Shown here in pieces: positions 1 to 64,000 of a stretch of 64,000 nt of DNA. Positions within the stretch are counted from its first letter, which is position 1; each line of letters begins with the position of its first letter. This DNA is from Candidatus Latescibacterota bacterium (GTDB lineage Bacteria > Latescibacterota > UBA2968). The notes beneath the pieces were generated by a model. It saw nothing but the letters and a program-made list of their open reading frames with translations. It made no database searches and was not told where the DNA came from. Where the stretch lies: positions 4,672,001-4,736,000 of the forward strand of contig OZ242320.1 in NCBI GenBank assembly GCA_965208125.1, read 5' to 3'. The translations under genes were made by a program, and so were the position numbers.

Positions 1-365
1 TTACGAGCCCGGTTGACGTTTTGGGGTTTCTGACCGATATCAAAGATCGGCGCAAAGAATATTTTGTGGCGCTTTTTCTCAATGCGCGGAATCAGGTGAT
101 TTGCCGCGAAGATGTGTCGGTTGGCTCGCTCAATGCCTCACTCGTGCATCCGCGAGAGGTGTTTGCGCCAGCTGTGGGGTCATCTGCTGCGAGTGTGATT
201 CTGGCGCATAATCATCCCAGCGGCGATGTGACACCGAGTCGAGAAGATATTGAACTCACGCGCCGCATGGTGCAGGCCGGTGAGATTATGGGGATTGAGG
301 TATTGGACCATCTGATCGTCGGTTCAGAGCGGTTCTTAAGTATGAAAGAGGCGAATGTCTTTTAG
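1..365 (+). CDS. radC: RadC/JAB-domain protein (5' truncated by window edge)
   Basis: Frame open from the window start; motifs KEYFVALFLN, GSLNASLVHPREVF, AHNHPSGDVTPSRED and VLDHLIVG are typical of the RadC MPN/JAB domain. Confidence 0.95.
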   Translation, partial: TSPVDVLGFLTDIKDRRKEYFVALFLNARNQVICREDVSVGSLNASLVHPREVFAPAVGSSAASVILAHNHPSGDVTPSREDIELTRRMVQAGEIMGIEVLDHLIVGSERFLSMKEANVF

Positions 366-373
366 GTGGTGAT

Positions 374-1183
374 ATGAGTCGGATACTAACGCTGACAACA
401 GATTTTGGCATTTCTGATGGCTATGTTGGCGCGATGAAGGGCGTGGTGCTCACCTGTGTGCCAGGTGCTCAAATTGTAGATATAACACATCAAGTATCCC
501 CTCAGGATGTTGCTGCTGGCGCTTTTGCCATGTATTGTGCGTGTCCTTTTTTTCCTGAGGGTAGCGTGCATGTTGGAGTGGTTGACCCGGGGGTGGGGAG
601 TGATCGACGGGGTATTGTCGTTGAGACAGAGCAATTTCTGTATGTTGGACCGGATAATGGCCTGTTTTCTCCTGTTTATGAGCGAGAAATGGTGCGGCGC
701 ATTGTGACGATTGAGAACACGGCATTGATGCGCCCGCAAGTGAGTCCGACTTTTCACGGACGAGATGTATTTGCTCAGGTGGGGGCGCATTTACTCAAGG
801 GGGTGTCCTGTGACGAGGTTGGGCCTGAAATTGAGGATCCAGTCACATGTGATCTGTGGGGTGTTGAAGAACGTGACGATGCACTCGTTGGGCGGGTGGT
901 GTGCGTTGACCATTTTGGCAATGCAATCTCAATGATTGCGCGGTCACACATTGATGAAAAATATCCCGATGGAGATTTTGAGATCATCATTGGCAAGACC
1001 CGATTTGATCGGATATGCCAGACATATAGTGAGGTCATAGAGGGGAAAGCGCTGGCGCTTTACGGCAGTTTGGATACGCTGGAGGTCGCGGTTTGCGAGG
1101 GCAGTGCAAGCAGGACGCTTGGTATAAAACAAGGGGATGAGATTTGTGTGTGTAGGGGTCAGGACAGGAGGGATAGGAGTTGA
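374..1183 (+). CDS. SAM hydroxide adenosyltransferase / chlorinase-fluorinase family (DUF62)
   Basis: Motifs ILTLTTDFG, VVDPGVGSDRR, GPDNGL, TFHGRDVFA and VDHFGN. Confidence 0.92.
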   Translation: MSRILTLTTDFGISDGYVGAMKGVVLTCVPGAQIVDITHQVSPQDVAAGAFAMYCACPFFPEGSVHVGVVDPGVGSDRRGIVVETEQFLYVGPDNGLFSPVYEREMVRRIVTIENTALMRPQVSPTFHGRDVFAQVGAHLLKGVSCDEVGPEIEDPVTCDLWGVEERDDALVGRVVCVDHFGNAISMIARSHIDEKYPDGDFEIIIGKTRFDRICQTYSEVIEGKALALYGSLDTLEVAVCEGSASRTLGIKQGDEICVCRGQDRRDRS

Positions 1184-1848
1184 GAAATGCGGTCTATTTC
1201 GATATCGGGATGTTCTGATGGGGTTTGGGGCTTTCTGTTTTTTTGTCGGCCGTGACGCATGCGTACGGTGGTCATACCCAGGGTTTTTGCCGTGGCGATT
1301 TCGTCGGTGAGTTTGTCGCCCACGCATAAAATTTGGACATGGGACAGAGATAGTGCTTTTGCTGCTTGCGTGAGGGATTGTGTTTTATCACTGCTTTTTC
1401 GGTCGTCTTGTAGAATGAGGGTATTGTCGCCCTCGCTAAAATAATCGCACAAGCCGAGAAGGCGAACTTTTTCGCGCTGACGATCGGGATTTCCAGAGGT
1501 GACAAGGGCGAGTTGATAGCTGCGCTGGACAAGGGTAGCGAGGGTGGAGAGTACATCGGGGAAAGGGGTGATGGCTTCCACGTTGCGGGGATTGTACGCA
1601 TTGAGTGCCCGTTCTACGATGCTGGGCGGGATATTGTACTGGGTGCCGAGTAAGCGAATGGCCTCTGAAGAGCTATGTGTTTGGGAAAGCAACACCTGTT
1701 GCTGATAACCGGTCTCAAATGAGAGGTCGGGATGTGCTGAAGCGAGGATTTGAGCGGCTCTGCGCCGCGCGGGTTGGGTGAGTTGGCCCGTGCAGTCAAA
1801 GAGGGTGTCGTCGAGGTCAAAAATAATACCTCTGATTTTTCCTGTCAT
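1159..1848 (-). CDS. HAD-superfamily hydrolase
   Basis: Motif I FDLDDT, motif II LVTSG, motif IV VGDKLTDEI; ATGA overlap with the stop of the upstream gene. Confidence 0.9.
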   Translation of the reverse strand: MTGKIRGIIFDLDDTLFDCTGQLTQPARRRAAQILASAHPDLSFETGYQQQVLLSQTHSSSEAIRLLGTQYNIPPSIVERALNAYNPRNVEAITPFPDVLSTLATLVQRSYQLALVTSGNPDRQREKVRLLGLCDYFSEGDNTLILQDDRKSSDKTQSLTQAAKALSLSHVQILCVGDKLTDEIATAKTLGMTTVRMRHGRQKNRKPQTPSEHPDIEIDRISQLLSLLS

Positions 1849-3803
1849 TCATCCAGGCCCCAATAGTCGGGCACGCTCAGGCCGCAGAAAATGCGACAGA
1901 TCGCATCGGCGACTTTGGCCGGGTCGTGGCTGATAAAATCGCCGGTGCCGCGCTCTATGGCATCGGGATGAAATTCTTCTAAAAAGTCTGCGCGGGTCCA
2001 GGGACCGAATGTGTCGAGCGTTTCTGTATCGCATTCAACCAGGACTTTGCCATCTTTTTTGTATTTTTTGATCAGTGGGTGCCAGTCCTCGCTTTTGGGT
2101 GTCTGGAAAATGCGGAGGTCCTGCACCAGCGTGTGATCCATGACGCCATTGCGCTGATTTTTGGGTAGGTGTTTGAGGATCGCTTTGAGGTGGTCAGAGG
2201 CTCTAAAATTATCGGTCTGCCCGGGTTGTGTGACGATGTTGCAAACGTAGATGGTTTTGCCCTGAGCGCGTCTGATCAGTGCTTTTTGAATATCGGGTAC
2301 GAGGAGATTGGTGATGACGCTGGTGTACAGGCTGCCCGGTCCAATGACGACGATATCTGCATCTGCAATGGCTTGCAAAGCATCGCGCGGTGCTCTGATC
2401 TGATTTTGTTCCAGGCTCACTTTGTGCCCCTGGCGCACGCGGATCTCAACCTGTCCTGTTTCGGGATCTATGACGCGCTCGAGCGCGCTGTCTTTGCGAT
2501 TGAGTTCGCGCAAGAGAGCGTCATTGGTGACGAGATATGCCCGCTCGAGAGGTGGTTTACCGGGTTTTCTGACCATCCATTCGGTATAGCGATGTTCGCC
2601 GTTTGTCAGTTTGGCGCAAATATCGACATTTTCAGTGCTGGCAGGGAAAACTGTACCCTGTACGTGCAGCATGTTGCTGGCTGTTTTTATAGCGGCATGA
2701 AAATCTCCGAGTTGCTGAGTGAGGGCAGCCACGAGAAAATTGCCAATATGGTCGTTCTTAAAAATACCGGATTCTTGCTCGCTGTTGGGAAAGCGGTGTT
2801 GGAAGACGTTGAAAAGCCCCTGAGATATCTGTTCGGGATCGGCGAGTGCTGTGAGGGCATTGCGAATGTCACCGGGGGGCTGGACTCCCAAATTCCAGCG
2901 GATACGCCCCGAGGAAGCACCGGAATCGGTCACGGCAACGACAGCTGTTGGATGACGGGTATAGGGACGCAATCCACGCAAGACAGTGGGTAGGCCAGTG
3001 CCGCCGCCGATAACGGCAACCCTGAATCGGTCGGGGGTTTTGCCGATCCGCGAGAGGTGCAATAATGTAGATAGTTGGGCAAGGTATTTGATTTCGTAGT
3101 CGGGGCGGTCGCCTATCGCGGGTGTTTCTCGGGAGAATCTTCCGCGCCGCAACCAGATTGTGGTGAGGCCCTGGCGATTACCCGCGCGAATTTCATCGTG
3201 GGTGCGGTCTCCAACGACGATGAGTTGGTCAGAAGAGAGCTTATGGCTTTCCATGAGTTCTGAAAACCAGTAAGCATGTGCAGGGGGACCTTCGTTGATT
3301 ATGCGATCAAAATAAGGAGCAATGCCCAGGCGTTCAATTTTGTTGCGCTGACGGCGCGCCCTGCCCAGCGTGACGAGAAATAGTTTATAGCCCGCCTGGC
3401 GCAATTCCAGGAGAGTATGTAAGGCGTCGGGGTAGGGGCGAATGTCTTCTACATCTTCGGCATTGTAAACGCGCTCCATTTCAGCTACAAGGGCTTCGAC
3501 TGGCTCGGCTTCCGGGTCGGTTTTTTGTTTGTCGAGAAAACGGCGTACCTGATCGGGTTTATCTTTGAAGACGGCTTTGGCGATATCAAAAAAAGCGAAA
3601 TAATAGGGCGAGGATGAATAATAAGGACCGTGTTTACGTTCGAGCGTATTGATGCGTTGGCGTGCATAGGCGCGGGTGGCAAAAAAACCGTTTGAAAACA
3701 GAAAAGCGGCAACGCGTTGACGCGCGGCATGTACGACGGGCGTCAGGTCAAATAGGGTTCCGTCGAGGTCGAATACGATTGCGCGGGCATTTTCCAGGGA
3801 CAC
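1845..3803 (-). CDS. Fusion: N-terminal HAD hydrolase + C-terminal YvcK/GlmR (CofD-like, UPF0052) domain
   Basis: FDLDGT...VGDRTHDEI (HAD), followed by VAVIGGGTGL, VTDSGASSGRIR, PPGDIRNAL, GPGSLYTSV, NIVTQPGQT and HDPAKVA (YvcK); start placed at GTG 3803 behind a GGAG RBS. Confidence 0.9.
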   Translation of the reverse strand: MSLENARAIVFDLDGTLFDLTPVVHAARQRVAAFLFSNGFFATRAYARQRINTLERKHGPYYSSSPYYFAFFDIAKAVFKDKPDQVRRFLDKQKTDPEAEPVEALVAEMERVYNAEDVEDIRPYPDALHTLLELRQAGYKLFLVTLGRARRQRNKIERLGIAPYFDRIINEGPPAHAYWFSELMESHKLSSDQLIVVGDRTHDEIRAGNRQGLTTIWLRRGRFSRETPAIGDRPDYEIKYLAQLSTLLHLSRIGKTPDRFRVAVIGGGTGLPTVLRGLRPYTRHPTAVVAVTDSGASSGRIRWNLGVQPPGDIRNALTALADPEQISQGLFNVFQHRFPNSEQESGIFKNDHIGNFLVAALTQQLGDFHAAIKTASNMLHVQGTVFPASTENVDICAKLTNGEHRYTEWMVRKPGKPPLERAYLVTNDALLRELNRKDSALERVIDPETGQVEIRVRQGHKVSLEQNQIRAPRDALQAIADADIVVIGPGSLYTSVITNLLVPDIQKALIRRAQGKTIYVCNIVTQPGQTDNFRASDHLKAILKHLPKNQRNGVMDHTLVQDLRIFQTPKSEDWHPLIKKYKKDGKVLVECDTETLDTFGPWTRADFLEEFHPDAIERGTGDFISHDPAKVADAICRIFCGLSVPDYWGLDE

Positions 3804-3904
3804 GGCACATCTCCGCGGTTGAGTTGTGGGTTCAAAGGGGAAGATAAGACTTTTTAGATTAAGAAAAAAAATAAAAGTGGGGAAGAGGAAAGATTGTGGA
3901 GATA

Positions 3905-4603
3905 ATGTGTAAAATTTGGAAGGCGGCACTCAATTTTGTTTATCCGTCGTCTTGTATGATTTGCAAGGCATCACTGCCGGATTCACCGGGGTTGTGTGAT
4001 TTGTGTTGGGATGATATGGAGATTTGGGATTCGGGATTACACGAGGTGGATTTTGAACACGAATTTGACCAAACAGTTATTTTGTATCAATTTAATGATA
4101 GTGTCCGATCTTTAATTCACGCGCTCAAATACCGGGGAAAAACACTTCCCGGACAGATATTAGGGAAAGCTCTGGGACAGCGCATTGAGGGCTTATTCGA
4201 TTCCGATACGATGATTGTCCCGGTGCCACTTCACTCAGCAAAAACAAGAGCACGAGGATATAATCAGAGTGAGATTATTGCACGGGCTACAGGACGGGCG
4301 TCGGGTTTACAAGTGCTGGCAAACGCGCTGAAAAGAGTGCGGCCAACACCTACACAGACGCAACTGGGCGTTTTGGAGCGTCAATACAATGTACAGGGAG
4401 CATTTCACGTGCGTCATCCCCCGTCTATTGAGGGGCGAAATATATTTTTGATAGACGATGTTATCACGACGGGTGCGACGCTCAATGCATGTGCGCAGGT
4501 TCTGCGATCTGCGGGGGCGCAATGCGTGTCTGTTGGTGCTGTTGCCAGTCCCTTATTGGGGGAAGATGATCTGTCTCAAGATGTAGAAAAATCGAGGTCT
4601 TGA
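3905..4603 (+). CDS. comF: ComF family phosphoribosyltransferase-like protein
   Basis: N-terminal CxxC..CxxC, LIHALKYRG, VPVPLH, RGYNQS, LIDDVITTGAT. Confidence 0.9.
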   Translation: MCKIWKAALNFVYPSSCMICKASLPDSPGLCDLCWDDMEIWDSGLHEVDFEHEFDQTVILYQFNDSVRSLIHALKYRGKTLPGQILGKALGQRIEGLFDSDTMIVPVPLHSAKTRARGYNQSEIIARATGRASGLQVLANALKRVRPTPTQTQLGVLERQYNVQGAFHVRHPPSIEGRNIFLIDDVITTGATLNACAQVLRSAGAQCVSVGAVASPLLGEDDLSQDVEKSRS

Positions 4604-4651
4604 CGCTGATTTTATCTTTTAGTGGGCGTACCTGTGATAAATACAACGGGC

Positions 4652-4680
4652 TTGACAGGTATGTTGCAATACCTTAAACT
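4652..4680 (+). promoter_or_regulatory. sigma70-type promoter of the glycolytic operon, with a palindrome in the spacer
   Basis: TTGACA-N17-TAAACT; AGGTAT-N6-ATACCT inverted repeat at 4657-4674. Confidence 0.6.
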
Positions 4681-4750
4681 TCAGGTCTTTGAAAATCTTA
4701 CAGGACTCAGGCGCTTATGCTCGTGATAGTGATTTTGTAAGGGAGATATT

Positions 4751-5791
4751 ATGTCTGTAAAACGCGTTGGCATACTTACAGGTGGTGGCGATTGTCCAGG
4801 TCTTAATGCGGTAATCCGCGCGATTGTACGCAAGGGCATTATGGTTTACAATTACGACATGACGGGTGTGCAGGAGGGATGGCGAGGGATGCTTGAAGGG
4901 CTGTCAGTGCCTCTGGATTTGAACGCTGTTTCGGGGATTTTGCCGCGCGGGGGTACAATTTTGGGATCTTCTCGGACAAATCCGTATCAAGATGGTGCAG
5001 ATGGCGGTGCGCTCGTGCGAGGGGGGATGGAGAAAATGGGCCTGGACGCACTAATTGCCATTGGTGGCGATGATACACTCGGTGTGGCCCATCAGCTCAC
5101 AGATCAGGGCATCAAAGTAGTAGGCGTGCCCAAAACCATTGATAATGATCTGGATGGCACAGACCAGACCTTTGGTTTTGATACGGCTATCAATATCGTG
5201 ATGGAAGCGATTGACCGCCTGCATACAACGGCTGAGTCTCACAACCGCGTGATGGTTGTCGAGGTTATGGGACGCCATGCGGGTTGGATTGCCGTGGAGG
5301 CTGGTATTGCAGGGGGGGCAGATGTGATTCTGATCCCGGAAGTCCCATTTGATATGGATGACGTGTGCGATACCATCAGAAAACGCCATGCCCGAGGGAA
5401 GACATTCAGTATTGTGGTGGCTGCTGAAGGTGCCAAGCTCGACGATGACAGTATGGTTTTGCAATCTCAGGAAAAAGATGCATTCGGGCATGTTCGCCTG
5501 GGGGGCATTGGCAATTTGCTGAGTGATGAAATTGAGCGGCGCACTGGATATGAAAGTCGCGCAACCGTGCTGGGCCATATTCAACGCGGGGGCAGTCCTT
5601 CTGCTTATGATCGGGTGTTGGGGACGCGATTTGGGATAGCGGCAATTGATCTGATACAAGAAGGCAATTTTGGCAAGATGGTGGCGCTGCGAGGACAAAA
5701 TATTGTTGCGATTGATTTGAAAGAGGCCGTGTCGAAGTTGCGTACGGTGGATATGGGTCTTTACGATATTGCCAAAGTATTTTTCGGATAA
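4751..5791 (+). CDS. pfkA: 6-phosphofructokinase (PfkA family, PPi-type signature)
   Basis: [48 protein letters not shown]. Confidence 0.95.
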
Positions 5792-5808
5792 TGAGTTTGG
5801 AGGAAATT

Positions 5809-6840
5809 ATGGTAGGAATGAGAGTAGGAATCAATGGATTTGGGCGGATTGGACGGCTGGTATTTCGCGCGGCTATGGCGCGTGGTCTCAATGTGGTGGC
5901 TGTAAACGATTTGACCGATGCTGCTAGTCTGGCGCATTTGCTCAAATACGATTCGACACACGGGCGGTATCCCGGGTGCGTTAATCATCTGAAAAACGGC
6001 GTACAAGTGGAGAAGTCATCGGTTGATGCGCTTGTAGTAGATGGCAAAATGGTGGCTGTTTTGTCCGAACGAGATCCGGCACAATTGCCCTGGAGGTCAT
6101 TGGGTGTGGATGTGGTGGTTGAATCGACGGGCTTTTTTACCGATAAAGAGTCCGCGAGTGCCCATTTGGGAGAAAAAGGGGCAAAAAAGGTGATTATTTC
6201 TGCGCCCGCCAAAGGAGATTTGCCCACTGTGGTGATGGGAATTAATGATGTCGTTTTACAAAAAGACGATACGGTTATTTCCAATGCTTCGTGTACGACC
6301 AACTGTCTGGCGCCTATGGTGAGTGTGTTGCACGATGCATTTGGCGTTGTACACGGGCTTATGACCACTATTCATTCTTACACAGGAGATCAACGTCTGA
6401 TCGATGCGCCCCATTCCGATATGCGCCGTGCGCGGTCTGCCGCCCTGTCGATGATTCCGACGACAACGGGCGCGGCGAGTGCAGTGGGCCTGGTTATTCC
6501 CGAACTCAATGGCAAACTCGACGGCATGGCCGTGCGCGTGCCCACGCCAGATGGTTCATTTACCGATTTTGTCGCGGTGCTGAAAAAAGAGGTGACTGCA
6601 GAAGAGGTAAACAATGCCTTTGAATGTGCAGCTTATGGGCGTTTGAAAGGTATTCTGGAATACACCGATGATCCCATTGTTTCTGCCGATATCCTGGGCA
6701 ATGCCCATTCTTGTATTTTCGATTCGATGATTACCACAGTGATGTCGGGCTATATGGTGAAGGTGTGTGGATGGTACGACAATGAGTGGGGGTATTCCAA
6801 TCGGTGCGTGGATTTGATCGCGAAGTTGGCGGAGATGTAA
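5809..6840 (+). CDS. gap: Type I glyceraldehyde-3-phosphate dehydrogenase
   Basis: [31 protein letters not shown]; GGAGG RBS before ATG 5809. Confidence 0.98.
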
Positions 6841-6876
6841 AATAGTCGCTGATTTTGACTTTTGAGAGGCGCTGGC

Positions 6877-8082
6877 GTGGCGAAGTTGTCGATTACAGAT
6901 CTGGATTTGAGGGGTAAGCGCGTTCTGGTGCGCGTTGATTTTAATGTGCCCATTGAAGATGGGCAGGTCGCTGATGATACGCGCTTGCGGGCTTCTTTGC
7001 CGACGATTCGGCACATTTTGGATGCGGGGGGGCTGCCTGTGTTGATGTCGCATTTAGGGCGCCCTGAGGGTGAGGTTATGCCTGAATTATCGCTTAAACC
7101 CGTGGCCGAAGCCCTTCAAGTGCTGCTGGGGCGCGAAGTGCTTCTATCGCCAGACTGCGTGGGCGAGGAAACGACCTCATTGGTGAAACGCGCGCCCGAA
7201 GGTTCGGTTGTACTGCTCGAAAATTTGCGATTTCACGCTGACGAAGAAAAAAATGCGCCGGGTTTTGCCACACAACTATCGGAATTGGGCGATGTGTATG
7301 TCAACGATGCCTTTGGCAGTGCCCATCGCGCGCATGCCTCTACTGAGGGGATTACCCATTATTTTGTTGACTGTGCTACGGGTTTGTTGATGCAGAAAGA
7401 ATTGGATTATTTGGGTACGGCATTGTCCGATCCGGGACGGCCTTATGTCGCGATTATGGGAGGGGCAAAAATTTCCGGTAAGATTGATGTGATTGAAAAT
7501 TTGTTTTCAAAAGTAGATACCTTGCTCATTGGCGGTGGTATGGCATTTACGTTTTTTAAGGCTCTGGGTCTGGAAATAGGGAAGTCGTTGTTGGAAGAAG
7601 ATCGCGTTGGGGTCGCTACCCATTTGTTAAAGCGCGCAGAGGCTGAAGGTGTAGATCTGATATTGCCAACCGATACGGTTGTGGCAGCAGAGATGACGGA
7701 TGGGATACCTGCTCAGATTGTACCGCGAGATCAAATTCCAGCAGATTTGGAGGGATTTGACATTGGGATTGAGACGCGGAAGCGATTTTCCGATGTAGTT
7801 TTAAACGCCAAAACCGTGGTGTGGAATGGACCTCTGGGAGTATGTGAGATTTTTTCGTTTTCAAAAGGATCGCGTGCGGTTGCCAACGCACTGGTTACGG
7901 CGACTGAGCGCGGTGCAACGACGATTGTTGGCGGTGGGGAAACTGCTGCTGCGATGGCAGATTTTGGCGTGGCGGAAAAATTGAGCCATGTCTCGACCGG
8001 GGGTGGGGCTTCTCTGGAGTTTTTAGAAGGCCAAACACTGCCCGGTGTGGCGGCACTTTCGGATAGGGAAGAGGAAGAATAG
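6877..8082 (+). CDS. pgk: Phosphoglycerate kinase
   Basis: RVDFNVP, SHLGRP, LLENLRF, NDAFGSAHRAHAS, STGGGASLEFLEG. Confidence 0.98.
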   Translation: MAKLSITDLDLRGKRVLVRVDFNVPIEDGQVADDTRLRASLPTIRHILDAGGLPVLMSHLGRPEGEVMPELSLKPVAEALQVLLGREVLLSPDCVGEETTSLVKRAPEGSVVLLENLRFHADEEKNAPGFATQLSELGDVYVNDAFGSAHRAHASTEGITHYFVDCATGLLMQKELDYLGTALSDPGRPYVAIMGGAKISGKIDVIENLFSKVDTLLIGGGMAFTFFKALGLEIGKSLLEEDRVGVATHLLKRAEAEGVDLILPTDTVVAAEMTDGIPAQIVPRDQIPADLEGFDIGIETRKRFSDVVLNAKTVVWNGPLGVCEIFSFSKGSRAVANALVTATERGATTIVGGGETAAAMADFGVAEKLSHVSTGGGASLEFLEGQTLPGVAALSDREEEE

Positions 8083-8113
8083 GTGCATGTTCAAATTGTG
8101 AAAGGGAGTAGCG

Positions 8114-8869
8114 ATGCGAACGCCGTTTGTGGCGGGAAATTGGAAGCTCAATAAAACACCTGATGAGGCAGAAATACTTGCGCGATGCGTGGTGGATGCA
8201 GTATCGGGCATGACGGGTGTAGATGTGGCAATATGTCCGCCTTTTACGGCGCTGGAACGGGTTTCAAGTGTGGTGTGCTGCACTGGTATAGGGCTGGGTG
8301 CTCAGAATATGTACTGGGAGGCTGAGGGTGCTTTTACGGGTGAGGTTTCGGCCCCCATGCTGTTGACTTGCGGTTGTGAATACGTTATATTAGGACACTC
8401 TGAACGACGGCAGTTTTTTGGCGAAACAGACGCGACTGTCAACCGCCGCTTAAAGGCAGCTCTGAGTGCTGGATTGAAGCCTATTGTGTGTATTGGCGAG
8501 TCTTTTGACGAGCGTCAGGCCGATGTGACTGAGCAGGTGGTTGAGACGCAAACGCGGGGTGCTCTCAACGGCGTTTGCGCTGACGATATGCGAGGGATTA
8601 CCCTGGCTTATGAGCCTGTTTGGGCCATTGGCACGGGACTGACGGCGACGCCAGAACAGGCAGAGGCCGTCCATGCGTTTCTCCGCGAGGTGTTGGTTCA
8701 ACTTTATGACGACGATGTCGCACAGGGGATTCGCATTCAGTACGGCGGGTCTGTGAAGCCCGATAATGCGGCCGAGTTGTTTGAGCAGGACAATATTGAT
8801 GGAGGATTGATCGGCGGGGCTTCGCTGGAAGCTGAGGATTTTGCCGCTATTGTGAAAGCGGCTATATAG
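8114..8869 (+). CDS. tpiA: Triosephosphate isomerase
   Basis: AGNWK, GHSERR, AYEPVWAIGTG, YGGSV, GGASL. Confidence 0.98.
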   Translation: MRTPFVAGNWKLNKTPDEAEILARCVVDAVSGMTGVDVAICPPFTALERVSSVVCCTGIGLGAQNMYWEAEGAFTGEVSAPMLLTCGCEYVILGHSERRQFFGETDATVNRRLKAALSAGLKPIVCIGESFDERQADVTEQVVETQTRGALNGVCADDMRGITLAYEPVWAIGTGLTATPEQAEAVHAFLREVLVQLYDDDVAQGIRIQYGGSVKPDNAAELFEQDNIDGGLIGGASLEAEDFAAIVKAAI

Positions 8870-8877
8870 AGGATAAT

Positions 8878-9267
8878 ATGGAAATTTTTCTTTTGATTGT
8901 GCATGTGATAGTTTGTGCGGTGCTCATTCTGGTTATTTTGATGCAGCCCGGCAGAAGTGGTGGGTTGTCCGGCGGTGCTTTTGGCGGTATGGGTGGTGGG
9001 ACATCGATGTTTGGCGGTGGTGGTGCCGTGCCTATGTTGGCAAAAGTGACGACGTATGTGGGAATTATTTTTGCGCTAACGTGCATCGGGCTTTGGTATG
9101 CGGGACGTTCGACTGATTCTGTGCCGTCAACGGCTGCTGAGCGATTAATGGAAGAAGGTCAGATGCCCATGCAGCAAATTCCTCAACCTTTGACCTTTCC
9201 GGAAACCAAACCGACCGAAGGAACAACCCAAACAGCACCGGCCGATACCGGCAGTACCACGCCGTAG
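8878..9267 (+). CDS. secG: Preprotein translocase subunit SecG
   Basis: Two hydrophobic helices flanking a Gly-rich loop (LMQPGRSGGLSGGAFGG); conserved tpiA-secG-tRNA-Leu order. Confidence 0.93.
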   Translation: MEIFLLIVHVIVCAVLILVILMQPGRSGGLSGGAFGGMGGGTSMFGGGGAVPMLAKVTTYVGIIFALTCIGLWYAGRSTDSVPSTAAERLMEEGQMPMQQIPQPLTFPETKPTEGTTQTAPADTGSTTP

Positions 9268-9274
9268 ATTTTGT

Positions 9275-9361
9275 GCCGAAGTGGTGGAATTGGTAGACAC
9301 GCTGTCTTGAGGGGGCAGTACTCGAAAGGGTGTAGGGGTTCGAATCCCCTCTTCGGCACCA
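9275..9361 (+). tRNA. tRNA-Leu (anticodon GAG)
   Basis: GCCGAAG/CTTCGGC acceptor stem + ACCA end, D-loop GGAATTGGTAGAC, anticodon arm CTGTC-TTGAGGG-GGCAG, long variable arm, GGTTCGAATCC T-arm. Confidence 0.97.
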
Positions 9362-9371
9362 CAATAAAAGC

Positions 9372-9408
9372 AAGGGCTTGTGATATATGCATCGCAAGCC
9401 CTTTTTTT
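9372..9408 (+). terminator. Rho-independent terminator after tRNA-Leu
   Basis: AAGGGCTTGTGAT...ATCGCAAGCCCTT hairpin followed by a T-run. Confidence 0.8.
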
Positions 9409-9428
9409 GTCGATAGGAGTAAGATGCC

Positions 9429-11015
9429 ATGTGTAGGAATATCTTCGTCTTGCTAACCATTGTGCTTCTGATCCAACCTCTTCGAGCTAATGTCGCGTTA
9501 GAACAAGTCTCCAGTCCAGATTTTGATAATAGCGGTGTGGTTGATTTTCCCGACTTTTTGCTTTTTGTGGCCAGATTTGGGTCGCGCCAGGGCGATGAAA
9601 ATTACGAAGACCGTTTTGACCTGGATGGCAATGGCGAGATCGGGTTTGGCGATTTTTTGCGTTTTGCCGCTACCTTCGGCAAAACAGTCGCATCAAATGG
9701 GACGATCGCGACAGGAAATGATAGGAAAATTCTCGGCTCGTTATTTATCTCGAAGGTATGGGCTGGGCATCCCGTTAGTTTTGACCTGTTGACTTATGAC
9801 GATGTGCAATTTGTCGCATTTTACGATGCCGAGCGCAAAATGATGGTGGGAATGAGAAATTTAGATGCCGGGACGTGGACATTTGAACAGCCCAAAGGTG
9901 TATGGCTGGAAAATCGAGGCCGACTGTCGTCGGAAACTGGATGGGACACCCACAATTATCTGACCATGGCTATTGACACCGACGATCATATCCATCTGAG
10001 TGGTAATATGCATGTGGATCCGCTGATTTACTTTCGCACAATACGACCACTTGATGTGACGAGTTTTGAACGCATTGATTCGATGGTGGGAAAAAATGAG
10101 GATCGCTGCACTTATCCCGTGTTTATGCGCGGTCCGAATAATGAATTGATTTTCCGATATCGAGATGGCAGTAGTGGTAATGCTGTTGAATTTTATAATA
10201 TCTATGATGTTGAGACCAGAATCTGGCGGCGGTTGCACGATATGCCGTTATTGGATGGGTTAGGGCGCATGAATGCGTACGCCCGCAGCCCCCAGAAAGG
10301 TCCCGATGGGATGTTCCACATGATCTGGATGTGGCGCGATACACCCGATGCTGCGACCAATCACGATATCTCATACGCCCGCAGCCGCGACCTGGTCGCC
10401 TGGGAGACGGGGGGCGGCGATGCGCTGGAGTTACCGATTACAATAGAAAGCGGCGCTATTGTCGATCCCGTACCATCGAGGGGAGGAATGATCAATATGA
10501 CGCAGTCATTGGGTTTTGATCATCAGAAACGCCCGGTGATTAGTTATCACAAGCACGATGAGAATGGATACACGCAAGCCTATTGTGCTCGGTTGGAATA
10601 CGGCGAATGGGTCATTTACAAGGTGAGTGATTGGACCTATCGGTGGGAATTTGGAGGGGGCGGATCAATTGTCGCAGAGATTCGATTGGGCAGCATAAAG
10701 GTGGAATCCGATGGGGGCCTGAGTATGAGCTATATACATGCGAGAGAAGGACGGGGGATCTGGAAATTGGATCCCCAAACCATGCACGTGGTCGGGACGT
10801 ATCCGCAGCCCCCGAGTGCGATACCAGGAGAATTGGCGCGGACGACTTCTCAATATCCGGGGATGAGGATCAACACGCGGTGGGCGCGCGGGGCGGGCAC
10901 AAGACCCGGTGAGCGATATCTCTTGCGCTGGGAAACGCTGGGGCGCAATCGGGACCTCCCCCGAGAGAAGATCCCACCGCCGAGTGACTTGAGACTTTAT
11001 ATTCTTCCGGAATGA
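9429..11015 (+). CDS. Secreted BNR-4 repeat (beta-propeller) protein with an N-terminal dockerin/EF-hand-like domain
   Basis: Signal-peptide-like N-terminus; DFDNSGVVDFPDFLLF...DLDGNGEIGFGDFLRF; WDTHN, IHLSGNMH, TYP.F, FRYRDGSSG and YARSRDLVAW are typical of BNR_4 proteins. Confidence 0.75.
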   Translation: MCRNIFVLLTIVLLIQPLRANVALEQVSSPDFDNSGVVDFPDFLLFVARFGSRQGDENYEDRFDLDGNGEIGFGDFLRFAATFGKTVASNGTIATGNDRKILGSLFISKVWAGHPVSFDLLTYDDVQFVAFYDAERKMMVGMRNLDAGTWTFEQPKGVWLENRGRLSSETGWDTHNYLTMAIDTDDHIHLSGNMHVDPLIYFRTIRPLDVTSFERIDSMVGKNEDRCTYPVFMRGPNNELIFRYRDGSSGNAVEFYNIYDVETRIWRRLHDMPLLDGLGRMNAYARSPQKGPDGMFHMIWMWRDTPDAATNHDISYARSRDLVAWETGGGDALELPITIESGAIVDPVPSRGGMINMTQSLGFDHQKRPVISYHKHDENGYTQAYCARLEYGEWVIYKVSDWTYRWEFGGGGSIVAEIRLGSIKVESDGGLSMSYIHAREGRGIWKLDPQTMHVVGTYPQPPSAIPGELARTTSQYPGMRINTRWARGAGTRPGERYLLRWETLGRNRDLPREKIPPPSDLRLYILPE

Positions 11016-11096
11016 AGATGTCTGTGATATTGTGTTGTAAAAGCCTATTGGTTGCGTATATTTTTATGCGTGTACAACCTTAACGGAGAACGCTTT

Positions 11097-11585
11097 ATGA
11101 AAAGGCTCTATATCGTGCGTCATGCCAAGTCGGATTGGAGTTATGTCGGGTTGGCTGATTTTGATCGGCCCCTGAACAAGCGCGGAAAAAGGGATGCGCC
11201 GCGCATGGGAAAATATCTGAAGCGGGCGTGGAAGGTCAAGCCAGATTACGTGTTGTGCAGCACGGCCAAGCGCGTGCGATCTACTGTCAAGCGATTGCGC
11301 AAATCTCTCAAGTTTTCCAAAAAACGGATTGCATGGCACGAACGCATTTATTCGGGACATAGTGGGGATGTGCTGGATTTGATTCGAGAAGTCGATAATC
11401 GCTACCGGGAAGTTATGGTGATCGGACACAACCCGGATATGACTGTATTGGTCAACCAACTAACGGGATCTACTATTGCCAATGTGCCGACTTGTGGCGT
11501 TGCGGGTATTGATCTGCCGATTGACGATTGGTCAGATGCAGTGTCGGGGGATCTGGTGTTTTTTGAGGTGCCCAAGTCGATTTGA
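11097..11585 (+). CDS. sixA: SixA-like histidine phosphatase
   Basis: RHAKSDW, DFDRPLNKRG, IGHNP. Confidence 0.88.
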   Translation: MKRLYIVRHAKSDWSYVGLADFDRPLNKRGKRDAPRMGKYLKRAWKVKPDYVLCSTAKRVRSTVKRLRKSLKFSKKRIAWHERIYSGHSGDVLDLIREVDNRYREVMVIGHNPDMTVLVNQLTGSTIANVPTCGVAGIDLPIDDWSDAVSGDLVFFEVPKSI

Positions 11586-11718
11586 CGTGCCCGTAACTTA
11601 TCCGAAACCCGTTTGTCACAGAATGCGGATAACTTATTCATCAGTCAGCTTCCGCGTGGGGGTCGGTTCTTTTCTTGAGGATCGGCCCTCGAATTTTTGA
11701 TGATTAGCTAAAAACCTT

Positions 11719-11812
11719 CTGGATCGCGGCTCAACATCATGCCGCGATGACGATGAACGGGTCTGGTCCAGTGTAGAACCGTCACGCCTGCATGCTTAAA
11801 GCAGGCGTCCAG
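11719..11812. repeat. Inverted pair of REP-like palindromic elements (CGTCA-stem-loop-CCAG)
   Basis: 11719-11752 (minus) CGTCATCGCGGCATGATGTTGAGCCGCGATCCAG and 11780-11812 (plus) CGTCACGCCTGCATGCTTAAAGCAGGCGTCCAG share flanks and hairpin geometry. Confidence 0.7.
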
Positions 11813-11826
11813 TTACTTTTTTCTTT

Positions 11827-12987
11827 TTAATACGTCTCGGATACGTCGAGCACGGTGCTGTTTTCCGCGCTTTTAGTTGTATTGGAATTTTTGATCTTTT
11901 CCCGCAGTTTTTCATAGAAGTGGTCGCTGTCCACTGGGATATCTACCCAGTTGTCTGTCCAGGCAGATAAGAGCATGGCATTGGCGAGTTCGACGCCTTT
12001 GATTCCTTCAACCCCAGGTGCGAGGAGTGGACTACCCGTGCGTATGGCATCAACCCAGTTTTGCGTGATGCCGCGATGGGCTTCGCCGCTGCTGCCTGTG
12101 GGGATGTCGCATTTCCAGGATTCGGGGCTGCCAAAGCCGCCTTTGTATTCTTTACAGAATTTGCTGACGGATTCGCGGGTGCGCCAAAAGGTGATATTTC
12201 CACCTTCCATGACGACTTTGCCGCGATCGCCAGTGATTTCGAGACGGTTGGTGCCGGGGGCTTCGCCTGTTGTGGTGATGAATACACCCGTTGCGCCATT
12301 TTCATATTCCACATAGGCGGTGACTTCGTCATCGACTTCGATATCGTGGTATTTGCCAAATCCGACAAATGCCCTGCATCGGATGGGCATACCGCAAATC
12401 CATTGCCACAGGTCGAGGTTGTGCGGACACTGGTTCATCAGGACGCCGCCGCCTTCGCCTTCCCAGGTCGCGCGCCAACCGCCTGAATCGTAATAACTTT
12501 GCGAGCGGAACCAGGTGGTGATGATGTAGTTCGTGCGCTGAATTTCGCCCAGATCACCCGATGCGACCAGGTCTTTGAGTTTTTGGTGCGCGCCTATGGT
12601 GCGCTGGTTGAACATGAGGCCAAAAACGCGGTCGCTTTTTTCAGCTACGGCATTCATTTCTTGGACCTGTTTGGTATAAACACCTGCGGGCTTTTCGATG
12701 AGTACATGCAATCCGCTGTTCATGGCTTGAATTGCCAGTGGCGGATGCAGGTAGTGCGGTGTGGCGACGATGGCGGCATCGACGGTTCCAGAGGCCATCA
12801 TATCATCGGCACTGTCGAATGTGCGGACGTTTTCGCCCAGATTTTCGCGCGCCCACTTGATGCGGTCGGAATCTATGTCGCAGATGGCGGTTAGTTCGGC
12901 ATTGGATACCTGGCCCGGGTGCAAGTAGAGACAATGTCCACTGCCCATGTTGCCGATGCCGATAACACCGATGCGTACTTTGTCCAT
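11827..12987 (-). CDS. Gfo/Idh/MocA family oxidoreductase
   Basis: GVIGIGNMG, ATPHYLH, LIEKP, GGGVLMNQCPHNLD. Confidence 0.93.
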   Translation of the reverse strand: MDKVRIGVIGIGNMGSGHCLYLHPGQVSNAELTAICDIDSDRIKWARENLGENVRTFDSADDMMASGTVDAAIVATPHYLHPPLAIQAMNSGLHVLIEKPAGVYTKQVQEMNAVAEKSDRVFGLMFNQRTIGAHQKLKDLVASGDLGEIQRTNYIITTWFRSQSYYDSGGWRATWEGEGGGVLMNQCPHNLDLWQWICGMPIRCRAFVGFGKYHDIEVDDEVTAYVEYENGATGVFITTTGEAPGTNRLEITGDRGKVVMEGGNITFWRTRESVSKFCKEYKGGFGSPESWKCDIPTGSSGEAHRGITQNWVDAIRTGSPLLAPGVEGIKGVELANAMLLSAWTDNWVDIPVDSDHFYEKLREKIKNSNTTKSAENSTVLDVSETY

Positions 12988-13025
12988 AAAATTCTCCTGT
13001 GTTAGTGTTAGGGGTAGGAATATCC

Positions 13026-14165
13026 TTATATCCCGATCCTGTTTTTTTCGATATAATCCCAGTTGATGTTCATGCCCAATCCCGGACGCTGAGGAACGTG
13101 AACGAATCCCTGGTCATCCATAGGTTCGCCGTGTTCGTGCAGCCAGGGCGCGTGTTCGTCGAAGTCGATGAAGGGGTGGAGGAGACCGCGTTCGTAAAAT
13201 TCGCCATTGGTCATGGCGCACAGGGCGTGCAGGTTGCCGGGACCGCCTCCGTGGATTTCGCAGCGCATGCCAAAGGATTCGCACAGGTGAACGGTTTTCA
13301 TCAAGGGAGTCAGACCGCCCACATCGCCGACGCCGCAGCGAGAAATGTCGCAGGCACCGGCTTTGATCCATTCGGCGCGCACATACATTTTGCCTTCACA
13401 GGTCTCGGGACCACATATTGGTAAGGACGTTTGTTCACAGAGCCAGACATAGGACGACATGCTGTGCTCGTCCATGGGTTCTTCCATCCAGTAATAGTCG
13501 AGTTTTTCAAGTCCTTTTGCCAGGGCGAGCGCGGCTTCGCGATCGTAATAGTGATAGGGATCGAGCATGAGGGGTACGTCGGGACCGACTGCTTCGCGCA
13601 CGGCAGCGCAGGCTTCGAGGTCGCGTTTGACACTGGGGGCACCCTCGTAAGGTGGCTGCCAGGTGTGGAGCTTGAAAGCGGGGTAGCCGCGTTTCATGCA
13701 CCATTCGGCAAAGCGGGCATAGTCTTCGGGCGTGGCGAGACCACCTTCGAGGTCATCGCCGCACATGGTAGAGGCATAAGCGGGTACTTTGTCGCGGTAC
13801 CCGCCGAGCAATTTGTAAACGGGTTGATTGAGGGCGCGCCCGGCCAGGTCCCAGAGGGCAAGATCAATGGACATGATGACTTTGTCGGTTATCGTGTCTG
13901 AGTTGATGCGCTGGCGGTGGTTGAGGTCGCGCCAGATTTGTTCGCGCATAAAGGGGTCTTTGCCAATGAGTTCTGGCTTGACCATGCTGTTGATTACCCG
14001 TGCATTTGCACCGAACCAGTATCCGGATATGTTTTCGTCGGTTGAAATTACGAGCAGGGTTTGAACAGCTTCGCGTTCGGGACCTGGATGTCCGTGTCCA
14101 TCGCTGTCCTGTTCTGTGTTGGCGATATATTTGAATTGAATGGTTTCGACATCGGTGATTTTCAA
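13026..14165 (-). CDS. Mandelate racemase/muconate lactonising enzyme family (enolase superfamily)
   Basis: DLALWDLAGR, KLH, LMLD, WMEEP, GPE, EIH; TTG start with AAAGGAG RBS. Confidence 0.9.
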   Translation of the reverse strand: MKITDVETIQFKYIANTEQDSDGHGHPGPEREAVQTLLVISTDENISGYWFGANARVINSMVKPELIGKDPFMREQIWRDLNHRQRINSDTITDKVIMSIDLALWDLAGRALNQPVYKLLGGYRDKVPAYASTMCGDDLEGGLATPEDYARFAEWCMKRGYPAFKLHTWQPPYEGAPSVKRDLEACAAVREAVGPDVPLMLDPYHYYDREAALALAKGLEKLDYYWMEEPMDEHSMSSYVWLCEQTSLPICGPETCEGKMYVRAEWIKAGACDISRCGVGDVGGLTPLMKTVHLCESFGMRCEIHGGGPGNLHALCAMTNGEFYERGLLHPFIDFDEHAPWLHEHGEPMDDQGFVHVPQRPGLGMNINWDYIEKNRIGI

Positions 14166-14177
14166 GGGAAACTCCTT

Positions 14178-15629
14178 TCAATACAGCGGTCTATAACGCA
14201 GATCACCGCCTTCTTCGCGTTGTTTTTTGTAATCGGCTTCGAGTGCCTCTCGCACCCAGTATTGCGGGGCAGAGACGTAGTTCGATTGGTGTTTCTGATT
14301 GTCAATCCAGTGTTCGAGCAAGCGGGATTTGAGGTCGTGTTCAACCTGGGCGAGGTGTGCGTCGCCCGCGCGGTTGACGAGTTCGTCTGGGTCGTTTTCG
14401 AGGTCGTAGAGTTCGGCAGATCCATCGGCGTAGTGCGCGTATTTGTAGCGTTTGGTTCGCACCATAGCGCGACCGCCGATTTCGCAAAATGCAGCCTGTC
14501 GAATGGTCGAGGTGGGGTCTTTGAATAGCGGGCGAATGTCTTCTCCTTGAAGTGTGCTGGGTGCTTCGACATCGCAGGCATGATAAAAAAGCGGTACGAG
14601 ATCAATGATGCTGACAAGGCCCGGTGCGCACTGATAGGCGGGGACATCGGGACCGCGAATGATGAGGGGCACGCGAGACATGCAGTCGTAAAAGAAGCCT
14701 TTGAAGGGCAGGCCGTGATCGCCCAGTGCGTCGCCGTGATCGCTGGTGAAGATAATGAGGGTGTCGTCGAGTACGCCATGGGCTTCGAGTGCGGCGATGA
14801 TTTTGCCAATGCCTTCGTCAATCAGGCTGATATTCGAGTAGTAATGCTTGCGCCATTTGTAGTAGTGCTCTGGCGTGGCCTGTGAATAGTCCAGGCGGAA
14901 CATGGAGTTGGACAGGCTGCCTCGACCGCGGTCTCTTTGGGCAGGTGGTTTGTCGGCGAGTTCTTCCGGGGAACCTACGGGTTCGGGGATGGGCGCGTCG
15001 GCATACATACGGGCCATGTCTTCGGGGGGATCGTAGGGGTCGTGCGGTCCGGGAAAGCTGACCCATGCGGCAAAGGGGGCATTTCCGTTTTGTTGGAGCC
15101 ATTCGGCAGCCTGGTCGCCGACAAAGCCATCGACGTGGAATTTGCGCTCGCGCGGTGTGATGGATGCGCCCAGATTTTCGTAATATCCCGGCAATGTGGT
15201 GGGGTGCGGTCGGTCGAGGCCGTGTGCAGCGAGAAATTGTACGTGGTGGTCGGGCAGGAAAATGTGCCGTTTGTCTTCGGCCATGATGCGTTCGTCAAAG
15301 CCCTGGTGTGAATCCCATGGATGAAAGTGCATTTTGCCGATGGCTGCGGTGCGACGTCCGGTCTGCGAGATGATGCGCGGCCATGTCGGCACGTGATCGG
15401 GTAGCCAGTTGCCATTGCCGAGCACGCCGGTTACGCTGGGGTACTGCCCGCTCATAATAGATGCGCGGCAAGGCACGCATACGGGGGATGGGACAATGCA
15501 ATGGTCAAATACCATGCCTTCAAGTGCAAGGCGGTCGAGGTTGGGGGTTTGCATAAAGTCGAGGCCGTAACAGGGGAGGCTGTCCCAGCGCTGTTGATCG
15601 GTGGTGATTAATAGGAGGTTGCGAGCCAT
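14178..15629 (-). CDS. Sulfatase (Cys-type)
   Basis: TTDQQR, CVPCRASIMSG, GKMH, PHDPY, TSDHG. Confidence 0.93.
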   Translation of the reverse strand: MARNLLLITTDQQRWDSLPCYGLDFMQTPNLDRLALEGMVFDHCIVPSPVCVPCRASIMSGQYPSVTGVLGNGNWLPDHVPTWPRIISQTGRRTAAIGKMHFHPWDSHQGFDERIMAEDKRHIFLPDHHVQFLAAHGLDRPHPTTLPGYYENLGASITPRERKFHVDGFVGDQAAEWLQQNGNAPFAAWVSFPGPHDPYDPPEDMARMYADAPIPEPVGSPEELADKPPAQRDRGRGSLSNSMFRLDYSQATPEHYYKWRKHYYSNISLIDEGIGKIIAALEAHGVLDDTLIIFTSDHGDALGDHGLPFKGFFYDCMSRVPLIIRGPDVPAYQCAPGLVSIIDLVPLFYHACDVEAPSTLQGEDIRPLFKDPTSTIRQAAFCEIGGRAMVRTKRYKYAHYADGSAELYDLENDPDELVNRAGDAHLAQVEHDLKSRLLEHWIDNQKHQSNYVSAPQYWVREALEADYKKQREEGGDLRYRPLY

Positions 15630-15882
15630 AAGGTGCTCCGGAATAAGGGTGAGTTCGGGCGAATCAAAAGGACGGGACAAGATAGGATGGGGACACAGGT
15701 ATGGCAAAGTATTTCTGTTGGTCAAGTTGAGCAAAACAAAATGGCCTACTCTGTATCATTTAGGGCAGGCTATTGTTTTTTATGCATTGTGCTATTGCGT
15801 ATCTTGTGGTCTAACACTATCTTTTGGGGCGATTTGTTTGTCTTATTGCATCGTGCATGGAGTTCTGGTCGGAAGGATTGCT

Positions 15883-17688
15883 ATGGATGTGTTGCTGGAT
15901 GATGTCAAATTGCCGTCGCATTTAGATCGTCTGACAGATACGGCTCTGGATCTCAAGCGCGTACAGGACATGGTGCGCGTTGGTCCCGATGTGTTATTTG
16001 TGATATTGAGCGGCTCTTTGTTTAAGTTGACCGCAGAGAGGGCTGTGCTCGAACCCGTGTTTGATTCTGTGACGCGCTTATGGTCAGCCGATGAAAATTG
16101 TGCGCTGGTCGAATCTGAAGGCGCGCTATGGCGGGTTGATCTGGATGGTACAAAGGGGCGTTTGCTCACCATTCCCAGAGGGACGATCTCCTATGATGTC
16201 AAATGGGGAATACGGGGGTTGGTTGTGGGTGCTCTTGTGGATCGCCGCGAGCCTGTGGATCCCAAAGCACCTTATTTTTATCCTGCGTCGAGAGAAAAGG
16301 TCACGCTGTGTCGATATGCTTCAATCGAAGGTTGGCACGACCTTGCCGATGTGCCAGAAGGATGCGGGAACTTGAGTATGTGTCGGTATGGACGCCGAAT
16401 CGCCTGGCGAGAATCTCTCAATGTTATTCCAGAAGAAGCGCAGCGGGGAGAGTTTTACGGCTTTGATTTGAATACAAATGAGGTGCGAAAGTTGACCGAG
16501 GGTGCAGGCAAAGTCGGTCGCGTGGTGATGGCTTCGGATGGCTCTGCGCTTCTTTACGAAGCCAATCACGAGGCGGAGTATCCCATTACGACACATACAG
16601 ATTTGTGGTGGTTGTCCTGGGATGGCAGCGAACGGGTGAATCTCACAGAGGGCGGGCGCTGTATTGCGCGCTTTGGCTGGGGACCTCGAGAAAAAACCGC
16701 CTGGGTGTCGTTTGTAGAGGGTCTGGAAACGCAGACGGAAGTGCTGGCTCTGGATGGGACGCCAGAAGGGACATTTGGCGATCTGGACGCGGTATCAGAT
16801 ATAGTGTGGATGCCCGATGGGCTGGCTATTTTTGAAACTGAAGACGCGGAGCGATTTCCCGCAATTTGGACGGGAACGCGTTGGGTGCCCTTGCCTCAGC
16901 CGGAGAATTACGAGGATTTGCGCGTTTTAGAAATGGAATGGGAATCCCCCGATGGCATGGAGATAGAAGGGGTGCTCTACGAAGCGGATGGCCTTAGAGG
17001 CTCTGCCCCGCTGCTGGTGTCGGCACACGGGGGACCTGCTGCGCCAGTGGAGAATGTGCGCAGTGAGGTAGTTCGATATCGCCATTTGCTGCGAGCGGGC
17101 TACCGGGTTTTTCGTCCGGCATTTCGGGGTTCTCTGGGGTTTGGAGACGATTTCGCGCGGAGCAATATCGGATGCCAGGGGCGGGCCGATCTCGAGGATA
17201 TTATTTCAGGTGTCGATTTTTTGATGGAAGAGGGTCTTGCATTAAAAAATCGGGTAGGTATTTTTGGTGCGTCTTACGGGGGATATATGACACTGCGGGC
17301 ACTATCTGTGACGGATCGATTTCAGGCGGGTGTCGCGCTTTTCGGTTTTATCGACAATCGGCGGATGACTCTGGAGACGGGTGATTTTACGTATGAGACA
17401 GAGTATTTGGAACCGCTATCCTGGCCGATTACAGAGCGTACGCGCGGGGGCGATGTGTTTCCCAATTTGGGCGCAATTCGCACGCCGCTTCTGTTGCTGC
17501 ACGGCGATCAGGACCCGATTTGTCCGCTGTCAGAGTCCAAAGTCACCTGCCGCGCACTGGAATCACTGGGGGTGCCGGTGGGGTTGGTGGTGTATCCGGG
17601 CGAGGGCCATGGGTTTCGGAAAGAGAAAAACCGCCGCGATAGTGCGCGGCGGACGCTGGCCTGGTTTTTGAACTATTTGCCGCCGTGA
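15883..17688 (+). CDS. S9 family (prolyl oligopeptidase/acylaminoacyl) peptidase
   Basis: HGGP, GASYGG nucleophile elbow, HGDQD, YPGEGHG; propeller-like N-terminus. Confidence 0.9.
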   Translation: MDVLLDDVKLPSHLDRLTDTALDLKRVQDMVRVGPDVLFVILSGSLFKLTAERAVLEPVFDSVTRLWSADENCALVESEGALWRVDLDGTKGRLLTIPRGTISYDVKWGIRGLVVGALVDRREPVDPKAPYFYPASREKVTLCRYASIEGWHDLADVPEGCGNLSMCRYGRRIAWRESLNVIPEEAQRGEFYGFDLNTNEVRKLTEGAGKVGRVVMASDGSALLYEANHEAEYPITTHTDLWWLSWDGSERVNLTEGGRCIARFGWGPREKTAWVSFVEGLETQTEVLALDGTPEGTFGDLDAVSDIVWMPDGLAIFETEDAERFPAIWTGTRWVPLPQPENYEDLRVLEMEWESPDGMEIEGVLYEADGLRGSAPLLVSAHGGPAAPVENVRSEVVRYRHLLRAGYRVFRPAFRGSLGFGDDFARSNIGCQGRADLEDIISGVDFLMEEGLALKNRVGIFGASYGGYMTLRALSVTDRFQAGVALFGFIDNRRMTLETGDFTYETEYLEPLSWPITERTRGGDVFPNLGAIRTPLLLLHGDQDPICPLSESKVTCRALESLGVPVGLVVYPGEGHGFRKEKNRRDSARRTLAWFLNYLPP

Positions 17689-18878
17689 GGGTAATAGTCG
17701 TAGTTCGCCATGTCATAAGGCTGGGTTGAGATTGCCCAGTTGACGCCGAGTTCCGAGAAGATTTTGCCCGTGCGAAAACTGTGGTCTAACAGGTCGTCGA
17801 GCCCCCTGATGATGTGGAAAGTGGCGCCATCGCGTTTGACGACTTCGATTTCACTGTGATCGACCGTGGCGATATTGGGACAGCTTTCGTGGGCGCCATT
17901 GACGCACAGGGTTTGCGCGCGCGCGACTTCTGGCGGGCACAGGGGCGTGGCGTTGTTTTGCAATACGTCGATGGCGTTGTGAAACGGACTGTGATGGTCG
18001 CGCAAGTTGTGCTCTTCAAAGGATTCTGTGCTGCCGTCGTTGTAGCGAATGATTGAACTCGGACGACTCCATTCTACCATTCCATGTTCGCACTGGAGTC
18101 GCATGAGGGGACCAAAATTTTCGCGTGTGGAATGGGAGAGACCGATGAGGACATCAACGCCATTTGCGACCATGCGGAGTACGGCTGTGTCGAGTGTCTG
18201 GATATCGCGGGCGCGGTAGAGTTCTGCCTGCACGGTCTCGGGCATGGCCGATTCGTGTTGGGTTGCGCCGCACAGGTACATCGCATTGTTGAGGTCGTGT
18301 GCCATGGCGTTGTTGATCGGGCTGTCGAGAACCCATGTGTCGTCGAGTGTGAGCCGCCCGGCCCAGGTATTGCGGCTGTAATACAGGTTGTTGCGCGGCC
18401 AGCCGCCTTTGATGCGAATCGCGTGCAACTTGCCCAGCCGACCATCCGATAAGCGGGTTTTGATGGTCTGGATGCTGGGGGCATAGATCGATTGATATCC
18501 GATGAGCGCGATTTTGCCTGTTTTATTTTTTATATTGATTAGATGGTTGGCGTCCTGTACCGTGGCTGATAGTGGTTTTTCACAGATGACATTGAATCCC
18601 GCTTCGAGCGCTGCGACGGAATAGGGGACGTGATAGTGAATGCCAATAGGCAGGGTGACATAGTCTATGCCTCCTGCGCTGAGGAGGTCGTCAAATGTGT
18701 CGTAAACGCGAACCTTGCGGGTTTTAAATTCGGCGAGTTTTTCGGGATGATTTTCCGGGTCAATGACAACGGCGGCATCGAGGCGCGCGCATCCTTTTCG
18801 TTCGAGTGCTTCAACAGAGCGTACGTGTGTTTGTCCAAAACCGCCAATGCCAACAATGCCAAATTTTACAGGGTTCAT
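17673..18878 (-). CDS. Gfo/Idh/MocA family oxidoreductase
   Basis: GIVGIGGFG, ICEKP, DSPINNAMAHDL. Confidence 0.9.
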   Translation of the reverse strand: MNPVKFGIVGIGGFGQTHVRSVEALERKGCARLDAAVVIDPENHPEKLAEFKTRKVRVYDTFDDLLSAGGIDYVTLPIGIHYHVPYSVAALEAGFNVICEKPLSATVQDANHLINIKNKTGKIALIGYQSIYAPSIQTIKTRLSDGRLGKLHAIRIKGGWPRNNLYYSRNTWAGRLTLDDTWVLDSPINNAMAHDLNNAMYLCGATQHESAMPETVQAELYRARDIQTLDTAVLRMVANGVDVLIGLSHSTRENFGPLMRLQCEHGMVEWSRPSSIIRYNDGSTESFEEHNLRDHHSPFHNAIDVLQNNATPLCPPEVARAQTLCVNGAHESCPNIATVDHSEIEVVKRDGATFHIIRGLDDLLDHSFRTGKIFSELGVNWAISTQPYDMANYDYYPHGGK

Positions 18879-18964
18879 AAATTGCTCCTTTGTGAGAGAA
18901 TAATAAAGAAAACAAAAGCTATTGCACGAGCAACTGAAATTAGTGGCACAAATCTCAGGGGGAC

Positions 18965-19951
18965 ATGATGAAGGACGTTTTATCTGTTGGACTGATTGGC
19001 GCAGGTTCGAATGCGGGGGGACATGCGCGCGGTATTGCAGCCAATGAGAATATCCGACTGGCGGCGGTTATGGATATTGACCTCAGTCGGGCAGAGGCTC
19101 TTGCCACTGAGCACAATGCCCGCGCTTATGGGATGTTGGATGATTTATTGAATGATCCCGAAGTTGAGGCCGTGCATGTGTGTTCGATTCACAAAGTACA
19201 CGCCGAGCAGGTGATTGCCGCGGCGCGTGCGGGAAAACATGTGCTGGTTGAAAAGCCAATGGCACTGTCTGTGGCAGAATGCGACCGCATGATTGCTGCG
19301 TGTGAAGATGCCGGTGTGGTGCTGATGGTGGGACAGGTGATGCGACACTTTCCCGTGAATTTGAGGGTGAAGGCGCTGATTCAGGAGGGTGCAATTGGCG
19401 AGGTTGGACACATGATCCGCAGGCGATACGGCAATTTTGATCCTCCTGACCGGTCATGGTATCTCGATTTGGAATTGGGCGGTGTTTGTGTTTTGTATTG
19501 TTTTGGTCCGCACGAGTACGATATTTTACCCTGGTATATCGATTCTCCAGTTGTAAAGGTATATTCGCAAGGCAGTGAAAGTGCAGAGCGGTACGCAGGG
19601 CAAAAGGATTCTTATTCGACGATTATGAATCACAGAGATGGCACGGTGAGTGTGCTGACTCAAACTGTGGTGACGCATACTGGCGCACACGATACGTATA
19701 TTATGGGTAGTGAGGGATCTATCTGGATGACCAATCAGAAATTGATGGTCAATGGCAAAGAAGTGCCCATAGATGTGACATCGCGGGTAGGGATGCCCAG
19801 TCAGATTGCCGAATTTGTAGATTGTTGTCTCAATGGAAAAGTGCCCGATGCCAATGGCAGGTCTGTGCGGCATACGATGGCTGTGATTGAGGCGGTGAAG
19901 CTCAGTGCCGAGTGTGGTGAACCGGTGATGGTAAATGGAGAGGATATATGA
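18965..19951 (+). CDS. Gfo/Idh/MocA family oxidoreductase
   Basis: GLIGAG, AGKHVLVEKPMA, GPHEYD. Confidence 0.92.
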   Translation: MMKDVLSVGLIGAGSNAGGHARGIAANENIRLAAVMDIDLSRAEALATEHNARAYGMLDDLLNDPEVEAVHVCSIHKVHAEQVIAAARAGKHVLVEKPMALSVAECDRMIAACEDAGVVLMVGQVMRHFPVNLRVKALIQEGAIGEVGHMIRRRYGNFDPPDRSWYLDLELGGVCVLYCFGPHEYDILPWYIDSPVVKVYSQGSESAERYAGQKDSYSTIMNHRDGTVSVLTQTVVTHTGAHDTYIMGSEGSIWMTNQKLMVNGKEVPIDVTSRVGMPSQIAEFVDCCLNGKVPDANGRSVRHTMAVIEAVKLSAECGEPVMVNGEDI

Positions 19952-21408
19952 ACCAACCCAATGTGATTATCATTATGAGCGATCAGATGAAGGCAACGGC
20001 GAGCCATTTATACGGCAGTGCGTTTTGTCATACGCCATCTTTAGAGCGGATGGCGAATGAGGGTGTGTTGTTCAAACACGCGGTTACGCCGCATCCGCTG
20101 TGTGTGCCTTGTCGCATTTCGTTTTGGACCTCTCAGTTTCCACATTCGCACGGTGGGCGGCGGAATCAGACGCTGATGCCAGGGGATGCTACGCATGCGT
20201 TTAAGCTGTGGAAAGCTGCGGGATATCGGTGCGGGCTGATTGGGAAAAATCACTGTTTTGAGGAACAAAGCGATCTCGATTTGTTCGATGTGTGGTGTGA
20301 GATCGGACATGGAGGATTGCCCAGGGACCCCACGACAAAGAGGATGTATTGGTTTCGGCCAATTGAGTCGATTAATGCAGCACATGCGGTGAGAAAGAAT
20401 ATGCCGGATATTAGTCCGCAGTTTTCATATGGGGTTAGCGATTTTCCGCTGGAGGATTATTCGACCGGGCTTGTGGCGGGGCAGACTGTGCGGTTTTTAG
20501 AGCAATTTGGCAATGAGCCGTTCGCGCTGTGGGTTTCCATTCCCGATCCCCATACGCCTTATGAATGCCCCGAACAGTATGCGATTGCACCCGATGATGT
20601 GGTGATGCCGCCCTGGCGAGCGGATGAGTATAGCGATGGTACAGCGCCCGAACGCAACCGGGTACTGCATGCGATGATTGGGGTGGAAGGGGACCCGATT
20701 GAAGACGTAAAGGGGTGCGTGGGGGTGTATCACGGGATGGTGCGTTTTTTGGATGATGGCGTGGGGCAGATTTTAGACGCGCTGGATCGACTCAATTTGC
20801 GCGAGAATACGATTGTGATTTTCTGTGCAGATCACGGCGATTTTTCGGGCGAACACGCGCAAATCGCCAAAGGAGGCGCGTTTTACGATTGTCTGACGCG
20901 CGTGCCGCTTATCGTGTCGTGGCCGGGACAGATTTCGCAGGGCGTGGTGGATGAGAGCTGTGTCAATTTGATCGATATTGTACCGACGGTTTTGCAATTG
21001 CAGGGACACGATGTGCCGCGTTCTATGCACGGGGAGGGATTGCCCACGGTTACGGATGCTACACCGAGAGATGCGGCGTTTTCAGAATACGGCGCGGGTG
21101 GGCCGGCATTTACTATGGCGGATTTAGAGCAGCTTGAGAAGCCCTGGGGACGGCGGGCTATTGGGCAGTCTTTGCAATGGCGCGAAGCTGAGGGCCGCCG
21201 CAAGATGGTGCGTTCTGCAGAATGGAAATATGTGCATGATCCTATGGGGGATCGGGATGAGTTGTACGATCTGGTGAACGATCCGTGGGAATTGTACAAT
21301 GTGGTGGATAATGCCGATCACCGCGATGTTATCGCAGATTTGCAATTAAAATTGGCGGATTGGAGTATTCGCACAGAGGACGCGAGACCCGTTCCAATGC
21401 CAGAGTGA
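19948..21408 (+). CDS. Sulfatase (Cys-type)
   Basis: MSDQ, CVPCR, GKNH, DPHTPY, ADHGD, ELYDLVNDPWE. Confidence 0.93.
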   Translation: MNQPNVIIIMSDQMKATASHLYGSAFCHTPSLERMANEGVLFKHAVTPHPLCVPCRISFWTSQFPHSHGGRRNQTLMPGDATHAFKLWKAAGYRCGLIGKNHCFEEQSDLDLFDVWCEIGHGGLPRDPTTKRMYWFRPIESINAAHAVRKNMPDISPQFSYGVSDFPLEDYSTGLVAGQTVRFLEQFGNEPFALWVSIPDPHTPYECPEQYAIAPDDVVMPPWRADEYSDGTAPERNRVLHAMIGVEGDPIEDVKGCVGVYHGMVRFLDDGVGQILDALDRLNLRENTIVIFCADHGDFSGEHAQIAKGGAFYDCLTRVPLIVSWPGQISQGVVDESCVNLIDIVPTVLQLQGHDVPRSMHGEGLPTVTDATPRDAAFSEYGAGGPAFTMADLEQLEKPWGRRAIGQSLQWREAEGRRKMVRSAEWKYVHDPMGDRDELYDLVNDPWELYNVVDNADHRDVIADLQLKLADWSIRTEDARPVPMPE

Positions 21409-21419
21409 GGGATATAACT

Positions 21420-22382
21420 ATGAGCCAACCACATCCGGAAATACAGAAATTCGTGCAGACATTTGAAAACGCAATGCACGAGGATGGTCTGACGGATTTG
21501 CACAGCGGAGGGGTGGCAGCTGCAAGGGCTTTTAACGATTCGCGCAAAATGCCAGATGATATGCTGCCGCCTATTTATCATGCGGAAGATAGCGCGATCT
21601 CGAGTAAAACGGGGGAGATCCCCATTCGCATTTATCGCCCCAATGAGGATCGAGGGTTGCCGCTTCTCATGTGGTTTCACGGCGGGGGGTGGGTGCTGGG
21701 CGATCTGGATACTGGGGAGTTTAAATGCAGAAAACTCGCGCACGATGTGGGGTGTGTTGTCGTTTCAGTTGACTACCGCCGCGCGCCAGAAACACCTTTT
21801 CCCGGTGCAATTGACGATTGTTTTGCCGCTACGTTATGGGCGGCATCTTCAGCGGATGAATTGGAGATTGATTCGTCCCGCATTGCCGTGGCTGGCGATA
21901 GTGCCGGGGGCAATCTGGCTGCCTGTGTCGCCCTTCGCGCCCGAGATGCGGGATTAAATCTCGTTTTTCAATTGCTCGTTTATCCCGTTATTGAGGCAAA
22001 TTTTGATCGTGCCTCTTATTCTGAAAATGCCGAAGGGTATTTGCTCACGGCCAGTGCGATGAAGTGGTTCTGGGATTGTTATGTTCCCAATATCGCAGAC
22101 CGCAATCATCCCGATGTCGCGCCCATTCGCGCTTCTGATCTGTCTGGCTTGCCGCCCGCGCTGGTTATGACCGCTGAATTTGATCCCCTCCGGGACGAGG
22201 CTGAAGATTATGGCCATGCCTTAAAAGCGGCAGGGATTGACGTTGTCACACGGCGTTATATTGGCATGACGCATGCGTTTTATATGCTGCCCACCGAAAA
22301 TCCCGTTAATGAAATTGCCGCGGCGACCAATGAATCCACAGAGGCATTGCGCTGGGCTTTTGATAACTGTGAGCACCAGTAG
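21420..22382 (+). CDS. Alpha/beta hydrolase (HSL-family esterase)
   Basis: HGGGW, GDSAGGNL, DPLRDE, HAF. Confidence 0.93.
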   Translation: MSQPHPEIQKFVQTFENAMHEDGLTDLHSGGVAAARAFNDSRKMPDDMLPPIYHAEDSAISSKTGEIPIRIYRPNEDRGLPLLMWFHGGGWVLGDLDTGEFKCRKLAHDVGCVVVSVDYRRAPETPFPGAIDDCFAATLWAASSADELEIDSSRIAVAGDSAGGNLAACVALRARDAGLNLVFQLLVYPVIEANFDRASYSENAEGYLLTASAMKWFWDCYVPNIADRNHPDVAPIRASDLSGLPPALVMTAEFDPLRDEAEDYGHALKAAGIDVVTRRYIGMTHAFYMLPTENPVNEIAAATNESTEALRWAFDNCEHQ

Positions 22383-22467
22383 GGATTGCGGCTTTAGGCA
22401 GGCGTCCAAGATGGGGGAGGTTGACAATAGATTACTGATCACTGATGATCAATATAGGAGGCCATAT

Positions 22468-23532
22468 ATGTCGTCATTAAAAGAACAATACGTAGAAGAG
22501 GGATACGTCGTTGTCAAAGATGTGCTCAATATTGAGCAGGATATTTATCCCTTGCAAAAAGCCTATTCTACGCTCTTGGATGCGCTGGCGCGGATTTATC
22601 TGGTTGAAACTAATTCTGGAGCACTGGATAGATTTGATGAGATGTCTTTTCCCGAGCGGTTTGCGATGTCTCTCGGTGCGAGTCGGGGTACGATTTTACA
22701 CCATCTCGATCCCGTGCTGAATATCTTTGTTCCGACTTTTCAGTGGCGCAAAGACCTGCCCGATGCGCGGATTCCCGAAATGTTTGCTCTTATGCGCCAT
22801 CCAAAAGTCTTAGATGTTTTGGAAGTTCTTATCGGGCCGGAGATAGCTGCGTCGCCGATTTACCATTTTAATCTCAAACTCGCGCCCGATCATCTCAAGC
22901 TGGCAGATCAGGTGGCCGAGTCCGTGGGGGCAGATCTCTCAAAGGAGGGATTTTATACATTTCAGGTGGGTAAAACAGGATGGCACATGGACGCAGGTTC
23001 GGGCCTGAGAGATTCTCATGAGAGCGAGATTATCAATGCGTGGATTCCGATTACCCATGCGATCGAAGAAAATGGCTGTTTGGTGGTCATTCCCGGCAGT
23101 CACAAAGAAGGCGTTAAATACCATCCCTTTCCAGAAGATCTCGACACGCAGGGGGTTGCACTGCCCGTTGAACCTGGAGATATTGTTTTTTTAGATAATA
23201 AAGTGATGCACAGTTCTACGCCTAACACGAGTCGTGAAGATTATCGCTGGGCTTATAATTTCCGTTATTTGCCTATTGGGCAACCCTCTGGTCGTCCGTT
23301 TATACCGGGTTTTGTTGCGCGCAGCCGCTCGGCTCCAGAAACAGAATTACACAATGCCTATGTATGGAGCGCAATGTGGGTTCGCTGTCTGGATTATCTC
23401 ACTGAAAAAGGCGCGCCTGCATCTTATGAAGACAGGAGCAAAATGGGCCTTGAAGAAGCGCAGGCGGTTACCAGCCACTGGCGCGAACTCACCCCCGATG
23501 TGGATGGTTGGTTGCGCCTGGGGAAGGATTGA
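22468..23532 (+). CDS. Phytanoyl-CoA dioxygenase (PhyH) family Fe(II)/2OG oxygenase
   Basis: EEGYVVV, WHMD, NAWIP, ENGCLVVIPGSH, MHSSTPN..R; AGGAGG RBS. Confidence 0.9.
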   Translation: MSSLKEQYVEEGYVVVKDVLNIEQDIYPLQKAYSTLLDALARIYLVETNSGALDRFDEMSFPERFAMSLGASRGTILHHLDPVLNIFVPTFQWRKDLPDARIPEMFALMRHPKVLDVLEVLIGPEIAASPIYHFNLKLAPDHLKLADQVAESVGADLSKEGFYTFQVGKTGWHMDAGSGLRDSHESEIINAWIPITHAIEENGCLVVIPGSHKEGVKYHPFPEDLDTQGVALPVEPGDIVFLDNKVMHSSTPNTSREDYRWAYNFRYLPIGQPSGRPFIPGFVARSRSAPETELHNAYVWSAMWVRCLDYLTEKGAPASYEDRSKMGLEEAQAVTSHWRELTPDVDGWLRLGKD

Positions 23533-23533
23533 T

Positions 23534-24493
23534 ATGGATAAGGTAAAAATCGGTATTATTGGTCTCGGCTCCTTTTGTTCGGGCTATCACATTCCGAATT
23601 TGCTCAAGAGGTCGGATGTAGAAGTCACGGCGGTTTGCGATATTTCTCAGGAGTGTTTGGACGGGCGCAATAGGAGGTTGCGGGATAGTCGGGTATTTAC
23701 CGATTATCGCGATATGCTCGATCCGGATTTGATTGATGGGGTTTTTGTCAGTACGCCCAATCGGGCGCATTTCGCGTCCTGCAAGTTGGTGCTTGAGCGC
23801 GGCATTCCGGCAATTGTCGATAAACCGATTACGGTGACTTTGGAGGATGCCGAGGAACTCGTGGCGTTGAGCAAGTCGCAAAATTGCATTTTGATGACGG
23901 CGTTCACGCGCCATTTTATGTCCAGTACTGAGTACGTGCGCAGACAAATTGCGTCTGGTGCGATCGCTCCGCAAATGCTCACGGCTGTCCAGCGGCAAAG
24001 TCCCGTCAAGCGCGGTATAGAAGACGGGGGCATGTTGCACCGGCGCACGATTCACATTACAGATGTTTTGCCGTGGATCACGGGCAAGCGCGTGGTCAGA
24101 GTGGAGGGCAAAATCCAATACGAGACCGGGCATATAGAGGAAACACTGGTGGATATGCGTCTCGAATTTGAAGGAGGTTTGTGCGCCAGTCTGCTCTGTA
24201 TCAAGACTTGCGACGAAAATCAGGATGAGGTCAACATATATACTGACAAGCAGAGTTATCGCCTGGAACGCGAACGCCTCTACACGATTAAGCGCAGGGA
24301 TGGTTGGGAGCGTGTGGAGAACCTGCCAGAGTACGGTAATTCGAGCGATCACTTTGTCGAGGCGATTAAAGGCAATCGTCCCGATCCCGATGCCCCTTAC
24401 GCCGATCCGCACAGCGAAGATGGCCTCCAGGCACTGCGCGTTGTTTTTGCTATGCACAAAGCCGCACAAACAGGGCGTGTGGTGGATGTTTAA
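23534..24493 (+). CDS. Gfo/Idh/MocA family oxidoreductase
   Basis: GIIGLG, STPNRAH, VDKP, GG.L....IHITD. Confidence 0.88.
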   Translation: MDKVKIGIIGLGSFCSGYHIPNLLKRSDVEVTAVCDISQECLDGRNRRLRDSRVFTDYRDMLDPDLIDGVFVSTPNRAHFASCKLVLERGIPAIVDKPITVTLEDAEELVALSKSQNCILMTAFTRHFMSSTEYVRRQIASGAIAPQMLTAVQRQSPVKRGIEDGGMLHRRTIHITDVLPWITGKRVVRVEGKIQYETGHIEETLVDMRLEFEGGLCASLLCIKTCDENQDEVNIYTDKQSYRLERERLYTIKRRDGWERVENLPEYGNSSDHFVEAIKGNRPDPDAPYADPHSEDGLQALRVVFAMHKAAQTGRVVDV

Positions 24494-24521
24494 TTGATTA
24501 CACCTACAATAGGAAACAAAA

Positions 24522-26012
24522 ATGCCTTCTCAACCGAACATCGTTTTTATTCACGCCGAGAGCATGGATGGGCGAAAGATGGGCTGTATGGGCCATCCCG
24601 CCATGCAAAATGCCACGCCCAATATGGATCGCCTCGCCGGTGATGGGGTGCTGTTTACCAATGCGTACACCAATTGTCCAGTGTGCAATCCGTCGCGGGC
24701 GAGCATGTGGAGTGGAAAATATCCCAATTATTACGATTGCTGGAATAATCACGAAGGGCTGCGCGAGAATGTGCCCACGTATCAAAATACATTTGAGAGC
24801 GCGGGTTATCAGACCTCTGCTATCGGTCCTATAGATTACGCTTATGGCAAACACTCCATTCGCGATCGCATTGGCTCGTGGACGCGCGCGGCTAATATTC
24901 GCCGTCCTATATGTCGCACGACCTTGCCGCAAGTTGTAGATGATGGCAAGGCCAATGGGCGTGATTGGGACCGTACGTATCAGGCTGTTGATCAGTTACA
25001 GCAATACGCCAGGAGCGACCGGCCCTTCTGGCTTTATCTCACTACGGGATTGGTGCATCCCGCATTTACTGCTGAGAAACGCCACATGCCATTGATCGAT
25101 GCGGATAAGGTCGATATTCCGCCAACGTTGATGCCGCTCGAAGCCACGCACAATCAAGCGATTGCGTATCAGCGCGTGACCAAAAATTGCGATAAACAGT
25201 TCTCTGAGAATATCGTTCGAGAGATTCGGCACACCTATTTTGCGATGATCGCCGCGCTCGACGAGATGGTCGGTCGGGTGCTTCAGACCGTCGATGATCT
25301 GGGATTGCGCGATAATACGTATGTCATTTTTTCGAGCGATCACGGCGAAATGGCTGGCGATCAAAATCAAATACTCAAGCGTTCGATGTACGAGGCGTCA
25401 TCCCACGTTCCCCTCATTATTCGCGGTCCCGATGTGCAAAAAGGCGTTGTCGTCGATACGCCCGTTTCTCTCGTTGATCTATATCCCACGTTTATGGATA
25501 TGGCGCGTATTCGGTATGGCGATTATGCGGATAATGCAGCATATCCCGATACGCTGGACGGCGAATCTCTATTTCCGCAACTCGTTGGAGGGGCGGAGCG
25601 CGAACGCGATTGGGCCATGTGCGAATACCATGGCGACCGCTGTGCCACAGGCACGTTTATGTTGCGCCAGGGCGACTGGAAATACGTCAAGCACACGGGT
25701 TTTGAGTCCGAACTATTCAATCTCAAAGACGACCCCGACGAAACGACGGATCTCGTCCATGACAAACCGGAAATCGCCCGCGAGTTGGATGGATTACTGA
25801 CCGAGAATTTTGACTGCGAAGGTATTGATACACGGGCCAAAGAATACGACCGCGCAAGTTTTGTCGCATGGCGCGAGCAGGCGCGAAAAGAAGGCATCTA
25901 CGAGGATACGATGGCCCGCGTCTATAGCGGTCACGACCGCCTTTGTATTGAGGATATTGCGCCGTGGACCGACGGGGATGAACAGCAAATTGAAGCGTGG
26001 CTGGACGAATAG
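24522..26012 (+). CDS. Sulfatase (choline-sulfatase/ARSK-like)
   Basis: ESMDGR, CNPSRASMWSG, SSDHGEM, SMYEASSHVPL. Confidence 0.92.
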   Translation: MPSQPNIVFIHAESMDGRKMGCMGHPAMQNATPNMDRLAGDGVLFTNAYTNCPVCNPSRASMWSGKYPNYYDCWNNHEGLRENVPTYQNTFESAGYQTSAIGPIDYAYGKHSIRDRIGSWTRAANIRRPICRTTLPQVVDDGKANGRDWDRTYQAVDQLQQYARSDRPFWLYLTTGLVHPAFTAEKRHMPLIDADKVDIPPTLMPLEATHNQAIAYQRVTKNCDKQFSENIVREIRHTYFAMIAALDEMVGRVLQTVDDLGLRDNTYVIFSSDHGEMAGDQNQILKRSMYEASSHVPLIIRGPDVQKGVVVDTPVSLVDLYPTFMDMARIRYGDYADNAAYPDTLDGESLFPQLVGGAERERDWAMCEYHGDRCATGTFMLRQGDWKYVKHTGFESELFNLKDDPDETTDLVHDKPEIARELDGLLTENFDCEGIDTRAKEYDRASFVAWREQARKEGIYEDTMARVYSGHDRLCIEDIAPWTDGDEQQIEAWLDE

Positions 26013-26073
26013 ACGAACCCCGCCAACCCCCCAAAGTCGTTACAAACTCTGTTGTAGATTCGCATTTACAAAT

Positions 26074-26433
26074 ATGCCTACCGCACTTCTCATTGTCGAT
26101 CACGGTTCCAGGCGCGAAGAAGCCAATCAGATGCTTCACGGCGTTGCCGATATTTTGCGGCAAGAACGCCCCGAGATCATTGTCCACGTCGCGCATATGG
26201 AACTGGCCGAACCCACTATTAGACAGGGCATTGATGCGTGTGTGCGCGAGGGGGCGAGTGAGATCGTTGTCCATCCCTACATGCTGTCTCCCGGACGCCA
26301 TGCCACGGAGGATATTCCGCGTATGGCGACAGAAGCGGGGGCTGCATATCCAGATGTACGTATCCGCGTTACCGAACCTCTTGGCTTGCACGAAAAACTC
26401 TGCGAGGTTATTCTCCAACGCGCCGGGTTGTGA
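26074..26433 (+). CDS. Small CbiX/SirB-type chelatase domain protein
   Basis: VDHGSRR, AHMELAEPTI, PYMLSPGRHATEDIP, PLGLH. Confidence 0.9.
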   Translation: MPTALLIVDHGSRREEANQMLHGVADILRQERPEIIVHVAHMELAEPTIRQGIDACVREGASEIVVHPYMLSPGRHATEDIPRMATEAGAAYPDVRIRVTEPLGLHEKLCEVILQRAGL

Positions 26434-26438
26434 AGGAA

Positions 26439-26536
26439 AGCGATCAGCCATTAGCTTTCAGCTTCCCACCTATCCGCCCGGGTAAGATCGCTGATTACTT
26501 GTTTTACTGACTGCTGACCACTGACTGCTGAAAGCT
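26439..26536. repeat. Inverted arrays of degenerate 7-bp repeats (AGCNNTC / RCTGANN)
   Basis: AGCGATC AGCCATT AGCTTTC AGC ... ACTGACT GCTGACC ACTGACT GCTGAAA GCT. Confidence 0.6.
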
Positions 26537-26541
26537 ATTTT

Positions 26542-27780
26542 ATGTCCACAGAAACTGCGCCATCTTTTCGTTCTGACTCAAGAGGGGATTTGCGCCCTGT
26601 TTTTTATATTACCGCTGCACACATGGCGTTGGATTTTTATATGGTCCTCACACCGCCATTGTGGGCTTTTTTTCAGAGTCATTTCAATCTTACGGTGGCG
26701 CAGTTTGCCTATTTGCCCACGGTGATTGTCTTTTGCGGTTCTATCACGCAACCCTTTATGGGATATTTTAGCGATGGACGCGATCGCATGGCCCTCGCTG
26801 CGCTGGGGCTTTTTGTCACGGGAATTTTTGTCTCTTGCATCGGTTTTGCGCCCAGCGCTTATATACTCGCTGCGTTTTTGATTTTCGCGTCTTTTGGGTC
26901 CTCTCTTTTTCATCCCACCGCCGGGGGATTGGTCACGGCTTTAACGCCGCATCGAGCCAATCTGTCTATGGCTATTTTTCTGACGGGGGGAACGCTGGGG
27001 ATGGCGCTCGCTTCAATTACCGGGACGCAGATTGTCGAGCGATACGGCATCCAATATCTGTGGCTTATTGTCATCCCTGTCTTGATTCTCGCGCCATTTA
27101 TCCTTTGGCAGTCTCGAAAAATCCCCGTGCATGAACGCCGCATAACCGCGGGTAAAATCGATTTCTCCATTTTGAATAAGCCCTACTCTCTGCGGACGCT
27201 TTTTGCTTTTTTTAACAAAACGCGCTCTCTGTGGACGCTTTTTGCCATTAGTGTGTTGCGCTCCATTGTTCACACGGGTTTTGTCAGTTTTACAGCTATT
27301 TTGGGGGCGTCTCGCGGCTGGGCTACCAGCGAAATTGGTTGGGTTTTTTCCTGTTATTTGCTTTCCAGCACGCTGGGGCGCATTACGGGTGGTTATCTGG
27401 CAGATCGCCTGTCGCAGCGCAAGCTTCTGGCTTTTTCGTGTGCTTCGTCCGCGATTTTTCACGCGGGTTTTTGTCTGACAGACGGATATGTGTCGCTCAT
27501 TTCGTTTTTTGTGGCGGGGTATTTGTTCGATCTCGGCATTACGACGAATATCTCTTTGGCGCAACGCGCCTTGCCGCACAATACGAGTACAGCGACCGGA
27601 TTGGTGATGGGCTTTTCCTGGGGCATGGCGGGCCTTGCCATGATTGGTGTGGGTAGCCTTGCCGAATGGACTTCTACTGCTACTGCGCTTACGGTTGTAT
27701 CTATGGTGCTCATTCCGGCAGCTTTTCTGGTCGCGCTGCTGCCTACTGAGTATGGTGAGGTGAGAAGCAAAAAAAAATAA
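26542..27780 (+). CDS. MFS transporter (Fsr-like)
   Basis: About 12 hydrophobic segments; QPFMGYFSD, GSSLFHP, GGYLADRL. Confidence 0.9.
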   Translation: MSTETAPSFRSDSRGDLRPVFYITAAHMALDFYMVLTPPLWAFFQSHFNLTVAQFAYLPTVIVFCGSITQPFMGYFSDGRDRMALAALGLFVTGIFVSCIGFAPSAYILAAFLIFASFGSSLFHPTAGGLVTALTPHRANLSMAIFLTGGTLGMALASITGTQIVERYGIQYLWLIVIPVLILAPFILWQSRKIPVHERRITAGKIDFSILNKPYSLRTLFAFFNKTRSLWTLFAISVLRSIVHTGFVSFTAILGASRGWATSEIGWVFSCYLLSSTLGRITGGYLADRLSQRKLLAFSCASSAIFHAGFCLTDGYVSLISFFVAGYLFDLGITTNISLAQRALPHNTSTATGLVMGFSWGMAGLAMIGVGSLAEWTSTATALTVVSMVLIPAAFLVALLPTEYGEVRSKKK

Positions 27781-27793
27781 AAGGCAAGGTGGG

Positions 27794-30700
27794 ATGGCTC
27801 ACACGAAGACACAAAGCCACAAAGAAGGGTGGGGGCTGAGGTGGTGTTACGCGCTTGCTGTGGTTATCAGTGGTTTCTTTTTCCAAATGGCGCACGCGCA
27901 ACCCGCGTATTCTCCCGGGCAGATTCTCGTCAAGTTTCGCAACGCAAAGCCAGCACTTGCACAATTCCGCGATCTATCAGAACGCCATGGCGTAACGGCG
28001 ATTGAACCGCTTTTTACGCCGCGAAGTGCCAAGGCCGTTTATCCCCATCCTTTAACGCGTGTGTACCGCGTGCGTCTGTCAAGTGATCCTGTCGCAGCCG
28101 CAGCCGATTACGCATTGCGTCCCGATGTTGTGTATGCACAGCCCAATTATTTGTTTACGCACCAGCAAGTATCCAATGACCCGCGCTATAGCGATCAGCG
28201 TAGCCTTCAGACTCTCGGTTGGGAGCTACTGCAACAAAATCTCGGTCCCATTCGAGAACAGATCGTTGTCGCAATCATTGATTCAGGCGTCGATTATAAC
28301 CACGAAGACTTGCGCGACAATATCTGGCACAATGCAGCAGAAGTGAACGGCGAGGCTGGAGTAGATGACGATGGGAATGGGTATATTGACGATATAAGGG
28401 GCTGGGATTTCACCCATGCGCCCGATCTGCCGGGAATAGGGGATTATCTCAATCGCGATAACGATCCACAAGATGAATCGGCGCACGGTACGCGCGTTGC
28501 CGGCATTGTAGCAGCTACGGTGAATAACAATCGAGGTATTGCCGGTATTGCACCCAATGCACAGCTTATGGCCCTGCGGGCTGGTTTGAGACGGCTTGGC
28601 GGCATTGGCTTTCTCGAAGAAGATGATATTGCAGCAGCCATTCTCTATGCCGTAGAAAATGGCGCGCATGTCATTAATATGAGTTTGGGAGGGCCTGAGC
28701 GCACTTTTATCCTGGGCGATGTAATCCAATACGCGCATGCCCAGGGCGTTGTGCTCGTCGCCTCTGCGGGGAACTCGGGTGATGAGTTGGGTTATCCTGC
28801 AGGCAATCACTATACGATTGCCGTAGGTGCGGTAAACCACTCTGACCGCCTGGCGAGTTTTAGCAGTACGGGCGCGTCGCTCGATCTGGTTGCGCCGGGT
28901 GTCAGTATCCTCAGCACGTACCTGAATAACCGCTATGCTTCAGGCTCTGGCACTTCTTTTTCCGCGCCTCACATATCCGGTCTGGTTGCGCTGATTCTCT
29001 CACGTCGGCCCGATCTTTCGCCCCACTCTGTGCGCAATTTGCTCATCGCATCTGCAATTGACCTGGGTCCACCGGGACACGATAATGATTATGGGGCAGG
29101 GCGCGTGAGTGGCGCGCAACTCGCAGACCGCCTGAATACTTTCGATCCGCTAACAGTTGCGATTCAATCTCCCGCTAATGACGAGGGGGAAGATACCGCG
29201 TTTGATATTCGCGCTTCTGTTTCGGGCGCGCAGGTCACGGATTATCGCCTGTCTTATGGCCTGGGGCGCAATCCACAAACCTGGACACTTCTCGCAGAAG
29301 GTTTGCCCTCTCGGGATATTCACCATACGTGGGATGTTTCTGGGTTTGCAAATTCTGACGCGGTTTTGCGACTCGAGGCAGATTTGTCGGATGGCGTGGT
29401 CGTGGAAGACCGCGTTCGTATCGCTATAGAAAAAACAGCCCCAACTATCACCGCACTCGCGTGTGGCGATGTATTGGAGGACGACCGCCGCGTTTTTGAA
29501 TGTCGCTGGCGAACCGATCAACGCGCACACGGGGGAATTGCCTATCTCTATGGCGCGGATTTTGATACTCTGTACACCGGCCTGGTGCAAAACAAACACC
29601 GCGTTGTTCTGCCCCACACATTGCCTGCAGGTGTTGTGACATTTCACGTTTTGGCTGATGGAGAGAACAATATCCGCGCGGTGCATCCGGCACAGAAAAT
29701 TGATTATGTTCCTTTTCGCGTCCCACGAAATGGCTTTGTGGAAAGGGGCACATTGCCCGATGGTTTTTTGCCCGACCGCGCGTCGGATTTTGACCGTGAT
29801 GGCAGGCTGGAAATCGCGCTTATGCCCTATGTTACGGGCGATTCTTATGGGCCAGTGCATATTTACGAACGTCAGACGGATGGCACATTTATCAATGAAT
29901 TTCAAAGCGATGAGCGTTTTTTGCCCTGGGCAATTGGCGATATTACAAATGATGGGATCGATGATTTATTAGGTGTGACTTATGAGCGTCTTGTGCTTTT
30001 TACAGATAGCTTCTCCAATCCCTATCCCGCGCAGGTGGAATTTGAACATCTCGGCACATGGGGCGGCGATTTTGCCGATGTGGATGGCGATAGCATTCCC
30101 GATATTATCGCTCGTGCAGGCGATCAGCGCGGTATCCGCGTGATTCGCAATCTCGGCAGTGTGATCCGCGAGGAGATATTTCTCGCCGATCCCTCACAGG
30201 GAACTGGCGACCTTGGCCCGCGCTTTGTGGTTGCGGACTTTGATCGGGATGAACAGCAGGAAATTCTCGCTGCCGATGCCGATGGCGATCTCTGGATGTA
30301 CGAATATCGCGCGGGAAGATACGTGCAGACATGGTATTTGCCGGGCGATGGGGACGCGCGCTGGATTGGCGGGGGCATGGATTTGGATGGCGATGGGGTG
30401 GTCGAATTTGCTGTTGCTCGCGCGTACACAGATGCGTATGAGGCTTCCAATGGTTTCTGGGAACTGGAGATTTACAGTATGCGTGCGCCCGATACTTATG
30501 CACGCGAATGGGCGACGCGGATTCACGGGGTGGCGACCACGGGCAATGGGATTTCAGCAGGAGATGTCGATGGGGATGGCCTGGCCGATTTGATAGTATG
30601 CCTGCGTCCCGATCTCTATGCTTTTCGCGCCGAGAAGCCCGATTACTATCGCCCGATCTGGCATACATCGGTGGGTTTGATGCGCCGCGCACTCATTGCT

Positions 30701-31495
30701 GATCTGGACAAAGATTTTCACAATGAGGTGCTTTTTAATTTTGATGGTGCAGTGCATATCGTTGAACGCGATGAACCGCCGACCGCAGTGGGATCACCAC
30801 AGATTATACGCGCGCGGCCTCTGGGACCAACCCGCGTTGAAATCGACTGGATGCAAGTGCCCGATGCGTCTTCTTACCAGATTTATCGCGCTGTCGGCGA
30901 TAGCGCGCTCGATTATTTTGATGAGATTAGCAACCGCACGGTGTATATTGATTCCTTGCTGACCGAAGGACAGACCTATCGCTATCAGATTATCGCTGTG
31001 GCTGATCAGGACCTTCGCTCGGGTATTGTATCTCTCACGCCGAATCGTGCGCCAGAAGTCGTGCGTGTTGAAACTCTCTCAGATAACCAGATTCAAATTT
31101 TCTTTTCGGAAGAGATGGGCTCAGATGCGGCCCTGCCGTCGAGTTATCTGCTCGGCGGTGTTGGACAACCCACATCTGTGATTCTCGATCGGCAAAATAC
31201 TCGAGCTGTTCTGTCCTTTGCCGTGCCGTTTCCGGCCCGCTATACATTGACTGTTATCAATGTTTCCGATGCGAGCGGTACACCACTTGGGCTGATAACT
31301 ATTTCAGATACTATTGATCCAGACCTTCTCGCTCGAGCCGATGCCGATGGCAGTGGTGTTATTGATTTTGCGGATTTCCTATCTTTTGTCCACGCATTTC
31401 AAACTTCTGATTCTACATTTGATTTTGATGGCGACGGTATCGTCAATTTCTCCGATTTTCTCATCTTTGTCAATCTCTTTGGTCGAGTAGTGTGA
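27794..31495 (+). CDS. Secreted S8 subtilisin-like protease with FG-GAP-like repeats, FN3/Ig-like and C-terminal dockerin/EF-hand-like domains
   Basis: Catalytic triad IIDSG / HGTRVAG / SGTSFSAP; repeated DxDGDG motifs; C-terminal DADGSGVIDFADFL..DFDGDGIVNFSDFL. Confidence 0.9.
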   Translation: MAHTKTQSHKEGWGLRWCYALAVVISGFFFQMAHAQPAYSPGQILVKFRNAKPALAQFRDLSERHGVTAIEPLFTPRSAKAVYPHPLTRVYRVRLSSDPVAAAADYALRPDVVYAQPNYLFTHQQVSNDPRYSDQRSLQTLGWELLQQNLGPIREQIVVAIIDSGVDYNHEDLRDNIWHNAAEVNGEAGVDDDGNGYIDDIRGWDFTHAPDLPGIGDYLNRDNDPQDESAHGTRVAGIVAATVNNNRGIAGIAPNAQLMALRAGLRRLGGIGFLEEDDIAAAILYAVENGAHVINMSLGGPERTFILGDVIQYAHAQGVVLVASAGNSGDELGYPAGNHYTIAVGAVNHSDRLASFSSTGASLDLVAPGVSILSTYLNNRYASGSGTSFSAPHISGLVALILSRRPDLSPHSVRNLLIASAIDLGPPGHDNDYGAGRVSGAQLADRLNTFDPLTVAIQSPANDEGEDTAFDIRASVSGAQVTDYRLSYGLGRNPQTWTLLAEGLPSRDIHHTWDVSGFANSDAVLRLEADLSDGVVVEDRVRIAIEKTAPTITALACGDVLEDDRRVFECRWRTDQRAHGGIAYLYGADFDTLYTGLVQNKHRVVLPHTLPAGVVTFHVLADGENNIRAVHPAQKIDYVPFRVPRNGFVERGTLPDGFLPDRASDFDRDGRLEIALMPYVTGDSYGPVHIYERQTDGTFINEFQSDERFLPWAIGDITNDGIDDLLGVTYERLVLFTDSFSNPYPAQVEFEHLGTWGGDFADVDGDSIPDIIARAGDQRGIRVIRNLGSVIREEIFLADPSQGTGDLGPRFVVADFDRDEQQEILAADADGDLWMYEYRAGRYVQTWYLPGDGDARWIGGGMDLDGDGVVEFAVARAYTDAYEASNGFWELEIYSMRAPDTYAREWATRIHGVATTGNGISAGDVDGDGLADLIVCLRPDLYAFRAEKPDYYRPIWHTSVGLMRRALIADLDKDFHNEVLFNFDGAVHIVERDEPPTAVGSPQIIRARPLGPTRVEIDWMQVPDASSYQIYRAVGDSALDYFDEISNRTVYIDSLLTEGQTYRYQIIAVADQDLRSGIVSLTPNRAPEVVRVETLSDNQIQIFFSEEMGSDAALPSSYLLGGVGQPTSVILDRQNTRAVLSFAVPFPARYTLTVINVSDASGTPLGLITISDTIDPDLLARADADGSGVIDFADFLSFVHAFQTSDSTFDFDGDGIVNFSDFLIFVNLFGRVV

Positions 31496-31515
31496 GAGTT
31501 GGAGACTGATAGGGT

Positions 31516-32166
31516 GTGATCGTGAATATTGGTATTCCCAAACGCGCGTTTTTTCAGGTGGCTTTTCCCTGTGTGTTTCGCGCAGATGCCCCGGTGATTG
31601 ATGGCGTCCTCAATGACTGGAAGGCGACTCATCTGGTGCCTGATTTGACCGGGATTGAAGGGAAAAATCCCTTTGCCGATGTGTATATGGCCTGGCACGA
31701 TACCGGGTTGTTTTTTGCCGTTGATGTGAAAGGTAGCGGCGGACGTGCGCCAGATGTTCGCAGTCCATTGCGCGGTGACGGCTTTCAGGTGTGGATTGAT
31801 ACGCGCGATGTGCGTAATGCACCTCGGGGAAGCCGCTATTGTCACCATTTTTGTTTTTGGCCGGGCAAGGGAAAGGCGCGAGCCGGGGGAAGACAGTTCC
31901 GTCTGCGACGGGCGAGAGCGCATCCCAGGTTGTGCGATCCCGAGCGTCTAAAGGTGGCTTCAAAGGAGCACAAAACGGGATATCACCTGGAAGCCCATAT
32001 TCCCGCTGCTGCAATGACCGGGTTTGATCCCGATGAGAATAATCGGATCGGTTTTACTTATTTGTTGCGCGATAAGAATTTAGGGCGACAAGTTTGGACA
32101 GCAGAGGAGATTTTGCCCGTGTCTTATGATCCGAGTTTGTGGGGTACAGCAGAATTGGTGAGGTAA
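31516..32166 (+). CDS. CBM9/DOMON-like domain protein without a signal peptide
   Basis: PVIDGVLNDW, GD.FQVWIDT, YHLEAHIP, DPSLWG. Confidence 0.6.
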   Translation: MIVNIGIPKRAFFQVAFPCVFRADAPVIDGVLNDWKATHLVPDLTGIEGKNPFADVYMAWHDTGLFFAVDVKGSGGRAPDVRSPLRGDGFQVWIDTRDVRNAPRGSRYCHHFCFWPGKGKARAGGRQFRLRRARAHPRLCDPERLKVASKEHKTGYHLEAHIPAAAMTGFDPDENNRIGFTYLLRDKNLGRQVWTAEEILPVSYDPSLWGTAELVR

Positions 32167-32263
32167 GTGTTAAAAGGCGAGAAGCGGGTTTGTATTTCGT
32201 CAAATAGTTTTGTATATTGGAAACATTGAATAGGACAATGGATTTGTATTCGAGGTTGGTAGC

Positions 32264-33271
32264 ATGACACAAGATAGCGAACTTTCCCAAGACCTCACCG
32301 CTCGCGTGGAGCGTTTGGAGTCGCTGTTGGCAATTAGTCGATTGATGAATGCGACGTCAAACCAGGGGCGGTTGATCAGTGGTATTGCGCATGAAATATC
32401 CACGTATTTGGAGGCGGAACAGTGTTCGATTTTTTTTCACAACCGCCTGACAGATGAGCTTTATACGCACGTTGGGGCAGGGGGCGAAAAAGACACGCAG
32501 GTGCGAATCCCGAGCAATAGGGGTATCGCGGGGCATGTGTTTAATAGCGGCGATGTGAGAAATGTTTTGGATACCTCCAAAGACCCTTTATTTTCCAATG
32601 AGCTTGGGTATGAAACGCATACTATGCTGGCTTTTCCGCTGCACAACAGACGCGGAGAGGTGATAGGCGTGCTGGAACTCCTGAACAAGAAAGACGATCC
32701 GGGCTATTTTACAAAAGATGATGAGGGTTTTCTGCACGAGGTGGCCGCGCAAATCGGTGGGTTAGTCGATATGATGCTGAGGCGAGAAGAGATGGCCCAC
32801 CGCAATGAGTTGCTCGAAGCGCAGATGGAGCGTTTGTCGGGATTTGAGCACCTGGTGGAGGACCGCACGGTTATCAATACTGTGTTTAAGTACAATCGCA
32901 AGATACACTATTGGGCTGGGTTGGTCGGCATGATTTTGTTGGCAGTGATGTCTATTACCTCTCTGGTGATGGTGCGATCTGCTGATTTCCGGAAAATCAT
33001 GCTGGAGTTGCATTCGGGGGTTATTTTTGCGGGTGCTAGCAACGCGTATATTTATACCGATATCGTTGCCTATATTACGTTGACGATTTGTCTTTCTGGT
33101 TTTCTGATGTATGCCTATCCACCGTTGAATCGCTGGATGAGGGCTAAAAAGGATCGGCTTTCGCGGTTTATGATTCAGGCGGGGGTGCGTCAGCACAATC
33201 AAAATCGGCGGGTTCAAGAGGGATTGCGAAAAGTGTTGGGGGGCGGAGATAAACCCTCTGGAAAAACTTGA
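32264..33271 (+). CDS. GAF domain protein with C-terminal PepSY-TM-like membrane helices
   Basis: GIAGHV, DP.F, GEVIGVLELLNK...F...DE (GAF); RKIHYWAGL, LELHSG and CLSGFLMY (PepSY-associated TM-like). Confidence 0.75.
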   Translation: MTQDSELSQDLTARVERLESLLAISRLMNATSNQGRLISGIAHEISTYLEAEQCSIFFHNRLTDELYTHVGAGGEKDTQVRIPSNRGIAGHVFNSGDVRNVLDTSKDPLFSNELGYETHTMLAFPLHNRRGEVIGVLELLNKKDDPGYFTKDDEGFLHEVAAQIGGLVDMMLRREEMAHRNELLEAQMERLSGFEHLVEDRTVINTVFKYNRKIHYWAGLVGMILLAVMSITSLVMVRSADFRKIMLELHSGVIFAGASNAYIYTDIVAYITLTICLSGFLMYAYPPLNRWMRAKKDRLSRFMIQAGVRQHNQNRRVQEGLRKVLGGGDKPSGKT

Positions 33272-33339
33272 TTTTGTGTTCGGAAAAGTTTATTATCATG
33301 GCTCGCAATGTAAAACGAGAAAGGAAATAGGAGGAATCA

Positions 33340-33792
33340 ATGCGCTATTTGAGGTTTATGGCTTTGGGTTCGGTAATTCTGGGCGTTGTGATGGCAGGTA
33401 TCGCTGGCTGTGGTGGGGGACAAGAACAGGCGGATAATAAGCTGCCTGTGAGACGTGCGAAAATGCGCGAGATTAAATTGAGCACAGACCGGATTATGGT
33501 CGCGCTGAAAAACGAGACGGTTGAGGGGGTTGCCGATGATGCCGAGAAAATTCAGGATGCGTTGAAAGCGGTGATCGATCTCTATCCGACAGAACACGAA
33601 GAGAGATACACGACTTACAACCAGGCATCTCAAACACTGGCTTTGGGGATTGCGTCGGCCGCCAAGGCGGGAAATGTCAAAGAGGCGAATAAGAAGTTCC
33701 GCGCCATGGTACCTTATTGCGGTAAATGTCACGAAGATTGTGCCTTTATGCTGGCTCCTGCATTTCCCGAGTATGAAGACGTAAGCGAATAA
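33340..33792 (+). CDS. Lipoprotein class II (four-helix) cytochrome c
   Basis: Lipobox IAGC; predicted helical body; single CGKCH heme motif near the C-terminus. Confidence 0.75.
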   Translation: MRYLRFMALGSVILGVVMAGIAGCGGGQEQADNKLPVRRAKMREIKLSTDRIMVALKNETVEGVADDAEKIQDALKAVIDLYPTEHEERYTTYNQASQTLALGIASAAKAGNVKEANKKFRAMVPYCGKCHEDCAFMLAPAFPEYEDVSE

Positions 33793-33804
33793 AAATTAAG
33801 AATG

Positions 33805-33843
33805 AAAAAAAGCGTCAGCTCAAGTAGCTGACGCTTTTTTTTT
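33805..33843. terminator. Bidirectional Rho-independent terminator
   Basis: A7-GCGTCAGCT-caagt-AGCTGACGC-T9 between convergent genes. Confidence 0.9.
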
Positions 33844-33854
33844 GGATTTTGTGA

Positions 33855-34613
33855 TTAGAACCGCCAGATTTTCAGAGCGGTTTTTCCGAATATCCATTCT
33901 CTGTCTTCTTCACTGAGGGTAGATAGATAATCCATCGGGACTTTGAGGCTGTTGTCATAGCCTTCGCGTCGGCTCACAGGGGGATAATCGCTTCCCCACA
34001 TGACCCTTTGGGGACCGAAGGCTTCGATGGCCATGTCGGCGAGTGGAGGAATGGGATCAAAAGGCAAGGGAACGGGACAGATTTCGCCGAATCCGGGAAG
34101 TTTGATAGACAGATTGGAGTGTTCGGCGAGTTCGAGGATTTTTTTAAAGGTATCATAAGGGGGCTGTTGGCCCTCGCCGATGCCCGCGAGGTGTTCGATC
34201 ACAATGGACAGATTTGGAAATTCTCTGATTACTTCTGCAAATTCATCGCTCAGAAGGCTCTGGGGATTGCTCGGCGCACTGACGACGAGGTCGAGTTCGG
34301 CTGCTGTACGCCACTGCGCGAGGGGATCGGCGCAATCGGCGCGGCTATTTGCAGGGAGGCGGATGCCCACAATGCCCTGTTCTGCCCATTGTCGCATGGC
34401 TGTGCCATCGTCTGTTGGTTCAACGATCATGGCCGCTTGAAATTTTCCCGGATGTGCCGCCATGCTGTCGAGCATATACTGGTTGTTCGAGTTTCCCGCG
34501 TACTGGATGAAGACGGCGTGATTGACACCGGATGTGTTCATGTGGTAGAGCAGGGATTCTACTGGTTCGTATTTGTGAAGTCCAATATGGCAGTGCGTAT
34601 CGACAATGATCAT
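33855..34613 (-). CDS. Amidohydrolase_2 family protein
   Basis: DTHCH, IEHLA, AFGPQRVMWGSDYP, FGKTA. Confidence 0.9.
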   Translation of the reverse strand: MIIVDTHCHIGLHKYEPVESLLYHMNTSGVNHAVFIQYAGNSNNQYMLDSMAAHPGKFQAAMIVEPTDDGTAMRQWAEQGIVGIRLPANSRADCADPLAQWRTAAELDLVVSAPSNPQSLLSDEFAEVIREFPNLSIVIEHLAGIGEGQQPPYDTFKKILELAEHSNLSIKLPGFGEICPVPLPFDPIPPLADMAIEAFGPQRVMWGSDYPPVSRREGYDNSLKVPMDYLSTLSEEDREWIFGKTALKIWRF

Positions 34614-34640
34614 TGTGTTTTTGCTCCAGAAGGGATGGGG

Positions 34641-35330
34641 TCAAAACAATGCGCCCTGTTCGGGCGGTTGTGTGGGTTTCAGGCAGTCTGGCGTGTCATT
34701 TATCGGGTTATTGACAAGGGTAGAAACGGGGTGTGCGGTCATCTCCTGGGGGGAATAGGGGATGAGGAAGTCCTGGAGGTCTGTTCGCTCTGTTGGATCG
34801 AGCCAGTGGTCATATACATCAGCCGGTAGAATAACGGGCATGCGATTGTGAATCGGTGCCATCAGGGCGTTGGGTTCGGTTGTGATAATGGTGCAGGATT
34901 GGATGTGTTGTCCTTCGGGTGAATGCCAGGATTCCCAAAGGCCAGCAAAAGCAAAGGGAGCACCGGATTTGAGCGCAATGTGCATAGGGGTTTTGGTTCT
35001 GCCGTCGGGATTGCGTTGCCATTCGTAAAATCCCGTTGAGGGGATCAGACATCTCCGTCTTTTGAAGGCCGCGCGAAATGAGGGTTTTTCCGCAAGGGTT
35101 TCTTTCCGTGCATTGATGAGTCGGTTGCCAATTTTGTGATCTTTTGCCCACGATGGAATAAGTCCCCACTTAAAGGTGTCTGCCCGCGGCTCAGCAGTGT
35201 TGGCAATCGCCGTGATATTCTGGCCCGGCGCGATATTGTATTGCAATGGCATCTCGTTGGGAAAAACAACCTGTGGAAATGCGAGTTGGTTTTCATCGGG
35301 TTGGGCAGCATAAACAAATCGACCGCACAT
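34641..35330 (-). CDS. SRAP/HMCES abasic-site processing protein (YedK-like)
   Basis: MCGRF N-terminus, YNIAP, WGLIPSW, INARKET, GFYEW, IHNRMPVIL. Confidence 0.95.
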   Translation of the reverse strand: MCGRFVYAAQPDENQLAFPQVVFPNEMPLQYNIAPGQNITAIANTAEPRADTFKWGLIPSWAKDHKIGNRLINARKETLAEKPSFRAAFKRRRCLIPSTGFYEWQRNPDGRTKTPMHIALKSGAPFAFAGLWESWHSPEGQHIQSCTIITTEPNALMAPIHNRMPVILPADVYDHWLDPTERTDLQDFLIPYSPQEMTAHPVSTLVNNPINDTPDCLKPTQPPEQGALF

Positions 35331-35506
35331 GGTGTGATTCCTCGTTCATAGTTCGTAGATTATCTCTTTAAATATGTATAGTCTCTTATCGTCAAATGTC
35401 AAGGTCTTTCCCTATCATAATTTTTGCTTGCTCGCGGGCGAGTGTCTCATTACATTGAGCCGCGTTTTGATAGATTGATATTTATATTTCCGATTGGAGG
35501 GATGTT

Positions 35507-36565
35507 ATGGCAGCAGAGCTGGGTTTTGGCGTTGTTGGACTGGGTATGGGCAAGAACCACTGCCGGTCTGTCACACGGGCCAATGGCGCGAAGTTGGTGG
35601 CCGTGTGCGATGTGGATGAGGAGCGTTTGGGACCAACTGCTGAGGAATACGGGTGCAAAGCTTATACGAGTTATGAAGAGATGCTTCAGGACGATGAGGT
35701 CCAGGTCGTCAATATTTGTGTTGAATCTGGAAAGCACGCCGAACTGGGTATTCAGGCCGCAGATGCGGGCAAGCACATGATCGTTGAGAAGCCTGCGGAT
35801 ATTACGCCTGAGCGCGTTGATCAATTAATTGGTGCAGTGAAAGATGCCGGCGTAAAGGTAGGATGTATTTTTCAAGCGCGCTTGGAACCTCTAAACAGGC
35901 GGATCAAAGAAGCGGTTGATAGTGGTAAGCTGGGCAAGTTGATCGGTGTTCACGGCCATTTGCCCTGGTATCGCGCGGATAGCTATTATCAGGGCGCACA
36001 TGGATCCTGGAAGGGGACGTGGGATCTCGATGGGGGAGGCTCGCTGATGAATCAGGGCGTGCATACTGTCGATTTGATTCAGTGGCTTGCAGGCGGCGTC
36101 GAATCTGTGATGGGCATGTTCGGCGTTTTTGGACACGATATCGAAGCAGAAGATCAGACTGTGGCGTTGTTCAAATTTAAGAATGGTGCGATTGGCACGG
36201 TTTATACGACGACTTGCTGCTATCCCGGACTTCCGCAACTGGTGACTATTTACGGCGAAAATGGATCGATTATGAAAGATGCCTCAAAATTGATTTCCTG
36301 GAAAATTCAGGGCGAGAACGAGGCATCGGAAGAAGCAGAGATGCTGGGTTTTTACGGCGACCAGGAAGACAAACAGAAGAATATTTCAGCAGATCCCCTG
36401 GCCGTCAGTTCTGATGGGCACACGTTGATTATTGAAGACCTCGTCGGGGCGATCAATGAAGACCGCGAGCCTATGATTGGTCTCGAAAGCGCGCGCCATG
36501 CCGTGGAAATTATTACTGCGGTGTTTGAATCCGGACGCACGGGGCGGGAAGTTAAGGTGGGGTAG
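35507..36565 (+). CDS. Gfo/Idh/MocA family oxidoreductase
   Basis: GVVGLG, AGKHMIVEKP, DGGGSLMNQGVHTVD. Confidence 0.93.
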   Translation: MAAELGFGVVGLGMGKNHCRSVTRANGAKLVAVCDVDEERLGPTAEEYGCKAYTSYEEMLQDDEVQVVNICVESGKHAELGIQAADAGKHMIVEKPADITPERVDQLIGAVKDAGVKVGCIFQARLEPLNRRIKEAVDSGKLGKLIGVHGHLPWYRADSYYQGAHGSWKGTWDLDGGGSLMNQGVHTVDLIQWLAGGVESVMGMFGVFGHDIEAEDQTVALFKFKNGAIGTVYTTTCCYPGLPQLVTIYGENGSIMKDASKLISWKIQGENEASEEAEMLGFYGDQEDKQKNISADPLAVSSDGHTLIIEDLVGAINEDREPMIGLESARHAVEIITAVFESGRTGREVKVG

Positions 36566-36587
36566 GGGAAGTGTGAAGTGGAAAGTG

Positions 36588-36619
36588 AAAAAAGCCAGAT
36601 ATCTTGTCTGGCTTTTTTT
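36588..36619. terminator. Bidirectional Rho-independent terminator
   Basis: A6-GCCAGAT..GTCTGGC-T7 between convergent genes. Confidence 0.85.
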
Positions 36620-36625
36620 GTTTAA

Positions 36626-36985
36626 TTACAGATTGTAGCCGGGGAATGTCTCTGCCATCGCCTCTTTGTCCGTGCCTATGAATAGCCGATCATCGGTGTG
36701 TATTAGTGGACGACGTATCAGCCGGGGCTGTTCAGCCATGAGGCGAATTAGTTCATCTGGTGACACAACCTCTCGGTCGAGTTTTAGTGTTCGTGCCGAA
36801 GGACTCCGCCACGAAAATATATCGGCTGGAGAGGTGTCGCCGAGCAATTCCCAGAGTTCTTCCTCAGTGAACTCATCTTTGAAGAAATCCCTCTCCTCCA
36901 CATTGATGCCTTCTCGTGAAAGCCACGCTTTCACCTTGCGGCAGGAACTTCATCTGTTCCAGGTGTAAAAGTTGATTTTAGACAT
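36626..36985 (-). CDS. ArsC/Spx-family protein, predicted selenoprotein (UxxC; UGA at 36952-36950)
   Basis: ATG 36985 reads MSKINFYTWNR-UGA-SSCRKVKAWL; the UGA aligns with the first Cys of the family CxxC; C-terminal PRLIRRP; SECIS-like hairpin downstream. Confidence 0.85.
36907..36943 (-). promoter_or_regulatory. Putative bacterial SECIS element
   Basis: mRNA UGCC-GCAAG-GUGAAAGC-GUG-GCUUUCAC-GAGAA-GGCA; the perfect 8-bp upper stem begins after 15 nt 3' of the UGA and its loop begins with GU. Confidence 0.7.
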
Positions 36986-36996
36986 GGATACCTTTT

Positions 36997-37227
36997 TTAA
37001 GCGAACTCAAAAATCTTCAAAGGAATAGACTTTTTCGGTTTTGCCTGCCCGTGGACCATCAGACGAATCTTTTCCGCGGTTTCGCGGCTGAATGTCTCTT
37101 CGCCACAGCGGTTACATACCGTAGCCGGAATGCGGTCTATCAGGACGTATTTTCCATCGATTTGGAATATCTCTTCTACCAACTCTTCACGGCTTTCTTC
37201 AGCACCACAAATCGAACATGTAAACAT
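36997..37227 (-). CDS. YgiT-type zinc finger protein
   Basis: CSIC...IPATVCNRCGEETFS; AAGGAGG RBS. Confidence 0.85.
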   Translation of the reverse strand: MFTCSICGAEESREELVEEIFQIDGKYVLIDRIPATVCNRCGEETFSRETAEKIRLMVHGQAKPKKSIPLKIFEFA

Positions 37228-37241
37228 GCTCACCTCCTTAT

Positions 37242-39929
37242 TTACATAGAAACGCCCAGAAGTCCTCGGGTAAATTGAAAGTCTGTGTTACCTGTGAGGG
37301 GCGTTTTAGGCGTGTATTGACGAGAGGCGACGGCGATGATCTGGCGCAAGAGGGCGTCGGCGTTGTGTTTGGGTTCGGTGTTGAAGATGAGGTCAAAGTC
37401 ATCGCCGTAGGAATTGGCGACGCGCTCTTCGGCTGTTGTTTGAAGCATGGGGGTCAGGGGATGGCCCTGCAAGGGGTGATCCCCTGAGTAGGCGATGATG
37501 AGGTGTACGCCTGTGCCGCCCAATCCAGTGAGGGTTTCGACCCAGTGGTCAGTCTGGCTGTCCATGATGTGATAGCCTGGTTGGGTGGGGTTTTGCCCGT
37601 GTGCAAGAGTGGGTGCAGGTGGCGTGCTGCCCAGAACTTCGGATAGATATATGGGATGAGACAGAAAACTCGCATTGTCGGGTACAATGAGCGTGACGCC
37701 TGTGCCGATCAGGGTTTGGGATAGAATGGCGAAGGATTGCGCAGCTATATCGGAAATGGAGCCAGAAGCGTGAAGGCCGACGCTGAGTGCGGACAGGCTG
37801 GCGGGAGTGACTTCAGGGGGAAGCGTCTGCGTGAACTGGTCGAGAAAATAGGCTTCGACCTTGTCGAGAACAGCCTCGATACCGCCGTCGAGTTGCACAC
37901 TGGCCCATCCAAATGCATCGGGGCTGATCCCTCTGTCGTCCAGTGCGTGTCGAATATAGTCGTTGTGGGTCTTTTCACAGCCGTGTTCCAATAACAGGCA
38001 GGTGTGTACGAGGGGGTGGGTGAGGTAGCCGAGCATAGTGCGCGTGTAGAGGCGTTCAGTGGCTTCTCCCGATACACCGCATCCTTCGGTGTGCGGGAGG
38101 GCGACAAAGCGCGAGATGCCCTTGTCGAGTCCCAGCCCCTTTTCTGTGAGGCGTTTTGCCGCCATCAGCGCGATTTGGCCAGAACACAGGCTGGTGGGGA
38201 GAATAAGGCCCAGGCGGTCGGTTGTAAATCCATCTCGGGCGCGAATGGCTTCAAAGCTATGTTCGTCGTCGTCAAATGTCTGAATAGCGAGCGGCACGCC
38301 CTGAGGTTCTGGCCGGTTTTTGAGATCGGGCAAGTGGTCTGTTGAGGTCTGTCGCCAGGTACGCCATATCGAGACTTGTGCGTGTGCGGCTTTTTCGCCT
38401 TTGCTGCGTTCTCCTGAGGCGATTTTGCAGGTCAGGTCAAACATATCGCTGCCGAGGTCGTCCATGGAGATGCCGTCCAGATATGCACCCGCGTTGACAT
38501 CCATATCTTTACTGAGTAGATGATAGCGTTCGGATGTGGTGACGATCTTGATGGTGGGTACAAAGGGGAAGTTTGTGATTGAGCCATTGCCGGTGATGAA
38601 GAAGATCATATTACATCCGGAAGCTACTTGTCCGGCAATACTTTCGAGATCATTGCCAGGGCTGTCCATGAAATAGTATCCCGGATCGGTCATCGGTGCC
38701 GCGTAATCAATGACAGAATCGAGACGGACATCCGGGTGGCGTTTCATGGCTGCGCCGATGGATTTGAGGACGATGTTGTAGAGGCCGCGGAACTTGTTGC
38801 CCCCGGAAGGGTTGCCCTCTGCTGTTGTGCCGTGCCATGCAGCGAGGGTTTTATAGGCTTCCACTTTGTCGAGAAAGCACTGGGCGACATCGTAAGATGA
38901 GACATTTTGAAGAACGTAGGATTCCGCGCCGATGAGTTCGTCGGTTTCTGCGAGGTTGGCTGAGCCTCCGTGGCGAATGATTTCTCTTGCCACCCACGAC
39001 GCCAATGGATTGCCGGAGATGCCCGAGAATGCGTCTGATCCGCCGCATTGCAGCGCGATTTTGATGTGAGATAGGGGTTCGGGCGTGCGGACCATTGCCT
39101 GGACTTGGGGCAACCATTTGGCAATGATGTTTTCACCCTGTTTTAGCGCGTTTTCAAAGCTGCCTTCAAGTGTGAGAAAGTGGTGCAGAACATGGTCGAT
39201 AGGATAGTTGTTTTGCACGAAAAATTCCCGAAGATGCTGGTTGGTGATGGCTTCGTGACCGTAGTCGATCGCGAGTACCGCACCGACGTTTGGATGTACT
39301 GCAAATCCGGCGAGTGTACGCAATAAGAGGTCTTTGTTATTGGGGATTTCAGTGCCGCCGCCTTCGGTATGGGCAACTGCAACAATGCCATCAATATTGT
39401 AATAATCTCGTATGCAATCTTTTAATCGCGCTTCGAGCTGTTTGGCATAACTCGCTGTGCGGGAGGATGTTCCCAGTATGACAATATTATTTCGCGTGCC
39501 TACGCCTCGACCTCCCGATCTTCTGAAACCCTGAAAAGTACCGCACTGATCATAGCGCTTGACTTGTTCACCTGCTTCAAAAGAGGTGATCTGGTATGGA
39601 ACAATGCGATCTTCAAAGTTGGGCACGTCTGGAAGCTCGAAGTCGAGATCGCGGAGTTTGAGGGCGTCGAGGATCTCGGAGTTGCAGGCGTAATCTCCGG
39701 GAGAGATATGGCGCGTTGCAATGCCAAAGGGCAGGCCCCACGAGAGGAGAGGTTCGCCAGGGGCGATGGGTTGGATGGCAAAGCGATGGCCTTCGAGGAT
39801 GGTATGCCGAAGCGCGAAGGTGCGATCTGAATGGATAATCTGGGTGCCTCTTTCCAGTTTTCGGGTCGCAATGCCAACATTGTCTCCCGGAAGAGGGAGA
39901 CGACCGATTTCAGAAAAATTATGTGTCAT
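37242..39929 (-). CDS. Long UxaA/GarD-family sugar-acid dehydratase (SAF + catalytic domain + second partial copy)
   Basis: DNVGIA, GH.FA, GVGTRN, HTEGGG, QCGGSDAFSG, GNPSGGN, KSIGA, TGNGS; a second HTEGCG/EHGCEK unit in the C-terminal third. Confidence 0.85.
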   Translation of the reverse strand: MTHNFSEIGRLPLPGDNVGIATRKLERGTQIIHSDRTFALRHTILEGHRFAIQPIAPGEPLLSWGLPFGIATRHISPGDYACNSEILDALKLRDLDFELPDVPNFEDRIVPYQITSFEAGEQVKRYDQCGTFQGFRRSGGRGVGTRNNIVILGTSSRTASYAKQLEARLKDCIRDYYNIDGIVAVAHTEGGGTEIPNNKDLLLRTLAGFAVHPNVGAVLAIDYGHEAITNQHLREFFVQNNYPIDHVLHHFLTLEGSFENALKQGENIIAKWLPQVQAMVRTPEPLSHIKIALQCGGSDAFSGISGNPLASWVAREIIRHGGSANLAETDELIGAESYVLQNVSSYDVAQCFLDKVEAYKTLAAWHGTTAEGNPSGGNKFRGLYNIVLKSIGAAMKRHPDVRLDSVIDYAAPMTDPGYYFMDSPGNDLESIAGQVASGCNMIFFITGNGSITNFPFVPTIKIVTTSERYHLLSKDMDVNAGAYLDGISMDDLGSDMFDLTCKIASGERSKGEKAAHAQVSIWRTWRQTSTDHLPDLKNRPEPQGVPLAIQTFDDDEHSFEAIRARDGFTTDRLGLILPTSLCSGQIALMAAKRLTEKGLGLDKGISRFVALPHTEGCGVSGEATERLYTRTMLGYLTHPLVHTCLLLEHGCEKTHNDYIRHALDDRGISPDAFGWASVQLDGGIEAVLDKVEAYFLDQFTQTLPPEVTPASLSALSVGLHASGSISDIAAQSFAILSQTLIGTGVTLIVPDNASFLSHPIYLSEVLGSTPPAPTLAHGQNPTQPGYHIMDSQTDHWVETLTGLGGTGVHLIIAYSGDHPLQGHPLTPMLQTTAEERVANSYGDDFDLIFNTEPKHNADALLRQIIAVASRQYTPKTPLTGNTDFQFTRGLLGVSM

Positions 39930-39959
39930 GGATTGCATTCCTTTGAAAGTTTGTTTACA

Positions 39960-39988
39960 GTTATACGGAAAAGAAAAAACGATGTCAA
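39960..39988 (-). promoter_or_regulatory. sigma70-type promoter for the uxaA-like operon
   Basis: Minus strand TTGACA-N17-TATAAC. Confidence 0.65.
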
Positions 39989-40007
39989 GTTTCATATAAA
40001 AAAGACC

Positions 40008-40037
40008 TTGACATATCACTTACATTTGGTTTATGTT
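40008..40037 (+). promoter_or_regulatory. sigma70-type promoter for dtxR-feoAB (divergent from the above)
   Basis: TTGACA-N18-TATGTT. Confidence 0.45.
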
Positions 40038-40108
40038 TCTATCAGTTGTTTTATTAGCAAAACATCGGTTAAACGGCTAAACGCACTGTTCAAGGGGGGG
40101 GTGGTCAT

Positions 40109-40633
40109 ATGATGGTATCGGATGTATGGAAAGAATACGAGAGCAACGAGATCTCTCACAGTGTTGCCCATCATCTAACTGCCATTCACGAGTTGATGGG
40201 TGACCTGGGCTATGCACGGGTTTCTGATGTGGCGCGTGCGCTGGAGATTACCCGGGGCAGTGCATCGCTGACGCTCAAAGCCCTCAAGGCGCGCGGGCTG
40301 GTCGTGGAAGATCACAATAAATTTTTGAAATTATCTGAAGATGGCCGCCGCATTGTCGATTCTATTTTAGCCAAACGCGCTGTTGTTCGCAAATTTCTCA
40401 ACGAGGTGCTCAAGCTCGACGAGCATCAAGCCGAAGTGGATGCGTGCAAGGTCGAGCATCTTTTAAGCGCGCAAACTGGTGGGCAATTGCTGCATTTTGT
40501 GCGTTTCTTGCTCTCCGATGATCCCACTGCGCGACAATTTCTCTCTGAGTTCTGGTCCAGGCTGGATCAAAATGAGGATTGGCAGTGGCCCGTTCAAGAT
40601 GTTGATCAATTATTCAATTTGGAGTCTCGATAA
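40109..40633 (+). CDS. DtxR/IdeR-family metal-dependent repressor
   Basis: HTH ARVSDVARALEITRGSAS; dimerisation motif AEVDACKVEHLLS. Confidence 0.9.
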   Translation: MMVSDVWKEYESNEISHSVAHHLTAIHELMGDLGYARVSDVARALEITRGSASLTLKALKARGLVVEDHNKFLKLSEDGRRIVDSILAKRAVVRKFLNEVLKLDEHQAEVDACKVEHLLSAQTGGQLLHFVRFLLSDDPTARQFLSEFWSRLDQNEDWQWPVQDVDQLFNLESR

Positions 40634-40875
40634 TGGCTTATGCAACGGATGCTGCAACCCCACTTTCAATATGGGGCCGGGGTGATGAAGGTACTATTGA
40701 AGGGGTTTCAGGTGCCAATCAACTGGCGGCTCGACTGCGCGAGGTGGGGGCTATACCAGGTGTTCCCGTGCGCGTGTTGCGCGTTGGGCGCACTGTGGTC
40801 ATTCAGGTGGGTAGCAGCAGATTTTGCTTGCGGAAAACCGATGCTGCATGCATCAAGGGAATGAAAGCGGCCTGA
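40633..40875 (+). CDS. feoA: Ferrous iron transport protein A
   Basis: RLREVGAIPGVPVRV SH3-like motif; directly upstream of feoB. Confidence 0.85.
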   Translation: MAYATDAATPLSIWGRGDEGTIEGVSGANQLAARLREVGAIPGVPVRVLRVGRTVVIQVGSSRFCLRKTDAACIKGMKAA

Positions 40876-40881
40876 TTTATT

Positions 40882-43062
40882 ATGGCAATGGATTTAGCGG
40901 ATCGAGAGCGGCCTTATGTGGGTCGTGCCACGGTCGCTGTGGTTGGCAATCCCAATACGGGCAAGACAACGCTTTTTAACGCTCTGACGGGGCTTTCGCA
41001 GCGCGTGGGAAATTTTCCAGGCGTTACGGTTGAGCGCAAGATTGGACAATTGACATTGCCCAACGCAGGTGCGATTGACCTGCTGGATTTGCCCGGGACA
41101 TACAGTCTTTCAGCCAAGTCTCCGGATGAACTTATTGCTGTTGAAGCACTGATGGGGTTGTTGAAGAGCGAGAGCACCATTCAAGCTGTGCTCGTGGTTC
41201 TCGACGCCAGCAATTTGAGACGCAGTTTATATATCGTATCTCAACTTCTCGAAATTGATTTGCCCCTGGTTGTGGCCCTCAATATGTTAGATGTGGCCAA
41301 GGCCAGGGGCATTGTTATTGATGCGCCTGCTCTGAGCGAGCGTTTGGGCGTTCCAGTTATTCCCATACAGGCCAATAAGCGCGTTGGGCTTGATGAATTG
41401 AAAGAAGCTCTTTCTCGGATTGTTGAAAAGGGTAAGATTCCATCGCGCAGTCCGATATTGCCACAATCCTGGTGGACAGACGCTGAGCAGTTGGCGCGAA
41501 AATACGAAGGTGTATCTACGGGCCTGGTGCTGCGTGTGTTGATTGAGAATCAGAACGCCTTTGCAGTTCATGTCGTGGAACGCTTTGGCGATGAATTCGC
41601 CGCTGATCTCCACGCGTTGCGAGCACAGGTCAATGCGGATGATGCGCTGGCGAATCGCGAGATCGAATTGCGCTATAGATGGATTGATGAGGTTCTCGAT
41701 GATGTGCTACGCGATCCCGAACCGCTTCGCGTGACCCGTTCTGATCGGTTAGATCGGATTTTGACCCACCCGCTGTGGGGCAGCCTGAGTTTTGCTGTGA
41801 TTATGGCCTTTGTTTTCCAATCGATTTTTTCGTGGGCCGTGCCCCTGATGGATAGTATTGACGCGTTGTTTGGGATGGTCGGAGGATGGGCTTCGAGCTA
41901 TCTTCCCGAGGGTGCGCTGCAAAGTATGGTGGTGGATGGGGTTATCGCCGGGGTGGGCGGCGTAGTCATTTTTTTGCCCCAGATCTGCATCCTGTTTCTC
42001 TTTATTGCCATACTGGAAGATTGCGGTTATATGGCCCGCGCGGCGCTGTTGATGGATCGCCTGTTAACGCCGTGTGGTTTGTCTGGGAAGTCTTTTATTC
42101 CTCTCTTGTCGAGTTTTGCCTGTGCGATTCCAGGGGTGATGGCTACGCGAACGATTAATGATCCCAAAGACCGCATTGCCACGATGCTGGTAGCGCCGTT
42201 GATGAGTTGCTCTGCGCGTTTGCCGGTGTACGCGATTTTTATTGGGGCTTTTATTCCCGATCGAGATGTTTGGGGGGGAATTGGGTTGCAGGGGCTTACG
42301 CTTTTCGCGCTGTACTGCGTTGGTATTGTTGTGGCTATTCCCGTTGCGTGGATTTTAAAAAAGACGCTATTGAGAGGGCAGTCCACGCCTTTTTTACTCG
42401 AGTTGCCGTCTTACAAAATTCCAGATGTGGGCACTGTTGGGATGCGTATTTATCAAAGTGCGAGGCATTTTCTCGAAAGAGCTGGTACATTGATTCTCGC
42501 CGCGACGATTGTGATGTGGGCACTGGCGTATTTCCCGCGGTCTGAGACGATTGCCGCGCATTACGAGGTTGAGCGCGAGCGATTGATTGGGGCACCGGAG
42601 GAAGTTTTGGATGATTTGCGCGCGAAAGAAGCTGGCGACATGCTCGAGCAGAGTTTTCTGGGGCGGATGGGACATGCTATTGAACCCGTCGTAGAACCAT
42701 TGGGATGGGATTGGCGGATTGGGATGGCGGCACTGGCATCTTTCCCAGCGCGGGAAGTAATTGTCGCGGTTCTGGGTACTATTTACAGTCTGGGAGAGGT
42801 GGATGAGGAATCGGCGTCGCTTAGAGGCGCGCTTCAGGCTGCGACCTGGTCGGATGGACGAAAGGTGTTTAATATCCCGGTTGCACTGTCTATTATGGTG
42901 TTTTTTGCACTGTGCGCGCAGTGCGTTTCCACGCTTGCGGTTATTCAACGCGAAACAGGCGCCTGGCGGTGGCCCGTGCTGACTTTTGTTTATATGACGG
43001 TGCTCGCCTATATCGGCGCATTTGTGACTTATCGCCTTGGAATGGCGCTTGGATGGGAGTAA
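40882..43062 (+). CDS. feoB: Ferrous iron transport protein B
   Basis: GNPNTGKT, VGNFPGVTVE, DLPGTYSL, NMLD, LEDCGYMARAA, MSCSAR. Confidence 0.97.
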   Translation: MAMDLADRERPYVGRATVAVVGNPNTGKTTLFNALTGLSQRVGNFPGVTVERKIGQLTLPNAGAIDLLDLPGTYSLSAKSPDELIAVEALMGLLKSESTIQAVLVVLDASNLRRSLYIVSQLLEIDLPLVVALNMLDVAKARGIVIDAPALSERLGVPVIPIQANKRVGLDELKEALSRIVEKGKIPSRSPILPQSWWTDAEQLARKYEGVSTGLVLRVLIENQNAFAVHVVERFGDEFAADLHALRAQVNADDALANREIELRYRWIDEVLDDVLRDPEPLRVTRSDRLDRILTHPLWGSLSFAVIMAFVFQSIFSWAVPLMDSIDALFGMVGGWASSYLPEGALQSMVVDGVIAGVGGVVIFLPQICILFLFIAILEDCGYMARAALLMDRLLTPCGLSGKSFIPLLSSFACAIPGVMATRTINDPKDRIATMLVAPLMSCSARLPVYAIFIGAFIPDRDVWGGIGLQGLTLFALYCVGIVVAIPVAWILKKTLLRGQSTPFLLELPSYKIPDVGTVGMRIYQSARHFLERAGTLILAATIVMWALAYFPRSETIAAHYEVERERLIGAPEEVLDDLRAKEAGDMLEQSFLGRMGHAIEPVVEPLGWDWRIGMAALASFPAREVIVAVLGTIYSLGEVDEESASLRGALQAATWSDGRKVFNIPVALSIMVFFALCAQCVSTLAVIQRETGAWRWPVLTFVYMTVLAYIGAFVTYRLGMALGWE

Positions 43063-43066
43063 TGGT

Positions 43067-43225
43067 ATGACCGACTGGCAAAATTGGATCGCGGTTGTTG
43101 TGGCACTCTGGTGTGCCTATCGCGTCATTGGCGAGGTTGTAAGGCCGTTTTTAGCTTCGTCGTGTACGGGTTGCGGTGGTGCGTGTGAAGAAGAGAAGCG
43201 CGAGGATTTGATTGAGATTGAATAA
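43067..43225 (+). CDS. FeoB-associated Cys-rich membrane peptide
   Basis: One TM helix followed by SSCTGCGGAC, directly after feoB. Confidence 0.7.
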   Translation: MTDWQNWIAVVVALWCAYRVIGEVVRPFLASSCTGCGGACEEEKREDLIEIE

Positions 43226-43255
43226 GTAGGAAAAACCGGACGTTTCGTTTTGTAT

Positions 43256-43289
43256 AAAAACCCTTCAATCTGTGGATTGAGGGGTTTTT
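43256..43289 (+). terminator. Rho-independent terminator of the feo operon
   Basis: AAAAACCCTTCAATC-tgtg-GATTGAGGGGTTTTT. Confidence 0.8.
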
Positions 43290-43322
43290 CTTTTCTTGAC
43301 CGGATCCCTTGATTTTTATATT

Positions 43323-43358
43323 TTTAGTTTTGACTAAATTTTATTTTAGCAGTACTAT
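43323..43358 (+). promoter_or_regulatory. tro/mnt promoter with an overlapping MntR/TroR-type operator
   Basis: TTTAGT-TTTG-ACTAAA palindrome (43323-43338) overlapping TTGACT-N17-TACTAT. Confidence 0.7.
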
Positions 43359-43392
43359 AAGAAGTATTGTAGGCATGTATAACGGAGGGTGT

Positions 43393-44307
43393 ATGTATCG
43401 ATTTTTCATTATGGCTGGTGTTTTATTGCTATGCGCGTGTGGCGGAGGCGAAACGCCGCCGGTTAAAAATAATAAAAAGCTGGTGGTGTGTACGACCGGG
43501 ATGGTTGGCGATCTGGTGCGCCATGTTGCGGGGGATCGCGCTGAGGTGATTTCCCTGATGGGACCTGGGATTGATCCGCATTATTACAAGGCGACGCAGG
43601 GCGATTTGCAGAAACTGTCTCGAGCAGATGTGATATTTTACAATGGTCTTTTTTTGGAAGGCAAGCTGGAAGGTATTTTTGAAAAGATGGCGCGCAGCAA
43701 GACGGTGATTCCCGTGTCGCGGGATATTCCCAAAGATAGGCTGCGGAAACCGGTTGCTGGACAAGGGGAGCACGATCCGCATATCTGGTTTGACGTCAGC
43801 ATGTGGGCAGAGACCCTGCATGTGGTAGTCCAGACTCTGAGCGAGCGTGACGCCGATGGTGCAGGTGTGTTTCGTGCCAATGCCGAGGCGTATCGCAAGC
43901 AATTGCACGATCTCGACGCCTGGGCAAAAGAGCAGATTGCACGCATTCCCAGCGATCAGCGCGTGTTGATTACGGCACACGACGCCTTTGGATATTTTGG
44001 TCTTGCTTACGGCATTGAAGTCCGCGGGCTTCAGGGGATTTCGACTGTAGCTGAATACGGCGTCAATGATGTGTCTTTGCTGGTAGATTTTATTGTCAAA
44101 CGGCGGGTGAAAGCCATTTTTGTTGAAAGCAGTGTGCCCGAGCGTTCGATCAATGCCGTGCGCGAGGGGTGCAAAGCGCGAGGGTGGGATGTAGCAATTG
44201 GAGGTACGCTGTATTCCGACGCAATGGGACCTGCGGGCAGTGGAGCTGATACGTACATTGGTATGGTGCAGTCAAACGTAAACACAATTGTCGAGGCATT
44301 AAAATAA
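43393..44307 (+). CDS. troA: Mn/Zn/Fe ABC transporter substrate-binding lipoprotein (TroA/MntA)
   Basis: Lipobox LCAC, GIDPHYY, DPHIWFD, TAHDAFGYF, FVESS, LYSDAMG. Confidence 0.93.
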   Translation: MYRFFIMAGVLLLCACGGGETPPVKNNKKLVVCTTGMVGDLVRHVAGDRAEVISLMGPGIDPHYYKATQGDLQKLSRADVIFYNGLFLEGKLEGIFEKMARSKTVIPVSRDIPKDRLRKPVAGQGEHDPHIWFDVSMWAETLHVVVQTLSERDADGAGVFRANAEAYRKQLHDLDAWAKEQIARIPSDQRVLITAHDAFGYFGLAYGIEVRGLQGISTVAEYGVNDVSLLVDFIVKRRVKAIFVESSVPERSINAVREGCKARGWDVAIGGTLYSDAMGPAGSGADTYIGMVQSNVNTIVEALK

Positions 44308-45092
44308 TGTTACATGCCGTTGATGAATCGGTGACGCCCATTCATATTCACGATATGACGGTGGCGTATCACAAGAAACCCGTTCTGTGGGATGTCGATC
44401 TCGCCGTGCCAGAAGGCAAACTCGTAGGGATTGTGGGTCCAAATGGCGCGGGCAAGAGCACGATGATCAAAGCCATTATGGATCTCGTGCCCAAGGCTTC
44501 AGGGTGGGTCCGCATCTACGGCAAGTCCTATTCGCGCATGCGCCAGGCCATTGGCTATGTGCCGCAACGCGAGTCAGTGGATTGGGATTTTCCCATTAAT
44601 GCCTTAGATGTGGTGCTTATGGGGCGTTATGGGCACGTTGGGTGGGTGAGACGTCCGGATAAAATTGACAGAGAACTGGCTGAGGATGCACTTGAAAAAG
44701 TCGGTATGACCGATTTTGGGCATCGGCAGATCAATCAGCTTTCGGGGGGCCAGCAACAGCGGGTTTTTCTGGCACGCGCTCTGGCACAAGATGCACAAAT
44801 TTATTTGATGGACGAACCCTTTGCCGGCGTGGATGCGGCGACCGAACGCGCCATTATAGATATTTTGATGGATCTGAGGGCGCGAAAAAAGACTATGCTG
44901 GTTGTACATCACGATTTGCACACGGTGAACCAGTATTTTGACTGGCTGGTTTTGATCAATATGCGGATCGTTGCCGCGGGTGAGACAAAAGATGTGTTCA
45001 CAGAAGACAATTTGAACAAAACTTATGGCGGACGGTTGACGGTGCTTTCCGAAGCCGCACAGGCTGTTGCCCATCATCAGCGGGGGTTATGA
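44307..45092 (+). CDS. troB: Metal ABC transporter ATP-binding protein (TroB/MntB)
   Basis: GPNGAGKST, LSGGQQQR, MDEPF, HHDL. Confidence 0.95.
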   Translation: MLHAVDESVTPIHIHDMTVAYHKKPVLWDVDLAVPEGKLVGIVGPNGAGKSTMIKAIMDLVPKASGWVRIYGKSYSRMRQAIGYVPQRESVDWDFPINALDVVLMGRYGHVGWVRRPDKIDRELAEDALEKVGMTDFGHRQINQLSGGQQQRVFLARALAQDAQIYLMDEPFAGVDAATERAIIDILMDLRARKKTMLVVHHDLHTVNQYFDWLVLINMRIVAAGETKDVFTEDNLNKTYGGRLTVLSEAAQAVAHHQRGL

Positions 45093-45093
45093 G

Positions 45094-46380
45094 GTGGTTT
45101 GGGACGCGACATTTCAACTGGTTTTGCTCGGCTCGCTATTGATCGGGGCGACATCGGGCACGCTGGGTGCATTTGCCGTGTTGCGGCGGCGCAGCCTTTT
45201 GGGCGATGCGCTGGCGCATGCAGCACTTCCCGGCGTTGCGCTGGCATTTCTATGGTCGCAGAGCAAAGCATTGCCCATTTTGCTTTTGGGTGCGACTATT
45301 TCCGGCGTGGTGGGAGTGCTTATTATTGAGGCTATTGTCAATTACACGCGCATCAAAGCAGATGCCGCGCTGGGCATTGTGCTTTCGGTCTTTTTTGGTG
45401 GGGGTATTGTGTTGCTCACGCATATTCAGCAGAGCGAGGTGGGCAATCAAAGCGGCCTGGATAAATTTCTTTTTGGACAGGCTGCGTCTATTGTGCGCGC
45501 TGATTTGTATGTGATGTGTATTGTCTCCGTGCTGGTTATGGGCGCGGTTTTTCTTTTTTATAAAGAATTTAAGGGACTCATTTTTGATGCGGAGTTTCTA
45601 TCTTCACTGGGATTTTCCCAGCGTGTGGTTGATCTTTTTTTAATGGGGCTGATCGTGCTTACCGTTATGGTGGGGCTTCAGGCTGTGGGCGTTATTCTCA
45701 TTGCTGCGATGTTGATTACCCCGGCTGCTGCTGCGCGGTTTTGGACAAATCGGCTGCATGTGATGGTGCTGGTGTCGGGCATTTTGGGCGCGTTATGCGG
45801 TGCAGTGGGCGTTGGGCTGAGCGCGCTGGCACCCCGAATCCCAACGGGACCGGTTATGGTGCTGGTTGCAACGGCTGCATTTCTAATTTCTGTGCTGATT
45901 GCCCCCAGACGCGGGGTGCTCGCCAGATGGGCGAGGCTCAGGGCAAATGCATTGCGGGAAAATGGTCAGCATTTTTTGCGGGCATATCTCGCGTTGCAGG
46001 CGCAGAACGAGCGGGAGGTTGTGTTGTCGGATCTCGCCAACGAGCTTCAGTTGCCACTTTACCGCGTACGTCGGCTTGCAAAGCGTCTCGTGCGCGATGG
46101 GCGGGTGAGTTTGCACAATGGTGCGTGTTCTTTGACGGAATTGGGACACAAGGAGGCGGATTTTGTAGTCAAATCCCATCAGCTATGGGAATATTATCTG
46201 GTTTATCGGTCTATATTAGAAGAGGATCACGTGGATAGACCCGCCGATGAAGTCGAGCACATTTTAACGCCCGAGATCATTGAACAGCTCGAATCAATTC
46301 TGGCACAAGAAGATATAGATATTGTCGGAGATATTCACAAAACGCACAGTGGCTATCGGAGGACCGGTCAAGATGAGTGA
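45094..46380 (+). CDS. troC: Metal ABC permease (TroC) fused to a C-terminal DtxR-like domain
   Basis: SLLGDALAHAALPG, LFGQAA; C-terminal wHTH-like segment + HQLWEYYL...ADEVEHIL. Confidence 0.9.
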   Translation: MVWDATFQLVLLGSLLIGATSGTLGAFAVLRRRSLLGDALAHAALPGVALAFLWSQSKALPILLLGATISGVVGVLIIEAIVNYTRIKADAALGIVLSVFFGGGIVLLTHIQQSEVGNQSGLDKFLFGQAASIVRADLYVMCIVSVLVMGAVFLFYKEFKGLIFDAEFLSSLGFSQRVVDLFLMGLIVLTVMVGLQAVGVILIAAMLITPAAAARFWTNRLHVMVLVSGILGALCGAVGVGLSALAPRIPTGPVMVLVATAAFLISVLIAPRRGVLARWARLRANALRENGQHFLRAYLALQAQNEREVVLSDLANELQLPLYRVRRLAKRLVRDGRVSLHNGACSLTELGHKEADFVVKSHQLWEYYLVYRSILEEDHVDRPADEVEHILTPEIIEQLESILAQEDIDIVGDIHKTHSGYRRTGQDE

Positions 46381-47647
46381 GATATGGGGACCATTTTGGA
46401 TTGTGCTTACAGGCGCGCTGGCCGGAGCCTCGTGTGGTTTGTTGGGCGCGTATCTCGTGTTGCGTAAGATGTCGCTTTTGGGCGATGCACTCAGCCATGC
46501 TGTTTTGCCGGGTATTGTTATTGCGTTTCTGATTTCGGGCAGCCGCGATGTGATTCCGATGTTTATTGGTGCTGCTATATGCGGAGTGATTGCCACAGTG
46601 TTGATTGAGACATTTCACCGCAGGTGGCGCGTGCAAGAAGACTCATCGATAGGCATTGTTTTTACAGCACTTTTCGCGCTGGGAGTTGTTTTGATCACGG
46701 CATTTGCTGGACAGGTCGATCTCGATCAGGAATGCGTCCTTTACGGAGAGATCGCTTACACGCCCTGGGACCGCCTGTTCTGGGGAGAATGGGATTTGGG
46801 ACCGCGCCCTGTATGGATTCTCGGAACGGTCTTTGCACTTAATATCGCGCTTGTCCTGGTGTTCTACAAAGAGCTTTTGATCGCATCTTTCGACGCCGAG
46901 ATGGCTCTTTCTGTGGGCGTGAGCGCCGCGATCGTGCATTATATGCTGATGGGAGCTGTTTCTGTGACAACAGTAGCCGCATTTGAGTCCGTAGGTGCTA
47001 TTCTCGTTGTAGCTATGCTGATCGTGCCCGGCGCTTCGGCTTATTTGTGGAGTGATCGATTAAAAGTCATTTTGACGCTGTCTGCGCTTATGGGCGTTAT
47101 TTCCGCAATAGCCGGATATTTTCTCGCAGGGATTTGGAATAGTTCTATTGCCGGGGCTATGGTTGTGGTTATGGGTGTGTTGTTCGCGCTTTCCCTGGTT
47201 TTTGCGCCCCACTATGGGTTGTTGGGGCGATTTGTTCGGCAGGTGCGGCTCTCTCTGAGGGTTGCGCGAGATCACGTCTTGCTGAAGTTGCTCCGCGAGC
47301 GGGAATCGAAGCGCGTCTCTGCGCTCAGTTGGGGTGATCTGGTCGATACGGCTGCGCGTTGGGTGTCTGGTATTGCGATTCGATCGTTGATGTGGCAAGG
47401 GTTGATCACGCGGGAAAACGGACATTTTTCATTGGGGAAACAGGGCGTTATACACGCGACCAGATTGCTTCGCAATCACAGACTTTGGGAGTCCTACCTG
47501 AACCAACTGGGGCTTCCGCCAGATCATGTACACGCCCCTGCCGATGCGCTGGAACACTTTACGGATGACCGCTTGCGAGAAGAAATTCGAGCGGCATTGC
47601 CCAATATCGCAACCGATCCACAGGGCAAGCGCATTCCCGAAGGATAG
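46373..47647 (+). CDS. troD: Metal ABC permease (TroD) fused to a C-terminal DtxR-like domain
   Basis: GDALSHAVLPG, DLDQECVLYGE, AFESVGAIL; C-terminal RNHRLWESYL...HVHAPADALEH...DPQGKRIP. Confidence 0.9.
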   Translation: MSEIWGPFWIVLTGALAGASCGLLGAYLVLRKMSLLGDALSHAVLPGIVIAFLISGSRDVIPMFIGAAICGVIATVLIETFHRRWRVQEDSSIGIVFTALFALGVVLITAFAGQVDLDQECVLYGEIAYTPWDRLFWGEWDLGPRPVWILGTVFALNIALVLVFYKELLIASFDAEMALSVGVSAAIVHYMLMGAVSVTTVAAFESVGAILVVAMLIVPGASAYLWSDRLKVILTLSALMGVISAIAGYFLAGIWNSSIAGAMVVVMGVLFALSLVFAPHYGLLGRFVRQVRLSLRVARDHVLLKLLRERESKRVSALSWGDLVDTAARWVSGIAIRSLMWQGLITRENGHFSLGKQGVIHATRLLRNHRLWESYLNQLGLPPDHVHAPADALEHFTDDRLREEIRAALPNIATDPQGKRIPEG

Positions 47648-47704
47648 GATATGCTTGCTTGTATGTGAGGTTTATCTTACTTTTTGTGATAGTTATTTGG
47701 GGAG

Positions 47705-48388
47705 ATGAATATGATTAGTCAATCGTCACAGGACTATTTGAAAACGATCTATAAGCTGACACACGGGCAGAATCCCGTCGATTCTGTGACGACGTCGCTG
47801 ATTGCAGAGCACAGGGCTGTTGCTCCCGCTTCGGTTACCAATATGCTCAAGAAACTCGCCGCGATGAAGCTGGTGGAACATACGCCCTATCAGGGCGTTG
47901 TACTTACATCGACGGGAAAACGCATTGCCCTTGAAGTCCTTCGCCACCACCGTTTGCTCGAGTTATATTTGTCAGAGGTACTGGGATTTGATCTGGATAA
48001 GGTCGATGAGGAGGCAGATCGATTGGAGCATGTGATTTCTGAGGAGTTTGAAGATAAAATTGATCGCATGCTGGGGTATCCGACAGTCGATCCTCACGGT
48101 GCGCCGATTCCGCGCAAAGACGGTTCAATAGAATACGACCATTATCTGTGTTTGTCAGATATTCCAGCAGGAAAAAATGTACGCGTCAGGCAGGTGAGTG
48201 ATCAAAGCGCGGAGATGTTGCGCTATATGGCGACGATGGGTATTAAACCCAATGTCGAGATCGAGGTGGTGGGGCGTGCGCCTTTTAACGGTCCGCTGGA
48301 AATTGTAGTCAATGGCGAGGCCACGTATTCGCTTGGGCTTGAAGTGGCTGCACATATTTATGTTTCATCATTGGGGGAAGATGACTGA
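47705..48388 (+). CDS. mntR: MntR/TroR (DtxR family) repressor with a C-terminal FeoA-like domain
   Basis: QDYLKTIY, SVTNMLKKL, RHHRLLELYL, EEADRLEH, DPHGAPIP. Confidence 0.92.
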   Translation: MNMISQSSQDYLKTIYKLTHGQNPVDSVTTSLIAEHRAVAPASVTNMLKKLAAMKLVEHTPYQGVVLTSTGKRIALEVLRHHRLLELYLSEVLGFDLDKVDEEADRLEHVISEEFEDKIDRMLGYPTVDPHGAPIPRKDGSIEYDHYLCLSDIPAGKNVRVRQVSDQSAEMLRYMATMGIKPNVEIEVVGRAPFNGPLEIVVNGEATYSLGLEVAAHIYVSSLGEDD

Positions 48389-48389
48389 T

Positions 48390-50006
48390 ATGGGTAGAGT
48401 TGTGCTTTTGTTGACGATTGTTTTATTGGCGGGCGGATCCGTGCATGCACAAGTTCCGCCCATTTTTACGCCCGGAACAGAACTTCACGATATTTATTGT
48501 CGCGCATGTGCCCATTTTTTTCCTGAGACTCTGCCTGCTGACAGCGAGTTTCGGCTGGATAGAGCTATCTGTGGGACATCGGCAATAAGAGGTCTGACTG
48601 CGAATTGGGATCGTTTGCCTCCCGCTGCAAAGGAGGCATTTGCGTTTCTTCAGCAGCGTCCTATTCTGAGTCATTCAATTCTGTCTTCAGGGGGGCATTT
48701 CAAGATTCACTACAATACGACGGGGACGCACGCCGTTGCTCCAACAGACGCAGATGGCAATGGCGTTCCGGATTATGTCGATGAGACCGCGCGGGTTTTT
48801 GAGTCGGTTTGGGATTTGGAGATCAATCAGTTGGGCTACAATCCTCCGCCATCTGATGGCGATGGTGTTTACGACATTTATATCAAAAATCTCGCCATTC
48901 AGCAGGCTTATGGTTTTGCATATCCGGAGACATTTACGGAATCGAGAACGTCGAGTTATATGGAAATTGACAATAATTTTACAGATAATATTTATCCTGT
49001 AAATTCACGCGGATTTAACGGATTGCGCGTGACGGCTGCCCACGAGTTTTTTCACGCGATTCAATTTGGGTATTATGCCGATTTTGGTGCCGCCTGGTGG
49101 CAAGAGCTCACTGCGACCTGGATGGAGGATGTGGCTTATCCCGACGTAAATGATTTTTACCAGTACATGAGTTGTCCGAGCAATTTTTGTTGTATTTACG
49201 ACAATCCCGAGGCGTCATTGGACAAGTTTTCTCGCAGTCTTCATCCTTTCGGCGCGTCGGTTTTTGCCCACTACGTTGAGCAGGTGTACGGTGCAGGGGT
49301 GATCAAAAGCGTTTGGGAATTGCTCAGAAGGCGCGACCCGAGCAATTATAGTTTGTCGCTTATTGATGATGGGATGCCTTTGGGCGGATTTGCCCAGGTA
49401 ATGCCGCGGTTTGCTGCCTGGAATTATTTAACTGATTTGCGTGTTCGCCCCGGATATTATGTTGAGGCGCGCGATTTGCCTTCGATAAAGCACGCCAATA
49501 TATTCCTCGGCACAGGTGGTTCTTTTGAAGGGGCTGAAACGGTTGATCATTTGGGGACGACATATTTGCGCGTGGCAACTTCGAATATCGCTGGTGGGCT
49601 TCGGGGGGTGTTTTCACTGGACGATCAGGGTCAGTGGAAGTTGCTGGTTATGCTGATCTCTCCATCTGGGGTTGAGCTATTGTACCCGCGGGGGACAACG
49701 GTGGTTATTCCCAGAGCCAATCGTTTTGACGAGGTTGTATTTATCGTGATGGAGACATCGCTTTCGGGAGAAAGGCTGAGCGTGGATTACACGCTGTCAA
49801 CTGGCGGAAGTACTGCGACAGATCTCGTGTGCGATGTCGATGGCGATGGGCGCGTTGCATTTTCCGATTTTCTGCGCTTTGCAGATGGTTTTAAGCGCTT
49901 GCATACTGATAGTAAGTACGATCCAAAATTGGATTTCAATGGTGATGGCCCCATTGATTTTCTGGATTTCCTTATTTTTGTTTCCCATTTTGGTGAATCG
50001 CGTTAA
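48390..50006 (+). CDS. Secreted zinc metalloprotease-like protein (MXAN_6640-like) with a C-terminal dockerin/EF-hand-like domain
   Basis: Signal peptide; FKIHY, DGNGVPDYV, TAAHEFFHAIQFGY, WWQELTATWMED; C-terminal DVDGDGRVAFSDFL..DFNGDGPIDFLDFL. Confidence 0.8.
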   Translation: MGRVVLLLTIVLLAGGSVHAQVPPIFTPGTELHDIYCRACAHFFPETLPADSEFRLDRAICGTSAIRGLTANWDRLPPAAKEAFAFLQQRPILSHSILSSGGHFKIHYNTTGTHAVAPTDADGNGVPDYVDETARVFESVWDLEINQLGYNPPPSDGDGVYDIYIKNLAIQQAYGFAYPETFTESRTSSYMEIDNNFTDNIYPVNSRGFNGLRVTAAHEFFHAIQFGYYADFGAAWWQELTATWMEDVAYPDVNDFYQYMSCPSNFCCIYDNPEASLDKFSRSLHPFGASVFAHYVEQVYGAGVIKSVWELLRRRDPSNYSLSLIDDGMPLGGFAQVMPRFAAWNYLTDLRVRPGYYVEARDLPSIKHANIFLGTGGSFEGAETVDHLGTTYLRVATSNIAGGLRGVFSLDDQGQWKLLVMLISPSGVELLYPRGTTVVIPRANRFDEVVFIVMETSLSGERLSVDYTLSTGGSTATDLVCDVDGDGRVAFSDFLRFADGFKRLHTDSKYDPKLDFNGDGPIDFLDFLIFVSHFGESR

Positions 50007-50017
50007 GGGAGTGCGCT

Positions 50018-50782
50018 GTGATTGTATTGCGAACAGATCGAGAACTGGATTTGATGGTTGAGGCAAACCGCATTGTGGGGCTGGTGCATCGCACACTCAA
50101 ACCGCTTATTAAAGTGGGGACGACGACAAGAGAACTGGATGTCGTGGCTGAAGATGTGATTCGATCACACGGTGCAGAACCCGCATTTAAGGGGTATAAG
50201 GGTTATCCAGCAGCGAGTTGTGTTTCAATTAACGAACAGGTCGTACACGGGATTCCCGGAGAGCGAAAGCTGATGGATGGCGATATTGTCAGCATTGATA
50301 TTGGTGTGAAATTGCGGGGCTACTACGGCGATCAGGCGATTACGCGTGTTGTTGGAAATATTTCGGAGCGAGAAAAAGAGCTTCTCAAGGTGACGCGGGA
50401 AGCCTTGTTTAAGGGGATTGAGCAAGCGGTTGCCGGAAGACGTCTGAGCGATATTTGCGGTGCGGTGCAAAACTGGGTTGAGAAATTTGGGTTTTCTGTT
50501 GTGCGGCAATTTGTGGGGCATGGCATTGGGCGCAGGTTGCACGAAGAACCCGCCGTGCCCAATTATGTACCTCCAGAGCGCAACCCGCGTTTGCGAAAGG
50601 GGATGGTGCTCGCCATTGAGCCGATGGTCAATTTGGGAACGCACGAAGTTGTGGTGGCCGATGACGGTTGGACAGCTTCGGCTGTGGATGGGTTGCCTTC
50701 GGCGCATTTTGAGCATGTGGTGGCGATTACGCATGGAGAACCCAGGATTTTGACGATGTTTGAGGAAGAAATCGATGCGTAA
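50018..50782 (+). CDS. map: Type I methionine aminopeptidase
   Basis: CVSINEQVVHGIP, GDIVSIDIG, GHGIG..LHEEP, AIEPM, SAHFEH. Confidence 0.97.
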   Translation: MIVLRTDRELDLMVEANRIVGLVHRTLKPLIKVGTTTRELDVVAEDVIRSHGAEPAFKGYKGYPAASCVSINEQVVHGIPGERKLMDGDIVSIDIGVKLRGYYGDQAITRVVGNISEREKELLKVTREALFKGIEQAVAGRRLSDICGAVQNWVEKFGFSVVRQFVGHGIGRRLHEEPAVPNYVPPERNPRLRKGMVLAIEPMVNLGTHEVVVADDGWTASAVDGLPSAHFEHVVAITHGEPRILTMFEEEIDA

Positions 50783-51257
50783 ATCTATTCTCTTATGCGT
50801 TCTTATGTGGTTGATATCTTGTAGCCAGCACTATGAAGAAGGAGCACATCCGCCGCCAAAGCCTCCTCCTGCTCAAGCCACAGAGGATAGAGAGGAGCCT
50901 CAGGCATCAGATGCTGTGGTTTCGGGGACAATTCGACTGGCCGATGGGCTGGACGAGCGCGTCGGAATTAATGCTGTGCTATTTGTTATTGCGCGACCGG
51001 CACCTGTTGGTGGGCCACCGCTGGCCGTGAAGCGGCTTGGCTTTTCTGATTTTCCCCTTTCTTACACGCTCACACGAGGGGATGCGATGATTGAGATCGA
51101 CTGGTCTGAGATCGATGCGTTGTACGTTTCTGCAAAAATTGATGCAGACGGACGTGTGGGTGGTTCAAAAACAGGGGATATGGAGGGGATTTATCCGCAA
51201 AATCCCGTTGCGCCCGGGGCCGTGGATGTGGATATTTTGATCGATACGGTACATTGA
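50775..51257 (+). CDS. Lipoprotein with a CcmI/CycH C-terminal-like Ig domain
   Basis: Lipobox LISC; VSGTI, VLFVIAR...PPLAVKRL...FP..YTL...DAM, SAKID..G...GD. Confidence 0.7.
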   Translation: MRKSILLCVLMWLISCSQHYEEGAHPPPKPPPAQATEDREEPQASDAVVSGTIRLADGLDERVGINAVLFVIARPAPVGGPPLAVKRLGFSDFPLSYTLTRGDAMIEIDWSEIDALYVSAKIDADGRVGGSKTGDMEGIYPQNPVAPGAVDVDILIDTVH

Positions 51258-51260
51258 ATT

Positions 51261-53000
51261 ATGAGCTACACGGTGATTCATGCGACACACGAAGCTGTGC
51301 GTAAGGCCGGTGGTATCGGGACTGTTCTCGATGGCTTGATGACTTCTTCTGTGTATCAGAGAGCTGTGCGGCGATCTTTTCTCGTCGGTCCGCTTTCGCG
51401 CCCAGAGGATGAAGATCTCCTTGCGGAAAGTGGCGAGGTGCTTTTTTCGACTATTTCCGGCGTGCAAAATGCGGATTGTGCCGACGCGCTCAATCGCGTA
51501 GCAGAGCGGTACAATGTCAATATTGTTTATGGGATACGCCGATTCACAGGTGGATATGAAGCCGATGTGTTGCTCGTTGATGCCGCAGATATCAACCCGC
51601 GAAAGTCCCGCAATTTTAAGTACAATCTCTACCGGCATTTTGGCCTTACGTCTGACCGATACGATACGATTGCCGATTACGCGCTGTATATCGACAGTGC
51701 GGAAGCTATTTACGACGCTGTTATCGCGTTGATTGGAGAGGCATCTGGGCCGCATATTGTGCTGGCTCATGAGTATATGGGCATGCCTGTTGCACTCAAA
51801 ACTATTGCGGAAAATGATCCGCGCTTTCGGGCGATTTTTTACGCACATGAAGTTTCAACGATGCGCGGGATCACAGAGGGCAACCCGGGGCACGATGTGA
51901 TGTTTTACAACGCGATGGCGCAGGCACTTGCGCGGGACGAAGTGGTTGAGGATGTATTTGGAGATCAATCCGATTATTATCGGTACGCGCTGGTTCAACT
52001 GGCGTCGCACTGCGATGGTATTTTTGCCGTGGGTGATCCAACGTTCGAAGAGCTTCAGTTTATGGGTTTTGAAGCCCAAGCGATAGACCTGGTTTACAAT
52101 GGGATTCCGTCTGTGCAGATTTCTTATGCGGAGAAATTACAGTCTCGCACGCGCTTACGGGATTACGCACGGAATTTGCTCGGATATGAGCCAGATGTGG
52201 TAATGACTCATGTCACGCGCCCGGTGATTAGCAAAGGCTTGTGGCGTGATTTGCTCGTGCTGGCACATCTCGATAAATTGTTGGGGGATAAGGGGCAGAC
52301 AGGTATATTTTTTGTGCTTACAACGGCTGCGGAACAGCGTAGTTCGCAAGATGTTGAGATTATGGAGTCCGAATACGGGTGGCCGGTTGTTCATCAGATA
52401 GGGCCGCCCGATCTGGTTTCAAATGAGGTGGATATCTGGCGAGATATCGAAGCGTTTAACCGCGAGTCTGTTGCCATTCAAGCGATTTTGGTCAATCAGT
52501 TTGGATGGGATCGGGCAAGTTGCGGGCAGCGCATGCCGCAGGATATGGCATTTGTGGATTTGCGCCAGGGCACGGATGTCGAATTTGGACAATCAATTTA
52601 CGAGCCGTTTGGCATTGCCGTGCTCGAACCTCTGACTTTTGGCGGGCTGTGCGTGCCGAGTAGTGTGTGCGGGTGTTGCGGATTTTTGAATCGCGTAACA
52701 AAAGAAAAACCAAATTCTCTCGTTGTTGTGGCCGACTATACGGCGGATGTCACATCGGAAAGTGTTACATCTGTCCGTGCAATAGGAGAGTTTGAACGCC
52801 GCATTCAGGAGGATAAAGTGGCAGAAAAAGTTGCGTGGGATATTGCAGATGCGCTGCCATCGTCGGATAGAGAACGCGAGGCGCGATTGCATTCGGGTTA
52901 TAAGTTGGCCGCACAAATGAGCTGGGATCGCGTGTGCGAAGCATTTTTTTCCCCCGGTATAGAACGCGCAATTTCCCGTCGATCACAACGAAACGTTTGA
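51261..53000 (+). CDS. GT3-like (eukaryote-type) glycogen synthase-like glycosyltransferase
   Basis: HEAVRKAGGIGTVL, AHEYM, YNGI, SKGL and SIYEPFG...E occur in the order of the GT3 motifs EVANKVGGI, HEW, PNGL, NKG and SYYEPWG. Confidence 0.7.
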   Translation: MSYTVIHATHEAVRKAGGIGTVLDGLMTSSVYQRAVRRSFLVGPLSRPEDEDLLAESGEVLFSTISGVQNADCADALNRVAERYNVNIVYGIRRFTGGYEADVLLVDAADINPRKSRNFKYNLYRHFGLTSDRYDTIADYALYIDSAEAIYDAVIALIGEASGPHIVLAHEYMGMPVALKTIAENDPRFRAIFYAHEVSTMRGITEGNPGHDVMFYNAMAQALARDEVVEDVFGDQSDYYRYALVQLASHCDGIFAVGDPTFEELQFMGFEAQAIDLVYNGIPSVQISYAEKLQSRTRLRDYARNLLGYEPDVVMTHVTRPVISKGLWRDLLVLAHLDKLLGDKGQTGIFFVLTTAAEQRSSQDVEIMESEYGWPVVHQIGPPDLVSNEVDIWRDIEAFNRESVAIQAILVNQFGWDRASCGQRMPQDMAFVDLRQGTDVEFGQSIYEPFGIAVLEPLTFGGLCVPSSVCGCCGFLNRVTKEKPNSLVVVADYTADVTSESVTSVRAIGEFERRIQEDKVAEKVAWDIADALPSSDREREARLHSGYKLAAQMSWDRVCEAFFSPGIERAISRRSQRNV

Positions 53001-53054
53001 TGCTTTGAAGCGTGTAAAGAGCTGACTACTATTTTTATCCATATGAGTAATAAT

Positions 53055-54230
53055 ATGATGAAAAAACGATTTTTACTGGTTTTTGGAGTCGTGGCATGTC
53101 TCGCCGGTTGTAATACTGAAAAGCGCAATCCATTGGGCGAGGGCTTTGTTGGACGCGATCCCGGCGATACGGTCGTATTGCCCGCTATTCCGCTAAAATC
53201 AGCGCGGTCCTTTCATTCTCTGATTTTTCCCACTGTGATGGGGGAACAAGAGGAATTGCTGGTCGGGCAGATGAATGGGTTTTTATTGCGCAGTCTGTTG
53301 CGTTTCAATGTGCCAGATGAGTTTTCTGGCGGTGTGCCACCGGGTTTAATGATAGATTCCCTGCGCGTCAATCTGGGTATTCGGTCGGCGCGGTTGGTCG
53401 AAAATGCATCGTTGATCGCATTGCGGCCCGATTCGCCATGGGAAGAACTTCAAACCTATGTCGATACGCTCTCGCTGGTCGAGACCGAGGTGCTTGCGAC
53501 GCCGATCCCCGATGCTGTGGCGCAGGTGTTTGCAGATCGCGTTCGGATTGATTTGCCCGTGTCGCTCTTGAAAGATGCGATAGAATCAAGTTCTCTAACT
53601 ATGGAAATTTTGTTGCAACCCGATGGAGAGGCACCTTTTTTGTTGGATATTTTTGCACGTGAAGCTACTGATATTCGTGCAGATGCGCCGATTCCCGAAT
53701 TGGAGGCGGTGTACCGAGTAGGAGATGTGACAGAGCGTGTAGCTGTTCAGACCGATGCAGACACCTATTGGAGTGCGCGGGTCAATGGCGGTCCCTCAGA
53801 AGATCTGGCGGTTCTTTCCGAGGGTTTGTTTTACGGCAGTGTTTTAAATTTTGATCTGCCCGATATTCCGCAAGGCGCGACGATTAATTCGGCCAAATTA
53901 CAATTGGATTTTGATCTGGATCGTTCCTATTTTTCATCTTTTCCCATTGAAATATATGGACTGAGAATTGCAGAAGGAGATACCTCATTTACGCGGTATA
54001 ATGAGCGGTTGCTTATCGAACCGGCGACAATGACTTACACAATTAATCATACTTTGATTCAGGCATGGATATCAGGTGTGCGATTAAATCATGGCCTGGC
54101 GCTTTCGCCTCTCAATTTTACTTCTTCAACAGGTTTACCCGCGCTTTTAAATTCGCCTCCGCTCATCCGATGGATTGTGTTGAAAGATGTGCGTTTGAAC
54201 CTTATTTACTCTCTTCCTCCAGGATTGTAA
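53055..54230 (+). CDS. Lipoprotein of unknown function (DUF4270-like, tentative)
   Basis: Lipobox LAGC, NPLG, LLVG...SLLRF, IPQGATINSAKL beta-rich pattern. Confidence 0.55.
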   Translation: MMKKRFLLVFGVVACLAGCNTEKRNPLGEGFVGRDPGDTVVLPAIPLKSARSFHSLIFPTVMGEQEELLVGQMNGFLLRSLLRFNVPDEFSGGVPPGLMIDSLRVNLGIRSARLVENASLIALRPDSPWEELQTYVDTLSLVETEVLATPIPDAVAQVFADRVRIDLPVSLLKDAIESSSLTMEILLQPDGEAPFLLDIFAREATDIRADAPIPELEAVYRVGDVTERVAVQTDADTYWSARVNGGPSEDLAVLSEGLFYGSVLNFDLPDIPQGATINSAKLQLDFDLDRSYFSSFPIEIYGLRIAEGDTSFTRYNERLLIEPATMTYTINHTLIQAWISGVRLNHGLALSPLNFTSSTGLPALLNSPPLIRWIVLKDVRLNLIYSLPPGL

Positions 54231-54231
54231 T

Positions 54232-55395
54232 ATGATGCGAATAATTCTCACTTTGGGTTTTATTTTTGCGCTGGTGTTGCCAGCTTGCGCCAATACAATT
54301 TTTTCTTTTTACGGCGTTGGCGATCCAGTCAGACGCGTCGATGCGCGGTCTCGAAGTATGGGAGGCGGTGGTCGATCGCTGGCTGATGGGCTAAATTTTT
54401 CATCCCACAATCCCGCATTATTGGGGGCTTTCCGCAGGGCGTCCGTGAGTGTGCAATTTATGGCTCAACACCGATTTTTGAATGGCGAAAGCGTCGTAAA
54501 TGACGGGGATGTCGGGGCTTTTCAGATCGCGCTACCTACGAGACATGGTCCTGTTTTGGGTGTGGGGCTTGAACCGCTTACCGATATGGATTTCGGAGCA
54601 ATAGAAGATCGCGGCACAGGTGATTTGAAGTACCAATTGGAAGTGGAAGCGACTGGGGGTATCCAGGCTATTTCTCTGGGGCTGGGACATCGGATTGGGC
54701 GCAGAATTTTTGTTGGAGGGCGTATAAATTGGGTGGCTATGGGGACGTTTAACGAGTCCTGGATCAAGAATTTTGACAATGAAACGGTCTTCTTTTCTCG
54801 CGATGAAATCACGCGCACCCACCGCGGATGGCTACCTTCATTTGGGATTATCTATACTCCCACTTCACAGTGGAGCTTGGGCGCGAATGTCGATATAGGA
54901 GGCAGTATCAAGCAGCGTCAGGTTCAAAGAAATCGTTTTGTGGAACAGCGCGAAGCTGTTGAGGTCAAGACGGAAAGCGATGTGGAATTTCCCCGAGAAT
55001 TTGGGGTGGGAATAACGTATCTGGCTGGCTATCGCTGGCTGGCGTCGATCGATGTTTCTCGAGGGCTGTGGCACGCGACAGGGGATGGACGGTTTGATAC
55101 GTGGGATGTAAGTGCAGGGATGTTGTGGCGCGCAGGAGACCCCGATGTACTGGTGCGGAGCCGGCGCTTTGAACTCAGCGCGGGTTTGCATTATCGATCG
55201 CTTTATTTTCCGACGACCTCTGATAGCCAGATTAACGAATTGGGAGCCAGTTTTGGCATGGCGTTGCCATTTGTGAATAATAGCGGTCGTTTTCGCTATG
55301 TGCTTGAGGTGGGAAGGCGCGGCGATCGCTCAAAACACGGCGCGTCAGAACGGTTTATTCAGCACTCTTTTTCCGTAGTTGGTCTTGTAAGGTAG
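54232..55395 (+). CDS. Outer-membrane beta-barrel protein (FadL/PorV-like)
   Basis: Signal peptide; FSFYGVG, ARSRSMGG, NPALL; alternating amphipathic strands. Confidence 0.7.
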   Translation: MMRIILTLGFIFALVLPACANTIFSFYGVGDPVRRVDARSRSMGGGGRSLADGLNFSSHNPALLGAFRRASVSVQFMAQHRFLNGESVVNDGDVGAFQIALPTRHGPVLGVGLEPLTDMDFGAIEDRGTGDLKYQLEVEATGGIQAISLGLGHRIGRRIFVGGRINWVAMGTFNESWIKNFDNETVFFSRDEITRTHRGWLPSFGIIYTPTSQWSLGANVDIGGSIKQRQVQRNRFVEQREAVEVKTESDVEFPREFGVGITYLAGYRWLASIDVSRGLWHATGDGRFDTWDVSAGMLWRAGDPDVLVRSRRFELSAGLHYRSLYFPTTSDSQINELGASFGMALPFVNNSGRFRYVLEVGRRGDRSKHGASERFIQHSFSVVGLVR

Positions 55396-55411
55396 TTTGC
55401 GGCAGGACAGT

Positions 55412-56593
55412 TCAAACGGCCTGTGTTCGGCGCCCGAGTGCTCGGATACGGCCGTTTTTGATTTTTTGAATAATTTGATCGGATAGAAGGTGAAAAATAG
55501 GCAGACCAATCCCCGTGCAAATAAAGTACGGGGGAGCTATTTCGGGCGCAATAGATTCAAAGCATACGATTGCAAGGAGGCCCTGCGAGAAGAGCGGAAG
55601 CCAGGCTTGAACAGGTTGCGAGGTGAAGTGCCTACATAACAGACCACCTACAATTTTGCCCAAAATCAAGGCTGTGATCAGGGCATAAAAATGAGGCGGT
55701 ACGGAGGGCATTTGCCAGTCTAAAATAAGGCCACTAACATAGTGTGCGAGGGCAAAAGCAATCAGTGCCTCTGCATTTGGTGGGCGCGTATTGGGCCTCA
55801 GTCCGCGTTTGGTGCGCAAGGACAATGCAAGGCCTACTGTCCAGGCCAAAATAAGGGGCTGAATCCAAATGTACCACGAAGCAAGCGCGATCAGGAATGA
55901 CAGGGCAAACCAACTCGTAAACTGGCCTGTGGGAGTGTGGATATGTTGCAGCCAGCGATGCACGAGTTCAATGCCAATAACTCCGATCATAACAGTCAGT
56001 GCGATATCGGCGGCAAGATGGAGGAAGGAATCGAACCCGTCATTCAGGATGAATTCGACGCCAAAAATAAGCCCTGTTAAAAAGAGCAAGCAGAGACCAA
56101 TTGCCGTAACACATAAAGAAAAAGGCCATGTATCTCGCAGGTTGTGTTCTGTGCGGTCTAAAAATATGGGGGCTGAGATGCCTGATAGGATGGCAAGTTG
56201 CAAGGTGGTAACTAAGTGGAGGTCGAAAAAGATGAGTACTGAAAAGGTTGTGAAAACGGGGGCTGCATACAGGTAAATGCTACCCGTAAGCAAACGCTGA
56301 TTTGCGAGGATAGGACGGGAGAGCGATGTGCCCAAATAAAGGCCGACCCAGGCCATTGCGATATCTGCAAAAGGTTTCATACTCTGGTGACTTTCAGCGG
56401 TTGTAATAGGTGCGAAGCCAATGGCGAGGCCCGCGGCAATCATGCCCAGAACATCGGGCAATTTGGCGCGATGAGCCAGTCGCGCACCCACGATAGAGGC
56501 CGTCATCAGAAAGCCGACCCAGACCATTTCGGGGGGTGATTGGAGCAGCCAGATAAGGATACCGATACCAAGTATTATGCAAAGAAGGCGCAT
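55412..56593 (-). CDS. Polytopic membrane protein, divergent cation:proton antiporter-like
   Basis: About 11-12 hydrophobic helices; KLPDVLGMIAAGLAIG, LGKIVG, SQG. Confidence 0.55.
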   Translation of the reverse strand: MRLLCIILGIGILIWLLQSPPEMVWVGFLMTASIVGARLAHRAKLPDVLGMIAAGLAIGFAPITTAESHQSMKPFADIAMAWVGLYLGTSLSRPILANQRLLTGSIYLYAAPVFTTFSVLIFFDLHLVTTLQLAILSGISAPIFLDRTEHNLRDTWPFSLCVTAIGLCLLFLTGLIFGVEFILNDGFDSFLHLAADIALTVMIGVIGIELVHRWLQHIHTPTGQFTSWFALSFLIALASWYIWIQPLILAWTVGLALSLRTKRGLRPNTRPPNAEALIAFALAHYVSGLILDWQMPSVPPHFYALITALILGKIVGGLLCRHFTSQPVQAWLPLFSQGLLAIVCFESIAPEIAPPYFICTGIGLPIFHLLSDQIIQKIKNGRIRALGRRTQAV

Positions 56594-56603
56594 GGAAATC
56601 GTC

Positions 56604-57821
56604 TCAAGTTTGAGATTGTGGTGAATTAGTGGGTGGTATGAGTATCATTTGACTCAGAAAAACAGCAATTACGAGTCCCGTCATAAGCGTGTAGTGCTGA
56701 AAGTCGAGGAGGTAAATGGCTTGTATACCAACAGCGATACTCAGCGTGCCCTGAGGGTGCCAGCTCATGGTGAGCAATTCGCGCCAGGTCTGCGGTATTT
56801 GCCAGAAGGTTTGGGAGACCGTAAAACCGATTGTGCGGCCCATTCCACGCACGAGTATCATTGTGAGGGCAAGTGGAAATAGAGGTGACCAGAGGAAAAA
56901 GATATCACCGCCAAATTCCCCTATTATTGAGCCGATCAGAGCAAAAAAGATCGGCTCAATAACATCATTTGCGCGTGTTGTAAATTCGATGACCTCGCGT
57001 TTTGCCACAGTTGTGTTAATCAGCCAGATACCCGCCAGAAATCCCACAGCAAGAGATGGTAGGCCCGGTGCTTGGCACAAACCAGAAAGGGCGATCACAA
57101 TGCCCAGGACGAGACTTAGTGCGCGAGCACCCGTGCGGTGGCTGCGAAATGAAAAATCGAGCGCGATGCCTCCGACCACGCCTGCGCCGAGCATGAGCAG
57201 TGCAATACCAGTTGCGCCTATAAATGGCAAGCTTCCCAAATAAAAAATGGGATTTTCTGCAAGCGGAGGAAAAGCGATGCACAACACAGCCAGGGCAGCG
57301 ATATTGCCAAGTGGCAGATTTTGACTCGGAACTGGGTTTGGTATAGGGCGGTTAGGCCATTGGAAAAAAGGTGTGGGAAAGCGTGCAGTAAGAGCGAAAC
57401 TGGTGAGCAGGACGATGGCGAGGGGTAAATTTTGGAGCAATCCGAGGTAGCGATAAAGTATCAAACCACTGGCGAAGGCCGCAAGGACAGTGAATCCGCC
57501 TGTGGCGAGTACAACGGCTGCTTGTGAGTAAATCACTGAGATCCCCTGCTCTCGCAGATTTTGGTGGTCTGTAGATAGGCCTGCTTGCAGGCCAATCCAC
57601 AGCAAAATAGCGCCGATGCAATTGTACCGCACCACTTCAAACAGGTGAAACACCTCATCGGTTTCAGAAAAAAACATCCCTACGAGAACACCGAGGAGTA
57701 AATAATGTGCTCTGCCTATTCGCAGACTATCTATCAGCGGGTGGGGCGGCATCCACCGAAAAATTTTTTGGCCGAGAAAAAAAGCACCAAAACCGACAAT
57801 TAAGCTAAAAATAAAGGCCAT
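56604..57821 (-). CDS. Polytopic membrane protein, cation:proton antiporter (CPA2)-like
   Basis: YLLLGVLVG, IEPIFFALIG, VRGMGR, PQG...IAV. Confidence 0.6.
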   Translation of the reverse strand: MAFIFSLIVGFGAFFLGQKIFRWMPPHPLIDSLRIGRAHYLLLGVLVGMFFSETDEVFHLFEVVRYNCIGAILLWIGLQAGLSTDHQNLREQGISVIYSQAAVVLATGGFTVLAAFASGLILYRYLGLLQNLPLAIVLLTSFALTARFPTPFFQWPNRPIPNPVPSQNLPLGNIAALAVLCIAFPPLAENPIFYLGSLPFIGATGIALLMLGAGVVGGIALDFSFRSHRTGARALSLVLGIVIALSGLCQAPGLPSLAVGFLAGIWLINTTVAKREVIEFTTRANDVIEPIFFALIGSIIGEFGGDIFFLWSPLFPLALTMILVRGMGRTIGFTVSQTFWQIPQTWRELLTMSWHPQGTLSIAVGIQAIYLLDFQHYTLMTGLVIAVFLSQMILIPPTNSPQSQT

Positions 57822-57920
57822 CAAATGCCTACACTTTAAGGATAACAGGTGTCGTCTTTACTGCGGTGGATTATACTTTTTTCCAAAGTTTGGGTCAAGA
57901 GCGAAGTTGACGACCTGCGC

Positions 57921-57949
57921 TTGACAGTCATAAAAATATAGTGTATAGT
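57921..57949 (+). promoter_or_regulatory. sigma70-type promoter of the rsbW-like/hpf/hprK operon
   Basis: TTGACA-N17-TATAGT. Confidence 0.7.
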
Positions 57950-58067
57950 CAAGATTGAGTTGTAAGAGATGGAATTTGAAAGAGTCCCTTCCCCATAGTT
58001 CTGCTAATGTTATGCTGTGCGTGGGGGCGGATGGCCGGGTACTGATAGCACAAATTCTGGAGGCCCT

Positions 58068-58514
58068 ATGTCCAATTCATTACCTCAGGTGCTAATGCAC
58101 AGTGCCCCAAGTTTGTACGAGCATCTCGACGCATTTGCCCAGATTGTTGAGTCGGCCGTTCAGATAGCAGGCGCTTCAGAAGATGAGCAAGTTGATCTGA
58201 TGGTTGCTATCATGGAAGCTCTCAACAATGCGATTGATCATGGCAATGGGGAAGATGCTTCGAAGAAAGTACATCTCAAGATCGATATCCACCCCGCTTT
58301 CATCACGGTCTGGGTACAGGACGAGGGAGGAGGTTTTGATCCCAATGCCGCACCTGACCCACTTGCGCCAGAAAATCTAATGAATAATTCCGGGCGCGGG
58401 CTTTTGATGATGCGTGCGTTTATGGATGAAGTGGATTTTATGCCCTCTCAGAAGGGTACACTGGTTAAAATGATCAAGTATTTTTCCTCTAAGTCGTCAC
58501 CATCTCACTGTTGA
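58068..58514 (+). CDS. RsbW-like anti-sigma factor / HATPase_c Ser kinase
   Basis: EALNNAIDHGN, DEGGGFD, PDP, SGRGLLMM...MDEV. Confidence 0.9.
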   Translation: MSNSLPQVLMHSAPSLYEHLDAFAQIVESAVQIAGASEDEQVDLMVAIMEALNNAIDHGNGEDASKKVHLKIDIHPAFITVWVQDEGGGFDPNAAPDPLAPENLMNNSGRGLLMMRAFMDEVDFMPSQKGTLVKMIKYFSSKSSPSHC

Positions 58515-58524
58515 GGAGGATGCC

Positions 58525-58839
58525 ATGCAAATTGTCATTTCTGGACATCATTACCATGTCTCGGACAGTACGCGTGCCCATATTAAAGCTGCTGTCTCTC
58601 GGTTTGAGCGATTTTATACGCCAGTGCTGGGTTGTCATGTCACCATTAAAAAAGAGGAGCCTGCCTTTCGCGTTGATATTATTGTCAATGTGCATGGACA
58701 AACCCTCAAAGCTTCCAACACTGGCAGTAAGCTCTTTCCCGTTATTGATGGTTCGGCAAAGAAGATGATCCGACAATTAAAGAAACTTCGCGACCGACGT
58801 AGAAAACCTCGCGTTATTTCTGGTCTAAGTGGGGTATAA
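58525..58839 (+). CDS. hpf: Ribosome hibernation promoting factor (short HPF/RaiA)
   Basis: MQIVISGHH, VHGQTLKA, ID...KMIRQLKK; upstream of hprK. Confidence 0.85.
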   Translation: MQIVISGHHYHVSDSTRAHIKAAVSRFERFYTPVLGCHVTIKKEEPAFRVDIIVNVHGQTLKASNTGSKLFPVIDGSAKKMIRQLKKLRDRRRKPRVISGLSGV

Positions 58840-58842
58840 GCC

Positions 58843-59811
58843 GTGCCACAGATTTCTATTGGCAAGATGTTAGAGGATTATGGTGACCAACTCTCGCTTT
58901 TGTCCGTTGCTGGACAGGAGGGGATTGGCAATACACTATCTACCAGCGATGTCCATCGGCCTGGTCTCGCACTTGCGGGTTTTCTCGGTCTTTTTACTTT
59001 TGACCGCGTTCAGGTTATGGGCAATACGGAGATGCTCTATCTGTCGAGCCTTGATCCCGACGTTTGTCGCCAAACTCTTGAAACCATTTTTCAGTTTGAT
59101 ATTCCCTGTATGGTTATTACAGACGGTAATGAAGTGCTACCCGTGATGGTCGAATTGTCCAATGCACGGCAAATTCCCCTGCTGACCACACCGTTTGCAA
59201 CTACCAAGTTCGCCCACCTTTTTTCTTATTATCTCGACGATGTATTTGCACCGCGAACGGCCATTCACGGTTCGCTGGTCGATGTATATGGCATTGGACT
59301 ATTATTTGTTGGTGCAAGTGGGATTGGAAAAAGTGAGATTGCCGTTGACCTCGTTGAACGCGGGCACCGATTGGTCGCGGATGATGTCGTGCTCGTGTCG
59401 CGCAAGTTACAAGGCATAATTGTAGGCAGCAGTGGAGAAACACTGCGCGATCATATAGAAATACGCGGTCTTGGCATTTTGAATGTCCGCAATATGTTTG
59501 GTGTACGAGCCGTTCGCATGCAAAAGCGCATTGAGGTTGTTGTCAAGCTCATTAAATGGGATGAAACCGCGGCGTACGATCGCATTGGGCTCGATGAGGA
59601 TTGGATCTCGATTCTCGACCTCGAGGTGCCGCAGGTTACAGTGCCGATATATCCAGGGAAAAATATTACGGTGATTGCTGAGACGATTGCTCTGAATTAT
59701 CAACTCAAAATACAGGGCTATCACACGGCACAAGAATTCAATCGTCGCCTTGTTGAGCGCATGAAAAACAAAATTCGGGACGATATGTCTATTCGCGCGG
59801 ATATCGAGTAA
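58843..59811 (+). CDS. hprK: HPr(Ser) kinase/phosphorylase
   Basis: RPGLALAGF, HGSLVDVYGIG, GASGIGKSE, RGHRLVADD, EIRGLGI. Confidence 0.97.
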   Translation: MPQISIGKMLEDYGDQLSLLSVAGQEGIGNTLSTSDVHRPGLALAGFLGLFTFDRVQVMGNTEMLYLSSLDPDVCRQTLETIFQFDIPCMVITDGNEVLPVMVELSNARQIPLLTTPFATTKFAHLFSYYLDDVFAPRTAIHGSLVDVYGIGLLFVGASGIGKSEIAVDLVERGHRLVADDVVLVSRKLQGIIVGSSGETLRDHIEIRGLGILNVRNMFGVRAVRMQKRIEVVVKLIKWDETAAYDRIGLDEDWISILDLEVPQVTVPIYPGKNITVIAETIALNYQLKIQGYHTAQEFNRRLVERMKNKIRDDMSIRADIE

Positions 59812-59825
59812 CTATGGAGGTATAA

Positions 59826-60752
59826 ATGAAATTAAAGTGTGTCGTCTTATTGTTATTTGGACTCATGGGGTGTGGGGGACAGAGTGCTTTGGAAAGCGAT
59901 GCCCAGCGCATGCTGGCTTCTGTTCGGGATATAGAAGAAGAATTGGACGATTTACCGCAGGCGATTGCGCGGTATGGAGAAATTACAGCGCAATTCCCAC
60001 ACACTGAAGCCGAAAAAACTGCACGCGTGCGCCGGGCGCTACTCGAGCGGGTACAGATGCGCCTGGCAGATCGAGAATCTATTCCGGAAGATAGTATAGA
60101 AGCATTTTACGAGGGTGTGGTCGAGATCGCGCCCGATTATTTTGCCACGTTGAAGAAACTCGGCACAAATTATAGTAATCAGATGCACTTCACCACTCGT
60201 TTTGCGGCCAATACAGGGGCGGTGCAGATAAAAGAGCAAGCTATAGGAATATGGGAGAAGCAAGATCGCATGTGGTCGCGCTACACCTTTCGCCCCATTC
60301 CATCAAATCGTTTCTGGCAGGATCAGTTGTGCAAGGACGCGCTGAATATTACAGAGATGTTAATTGATAAGTCTTTTCGCGAGTACAATCGCGCGCTGGA
60401 TATTATCAATAAGGGATTGGATTATGCTTCGGGCGAGGATGTGATTTCACGAGCCAAAGTCTATGCCGCCTATTGCACGTTTTGGCAGGGCAAAACAGAA
60501 GACTTTGAACAGGGCGTTGCACTGGCAAGAGAGGCTTTGAGCTATGAATTTTTGTCGGATAATAATCGCGCGCGCGCCTATCATGTGATTGGTCTGTGTT
60601 ACACGTATATCTATCAGGATACAGAGGACCTGGCGCATCTCGATGAGGCGATAAAAGCACTCAATGAAGCTGTGAATATTGATGGGAATATGGGTGAGGC
60701 CAAGCAATTGCTCAAAGCATTGCGACAACAGAGAGGAAGAGTAGCGTCTTAA
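59826..60752 (+). CDS. TPR-like lipoprotein
   Basis: Lipobox LMGC; helical repeats e.g. ARAYHVIGLCY, AIKALNEAVNID. Confidence 0.65.
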   Translation: MKLKCVVLLLFGLMGCGGQSALESDAQRMLASVRDIEEELDDLPQAIARYGEITAQFPHTEAEKTARVRRALLERVQMRLADRESIPEDSIEAFYEGVVEIAPDYFATLKKLGTNYSNQMHFTTRFAANTGAVQIKEQAIGIWEKQDRMWSRYTFRPIPSNRFWQDQLCKDALNITEMLIDKSFREYNRALDIINKGLDYASGEDVISRAKVYAAYCTFWQGKTEDFEQGVALAREALSYEFLSDNNRARAYHVIGLCYTYIYQDTEDLAHLDEAIKALNEAVNIDGNMGEAKQLLKALRQQRGRVAS

Positions 60753-60755
60753 GGT

Positions 60756-62063
60756 ATGAAAAAAATTGTTTGTAAATTTGGTGGTTCATCGGTCGCCGAT
60801 GCGGCGCAAGTCGAGAAGGTAGTGTCTATTGTGCAGAGCGATGAACGCCGTTGTTTTGTCGTGCCTTCCGCGCCGGGTAAACGGTCTGATGATGATACAA
60901 AAATTACTGATTTGCTCTATTTGTGCCACGAACTCGCGCGACAAAATGTCGATTTCTCAGAGCCTTTCAAAAAAATTAGTACGCGGTATTTGGATCTCTC
61001 AAAGACTCTCGGCGTATCGATAGATATAGAGGGATTGCTCGCTGAAGTTGAAGATAGGATCGCAGGGGGCGCAGGGCGAGATTATGTGGCCTCTCGCGGC
61101 GAGTATTTGTGCGGGCGCATTCTATCCGATGTTTTGGGTGCTGTGTTTGTCGATCCAGCCGAGGCGATTCTCTTTCGGGCTGATGGACGTCTCGATAGCG
61201 ATTCATATGGGCGGCTGAGGGCGCATCTTTCAGATGAACAACTCTATGTTATTCCGGGGTTCTATGGTGCGAATGCAGAGGGCGAGATCGTGACATTTTC
61301 CCGCGGTGGCTCGGATATTACCGGTGCGATTGTCGCCCGCGCAGTTGGAGCAGAAGTGTACGAAAACTGGACGGATGTGTCCGGGTTGCTCATGGCCGAT
61401 CCCCGCATGGTGCCCAATCCTTTGCCCGTAGAGGAGATTACGTATCGAGAAATGCGCGAGTTGGCCTATATGGGAGCCGATGTTTTGCACGACGAGGCAA
61501 TGTTTCCAGTGCGCGCGGCTGAAATTCCCATTCACATACGAAATACCAATCGGTCAGAGGATGCCGGCACGCTGATTTTGCCGAGCCGAGAGCTTACAGA
61601 GCGCCTGATCGCCGGGGTTGCGGGGCGTCCCAATTTTAGCATGCTATTTATTGAAAAAGATTTGATGAATCAGACGACGGGGTTTGGGCAGCGGGTCCTG
61701 GAGGTGGTTGCGCGACACGGGATCAGTTATGATCACACGCCGTCTGGCATCGATACAATGTCGGTGATCATACAGGATGAGCAATTGGATGGCAAGGGCG
61801 AACTTCTCGTCGAAGACATTCAACGCATTATCGAGCCTGATCGCGTCGAATTGATCCACGGACTTGCGCTGATTGCAACGGTTGGCGAGGGGATGTCGCA
61901 CAGGGTTGGCATTGCTGCGCGTCTGTTTACTGCGCTGGCAGATGCAGGTGTGAATGTACGGGTGATTGATCAAGGGGCTTCAGAGATCAATATTATTGTG
62001 GGAGTTGAAGAAGCGGATCTCGAGACCGCACTGGTCGCTATTTATCGCGCTTTTGTAAAATAG
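60756..62063 (+). CDS. lysC: Aspartate kinase
   Basis: KFGGSSVAD, SAPGKR, SRGE, TFSRGGSDITG, WTDVSG, two ACT domains. Confidence 0.96.
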   Translation: MKKIVCKFGGSSVADAAQVEKVVSIVQSDERRCFVVPSAPGKRSDDDTKITDLLYLCHELARQNVDFSEPFKKISTRYLDLSKTLGVSIDIEGLLAEVEDRIAGGAGRDYVASRGEYLCGRILSDVLGAVFVDPAEAILFRADGRLDSDSYGRLRAHLSDEQLYVIPGFYGANAEGEIVTFSRGGSDITGAIVARAVGAEVYENWTDVSGLLMADPRMVPNPLPVEEITYREMRELAYMGADVLHDEAMFPVRAAEIPIHIRNTNRSEDAGTLILPSRELTERLIAGVAGRPNFSMLFIEKDLMNQTTGFGQRVLEVVARHGISYDHTPSGIDTMSVIIQDEQLDGKGELLVEDIQRIIEPDRVELIHGLALIATVGEGMSHRVGIAARLFTALADAGVNVRVIDQGASEINIIVGVEEADLETALVAIYRAFVK

Positions 62064-62085
62064 GGAAAGAAACTGGGAGGGATTT

Positions 62086-63135
62086 ATGAAAATTCTCGTG
62101 ACGGGATCACACGGAAGGGTAGGGGGCAATCTGGTCAGACGTTTGCTCGACAAAGGCCACGATATACGCGGCTTTGTCTATCCCGGCGATGCCAGCCGGG
62201 CAGATAAATGGGAAGGCATTGATGCAGTCGAGGTCGTAGAAGGCGACTTGCGCGATTGCGATGCCGTATCTCGTGCGGTTGAGGGTGTGGATGCCATATA
62301 TCATCTGGCAGCGGCTTTTGCAAGCCCGCATAGCCATATCGAATATTTGCAGATCAATGGGCTGGGCACACTGCATTTGCTCGAAGCGGTGCGAGAGAAA
62401 GTTCCCAATTTGCAGCGTTTTGTCTATGCTTGTACAGAAGCGATATACTGGAAGGTTGAAGAGGCTGGGCGTTTGTTTGAGAAGCCAATTTCCGAAGATA
62501 TGGTCAGCGCGACTAAAGCGATGCCCTATTTTTTAACCAAGTGGATCGGCGAAGAACTGGTGATGAATTACCATGTTCAATACGGCGTTCCGAGCGTTGT
62601 GTGTCGGTTTGCGACTATTTTTGAACCGAGTGAGTTTTTGACCGAAGATGGCGTTCCCAAGTTTTGTACCCTCAGGCCTCCGCTCGAACGATTGCGACGC
62701 CAGAAAAACCCCACGGATGAACAGAGGGAGCAACTCACGTCTATGGAAAAAGCATGGGCAGATGGTGCGCGGGTTCTGGTTAGCAGGTGCCCCGATGGTA
62801 GGAGTTTTAAGCAGGAGTGGGCAGATGTGCGGGATATCGCCCTGGGCCTTTCTCTGAGTTTGGAGCGCGATGAAGCTGTGGGCGAGGCATTTACCCTTGG
62901 TGGAATGCTCATCGTGTGGGAAGACGATGTTCCAAAAGTTGCCGATTATCTCGGCGTAGGCTATACAGAAGCGACCATGTCTGCGCCGAATTTTTTTGAA
63001 TTTGATCGAACAAAAACCCAAAATCTTCTCGGATATCACGCCGAGCATGACTTGTGGAGCACGCTAAATACGGCTCTGGCGATGCAAGAGGGCAAGGAGA
63101 CAGATGTTGTTCCCACAGGTGTGCGATACGGATAA
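62086..63135 (+). CDS. NAD-dependent epimerase/dehydratase (extended SDR)
   Basis: ILVTGSHGRVG, IYHLAA, YFLTK (YxxxK). Confidence 0.9.
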   Translation: MKILVTGSHGRVGGNLVRRLLDKGHDIRGFVYPGDASRADKWEGIDAVEVVEGDLRDCDAVSRAVEGVDAIYHLAAAFASPHSHIEYLQINGLGTLHLLEAVREKVPNLQRFVYACTEAIYWKVEEAGRLFEKPISEDMVSATKAMPYFLTKWIGEELVMNYHVQYGVPSVVCRFATIFEPSEFLTEDGVPKFCTLRPPLERLRRQKNPTDEQREQLTSMEKAWADGARVLVSRCPDGRSFKQEWADVRDIALGLSLSLERDEAVGEAFTLGGMLIVWEDDVPKVADYLGVGYTEATMSAPNFFEFDRTKTQNLLGYHAEHDLWSTLNTALAMQEGKETDVVPTGVRYG

Positions 63136-63214
63136 GATGCTACATAATGGGGAGATCCTATGGCTTTCTTTTGCAGGTATATTCCGATTCTGGTATGCGC
63201 TGATTGTTTTTTGG

Positions 63215-63334
63215 CGAAATTTGCTCGATACCAGGCCGCCGCTGGTCAATGTGGAACAAGCCTACGATGGTTTTACGCACGATCCCAAAGGTCGGCAGTT
63301 GAAGTTGGCGGTGACATATAAGCTCGGGCGTTGA
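63215..63334 (+). pseudogene. Possible relic 3' end of a TonB-dependent receptor gene
   Basis: RNLLDTRPP...YD...HDPKGRQLKLAVTYKL resembles the final strands of TonB-dependent receptors; no upstream barrel present. Confidence 0.45.
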
Positions 63335-63347
63335 TGAAAGGAATATT

Positions 63348-64000
63348 TTGAAAACGCATTTAGAAGGAATACATGACAGAGAGTATCGCAAGCTATTCGG
63401 TTTAGATATTTACTTGACCCCAGTGTTTGTGATTGCCGGTATTACCATTATTGCATTTGTCACTGGCGCTCTTGTTTTTCAGGAAGCTGCGACTGAAGGG
63501 TTTAAAAATATCCGCGAGTGGCTCACTGCGAACCTCGATTGGTTTTTTCTCATTGCTGCTAATCTCGTTGTGCTCTTTTGTCTTTATGTCGCACTTTCGC
63601 CCCTCGGGAAGGTTCGTCTGGGCGGTACAGATGCAAAACCCGAATACACCTATTTAACCTATCTTGCCATGCTTTTTGCGGCTGGCGTGGGCATAGGTTT
63701 GCTGTTTTTTGGGGTGGCGGAGCCTGTGTACTACTATCAAAATCCGCCGCTCGGTATTACGCCCAGAACAGATGAGGCCGCTGCCGTGGGGATAGCGGCG
63801 ACGGTTTTCCACTGGGGGCTACACGGTTGGGCAATTTATGGCGTCGTTGGGCTCGCTCTGGGATACTTTGCGTACAATCGGGGATTGCCCCTTACCATTC
63901 GCTCGGCATTCTATCCCTTATTTGGTGACCGCGTCTGGGGTTGGCCCGGACATATTATTGATACTTTCGCGATATTTGCGGGATTGTTTGGGCTTGCCAC
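63348..64000 (+). CDS. BCCT family (betaine/carnitine/choline) transporter, 3' truncated by window edge
   Basis: TTG start after AAAGGA; GKVRLGG..AKPEY, AMLFAAGVGIGLLFFGVAEP, FHWGLHGWAIY, PLTIRSAFYP; absent from the ORF track because no stop lies in the window. Confidence 0.93.
   Translation, partial: MKTHLEGIHDREYRKLFGLDIYLTPVFVIAGITIIAFVTGALVFQEAATEGFKNIREWLTANLDWFFLIAANLVVLFCLYVALSPLGKVRLGGTDAKPEYTYLTYLAMLFAAGVGIGLLFFGVAEPVYYYQNPPLGITPRTDEAAAVGIAATVFHWGLHGWAIYGVVGLALGYFAYNRGLPLTIRSAFYPLFGDRVWGWPGHIIDTFAIFAGLFGLA

Follow-up and report, generated by a model that had tools for sequence, protein, structure and literature searches.

Two adjacent genes are located on the forward strand of the window, a 64,000-nucleotide stretch of contig OZ242320.1 from a Candidatus Latescibacterota bacterium (Table 1). 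Gene 1 encodes a GAF domain, a long helix and a two-helix membrane module with two histidines, and gene 2 encodes a lipoprotein with a single haem c attachment site. Both open reading frames, their strand and the 68-nt gap between them had been given in a first-pass annotation made from the sequence alone, and an open-reading-frame check agreed on each point. Every string quoted there for the two genes, i.e. LNKKDDPGYFTKDDE, RKIHYWAGL, LELHSG, LSGFLMY, KMREI and CGKCH, was found, and the strong terminator reported after gene 2 is present as a hairpin followed by a T-run. Among relatives the gap between the genes measures 66-135 nt. Contigs from the RNA libraries of two studies, which may contain DNA and are no proof of a single transcript, span genes 1 and 2 in one piece and bridge the intergenic gap with more than 31 nt on each side; one such contig, of 1614 nt, consists of just 32188-33789, and the parts of the window left uncovered carry no meaning. 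The best explanation, to which slightly less than an even chance is given, is that genes 1 and 2 are one operon for a small membrane redox module.

Table 1. Features of the two-gene locus, in coordinates of the window
Feature	Position	Strand	Basis or remark
Gene 1 (GAF, long helix and two-helix His-bearing membrane module)	32264..33271	+	ORF, 335 aa
GAF domain, residues 38-165	32375..32758	+	Pfam PF01590, PF13185, PF13492
NK...F...DE motif (N141 K142 ... F149 ... D153 E154)	32684..32725	+	complete in the window protein
Linker helix, residues 151-198, one break at 199, then TM1	32714..32857	+	AF2 helices 151-198 and 200-238
Half-PepSY_TM-like module, residues 196-300 (TM1, short periplasmic stretch, TM2)	32849..33163	+	sub-threshold Pfam and hhalign
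H215 codon (RKIHYW, cytoplasmic end of TM1)	32906..32908	+	profile match and conservation
H250 codon (MLELHSG, periplasmic side ahead of TM2)	33011..33013	+	profile match and conservation
Intergenic gap, 68 nt	33272..33339	+	ribosome-binding site AGGAGG at 33329-33334
Gene 2 (lipoprotein class II four-helix cytochrome c)	33340..33792	+	ORF, 150 aa
Lipobox cysteine C24 (IAGC)	33409..33411	+	invariant in 12/12 sequences
M42 codon (AKMREIK, seven residues into helix 1), candidate sixth haem ligand	33463..33465	+	invariant in 12/12 sequences
CGKCH haem c attachment site (C127-H131)	33718..33732	+	followed by invariant EDC and LAPAFPE
Intrinsic terminator, strong, 3' of gene 2	33804..33842	+	17-pair stem, 5-nt loop, T-run

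The GAF domain of gene 1 scores 63.2 bits against Pfam PF01590 (E 4.7e-17; cut-off 22.4), and this cut-off is passed by 18 of 18 members of the gene 1 family. No kinase, cyclase or phosphodiesterase domain was found in gene 1 by the Pfam scan, in line with the first-pass annotation. The best PDB sequence matches of the GAF domain are CyaB2 (1.4e-21) and PDE2A GAF-B (3.2e-21), with the GAF of PtsP far weaker (6e-5); by sequence the domain is closest to GAFs that bind cAMP or cGMP, two candidate ligands. Fold is less discriminating. With the AF2 model of gene 1 (pLDDT 75.6) Foldseek returns the GAFs of an HD-GYP protein, PDE2A, CyaB2, PDE10A, PDE5 and Lcd1 at E 1e-13 to 1e-11, and on fold alone the non-cNMP GAFs of PtsP (Z 20.9) and Nlh2 (Z 19.4) tie with cNMP GAFs such as that of PDE2A (Z 19.6). 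The hit lists of Foldseek and VIA-wide fold searches with the complete gene 1 model were taken up by GAF domains.

The NK...F...DE motif is needed for GAFs of the cNMP type, yet makes no contact with the ligand. N141, K142, F149 and D153 are invariant in 14 of 14 sequences from both clades of the family, and E154 is replaced by V in the 5 distant-clade sequences. Relative to clade members in which a KTGY loop is kept, the window protein has lost 4 residues of the loop. Tandem-GAF proteins of the cNMP type (PDE2A, PDE5/6/10, CyaB1 and CyaB2), which supply the best PDB sequence matches of gene 1 (1.4e-21 to 1e-11), have this motif in common with it, as well as a long helix from the GAF to the regulated part. 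Gene 1 differs from them in its single GAF and in that the regulated part is a membrane module rather than a cyclase or phosphodiesterase. The name free methionine sulfoxide reductase, which some sources use, was discarded, since the distant clade has F in place of C54 and sequence matches favour cNMP-type GAFs.

Gene 1 lacks a signal peptide and the GAF domain is therefore placed in the cytoplasm, so that TM1 would run from inside to outside and TM2 would return; H215 would then sit at the cytoplasmic and H250 at the periplasmic face of the membrane. About 23 residues lie between the two TM helices. Invariant positions of the linker region are E176, L191, L197 and T202, and those of the membrane module are R212, H215, W217, H250, G252, D266, G279, Y285, P286 and W291 (14 of 14 sequences, both clades, 34-78% identity). 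The histidines of the module, on whose conservation the first-pass annotation depended, are thus retained down to 34% identity.

Against Pfam PepSY_TM (PF03929; cut-off 28.8 bits) the whole of gene 1 scores 21.1 bits, the module alone 24.9 bits (E 2.2e-5, in two stretches) and P0061 24.6 bits. The weak match recurs in 18 of 18 family members, none of which rises above the cut-off (best 24.9 bits). In the window protein the TM1 piece corresponds to profile positions 2-25 and the TM2 piece to positions 116-157, and in other family members these pieces fall on the profile's second repeat, at 175-203 and 252-293; a match to either repeat is as expected for a half unit. Aligned by hhalign with six true two-helix PepSY_TM proteins of the phylum, the module of both clades gives a probability of 88.3% (E 2.9e-6, 43 columns), and the region of H250 falls on their IHTGYFF motif. 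Profile comparison thereby shows the TM2 half to be homologous to PepSY_TM. The earlier description of a minimal PepSY-TM-like module holds for the half-size unit, the two invariant histidines and the hhalign match, and fails at the Pfam cut-off. Among proteins of similar length the module occurs solely behind a GAF domain; none was found in longer proteins, which is weak evidence.

Two groups of proteins are instructive for comparison. In FoxB (10.1101/2021.01.28.428567), all four TM helices contribute to holding two bis-His b-haems at the edges of the bilayer, and these haems carry electrons outward. FoxB, FpvG and CrpH (PF03929; periplasmic metal/siderophore reductases) have, like gene 1, an HxW that opens one TM helix, an LHxG that precedes the next, and histidines at both membrane faces. 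Characterised PepSY_TM members possess at least four TM helices and a large periplasmic domain (PMC13038864), whereas gene 1 has two TM helices, no periplasmic PepSY or other domain, a cytoplasmic GAF and a score below the Pfam cut-off, and its partner would be a cytochrome c, not a bound metal chelate. Closer in size are the two-helix half PepSY_TM proteins of Latescibacterota (e.g. L029 1477-2445, from the genome of the window), which like gene 1 have one HxY/W-TM and one IHTG-TM per chain, and whose RKxH and LHxG...D...SG motifs line up with it. Unlike gene 1, these pass the Pfam cut-off, lack a cytoplasmic domain, and carry between the helices a periplasmic domain with SxDxGxTW-like repeats, about 150 residues long. 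With a single two-helix unit per chain, such proteins would presumably have to dimerise to form a four-helix bundle.

The two-histidine membrane module probably holds haem. Were it to bind none, the two histidines could be metal-binding or structural, and gene 1 would be a GAF receptor or scaffold anchored in the membrane, with a role such as assisting, tethering or regulating the lipoprotein cytochrome c. This is considered improbable, at something well short of a one-in-three chance. It agrees with the sub-threshold PepSY_TM match, with an Atlas search with residues 196-300 that gave no usable match, and with a profile search in which the module matched nothing significant and no haem protein among PDB sequences (best E 0.23-0.36; FoxB not listed). 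It does not readily account for histidines that stand in RKxHxW at the start of TM1 and in LHxG before TM2, aligned to the haem-ligand motifs of true PepSY_TM proteins and placed at opposite membrane faces, as in FoxB. Weak secondary matches (Ferric_reduct, Ni_hydr_CYTB and STEAP1) are also to membrane families with haem b.

Gene 2 scores 26.3 bits against Pfam Cytochrom_C_2 (PF01322), 0.2 below the cut-off of 26.5, and the profile is matched by 12 of 12 orthologues at E <= 0.01 (best 2.2e-7). Its AF2 model contains four helices (35-57, 64-79, 84-109 and 113-137). The top Foldseek matches are cytochromes c' (TM 0.6-0.7, at an E of only about 0.02), and the best PDB sequence match is 6r6m (1.9e-4), an entry code for which a full-text literature search gave chance matches only. 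C127, C130, H131, E132, D133 and C134 are invariant in 12 of 12 sequences. The invariant C24, the CGKCH site and the modelled helices bear out the first-pass description of a four-helix lipoprotein with a C-terminal CxxCH. Class II cytochromes c (c', c556) and the small Kuenenia cytochromes Kusta0087/0088 (6r6m) likewise are four-helix bundles with CxxCH near the C-terminus; gene 2 is set apart from them as a lipoprotein in which helix 1 has an invariant Met, the haem site extends to a third invariant Cys (CxxCHxxC), and the LAPAFPE tail is invariant too. Cytochrome c maturation genes are present in the genome of the window.

Homologues of gene 1 comprise 43 protein clusters at E <= 1e-60, and the family is present in 35 of 168 Latescibacterota genomes, by which a strain-specific chimera is excluded. 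Gene 2 lies downstream of gene 1 on the same strand in all 27 loci that reach that far. It occurs in 31 of the 168 genomes, 30 of which also carry gene 1, and the lone gene 2 is only 186 nt from the end of a contig. In the distant clade, a mono-haem CxxCH lipoprotein directly precedes the gene 1 orthologue on the same strand (5 of 5 loci); these cytochromes c also carry lipoboxes, and hhalign gives a probability of 7.8% against gene 2, i.e. they are unrelated. The predicted linkage of gene 1 with a cytochrome in relatives is therefore upheld at 27/27 loci, in 30/31 genomes and, with an unrelated cytochrome c, at 5/5 distant-clade loci. Conservation of the family in the phylum and of the gene pair sets these features apart from chance.

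Most of the loci come from one family of one phylum and are for this reason not independent, and in close relatives synteny extends to the flanking CBM9-like and amidohydrolase genes. Both observations fit an adjacency without functional meaning, in which gene order was merely inherited among close relatives. That reading is disfavoured and has very little probability, given that the pair is kept in more distant loci where the upstream CBM9-like gene is lost, that insertions of various lengths separate gene 2 from its downstream neighbours, that the presence and absence of the two genes agree in 30 of 31 genomes, the other being the one with gene 2 near a contig end, and that an unrelated lipoprotein cytochrome adjoins the distant-clade orthologue. 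No third gene is conserved with the pair. The conserved pairing of gene 1 with a cytochrome c suggests a ligand-controlled electron path across the membrane.

In its preferred form, rated at just under even, the explanation is that a homodimer of gene 1 rebuilds a FoxB-like four-helix wire with two b-haems, and that this wire passes electrons to or from the cytochrome c with the GAF domain in control. The PepSY_TM unit is internally duplicated, and each protomer would contribute one of its halves (HxW-TM, then LHxG-TM). Two protomers may be kept parallel by their GAF domains and linker helices, which would yield a four-helix bundle of the FoxB type carrying two bis-His b-haems, one at each membrane face. 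Gene 1 is missing the periplasmic PepSY cavity in which known family members bind a metal chelate, and the cytochrome c of gene 2 may serve as electron partner instead. A small ligand on the GAF could, via the nearly unbroken helix to TM1, tune the cytoplasmic haem in its geometry or redox behaviour and so control the flow of electrons. We infer that haem is bound, that the protein is a dimer, which way the electrons flow and that the flow is gated. The more specific proposal, that a GAF of the second-messenger type directly switches a homodimeric two-haem-b conduit feeding a dedicated periplasmic cytochrome c, is doubtful at present; if true, such a ligand-gated wire would be the first allosteric control by a small molecule built into an electron path of the PepSY_TM type.

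The same parts and the same conserved pairing could also serve in the opposite direction, as an outside-in sensor. Here the cytochrome c would relay a gas signal or the redox state of the periplasm to the membrane haems and, through the helix, to a GAF acting as output, which would bind or release a cytoplasmic partner or ligand. The absence of an enzymatic output domain from gene 1 would fit, as would the fold of gene 2, which is that of the gas-binding cytochromes c'. No cytoplasmic electron donor for the module is evident, which counts against the preferred wire; that none is obvious beside the cytoplasmic haem site would also fit a sensor. GAF domains, however, are known as input domains, and the lack of a conserved third gene is unfavourable to the sensor as well. 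The invariant M42, which may be the sixth haem ligand of gene 2, suggests a six-coordinate electron carrier and not an open gas pocket, and the distant-clade cytochrome has another fold, so that what is conserved is not a gas pocket of the c' type. The outside-in sensor is regarded as unlikely.

A membrane bundle that moves electrons outward through bis-His haem, with a cytoplasmic domain joined to it or docked on it, is familiar from reductases of the STEAP, NOX and MsrQ types. In those enzymes the cytoplasmic part, a flavin or NAD(P)H reductase, is the electron donor, whereas in gene 1 this part is a GAF in which no redox cofactor site was seen. Read as a ligand-controlled wire, gene 1 would be a PepSY_TM-type wire pared to a two-helix core and fused to a sensor domain of well-understood mechanics, and gene order names its periplasmic partner. 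For haem wires of the PepSY_TM type, the cytoplasmic electron donor and the regulation are not known, going by two sources (10.1101/2021.01.28.428567, PMC13038864). A full-text literature search found no paper with both GAF and PepSY terms. The pair (about 335 + 125 residues) offers a small, testable system for ligand switching of transmembrane electron flow and for half-size PepSY_TM units acting as dimers, and a membrane haem module would join the outputs that may be under GAF control.

Occurrence of nucleotide cyclases bears on the ligand of the GAF domain. The survey covered class III cyclases and, in 5 genomes, CYTH cyclases. All 21 genomes of the genus to which the window belongs carry the module; a class III cyclase is present in 3 of them, with a single one in the window's own genome, and absent from the other 18. 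A CYTH cyclase was found in none of the 5 class III-less genomes of the genus that were checked. By comparison, 14 of 14 module-bearing genomes of other genera have a class III cyclase. The cNMP idea is weakened by the 18 genomes of the genus without a class III cyclase, and a cNMP is only weakly indicated as the GAF ligand. What stands of the cNMP-type assignment in the first-pass annotation is that the nearest sequence relatives are cNMP-binding GAFs; the cyclase counts, and the E154 replacement in the distant clade, go against it. More speculatively, in this sponge-associated genus, mostly without a cyclase of its own, the ligand of the GAF domain could come from outside the cell.

Gene 1, which encodes a GAF domain followed by a two-helix membrane module, and gene 2, which encodes a lipoprotein cytochrome c, are both open reading frames with the coordinates, strand and spacing of the first-pass annotation, and the strong terminator it placed after gene 2 is also present (table below). 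In all 27 loci that extend far enough, gene 2 lies downstream of gene 1 on the same strand, with gaps of 66-135 nt; a 28th locus breaks off within gene 1, and part of one locus is masked. The pair is kept in more distant loci that have lost the 5' CBM9-like gene, and also where inserts of variable length part gene 2 from the next gene. Within a survey of 168 Latescibacterota genomes gene 2 occurs in 31, of which 30 carry gene 1; in the exception, G069, the contig ends only 186 nt from gene 2, on the flank expected to carry gene 1. The genes are thus not unlinked in relatives, with the proviso that the genomes are mutually related and these counts overstate independence.

The strongest evidence that the partnership of gene 1 with a cytochrome is functional comes from a distant Latescibacterota family, in which one cytochrome c is replaced by a non-homologous one. 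Five genomes of this family have the GAF-membrane gene and lack gene 2, and in all five a different mono-haem lipoprotein (136-157 aa, CxxCH near the N-terminus) is encoded directly upstream on the same strand. Sequence comparison shows no relationship to gene 2: hhalign gave a probability of 7.8% and aligned the signal peptide only, and Pfam returned only weak hints of Haem_bd and PSCyt1. Beside such a swap, the idea that gene 1 and gene 2 adjoin through meaningless synteny is very improbable. The distant-family lipoproteins are unannotated and share a conserved FDDIALYN motif.

Features of the window and of related loci (window coordinates unless a contig or locus is named)
Feature	Position	Strand	Description
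Gene 1	32264-33271	+	335 aa
Gene 2	33340-33792	+	150 aa
Gene 1/gene 2 intergenic gap		+	68 nt; AGGAGG at 33329-33334
Terminator 3' of gene 2	33804-33842		17-pair hairpin, then T-run
GAF loop deletion	32590-32620		Residues ~110-118 of gene 1
Third Cys and tail of gene 2	33718-33780		CGKCHEDC; LAPAFPE
CBM9-like gene	31516-32166		Directly 5' of gene 1; Pfam 8.5e-11
1233-aa ORF	27794-31495		Subtilase-like N-terminal part
Amidohydro_2 and SRAP genes	33855-35330	-	Converge on gene 2 terminator
RNA-library contig, record 15	32913-33604		Bridges the gap
RNA-library contig, record 16	32188-33789		1614 nt; bridges the gap
PepSY_TM gene of the window's genome	L029 1477-2445		322 aa
Full-length PepSY_TM gene, genome G085	C1:3708432-3709475		
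Full-length PepSY_TM gene, genome G082	C1:1349848-1350891		
Distant-family cytochrome genes	L030 2112-2522; L031 1938-2405; L032 4242-4652; L034 3337-3783; L035 1638-2201		

The gene 1 family itself is well bounded. A word-indexed search returned 43 protein clusters at E <= 1e-60, 40 of them with at least 87% query cover and 49-98% identity, after which scores fall sharply to GAF-only matches (E 1e-20 and worse) bearing kinase, phosphatase or HD outputs. By Pfam, gene 1 has no kinase, cyclase or phosphodiesterase domain, as first reported, and an NCBIfam scan added nothing specific. Exhaustive HMMER searching gave 8460 GAF-containing proteins, with full-length cover of gene 1 in only two representatives among the best 150, P0057 (53% identity) and P0061 (36%). 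There are 28 loci in species-representative genomes, all but three titled Latescibacterota or Latescibacteria, and the module occurs in 35 of the 168 surveyed genomes (30 from two related families, five from the distant family with weaker scores). Because of this spread gene 1 is not a strain-specific chimera, a possibility raised at the outset.

Gene 2 was first described as a cytochrome c'/c556-type lipoprotein. Twelve orthologues, 51-90% identical to the window protein, have in common an invariant lipobox C24, M42 (in AKMRE) and CxxCH (C127, C130, H131), and the AF2 model (pLDDT 72.9) has four helices; the assignment holds on these points, while the window protein falls just short of the Pfam Cytochrome C' cut-off (26.3 against 26.5 bits). 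Cytochrom_C_2 was matched by all 12 orthologues, at best with E 2.2e-7. The best Foldseek matches are cytochromes c' (TM 0.6-0.7, E only ~0.02); the Kuenenia cytochromes Kusta0087/0088 appear in the same search and are also the best PDB sequence match (1.9e-4). The position of the invariant Met, seven residues into helix 1, suggests an electron carrier of c556 or b562 type with a six-coordinate haem. Cytochrome c maturation genes are present in the window's genome. E132, D133 and C134 are invariant as well, placing a third Cys three residues past the haem His in 12/12 orthologues, and the C-terminal tail LAPAFPE is equally invariant; we know of neither in cytochromes c'.

The AF2 model of gene 1 (mean pLDDT 75.6) has four parts: an N-terminal helix with the GAF fold, a long helix (residues 151-198) that continues, broken once, into TM1 (200-238), short helices (243-256), and another long helix, which starts at residue 263 and contains TM2. 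Lacking a signal peptide, gene 1 should keep its first 200 residues in the cytoplasm; TM1 would therefore run outward and TM2 inward, with H215 (RKIHYW) expected on the cytoplasmic side of the membrane and H250 (MLELHSG) on the periplasmic side. Both histidines are conserved, being invariant in 14/14 sequences from both clades, down to 34% identity, together with R212, W217, G252, D266, G279, Y285, P286 and W291.

The initial label of this module, PepSY-TM-like, stands in part. Whole gene 1 scores 21.1 bits against PepSY_TM, under the 28.8 cut-off, and the module alone (residues 196-300) 24.9 bits (E 2.2e-5), split over two stretches, with TM1 at profile positions 2-25 and TM2 at 116-157. In other members these pieces match the second repeat (175-203, 252-293); matches to either repeat are expected for half of an internally duplicated unit, as the module would be. 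The weak match recurs in 18/18 aligned members, none of which reaches the cut-off. With hhalign the module matches L029, the one true PepSY_TM protein of the window's genome, at E 1.9e-4, and a both-clade module alignment matches six half-size PepSY_TM proteins over the LHxG-TM2 stretch (probability 88.3%, E 2.9e-6). A profile search of PDB sequences with the module gave nothing significant, FoxB being absent among the matches, an Atlas search gave no usable match, and the two fold searches with the full-length model are filled by GAF matches. At the level of sequence profiles the module is PepSY_TM-like, homologous in its TM2 half and outside PepSY_TM by Pfam's rule; it is so termed, and not filed as a member, because hhalign supports that half yet the cut-off was missed and the PDB and Atlas searches gave no significant or usable match.

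L029, encoded outside the window, has only two TM helices with a periplasmic domain between them, and half-size members like it are common in Latescibacterota. Its periplasmic insert, read by eye, carries SxDxGxTW-like repeats and is not a PepSY domain; similar proteins are found across the phylum. Two genomes of the window's genus have a full-length PepSY_TM gene (~190 bits) on the same strand ~3.5-5 kb 5' of gene 1, which may be coincidence; no such gene was found in the window's genome at E <= 0.001.

In FoxB, four TM helices wrap two b-haems, one per bilayer edge, with two conserved His per haem and all four helices taking part (preprint 10.1101/2021.01.28.428567). A second source gives every characterised PepSY_TM member four or more TM helices along with a large periplasmic domain, finds their His residues required for function and calls their electron donor unknown (PMC13038864). 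Where FoxB has four TM helices, gene 1 has two with one His per face, and a FoxB-like arrangement could therefore be rebuilt only as a dimer. GAF proteins commonly dimerise in parallel via flanking helices. Such dimerisation would bring two TM1 helices together, and the equivalent His of both chains would ligate each haem. The homodimer would then form a PepSY_TM-type two-haem-b wire without a periplasmic domain. Electrons would pass between this wire and its dedicated lipoprotein cytochrome c, and the continuous helix would carry the effect of the GAF domain to the cytoplasmic haem site. This prediction is tentative, at a little under an even chance. An unlikely alternative is that the same parts run outside-in and sense redox state, the GAF domain serving as output; doubtful to the same degree is a gene 1 without haem that acts as a membrane-anchored GAF receptor, or as a scaffold for the cytochrome. 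The individual parts are all of known kinds. A full-text literature search, with subscription journals mostly outside it, found no paper joining PepSY with 'GAF domain' and haem, or GAF with PepSY_TM, and we know of no earlier description of a sensor domain fused to a half-size haem-wire module that lacks a periplasmic domain and is locked to a cytochrome c.

What the GAF domain (residues 38-165, Pfam 4.7e-17) would sense under the predicted wire is less clear than its ancestry. Its top solved sequence relatives are all cAMP/cGMP binders, led by CyaB2 (1.4e-21) and PDE2A GAF-B (3.2e-21) and followed by PDE5, PDE6, PDE10 and Lcd1; matches to GAFs of different function are much weaker (PtsP 6e-5). 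Fold comparison ties the two kinds (HD-GYP GAF Z 21.4, PtsP 20.9, PDE2A 19.6-19.7, Nlh2 19.4). N141, K142, F149 and D153 of the NKFDE motif are invariant across both clades, but the distant clade has V in place of E154. In the window's genome there are a single class III cyclase and five cNMP_binding domains, yet such a cyclase occurs in only 3/21 genomes of its genus, all 21 of which carry the module, against 14/14 module-bearing genomes of other genera. CYTH cyclases were not found in five near-complete genomes of the genus that lack class III cyclase; these hold 5-11 cNMP_binding domains. The proposed cNMP-type GAF thus stands as a predicted pocket type, cNMP-like by descent, with cAMP or cGMP as candidate ligands only, above all in the window's genus, because sequence favours cNMP GAFs while 18/21 genus genomes are without class III cyclase, the fold is tied and E154 varies. 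In addition, four loop residues ahead of GYET are deleted in the window's genus (SNE----LGYETHT, against xxxxKTGYxT in all other genera), the same genus in which just 3/21 genomes have a class III cyclase.

All four RNA-library runs, from three sponge metatranscriptome studies, held contigs of the locus at 90-99% identity. Two contigs from two studies run across the gap between the genes and extend more than 31 nt past it on either side, and one of them (record 16) contains scarcely more than the two genes; the remaining two runs have shorter contigs that extend only 25-28 nt into gene 2. These lend weak support to co-transcription, since a contig is no proof of one transcript and RNA libraries may contain DNA. 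Record 17 joins the upstream CBM9-like gene to gene 1.

The CBM9-like gene lies directly 5' of gene 1 in 18/28 loci, all with at least 82% identity to gene 1, and is missing from that position in the loci at 51-56% identity; one of the latter, L018, has a copy ~3.7 kb 5' of gene 1. The Amidohydro_2 and SRAP (SOS-response-associated peptidase) genes are still syntenic in relatives, where variable-length inserts separate both from gene 2. The 1233-aa ORF, its translation read by eye, also has DxDxDG repeats and a dockerin-like C-terminal repeat pair.

Follow-up and report, generated by a model that had tools for sequence, protein, structure and literature searches.

A short gene in the analysed window (64,000 nt of genomic DNA from a Candidatus Latescibacterota bacterium) contains an in-frame TGA that, as judged by comparison of related sequences, is almost certainly read as selenocysteine (Sec) with the aid of a conserved RNA hairpin. 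Our reading as a whole, which we regard as very likely, is that of a gene for an ArsC/Spx-family protein of 119 residues in which UGA codon 12 is recoded via SelB and the hairpin, the product most likely being an oxidoreductase; the oxidoreductase role taken by itself, on the premise that the protein is a selenoprotein, is probable by analogy. In the proposed mechanism, the hairpin, lying within the coding sequence 15 nt downstream of codon 12, would recruit SelB and tRNA-Sec, recoding of UGA to Sec would yield the full-length product with a thioredoxin fold, and its U12-x-x-C15 centre would cycle between the selenol/thiol and selenenylsulfide states. The protein would most likely act as a small selenol/thiol oxidoreductase rather than as a regulator of Spx type that binds RNA polymerase or an arsenate reductase coupled to glutaredoxin. 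The gene is a further member of a selenoprotein type that has already been catalogued, and the result is a correction of its annotation, not a discovery.

The mechanical open reading frame (ORF) call starts the gene at GTG 36934 and yields a product of 102 aa, which, as an earlier note on this DNA had pointed out, removes the redox motif. The frame opened by ATG 36985, with TGA read as U, gives MSKINFYTWNRUSSCRKVKAWL... and extends over 119 residues to a TAA at 36626-36628, with C15, the second residue of the U-x-x-C motif, encoded at 36943-36941. The start codon, the AAAAGG, the translation MSKINFYTWNR*SSCRKVKAWL and the 11-bp gap to the upstream stop that the earlier note described are all present in the sequence; the TAA of the upstream ORF occupies 36997-36999, and ATG 36985 begins 11 nt past it. 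In most orthologues, GGAG or AGGAG precedes the equivalent ATG, 5' of the TGA. On the 3' side of the gene, the likely terminator has on its other side a run of A that may act for the Gfo/Idh/MocA gene, which is convergent. When 36500-37100 was scanned against Rfam, there were weak sub-threshold matches to terminator-bearing families at 36585-36670, while a consensus promoter/terminator scan returned no promoter for the selenoprotein gene and did not list this terminator, which was recognised by eye. The coordinates of all features are collected in Table 1.

Table 1. Features of the selenoprotein gene and its immediate surroundings (positions within the window)
Feature	Position	Strand	Description and basis
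Selenoprotein CDS	36985..36626	-	119 codons + TAA; ArsC/Spx fold; based on sequence, Pfam PF03960, TIGR01617 and AF2 model
Shine-Dalgarno-like sequence	36991..36996	-	AAAAGG, purine-rich, 5 nt 5' of ATG 36985; read directly
UGA codon 12, predicted Sec	36950..36952	-	First residue of the U-x-x-C (U-S-S-C) redox motif; based on TGA conservation
SECIS upper hairpin	36916..36934	-	8-bp stem GUGAAAGC/GCUUUCAC, loop GUG; begins 15 nt past the UGA
Whole predicted SECIS element	36907..36943	-	Includes lower UGCC/GGCA helix (36943-36940 + 36910-36907)
Likely intrinsic terminator	36588..36613	-	3' of the stop codon; AGCCAGA-loop-TCTGGCT, then T run; read directly
YgiT-type zinc-finger ORF	36997..37233	-	78 aa; upstream; TIGR03831 43.1 bits vs cut-off 20.2

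The TGA at codon 12 is conserved far beyond this genome. It is present in 18 of 20 genomes of the same genus (protein identity of 72-90%) and in 46 of the 47 loci from Latescibacterota and Chloroflexota, where identity falls to about 40%, and the residues 5' of it (FYTWxR) are conserved among relatives as well. The sole Cys-form locus among the 47 (L095) carries TGC, and the hairpin is absent at that place. Loss of the Sec machinery does not account for the Cys form: selB scored above the cut-off in all five genomes tested, the Cys-form genome among them. The earlier note had placed the UGA at the first Cys of a CxxC motif and had proposed a search for homologues with either Cys or a conserved TGA at this codon; both kinds were found. 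Of the 150 best-ranked family representatives, 73 are complete and carry CxxC, with Cys in the codon-12 column, and 72 have no N-terminus (69 without both redox positions and 3 starting between them). Two representatives show W in place of Sec, which seems to stem from gene calling with TGA taken as Trp. Cys/Sec pairs exist within the protein family. TGA also serves as an ordinary stop here, ending 14 of the 37 open frames of at least 300 codons in the window. Two sets of candidate relatives were rejected, namely, the "TGA" matches of order-level relatives, which are ordinary Cys ArsC genes (YHNPRCSKSR) with the TGA upstream of the gene and not at the active site, and three Neisseria loci, which are ordinary Cys ArsC/YffB-like genes of 27-28% identity.

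The perfect 8-bp stem with its GUG loop, which the earlier note had placed 15 nt after the UGA, was confirmed both by folding and by comparison across relatives. RNAfold reproduces exactly this stem together with the lower helix (-22.7 kcal/mol, z = -2.46), and 2 of 200 shuffled sequences fold equally well. The folding energy of a single sequence gives only modest support, and the strength of the case lies in the comparison, since TGA and hairpin are kept together in all but one of the 47 related loci. In the upper stem, 90.5% of the cells are paired across 46 distinct sequences, against just 33-56% at slid control positions, and four of the eight pairs have changed on both sides (UA/CG 24/14, GC/AU 32/8, GC/AU 25/20, and CG/AU 26/3). 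The covariation score of the hairpin is 0.324 versus 0.229 in shuffles, none of 500 of which reaches the observed value, and the apical-loop G (alignment column 27) is invariant (46/46 sequences). Within the genus, eight of nine degenerate codons under the hairpin are free of synonymous variation, a state shared by 15 of the 82 outside it (Fisher test, p = 4e-5, a value overstated by the relatedness of the sequences). The lower UGCC/GGCA helix, also claimed by the earlier note, is present in the RNAfold structure, but its comparative support is weak: 83.2% of its cells are paired and only one of its four pairs has changed on both sides, which leaves it a weakly supported part of the putative SECIS. 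Used alone, RNAalifold recovered five of the eight pairs in the upper stem and missed the lower helix altogether, and the Rfam scan of the region matched the hairpin to no family. Paired changes in the hairpin often coincide with amino acid changes (KVKAWL, KARELL, and KVRELL), and the constraints on protein and RNA are entangled.

The machinery for Sec insertion, for which the earlier note had suggested a search, is encoded in the same genome. A profile search found selA (578 bits) and selB (396 bits) next to each other and selD (365 bits), all over curated cut-offs, and ARAGORN found a tRNA-Sec with anticodon UCA (tca) adjoining selD. The selD gene has one in-frame TGA of its own, with a hairpin of like geometry 14 nt past this UGA and a 3-nt loop, GGU. 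The proposal of a 119-aa selenoprotein decoded by means of a SECIS is strongly supported by several lines of evidence: (i) the presence of the Sec machinery; (ii) the retention of TGA in 46/47 loci; (iii) the covariation in the stem; (iv) the suppression of synonymous change; and (v) the Cys locus, which has no hairpin.

The protein matches the Pfam ArsC family (PF03960) with 65.7 bits against a gathering threshold of 24 (E = 4.9e-18). Its best NCBIfam model is TIGR01617 (Spx/MgsR, arsC_related subfamily), reached with 80.4 bits by a narrow margin over the cut-off of 75.05 and matched by all 43 family members (E <= 1e-5). The AF2 model of the selenoprotein has a pLDDT of 90.6; the top Foldseek matches are Spx chains (3gfk_A, E = 2.5e-10, TM 0.81), followed by ArsC-like proteins, and the closest PDB sequence match is likewise Spx (2e-15). 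The family also has invariant motifs of its own, EERDFF, SPS, and RRP. By sequence, the protein is neither a canonical Spx nor a canonical ArsC: Spx G52 is deleted, the alpha C-terminal domain (CTD) of the host RNA polymerase has Ala at the place of Y263, and the equivalog cut-offs for Spx and ArsC are all missed.

Selenoproteins of this kind have been listed before. The earlier note had considered a Sec-switched regulator of Spx type notable; its novelty does not stand beside the GOS table of 2008, which lists a UxxC selenoprotein family, "Arsenate reductase 2", assigned to cd03032 (Zhang & Gladyshev, PMC2398784), cd03032 being given as ArsC_Spx in PMC8755942. According to that table, "Arsenate reductase 2" has, like the window protein, a thioredoxin fold of the ArsC/Spx subfamily, Sec as the first residue of UxxC and common Cys homologues; its source is marine metagenomes and its prediction purely bioinformatic, whereas the window clade comes from metagenome-assembled genomes (MAGs) of Latescibacterota and Dehalococcoidia, the comparison being one of table description and motif. 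Membership of the window protein in this group would agree with its best matches in NCBIfam and PDB, which are Spx-like. A second group, NF041106, named "ArsC family (seleno)protein" and appearing in a 2026 review as "Arsenate reductase-like protein, UxxC" (PMC13188914), shares the ArsC-family fold and the UxxC selenocysteine motif, but the window protein scores only 35.8 bits against its cut-off of 85 and the best E value among the 43 members is 1.6e-9; the window protein therefore represents a different subfamily, outside this NCBI selenoprotein-aware model. The same review describes the functions of such predicted selenoproteins as largely uncharacterised.

Of the two roles put forward in the earlier note, a Sec-containing ArsC-like oxidoreductase and an Spx-like regulator, neither held in its canonical form, given the missed cut-offs, the gap over D51-G52 and an alpha CTD without Y263. 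A Sec-dependent arsenate reductase of the ArsC type that is coupled to glutaredoxin is unlikely, even though the protein belongs to the Pfam ArsC family, its U12 falls on the catalytic residue of ArsC, Cys12, in the alignment, both R60 and R92 are present, and the fold search returns ArsC structures (e.g., 1i9d, TM 0.78). There is also a precedent in the ArsC-type selenoprotein with a UxxS motif, reported from the Sargasso Sea as an "arsenate reductase" of TIGR00014 type (PMC1088965) and found by us in a sister species (MSKITIYHNSNUSKS...), which shares with the window protein the ArsC family and the Sec at the position of Cys12. This UxxS form, however, has a single catalytic residue and only about 28% identity to the window protein, in whose family the second Cys of UxxC is invariant; a search of the window's own genome with the window protein as query did not find it. 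Further evidence against an arsenate reductase comes from the ArsC equivalog TIGR00014, which requires 106.05 bits and for which the protein scores 41.2, from position 60, which is N in several members and absent from the conserved columns, and from the neighbourhood, where none of the nine proteins scanned is an arsenic-resistance protein, nine being a small number that makes this a weak point.

A second alternative is a Sec-switched regulator of Spx type, in which oxidation of U12-C15 would lead to binding of the RNA polymerase alpha CTD and redirect transcription. Several observations speak for it: TIGR01617, matched by every family member, is titled "Spx/MgsR family RNA polymerase-binding regulatory protein"; Spx is the top match by both PDB sequence and fold; UxxC occupies the position of the Spx redox switch, C10-x-x-C13; and Spx residues R60, R91, R92, and P93 are kept. 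At the site of the Spx RPI motif, the window protein reads R92-P93-L94. The resemblance to Bacillus subtilis Spx (PDB 1z3e, 3gfk, and 7f75) extends to the fold (TM about 0.8, 31% identity) and to the position of the redox pair, apart from Sec in place of Cys10. We consider this regulator improbable. G52 is required for alpha-CTD binding (PMC2801614 and PMC8501982), and the HMMER alignment leaves a gap over D51-G52 in the window protein. Among the eight alpha-CTD contacts given in PMC8501982 (L46, G52, V71, M74, L76, Q77, L79, and Y80), identity is confined to L46 and L79, the other six being R71, V74, P76, D77, I80, and the deleted G52, and the DNA-contacting K62 of Spx is replaced by a Pro that is invariant in the window protein's family. 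On the polymerase side, V260, R261, Y263, and N264 are named for Spx-binding enzymes (PMC8501982), and the host RpoA reads ...LSVRSANCLK..., i.e., V-R-S-A-N, in which the neighbours V260, R261, and N264 would place Ala at position 263, unlike the partner polymerase of B. subtilis Spx. The Spx/SpxA models are missed widely (72.5/123, 60/152, and 59.2/159 bits), and the C-terminus is shorter, alignments of the 119-aa protein to Spx chains of 131-132 aa stopping near Spx residue 112. A rapidly built tree separates four Spx-like representatives, which had been picked and set as the outgroup by the analyst, from the other 61 rows (SH-aLRT 98).

The genomic context bears on one more alternative to the oxidoreductase. 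In 19 loci of Chloroflexota (Dehalococcoidia), the selenoprotein gene lies between mutS and mutL, with a MutS of 938 aa upstream, and this conserved position is the reason to consider a redox partner of DNA mismatch repair; either this role or that of an Spx-like modulator acting via a different RNA polymerase surface would make the product a Sec-based redox sensor of other macromolecules, which again seems improbable. In Latescibacterota, the upstream gene encodes a UxaA/GarD-like protein (dehydratase) of 925 aa, which is unrelated to the MutS gene, and no neighbourhood shared across the phyla was found. A large "cluster" of neighbour proteins was rejected as antisense ORFs. A further point belonging to the redox-sensor reading is that the gene, SECIS included, seems to have moved between Dehalococcoidia and one genus of Latescibacterota.

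That the TGA is a real stop, owing to a recent nonsense mutation or sequencing error or with translation ending after 11 codons and a functional 102-aa product made from GTG 36934, is exceedingly improbable. That GTG is a possible start codon and gene callers do yield such products, but (i) the TGA is retained across two phyla, (ii) its eleven preceding codons show conservation at the protein level and a ribosome binding site precedes the upstream ATG, (iii) the 102-aa product would be without strand beta-1 and both redox residues, (iv) the hairpin stem opens with the three bases of GTG 36934, and (v) the TGA is covered by contigs from further public runs and none is listed as differing there, a weak point in that 109 differences were not displayed.

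The practical value of the selenoprotein reading lies in annotation. As the earlier note had predicted for standard pipelines, public protein sets hold this gene, like the rest of its clade, as N-terminally truncated products without an active site: the best 120 database relatives are all 89-102 aa long, with titles that include "hypothetical protein" and "regulatory protein spx". A well-supported Sec/Cys family is thereby added to Latescibacterota and Dehalococcoidia, and the invariant EERDFF, SPS, and RRP motifs provide a defined target for the first biochemistry of UxxC ArsC/Spx-like selenoproteins.

Public sequence runs contribute several minor observations. RNA contigs from one metatranscriptome run, one of them spanning 36795-36962, come from relatives that are mostly less than 90% alike; DNA can occur in metatranscriptome libraries, and contigs of relatives do not show transcription of the window gene. 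Small shares of the stretch are found in sponge, coral, and marine metagenomes, which we do not take as naming a habitat. Contigs from two public runs (X1 and X2) connect 36990 directly with 37238, skipping the YgiT-type ORF, which is a variable insertion and no part of the selenoprotein system.

The ArsC/Spx-like gene is a real, well-supported selenoprotein gene, which standard annotation truncates. When its TGA is taken as U (selenocysteine, Sec), the product begins MSKINFYTWNRUSSCRKVKAWL..., and direct reading places the UGA at the first position of UxxC in a 119-codon frame, as the earlier note had proposed. In the mechanical ORF list the start is GTG 36934, whose three bases open the hairpin stem, and the resulting 102-aa product has lost the redox motif; the ATG at 36985, which follows the upstream ORF's stop codon by 11 nt and has AAAAGG before it, is likewise present as described. 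TGA elsewhere in the window is an ordinary stop, ending 14 of 37 stop-to-stop frames of at least 300 codons. The expected truncation recurs in the databases, where the best 120 matches in a set of 5.8 billion proteins are 89 to 102 aa long with 74 to 86% query coverage, which indicates calls truncated after the TGA; only a few are named, as "hypothetical protein," "arsenate reductase-like glutaredoxin family protein," or "regulatory protein spx."

Coordinates of the selenoprotein gene, its neighbors, and related loci
Feature	Position	Strand	Basis or remark
Selenoprotein gene, ATG to TAA	36985..36626	-	Direct reading; 119 residues with TGA as U
TGA, codon 12 of the selenoprotein gene	36952-36950	-	Direct reading
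YgiT/MqsA-type zinc-finger ORF, 78 aa, upstream	36997-37233		TIGR03831, 43.1 bits
UxaA/GarD-like dehydratase, 925 aa, upstream	37242-40019	-	Pfam
Gfo/Idh/MocA oxidoreductase, convergent with the selenoprotein gene	35507-36565
selD selenoprotein gene	G000:C1:1005361-1006482 (window's own genome; loci L014, L017)		TGA context ..SCGG U ASKL..
mutS-linked loci L073, L075-L078, L080-L085, L088, L091, L093, L096, L098-L101	about 100-5900 in each

The 5.75-Mb, single-contig genome of the window carries the Sec machinery whose presence the earlier note had proposed to check: selB (396 bits) adjoins selA (578 bits), and a tRNA-Sec with anticodon UCA adjoins selD (365 bits), which has one in-frame TGA of its own. 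A whole-genome search of 40 relatives (20 of the same genus, 4 from other genera of the family, and 16 from the sister family) found an orthologue in 18 of the 20 same-genus genomes at 72 to 90% identity, every one carrying a single TGA, at this codon, within FYTWxRUS[ST]CRKVKAWL; among the same-genus genomes, G001 gave no match and G012 only a weak paralogue match without an orthologue. The 4 other-genus and 16 sister-family genomes gave only distant, normal-Cys ArsC genes (E >= 1.5e-9, 25 to 34% identity); any TGA counted in these matches lies upstream of the gene and was rejected as a Sec codon. A wider scan, with one genome for each species, gave 50 loci, from 13 Latescibacterota MAGs, 34 Dehalococcoidia/Chloroflexota MAGs (40 to 68% identity), and 3 Neisseria, the last being discarded as ordinary Cys proteins (27 to 28% identity). 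TGA occupies the U position in 46 of the 47 Latescibacterota and Chloroflexota loci and TGC in one (L095), a GGAG-type ribosome-binding site precedes the pre-TGA ATG in most loci, and selB scored above cut-off in five of five Chloroflexota genomes tested, the Cys-form genome included.

Contigs from four public runs, compared over 36400-37300, cover the TGA in all four, with no difference there among the differences listed (109 others fall outside the list). A single metatranscriptome contig reaches from 36795 to 36962; contigs of the RNA library come from relatives, most of them less than 90% alike, and such libraries can contain DNA. In two runs (X1 and X2), contigs pass from 36990 to 37238 by way of 16 different letters (X1 depth, 185 versus 3), so that the zinc-finger ORF is absent there; its segment measures 247 bp, and most orthologous loci also lack it. 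The stretch is a variable insertion between the dehydratase and selenoprotein genes, and it puts AAAAGG in place of the GGAG-type ribosome-binding site.

RNAfold gives the hairpin as the earlier note drew it, GUGAAAGC-GUG-GCUUUCAC 15 nt past the UGA and within a lower helix UGCC/GGCA, at -22.7 kcal/mol (z = -2.46; 2 of 200 shuffles as stable), a fold statistic which, coming from one sequence, is only modest. We aligned 46 distinct 54-nt segments from the TGA on (L025, L041-L043, and L055-L101, without duplicates and without the Cys locus L095) and scored pairing on the previously proposed structure. In the upper helix 90.5% of cells are paired, four of the eight pairs have two-sided changes (UA/CG 24/14, GC/AU 32/8, GC/AU 25/20, and CG/AU 26/3), and the covariation score of 0.324, versus 0.229 in shuffles, was reached by 0 of 500; as a control, sliding the 3' partners by 1 to 3 columns lowered pairing to 33 to 56%. 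The lower helix is poorly supported (83.2% paired, two-sided change in one pair), and RNAalifold alone recovered five upper pairs. The first loop base, a G at a synonymous third codon position (column 27), is invariant (46/46); for bacterial SECIS elements, a figure legend in PMC1088965 stresses a conserved G in the apical loop. The hairpin is further supported by several observations: (i) it is missing from the corresponding place in the Cys locus L095; (ii) within the genus (19 sequences), synonymous variation is absent from 8 of the 9 degenerate codons that the hairpin covers (residues 16 to 25), versus 15 of 82 elsewhere, with a Fisher p of 4e-5 that is overstated because the 19 sequences are kin; and (iii) the selD hairpin of the same genome, 14 nt past its UGA with a 6-bp stem and loop GGU, is alike in geometry. 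Many paired changes coincide with amino-acid changes (KVKAWL, KARELL, KVRELL), which makes it hard to separate constraint on the RNA from constraint on the protein. The hairpin has no match in Rfam.

Searched with a profile, a set of 1.84 billion representatives yielded 3735 matches at E <= 0.001, of which 583 reach 1e-10 or lower and 13 reach 1e-30 or lower. Of the top 150, 73 span the full length and have CxxC, 69 have neither position, 3 start between the two, W stands at the Sec position in 2, and the remaining 3 show other combinations; the Cys forms beside forms without the N-terminus point to a mix of Cys and presumed Sec forms, the pattern of real selenoprotein families. The two with Trp (P0122 and P0267) look like TGA=Trp-code gene calls on organisms which probably read TGA as Sec. 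The family alignment A2 holds 43 of 50 distinct proteins (L058, L059, L076, L077, L096, L099, and L101 were omitted as near-duplicates or for uncertain starts), with Y7, W9, U12, C15, L22, E31-R32-D33-F34-F35, E43, L47, F57, S61-P62-S63, M83, P87, L89, R92, and P93 invariant. A quick tree combined these 43 rows with 22 Cys representatives chosen from the best 150, using as an outgroup of our choice four representatives resembling firmicute Spx; since columns are few, many forks are unresolved. The Latescibacterota rows cluster together (SH-aLRT 93) and then with three Dehalococcoidia rows (89), within a Chloroflexota-dominated clade (96), and the SECIS stems of L068-L070 are almost identical to that of the window, GUGAAAGC-GUC-GCUUUCAC. 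Together with the absence from the family's other searched genera, this suggests that the gene moved between phyla along with its SECIS.

Pfam places the protein in the ArsC family (PF03960, 4.9e-18); glutaredoxin matches less well. The best NCBIfam model is TIGR01617, "Spx/MgsR family" (80.4 bits, slightly above the cut-off of 75.05), and three Spx models (72.5/123, 60/152, and 59.2/159 bits), the arsenate reductase model TIGR00014 (41.2/106.05 bits), and the selenoprotein-aware NF041106 (35.8/85 bits) remain below theirs. All 43 aligned members match TIGR01617; the best NF041106 E-value among them is 1.6e-9, and this clade is missed by that model. The AF2 model from A2 (pLDDT 90.6) retrieves Spx chains first in Foldseek (3gfk_A, 2.5e-10, TM 0.81, 31% identity), then ArsC-like proteins and R773 ArsC, and the PDB sequence search agrees (Spx, 2e-15; putative arsenate reductases, ~1e-8). 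The earlier suggestion of a Sec ArsC-like reductase or an Spx-like regulator therefore stands as to fold and family and falls as to the canonical forms, their model cut-offs being missed and most of the Spx interface residues not kept: the protein is not a canonical Spx or a canonical ArsC.

On our analysis, a small selenol/thiol oxidoreductase is the most probable function, in whose cycle a U12-C15 selenenylsulfide would serve as intermediate. An arsenate reductase ranks below it and is very unlikely, given the missed equivalog cut-off of TIGR00014, the invariant second Cys (UxxC, versus the single-residue UxxS form), the Asn at position 60 in several members, and the lack of any arsenic-resistance gene among nine neighbor proteins scanned. 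An Spx-type regulator is about equally unlikely, although TIGR01617 is the best model and Spx chains lead both PDB searches, since, besides the missed Spx cut-offs, (i) the HMMER alignment has a two-residue gap at Spx D51-G52, and G52 with alpha-CTD Y263 makes the essential interface; (ii) of the contact residues, L46 and L79 alone are shared, with R71, V74, P76, D77, and I80 at the further positions, where the Spx hydrophobic patch is L46, G52, V71, M74, L76, and L79, and Q77 and Y80 hydrogen-bond; (iii) the position of Spx K62, which goes into the DNA major groove, is the invariant P62 (PMC2801614 and PMC8501982 for the Spx residues); (iv) the genome's own RpoA reads L-S-V-R-S-A-N-C-L-K, which would put Ala at the Y263 position because the R261 and N264 named in the paper flank it; and (v) the four Spx-like outgroup rows stand apart from the other 61 (SH-aLRT 98).

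The dehydratase lies upstream in all 13 Latescibacterota loci, and a SRAP gene follows beyond the Gfo/Idh/MocA oxidoreductase gene in the window. The dehydratase is unusually long: GD_AH_second and GD_AH_C match in two stretches each, the best Pfam stretches end at residue 555, and the C-terminal ~370 residues may be a second, degenerate copy; against galactarate dehydratase TIGR03248 it scores 190.9 bits, short of the cut-off of 730.85. In Chloroflexota, the selenoprotein gene directly follows mutS on the same strand in 19 of 34 loci, with mutL downstream in 18, and a conserved ORF of 147 to 172 aa (weak HAD-like N-terminus, no Pfam family) lies between it and mutL. We know of no explanation for a redox selenoprotein within a mismatch-repair cluster. 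No neighbor gene is common to the Latescibacterota and Chloroflexota loci.

Related selenoproteins are on record: an "arsenate reductase" with UxxS in the Sargasso Sea study (14 sequences; PMC1088965), "ArsC-like" ones in Desulfotalea and Desulfuromonas in a 2006 genome survey (PMC1794560), and, in a table of the GOS study, "Arsenate reductase 2, cd03032, UxxC" accompanied by the numbers 42, 21, and 238 (PMC2398784), which we read as Sec sequences, samples, and Cys homologues; cd03032 is ArsC_Spx (PMC8755942). Judging from that table, UxxC ArsC/Spx-like selenoproteins are already catalogued, and the novelty suggested in the earlier note is not upheld. The literature searched contained no discussion of an Spx-type role for them, which is not proof of absence; functions of such predicted selenoproteins are described as largely uncharacterised (PMC13188914). 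BSepDB lists Dehalococcoidia bacterium UBA1141, the source of L096, among the selenoprotein-richest bacteria, with 49 (PMC13326102). With the window protein as query, the UxxS type was not found in the window's genome; weak second matches occur in 10 of the 20 same-genus genomes, and the one copy read, in a sister species (G008, L106 173-523, + strand), encodes a further selenoprotein of the ArsC family, with the classic UxxS motif (MSKITIYHNSNUSKS...).
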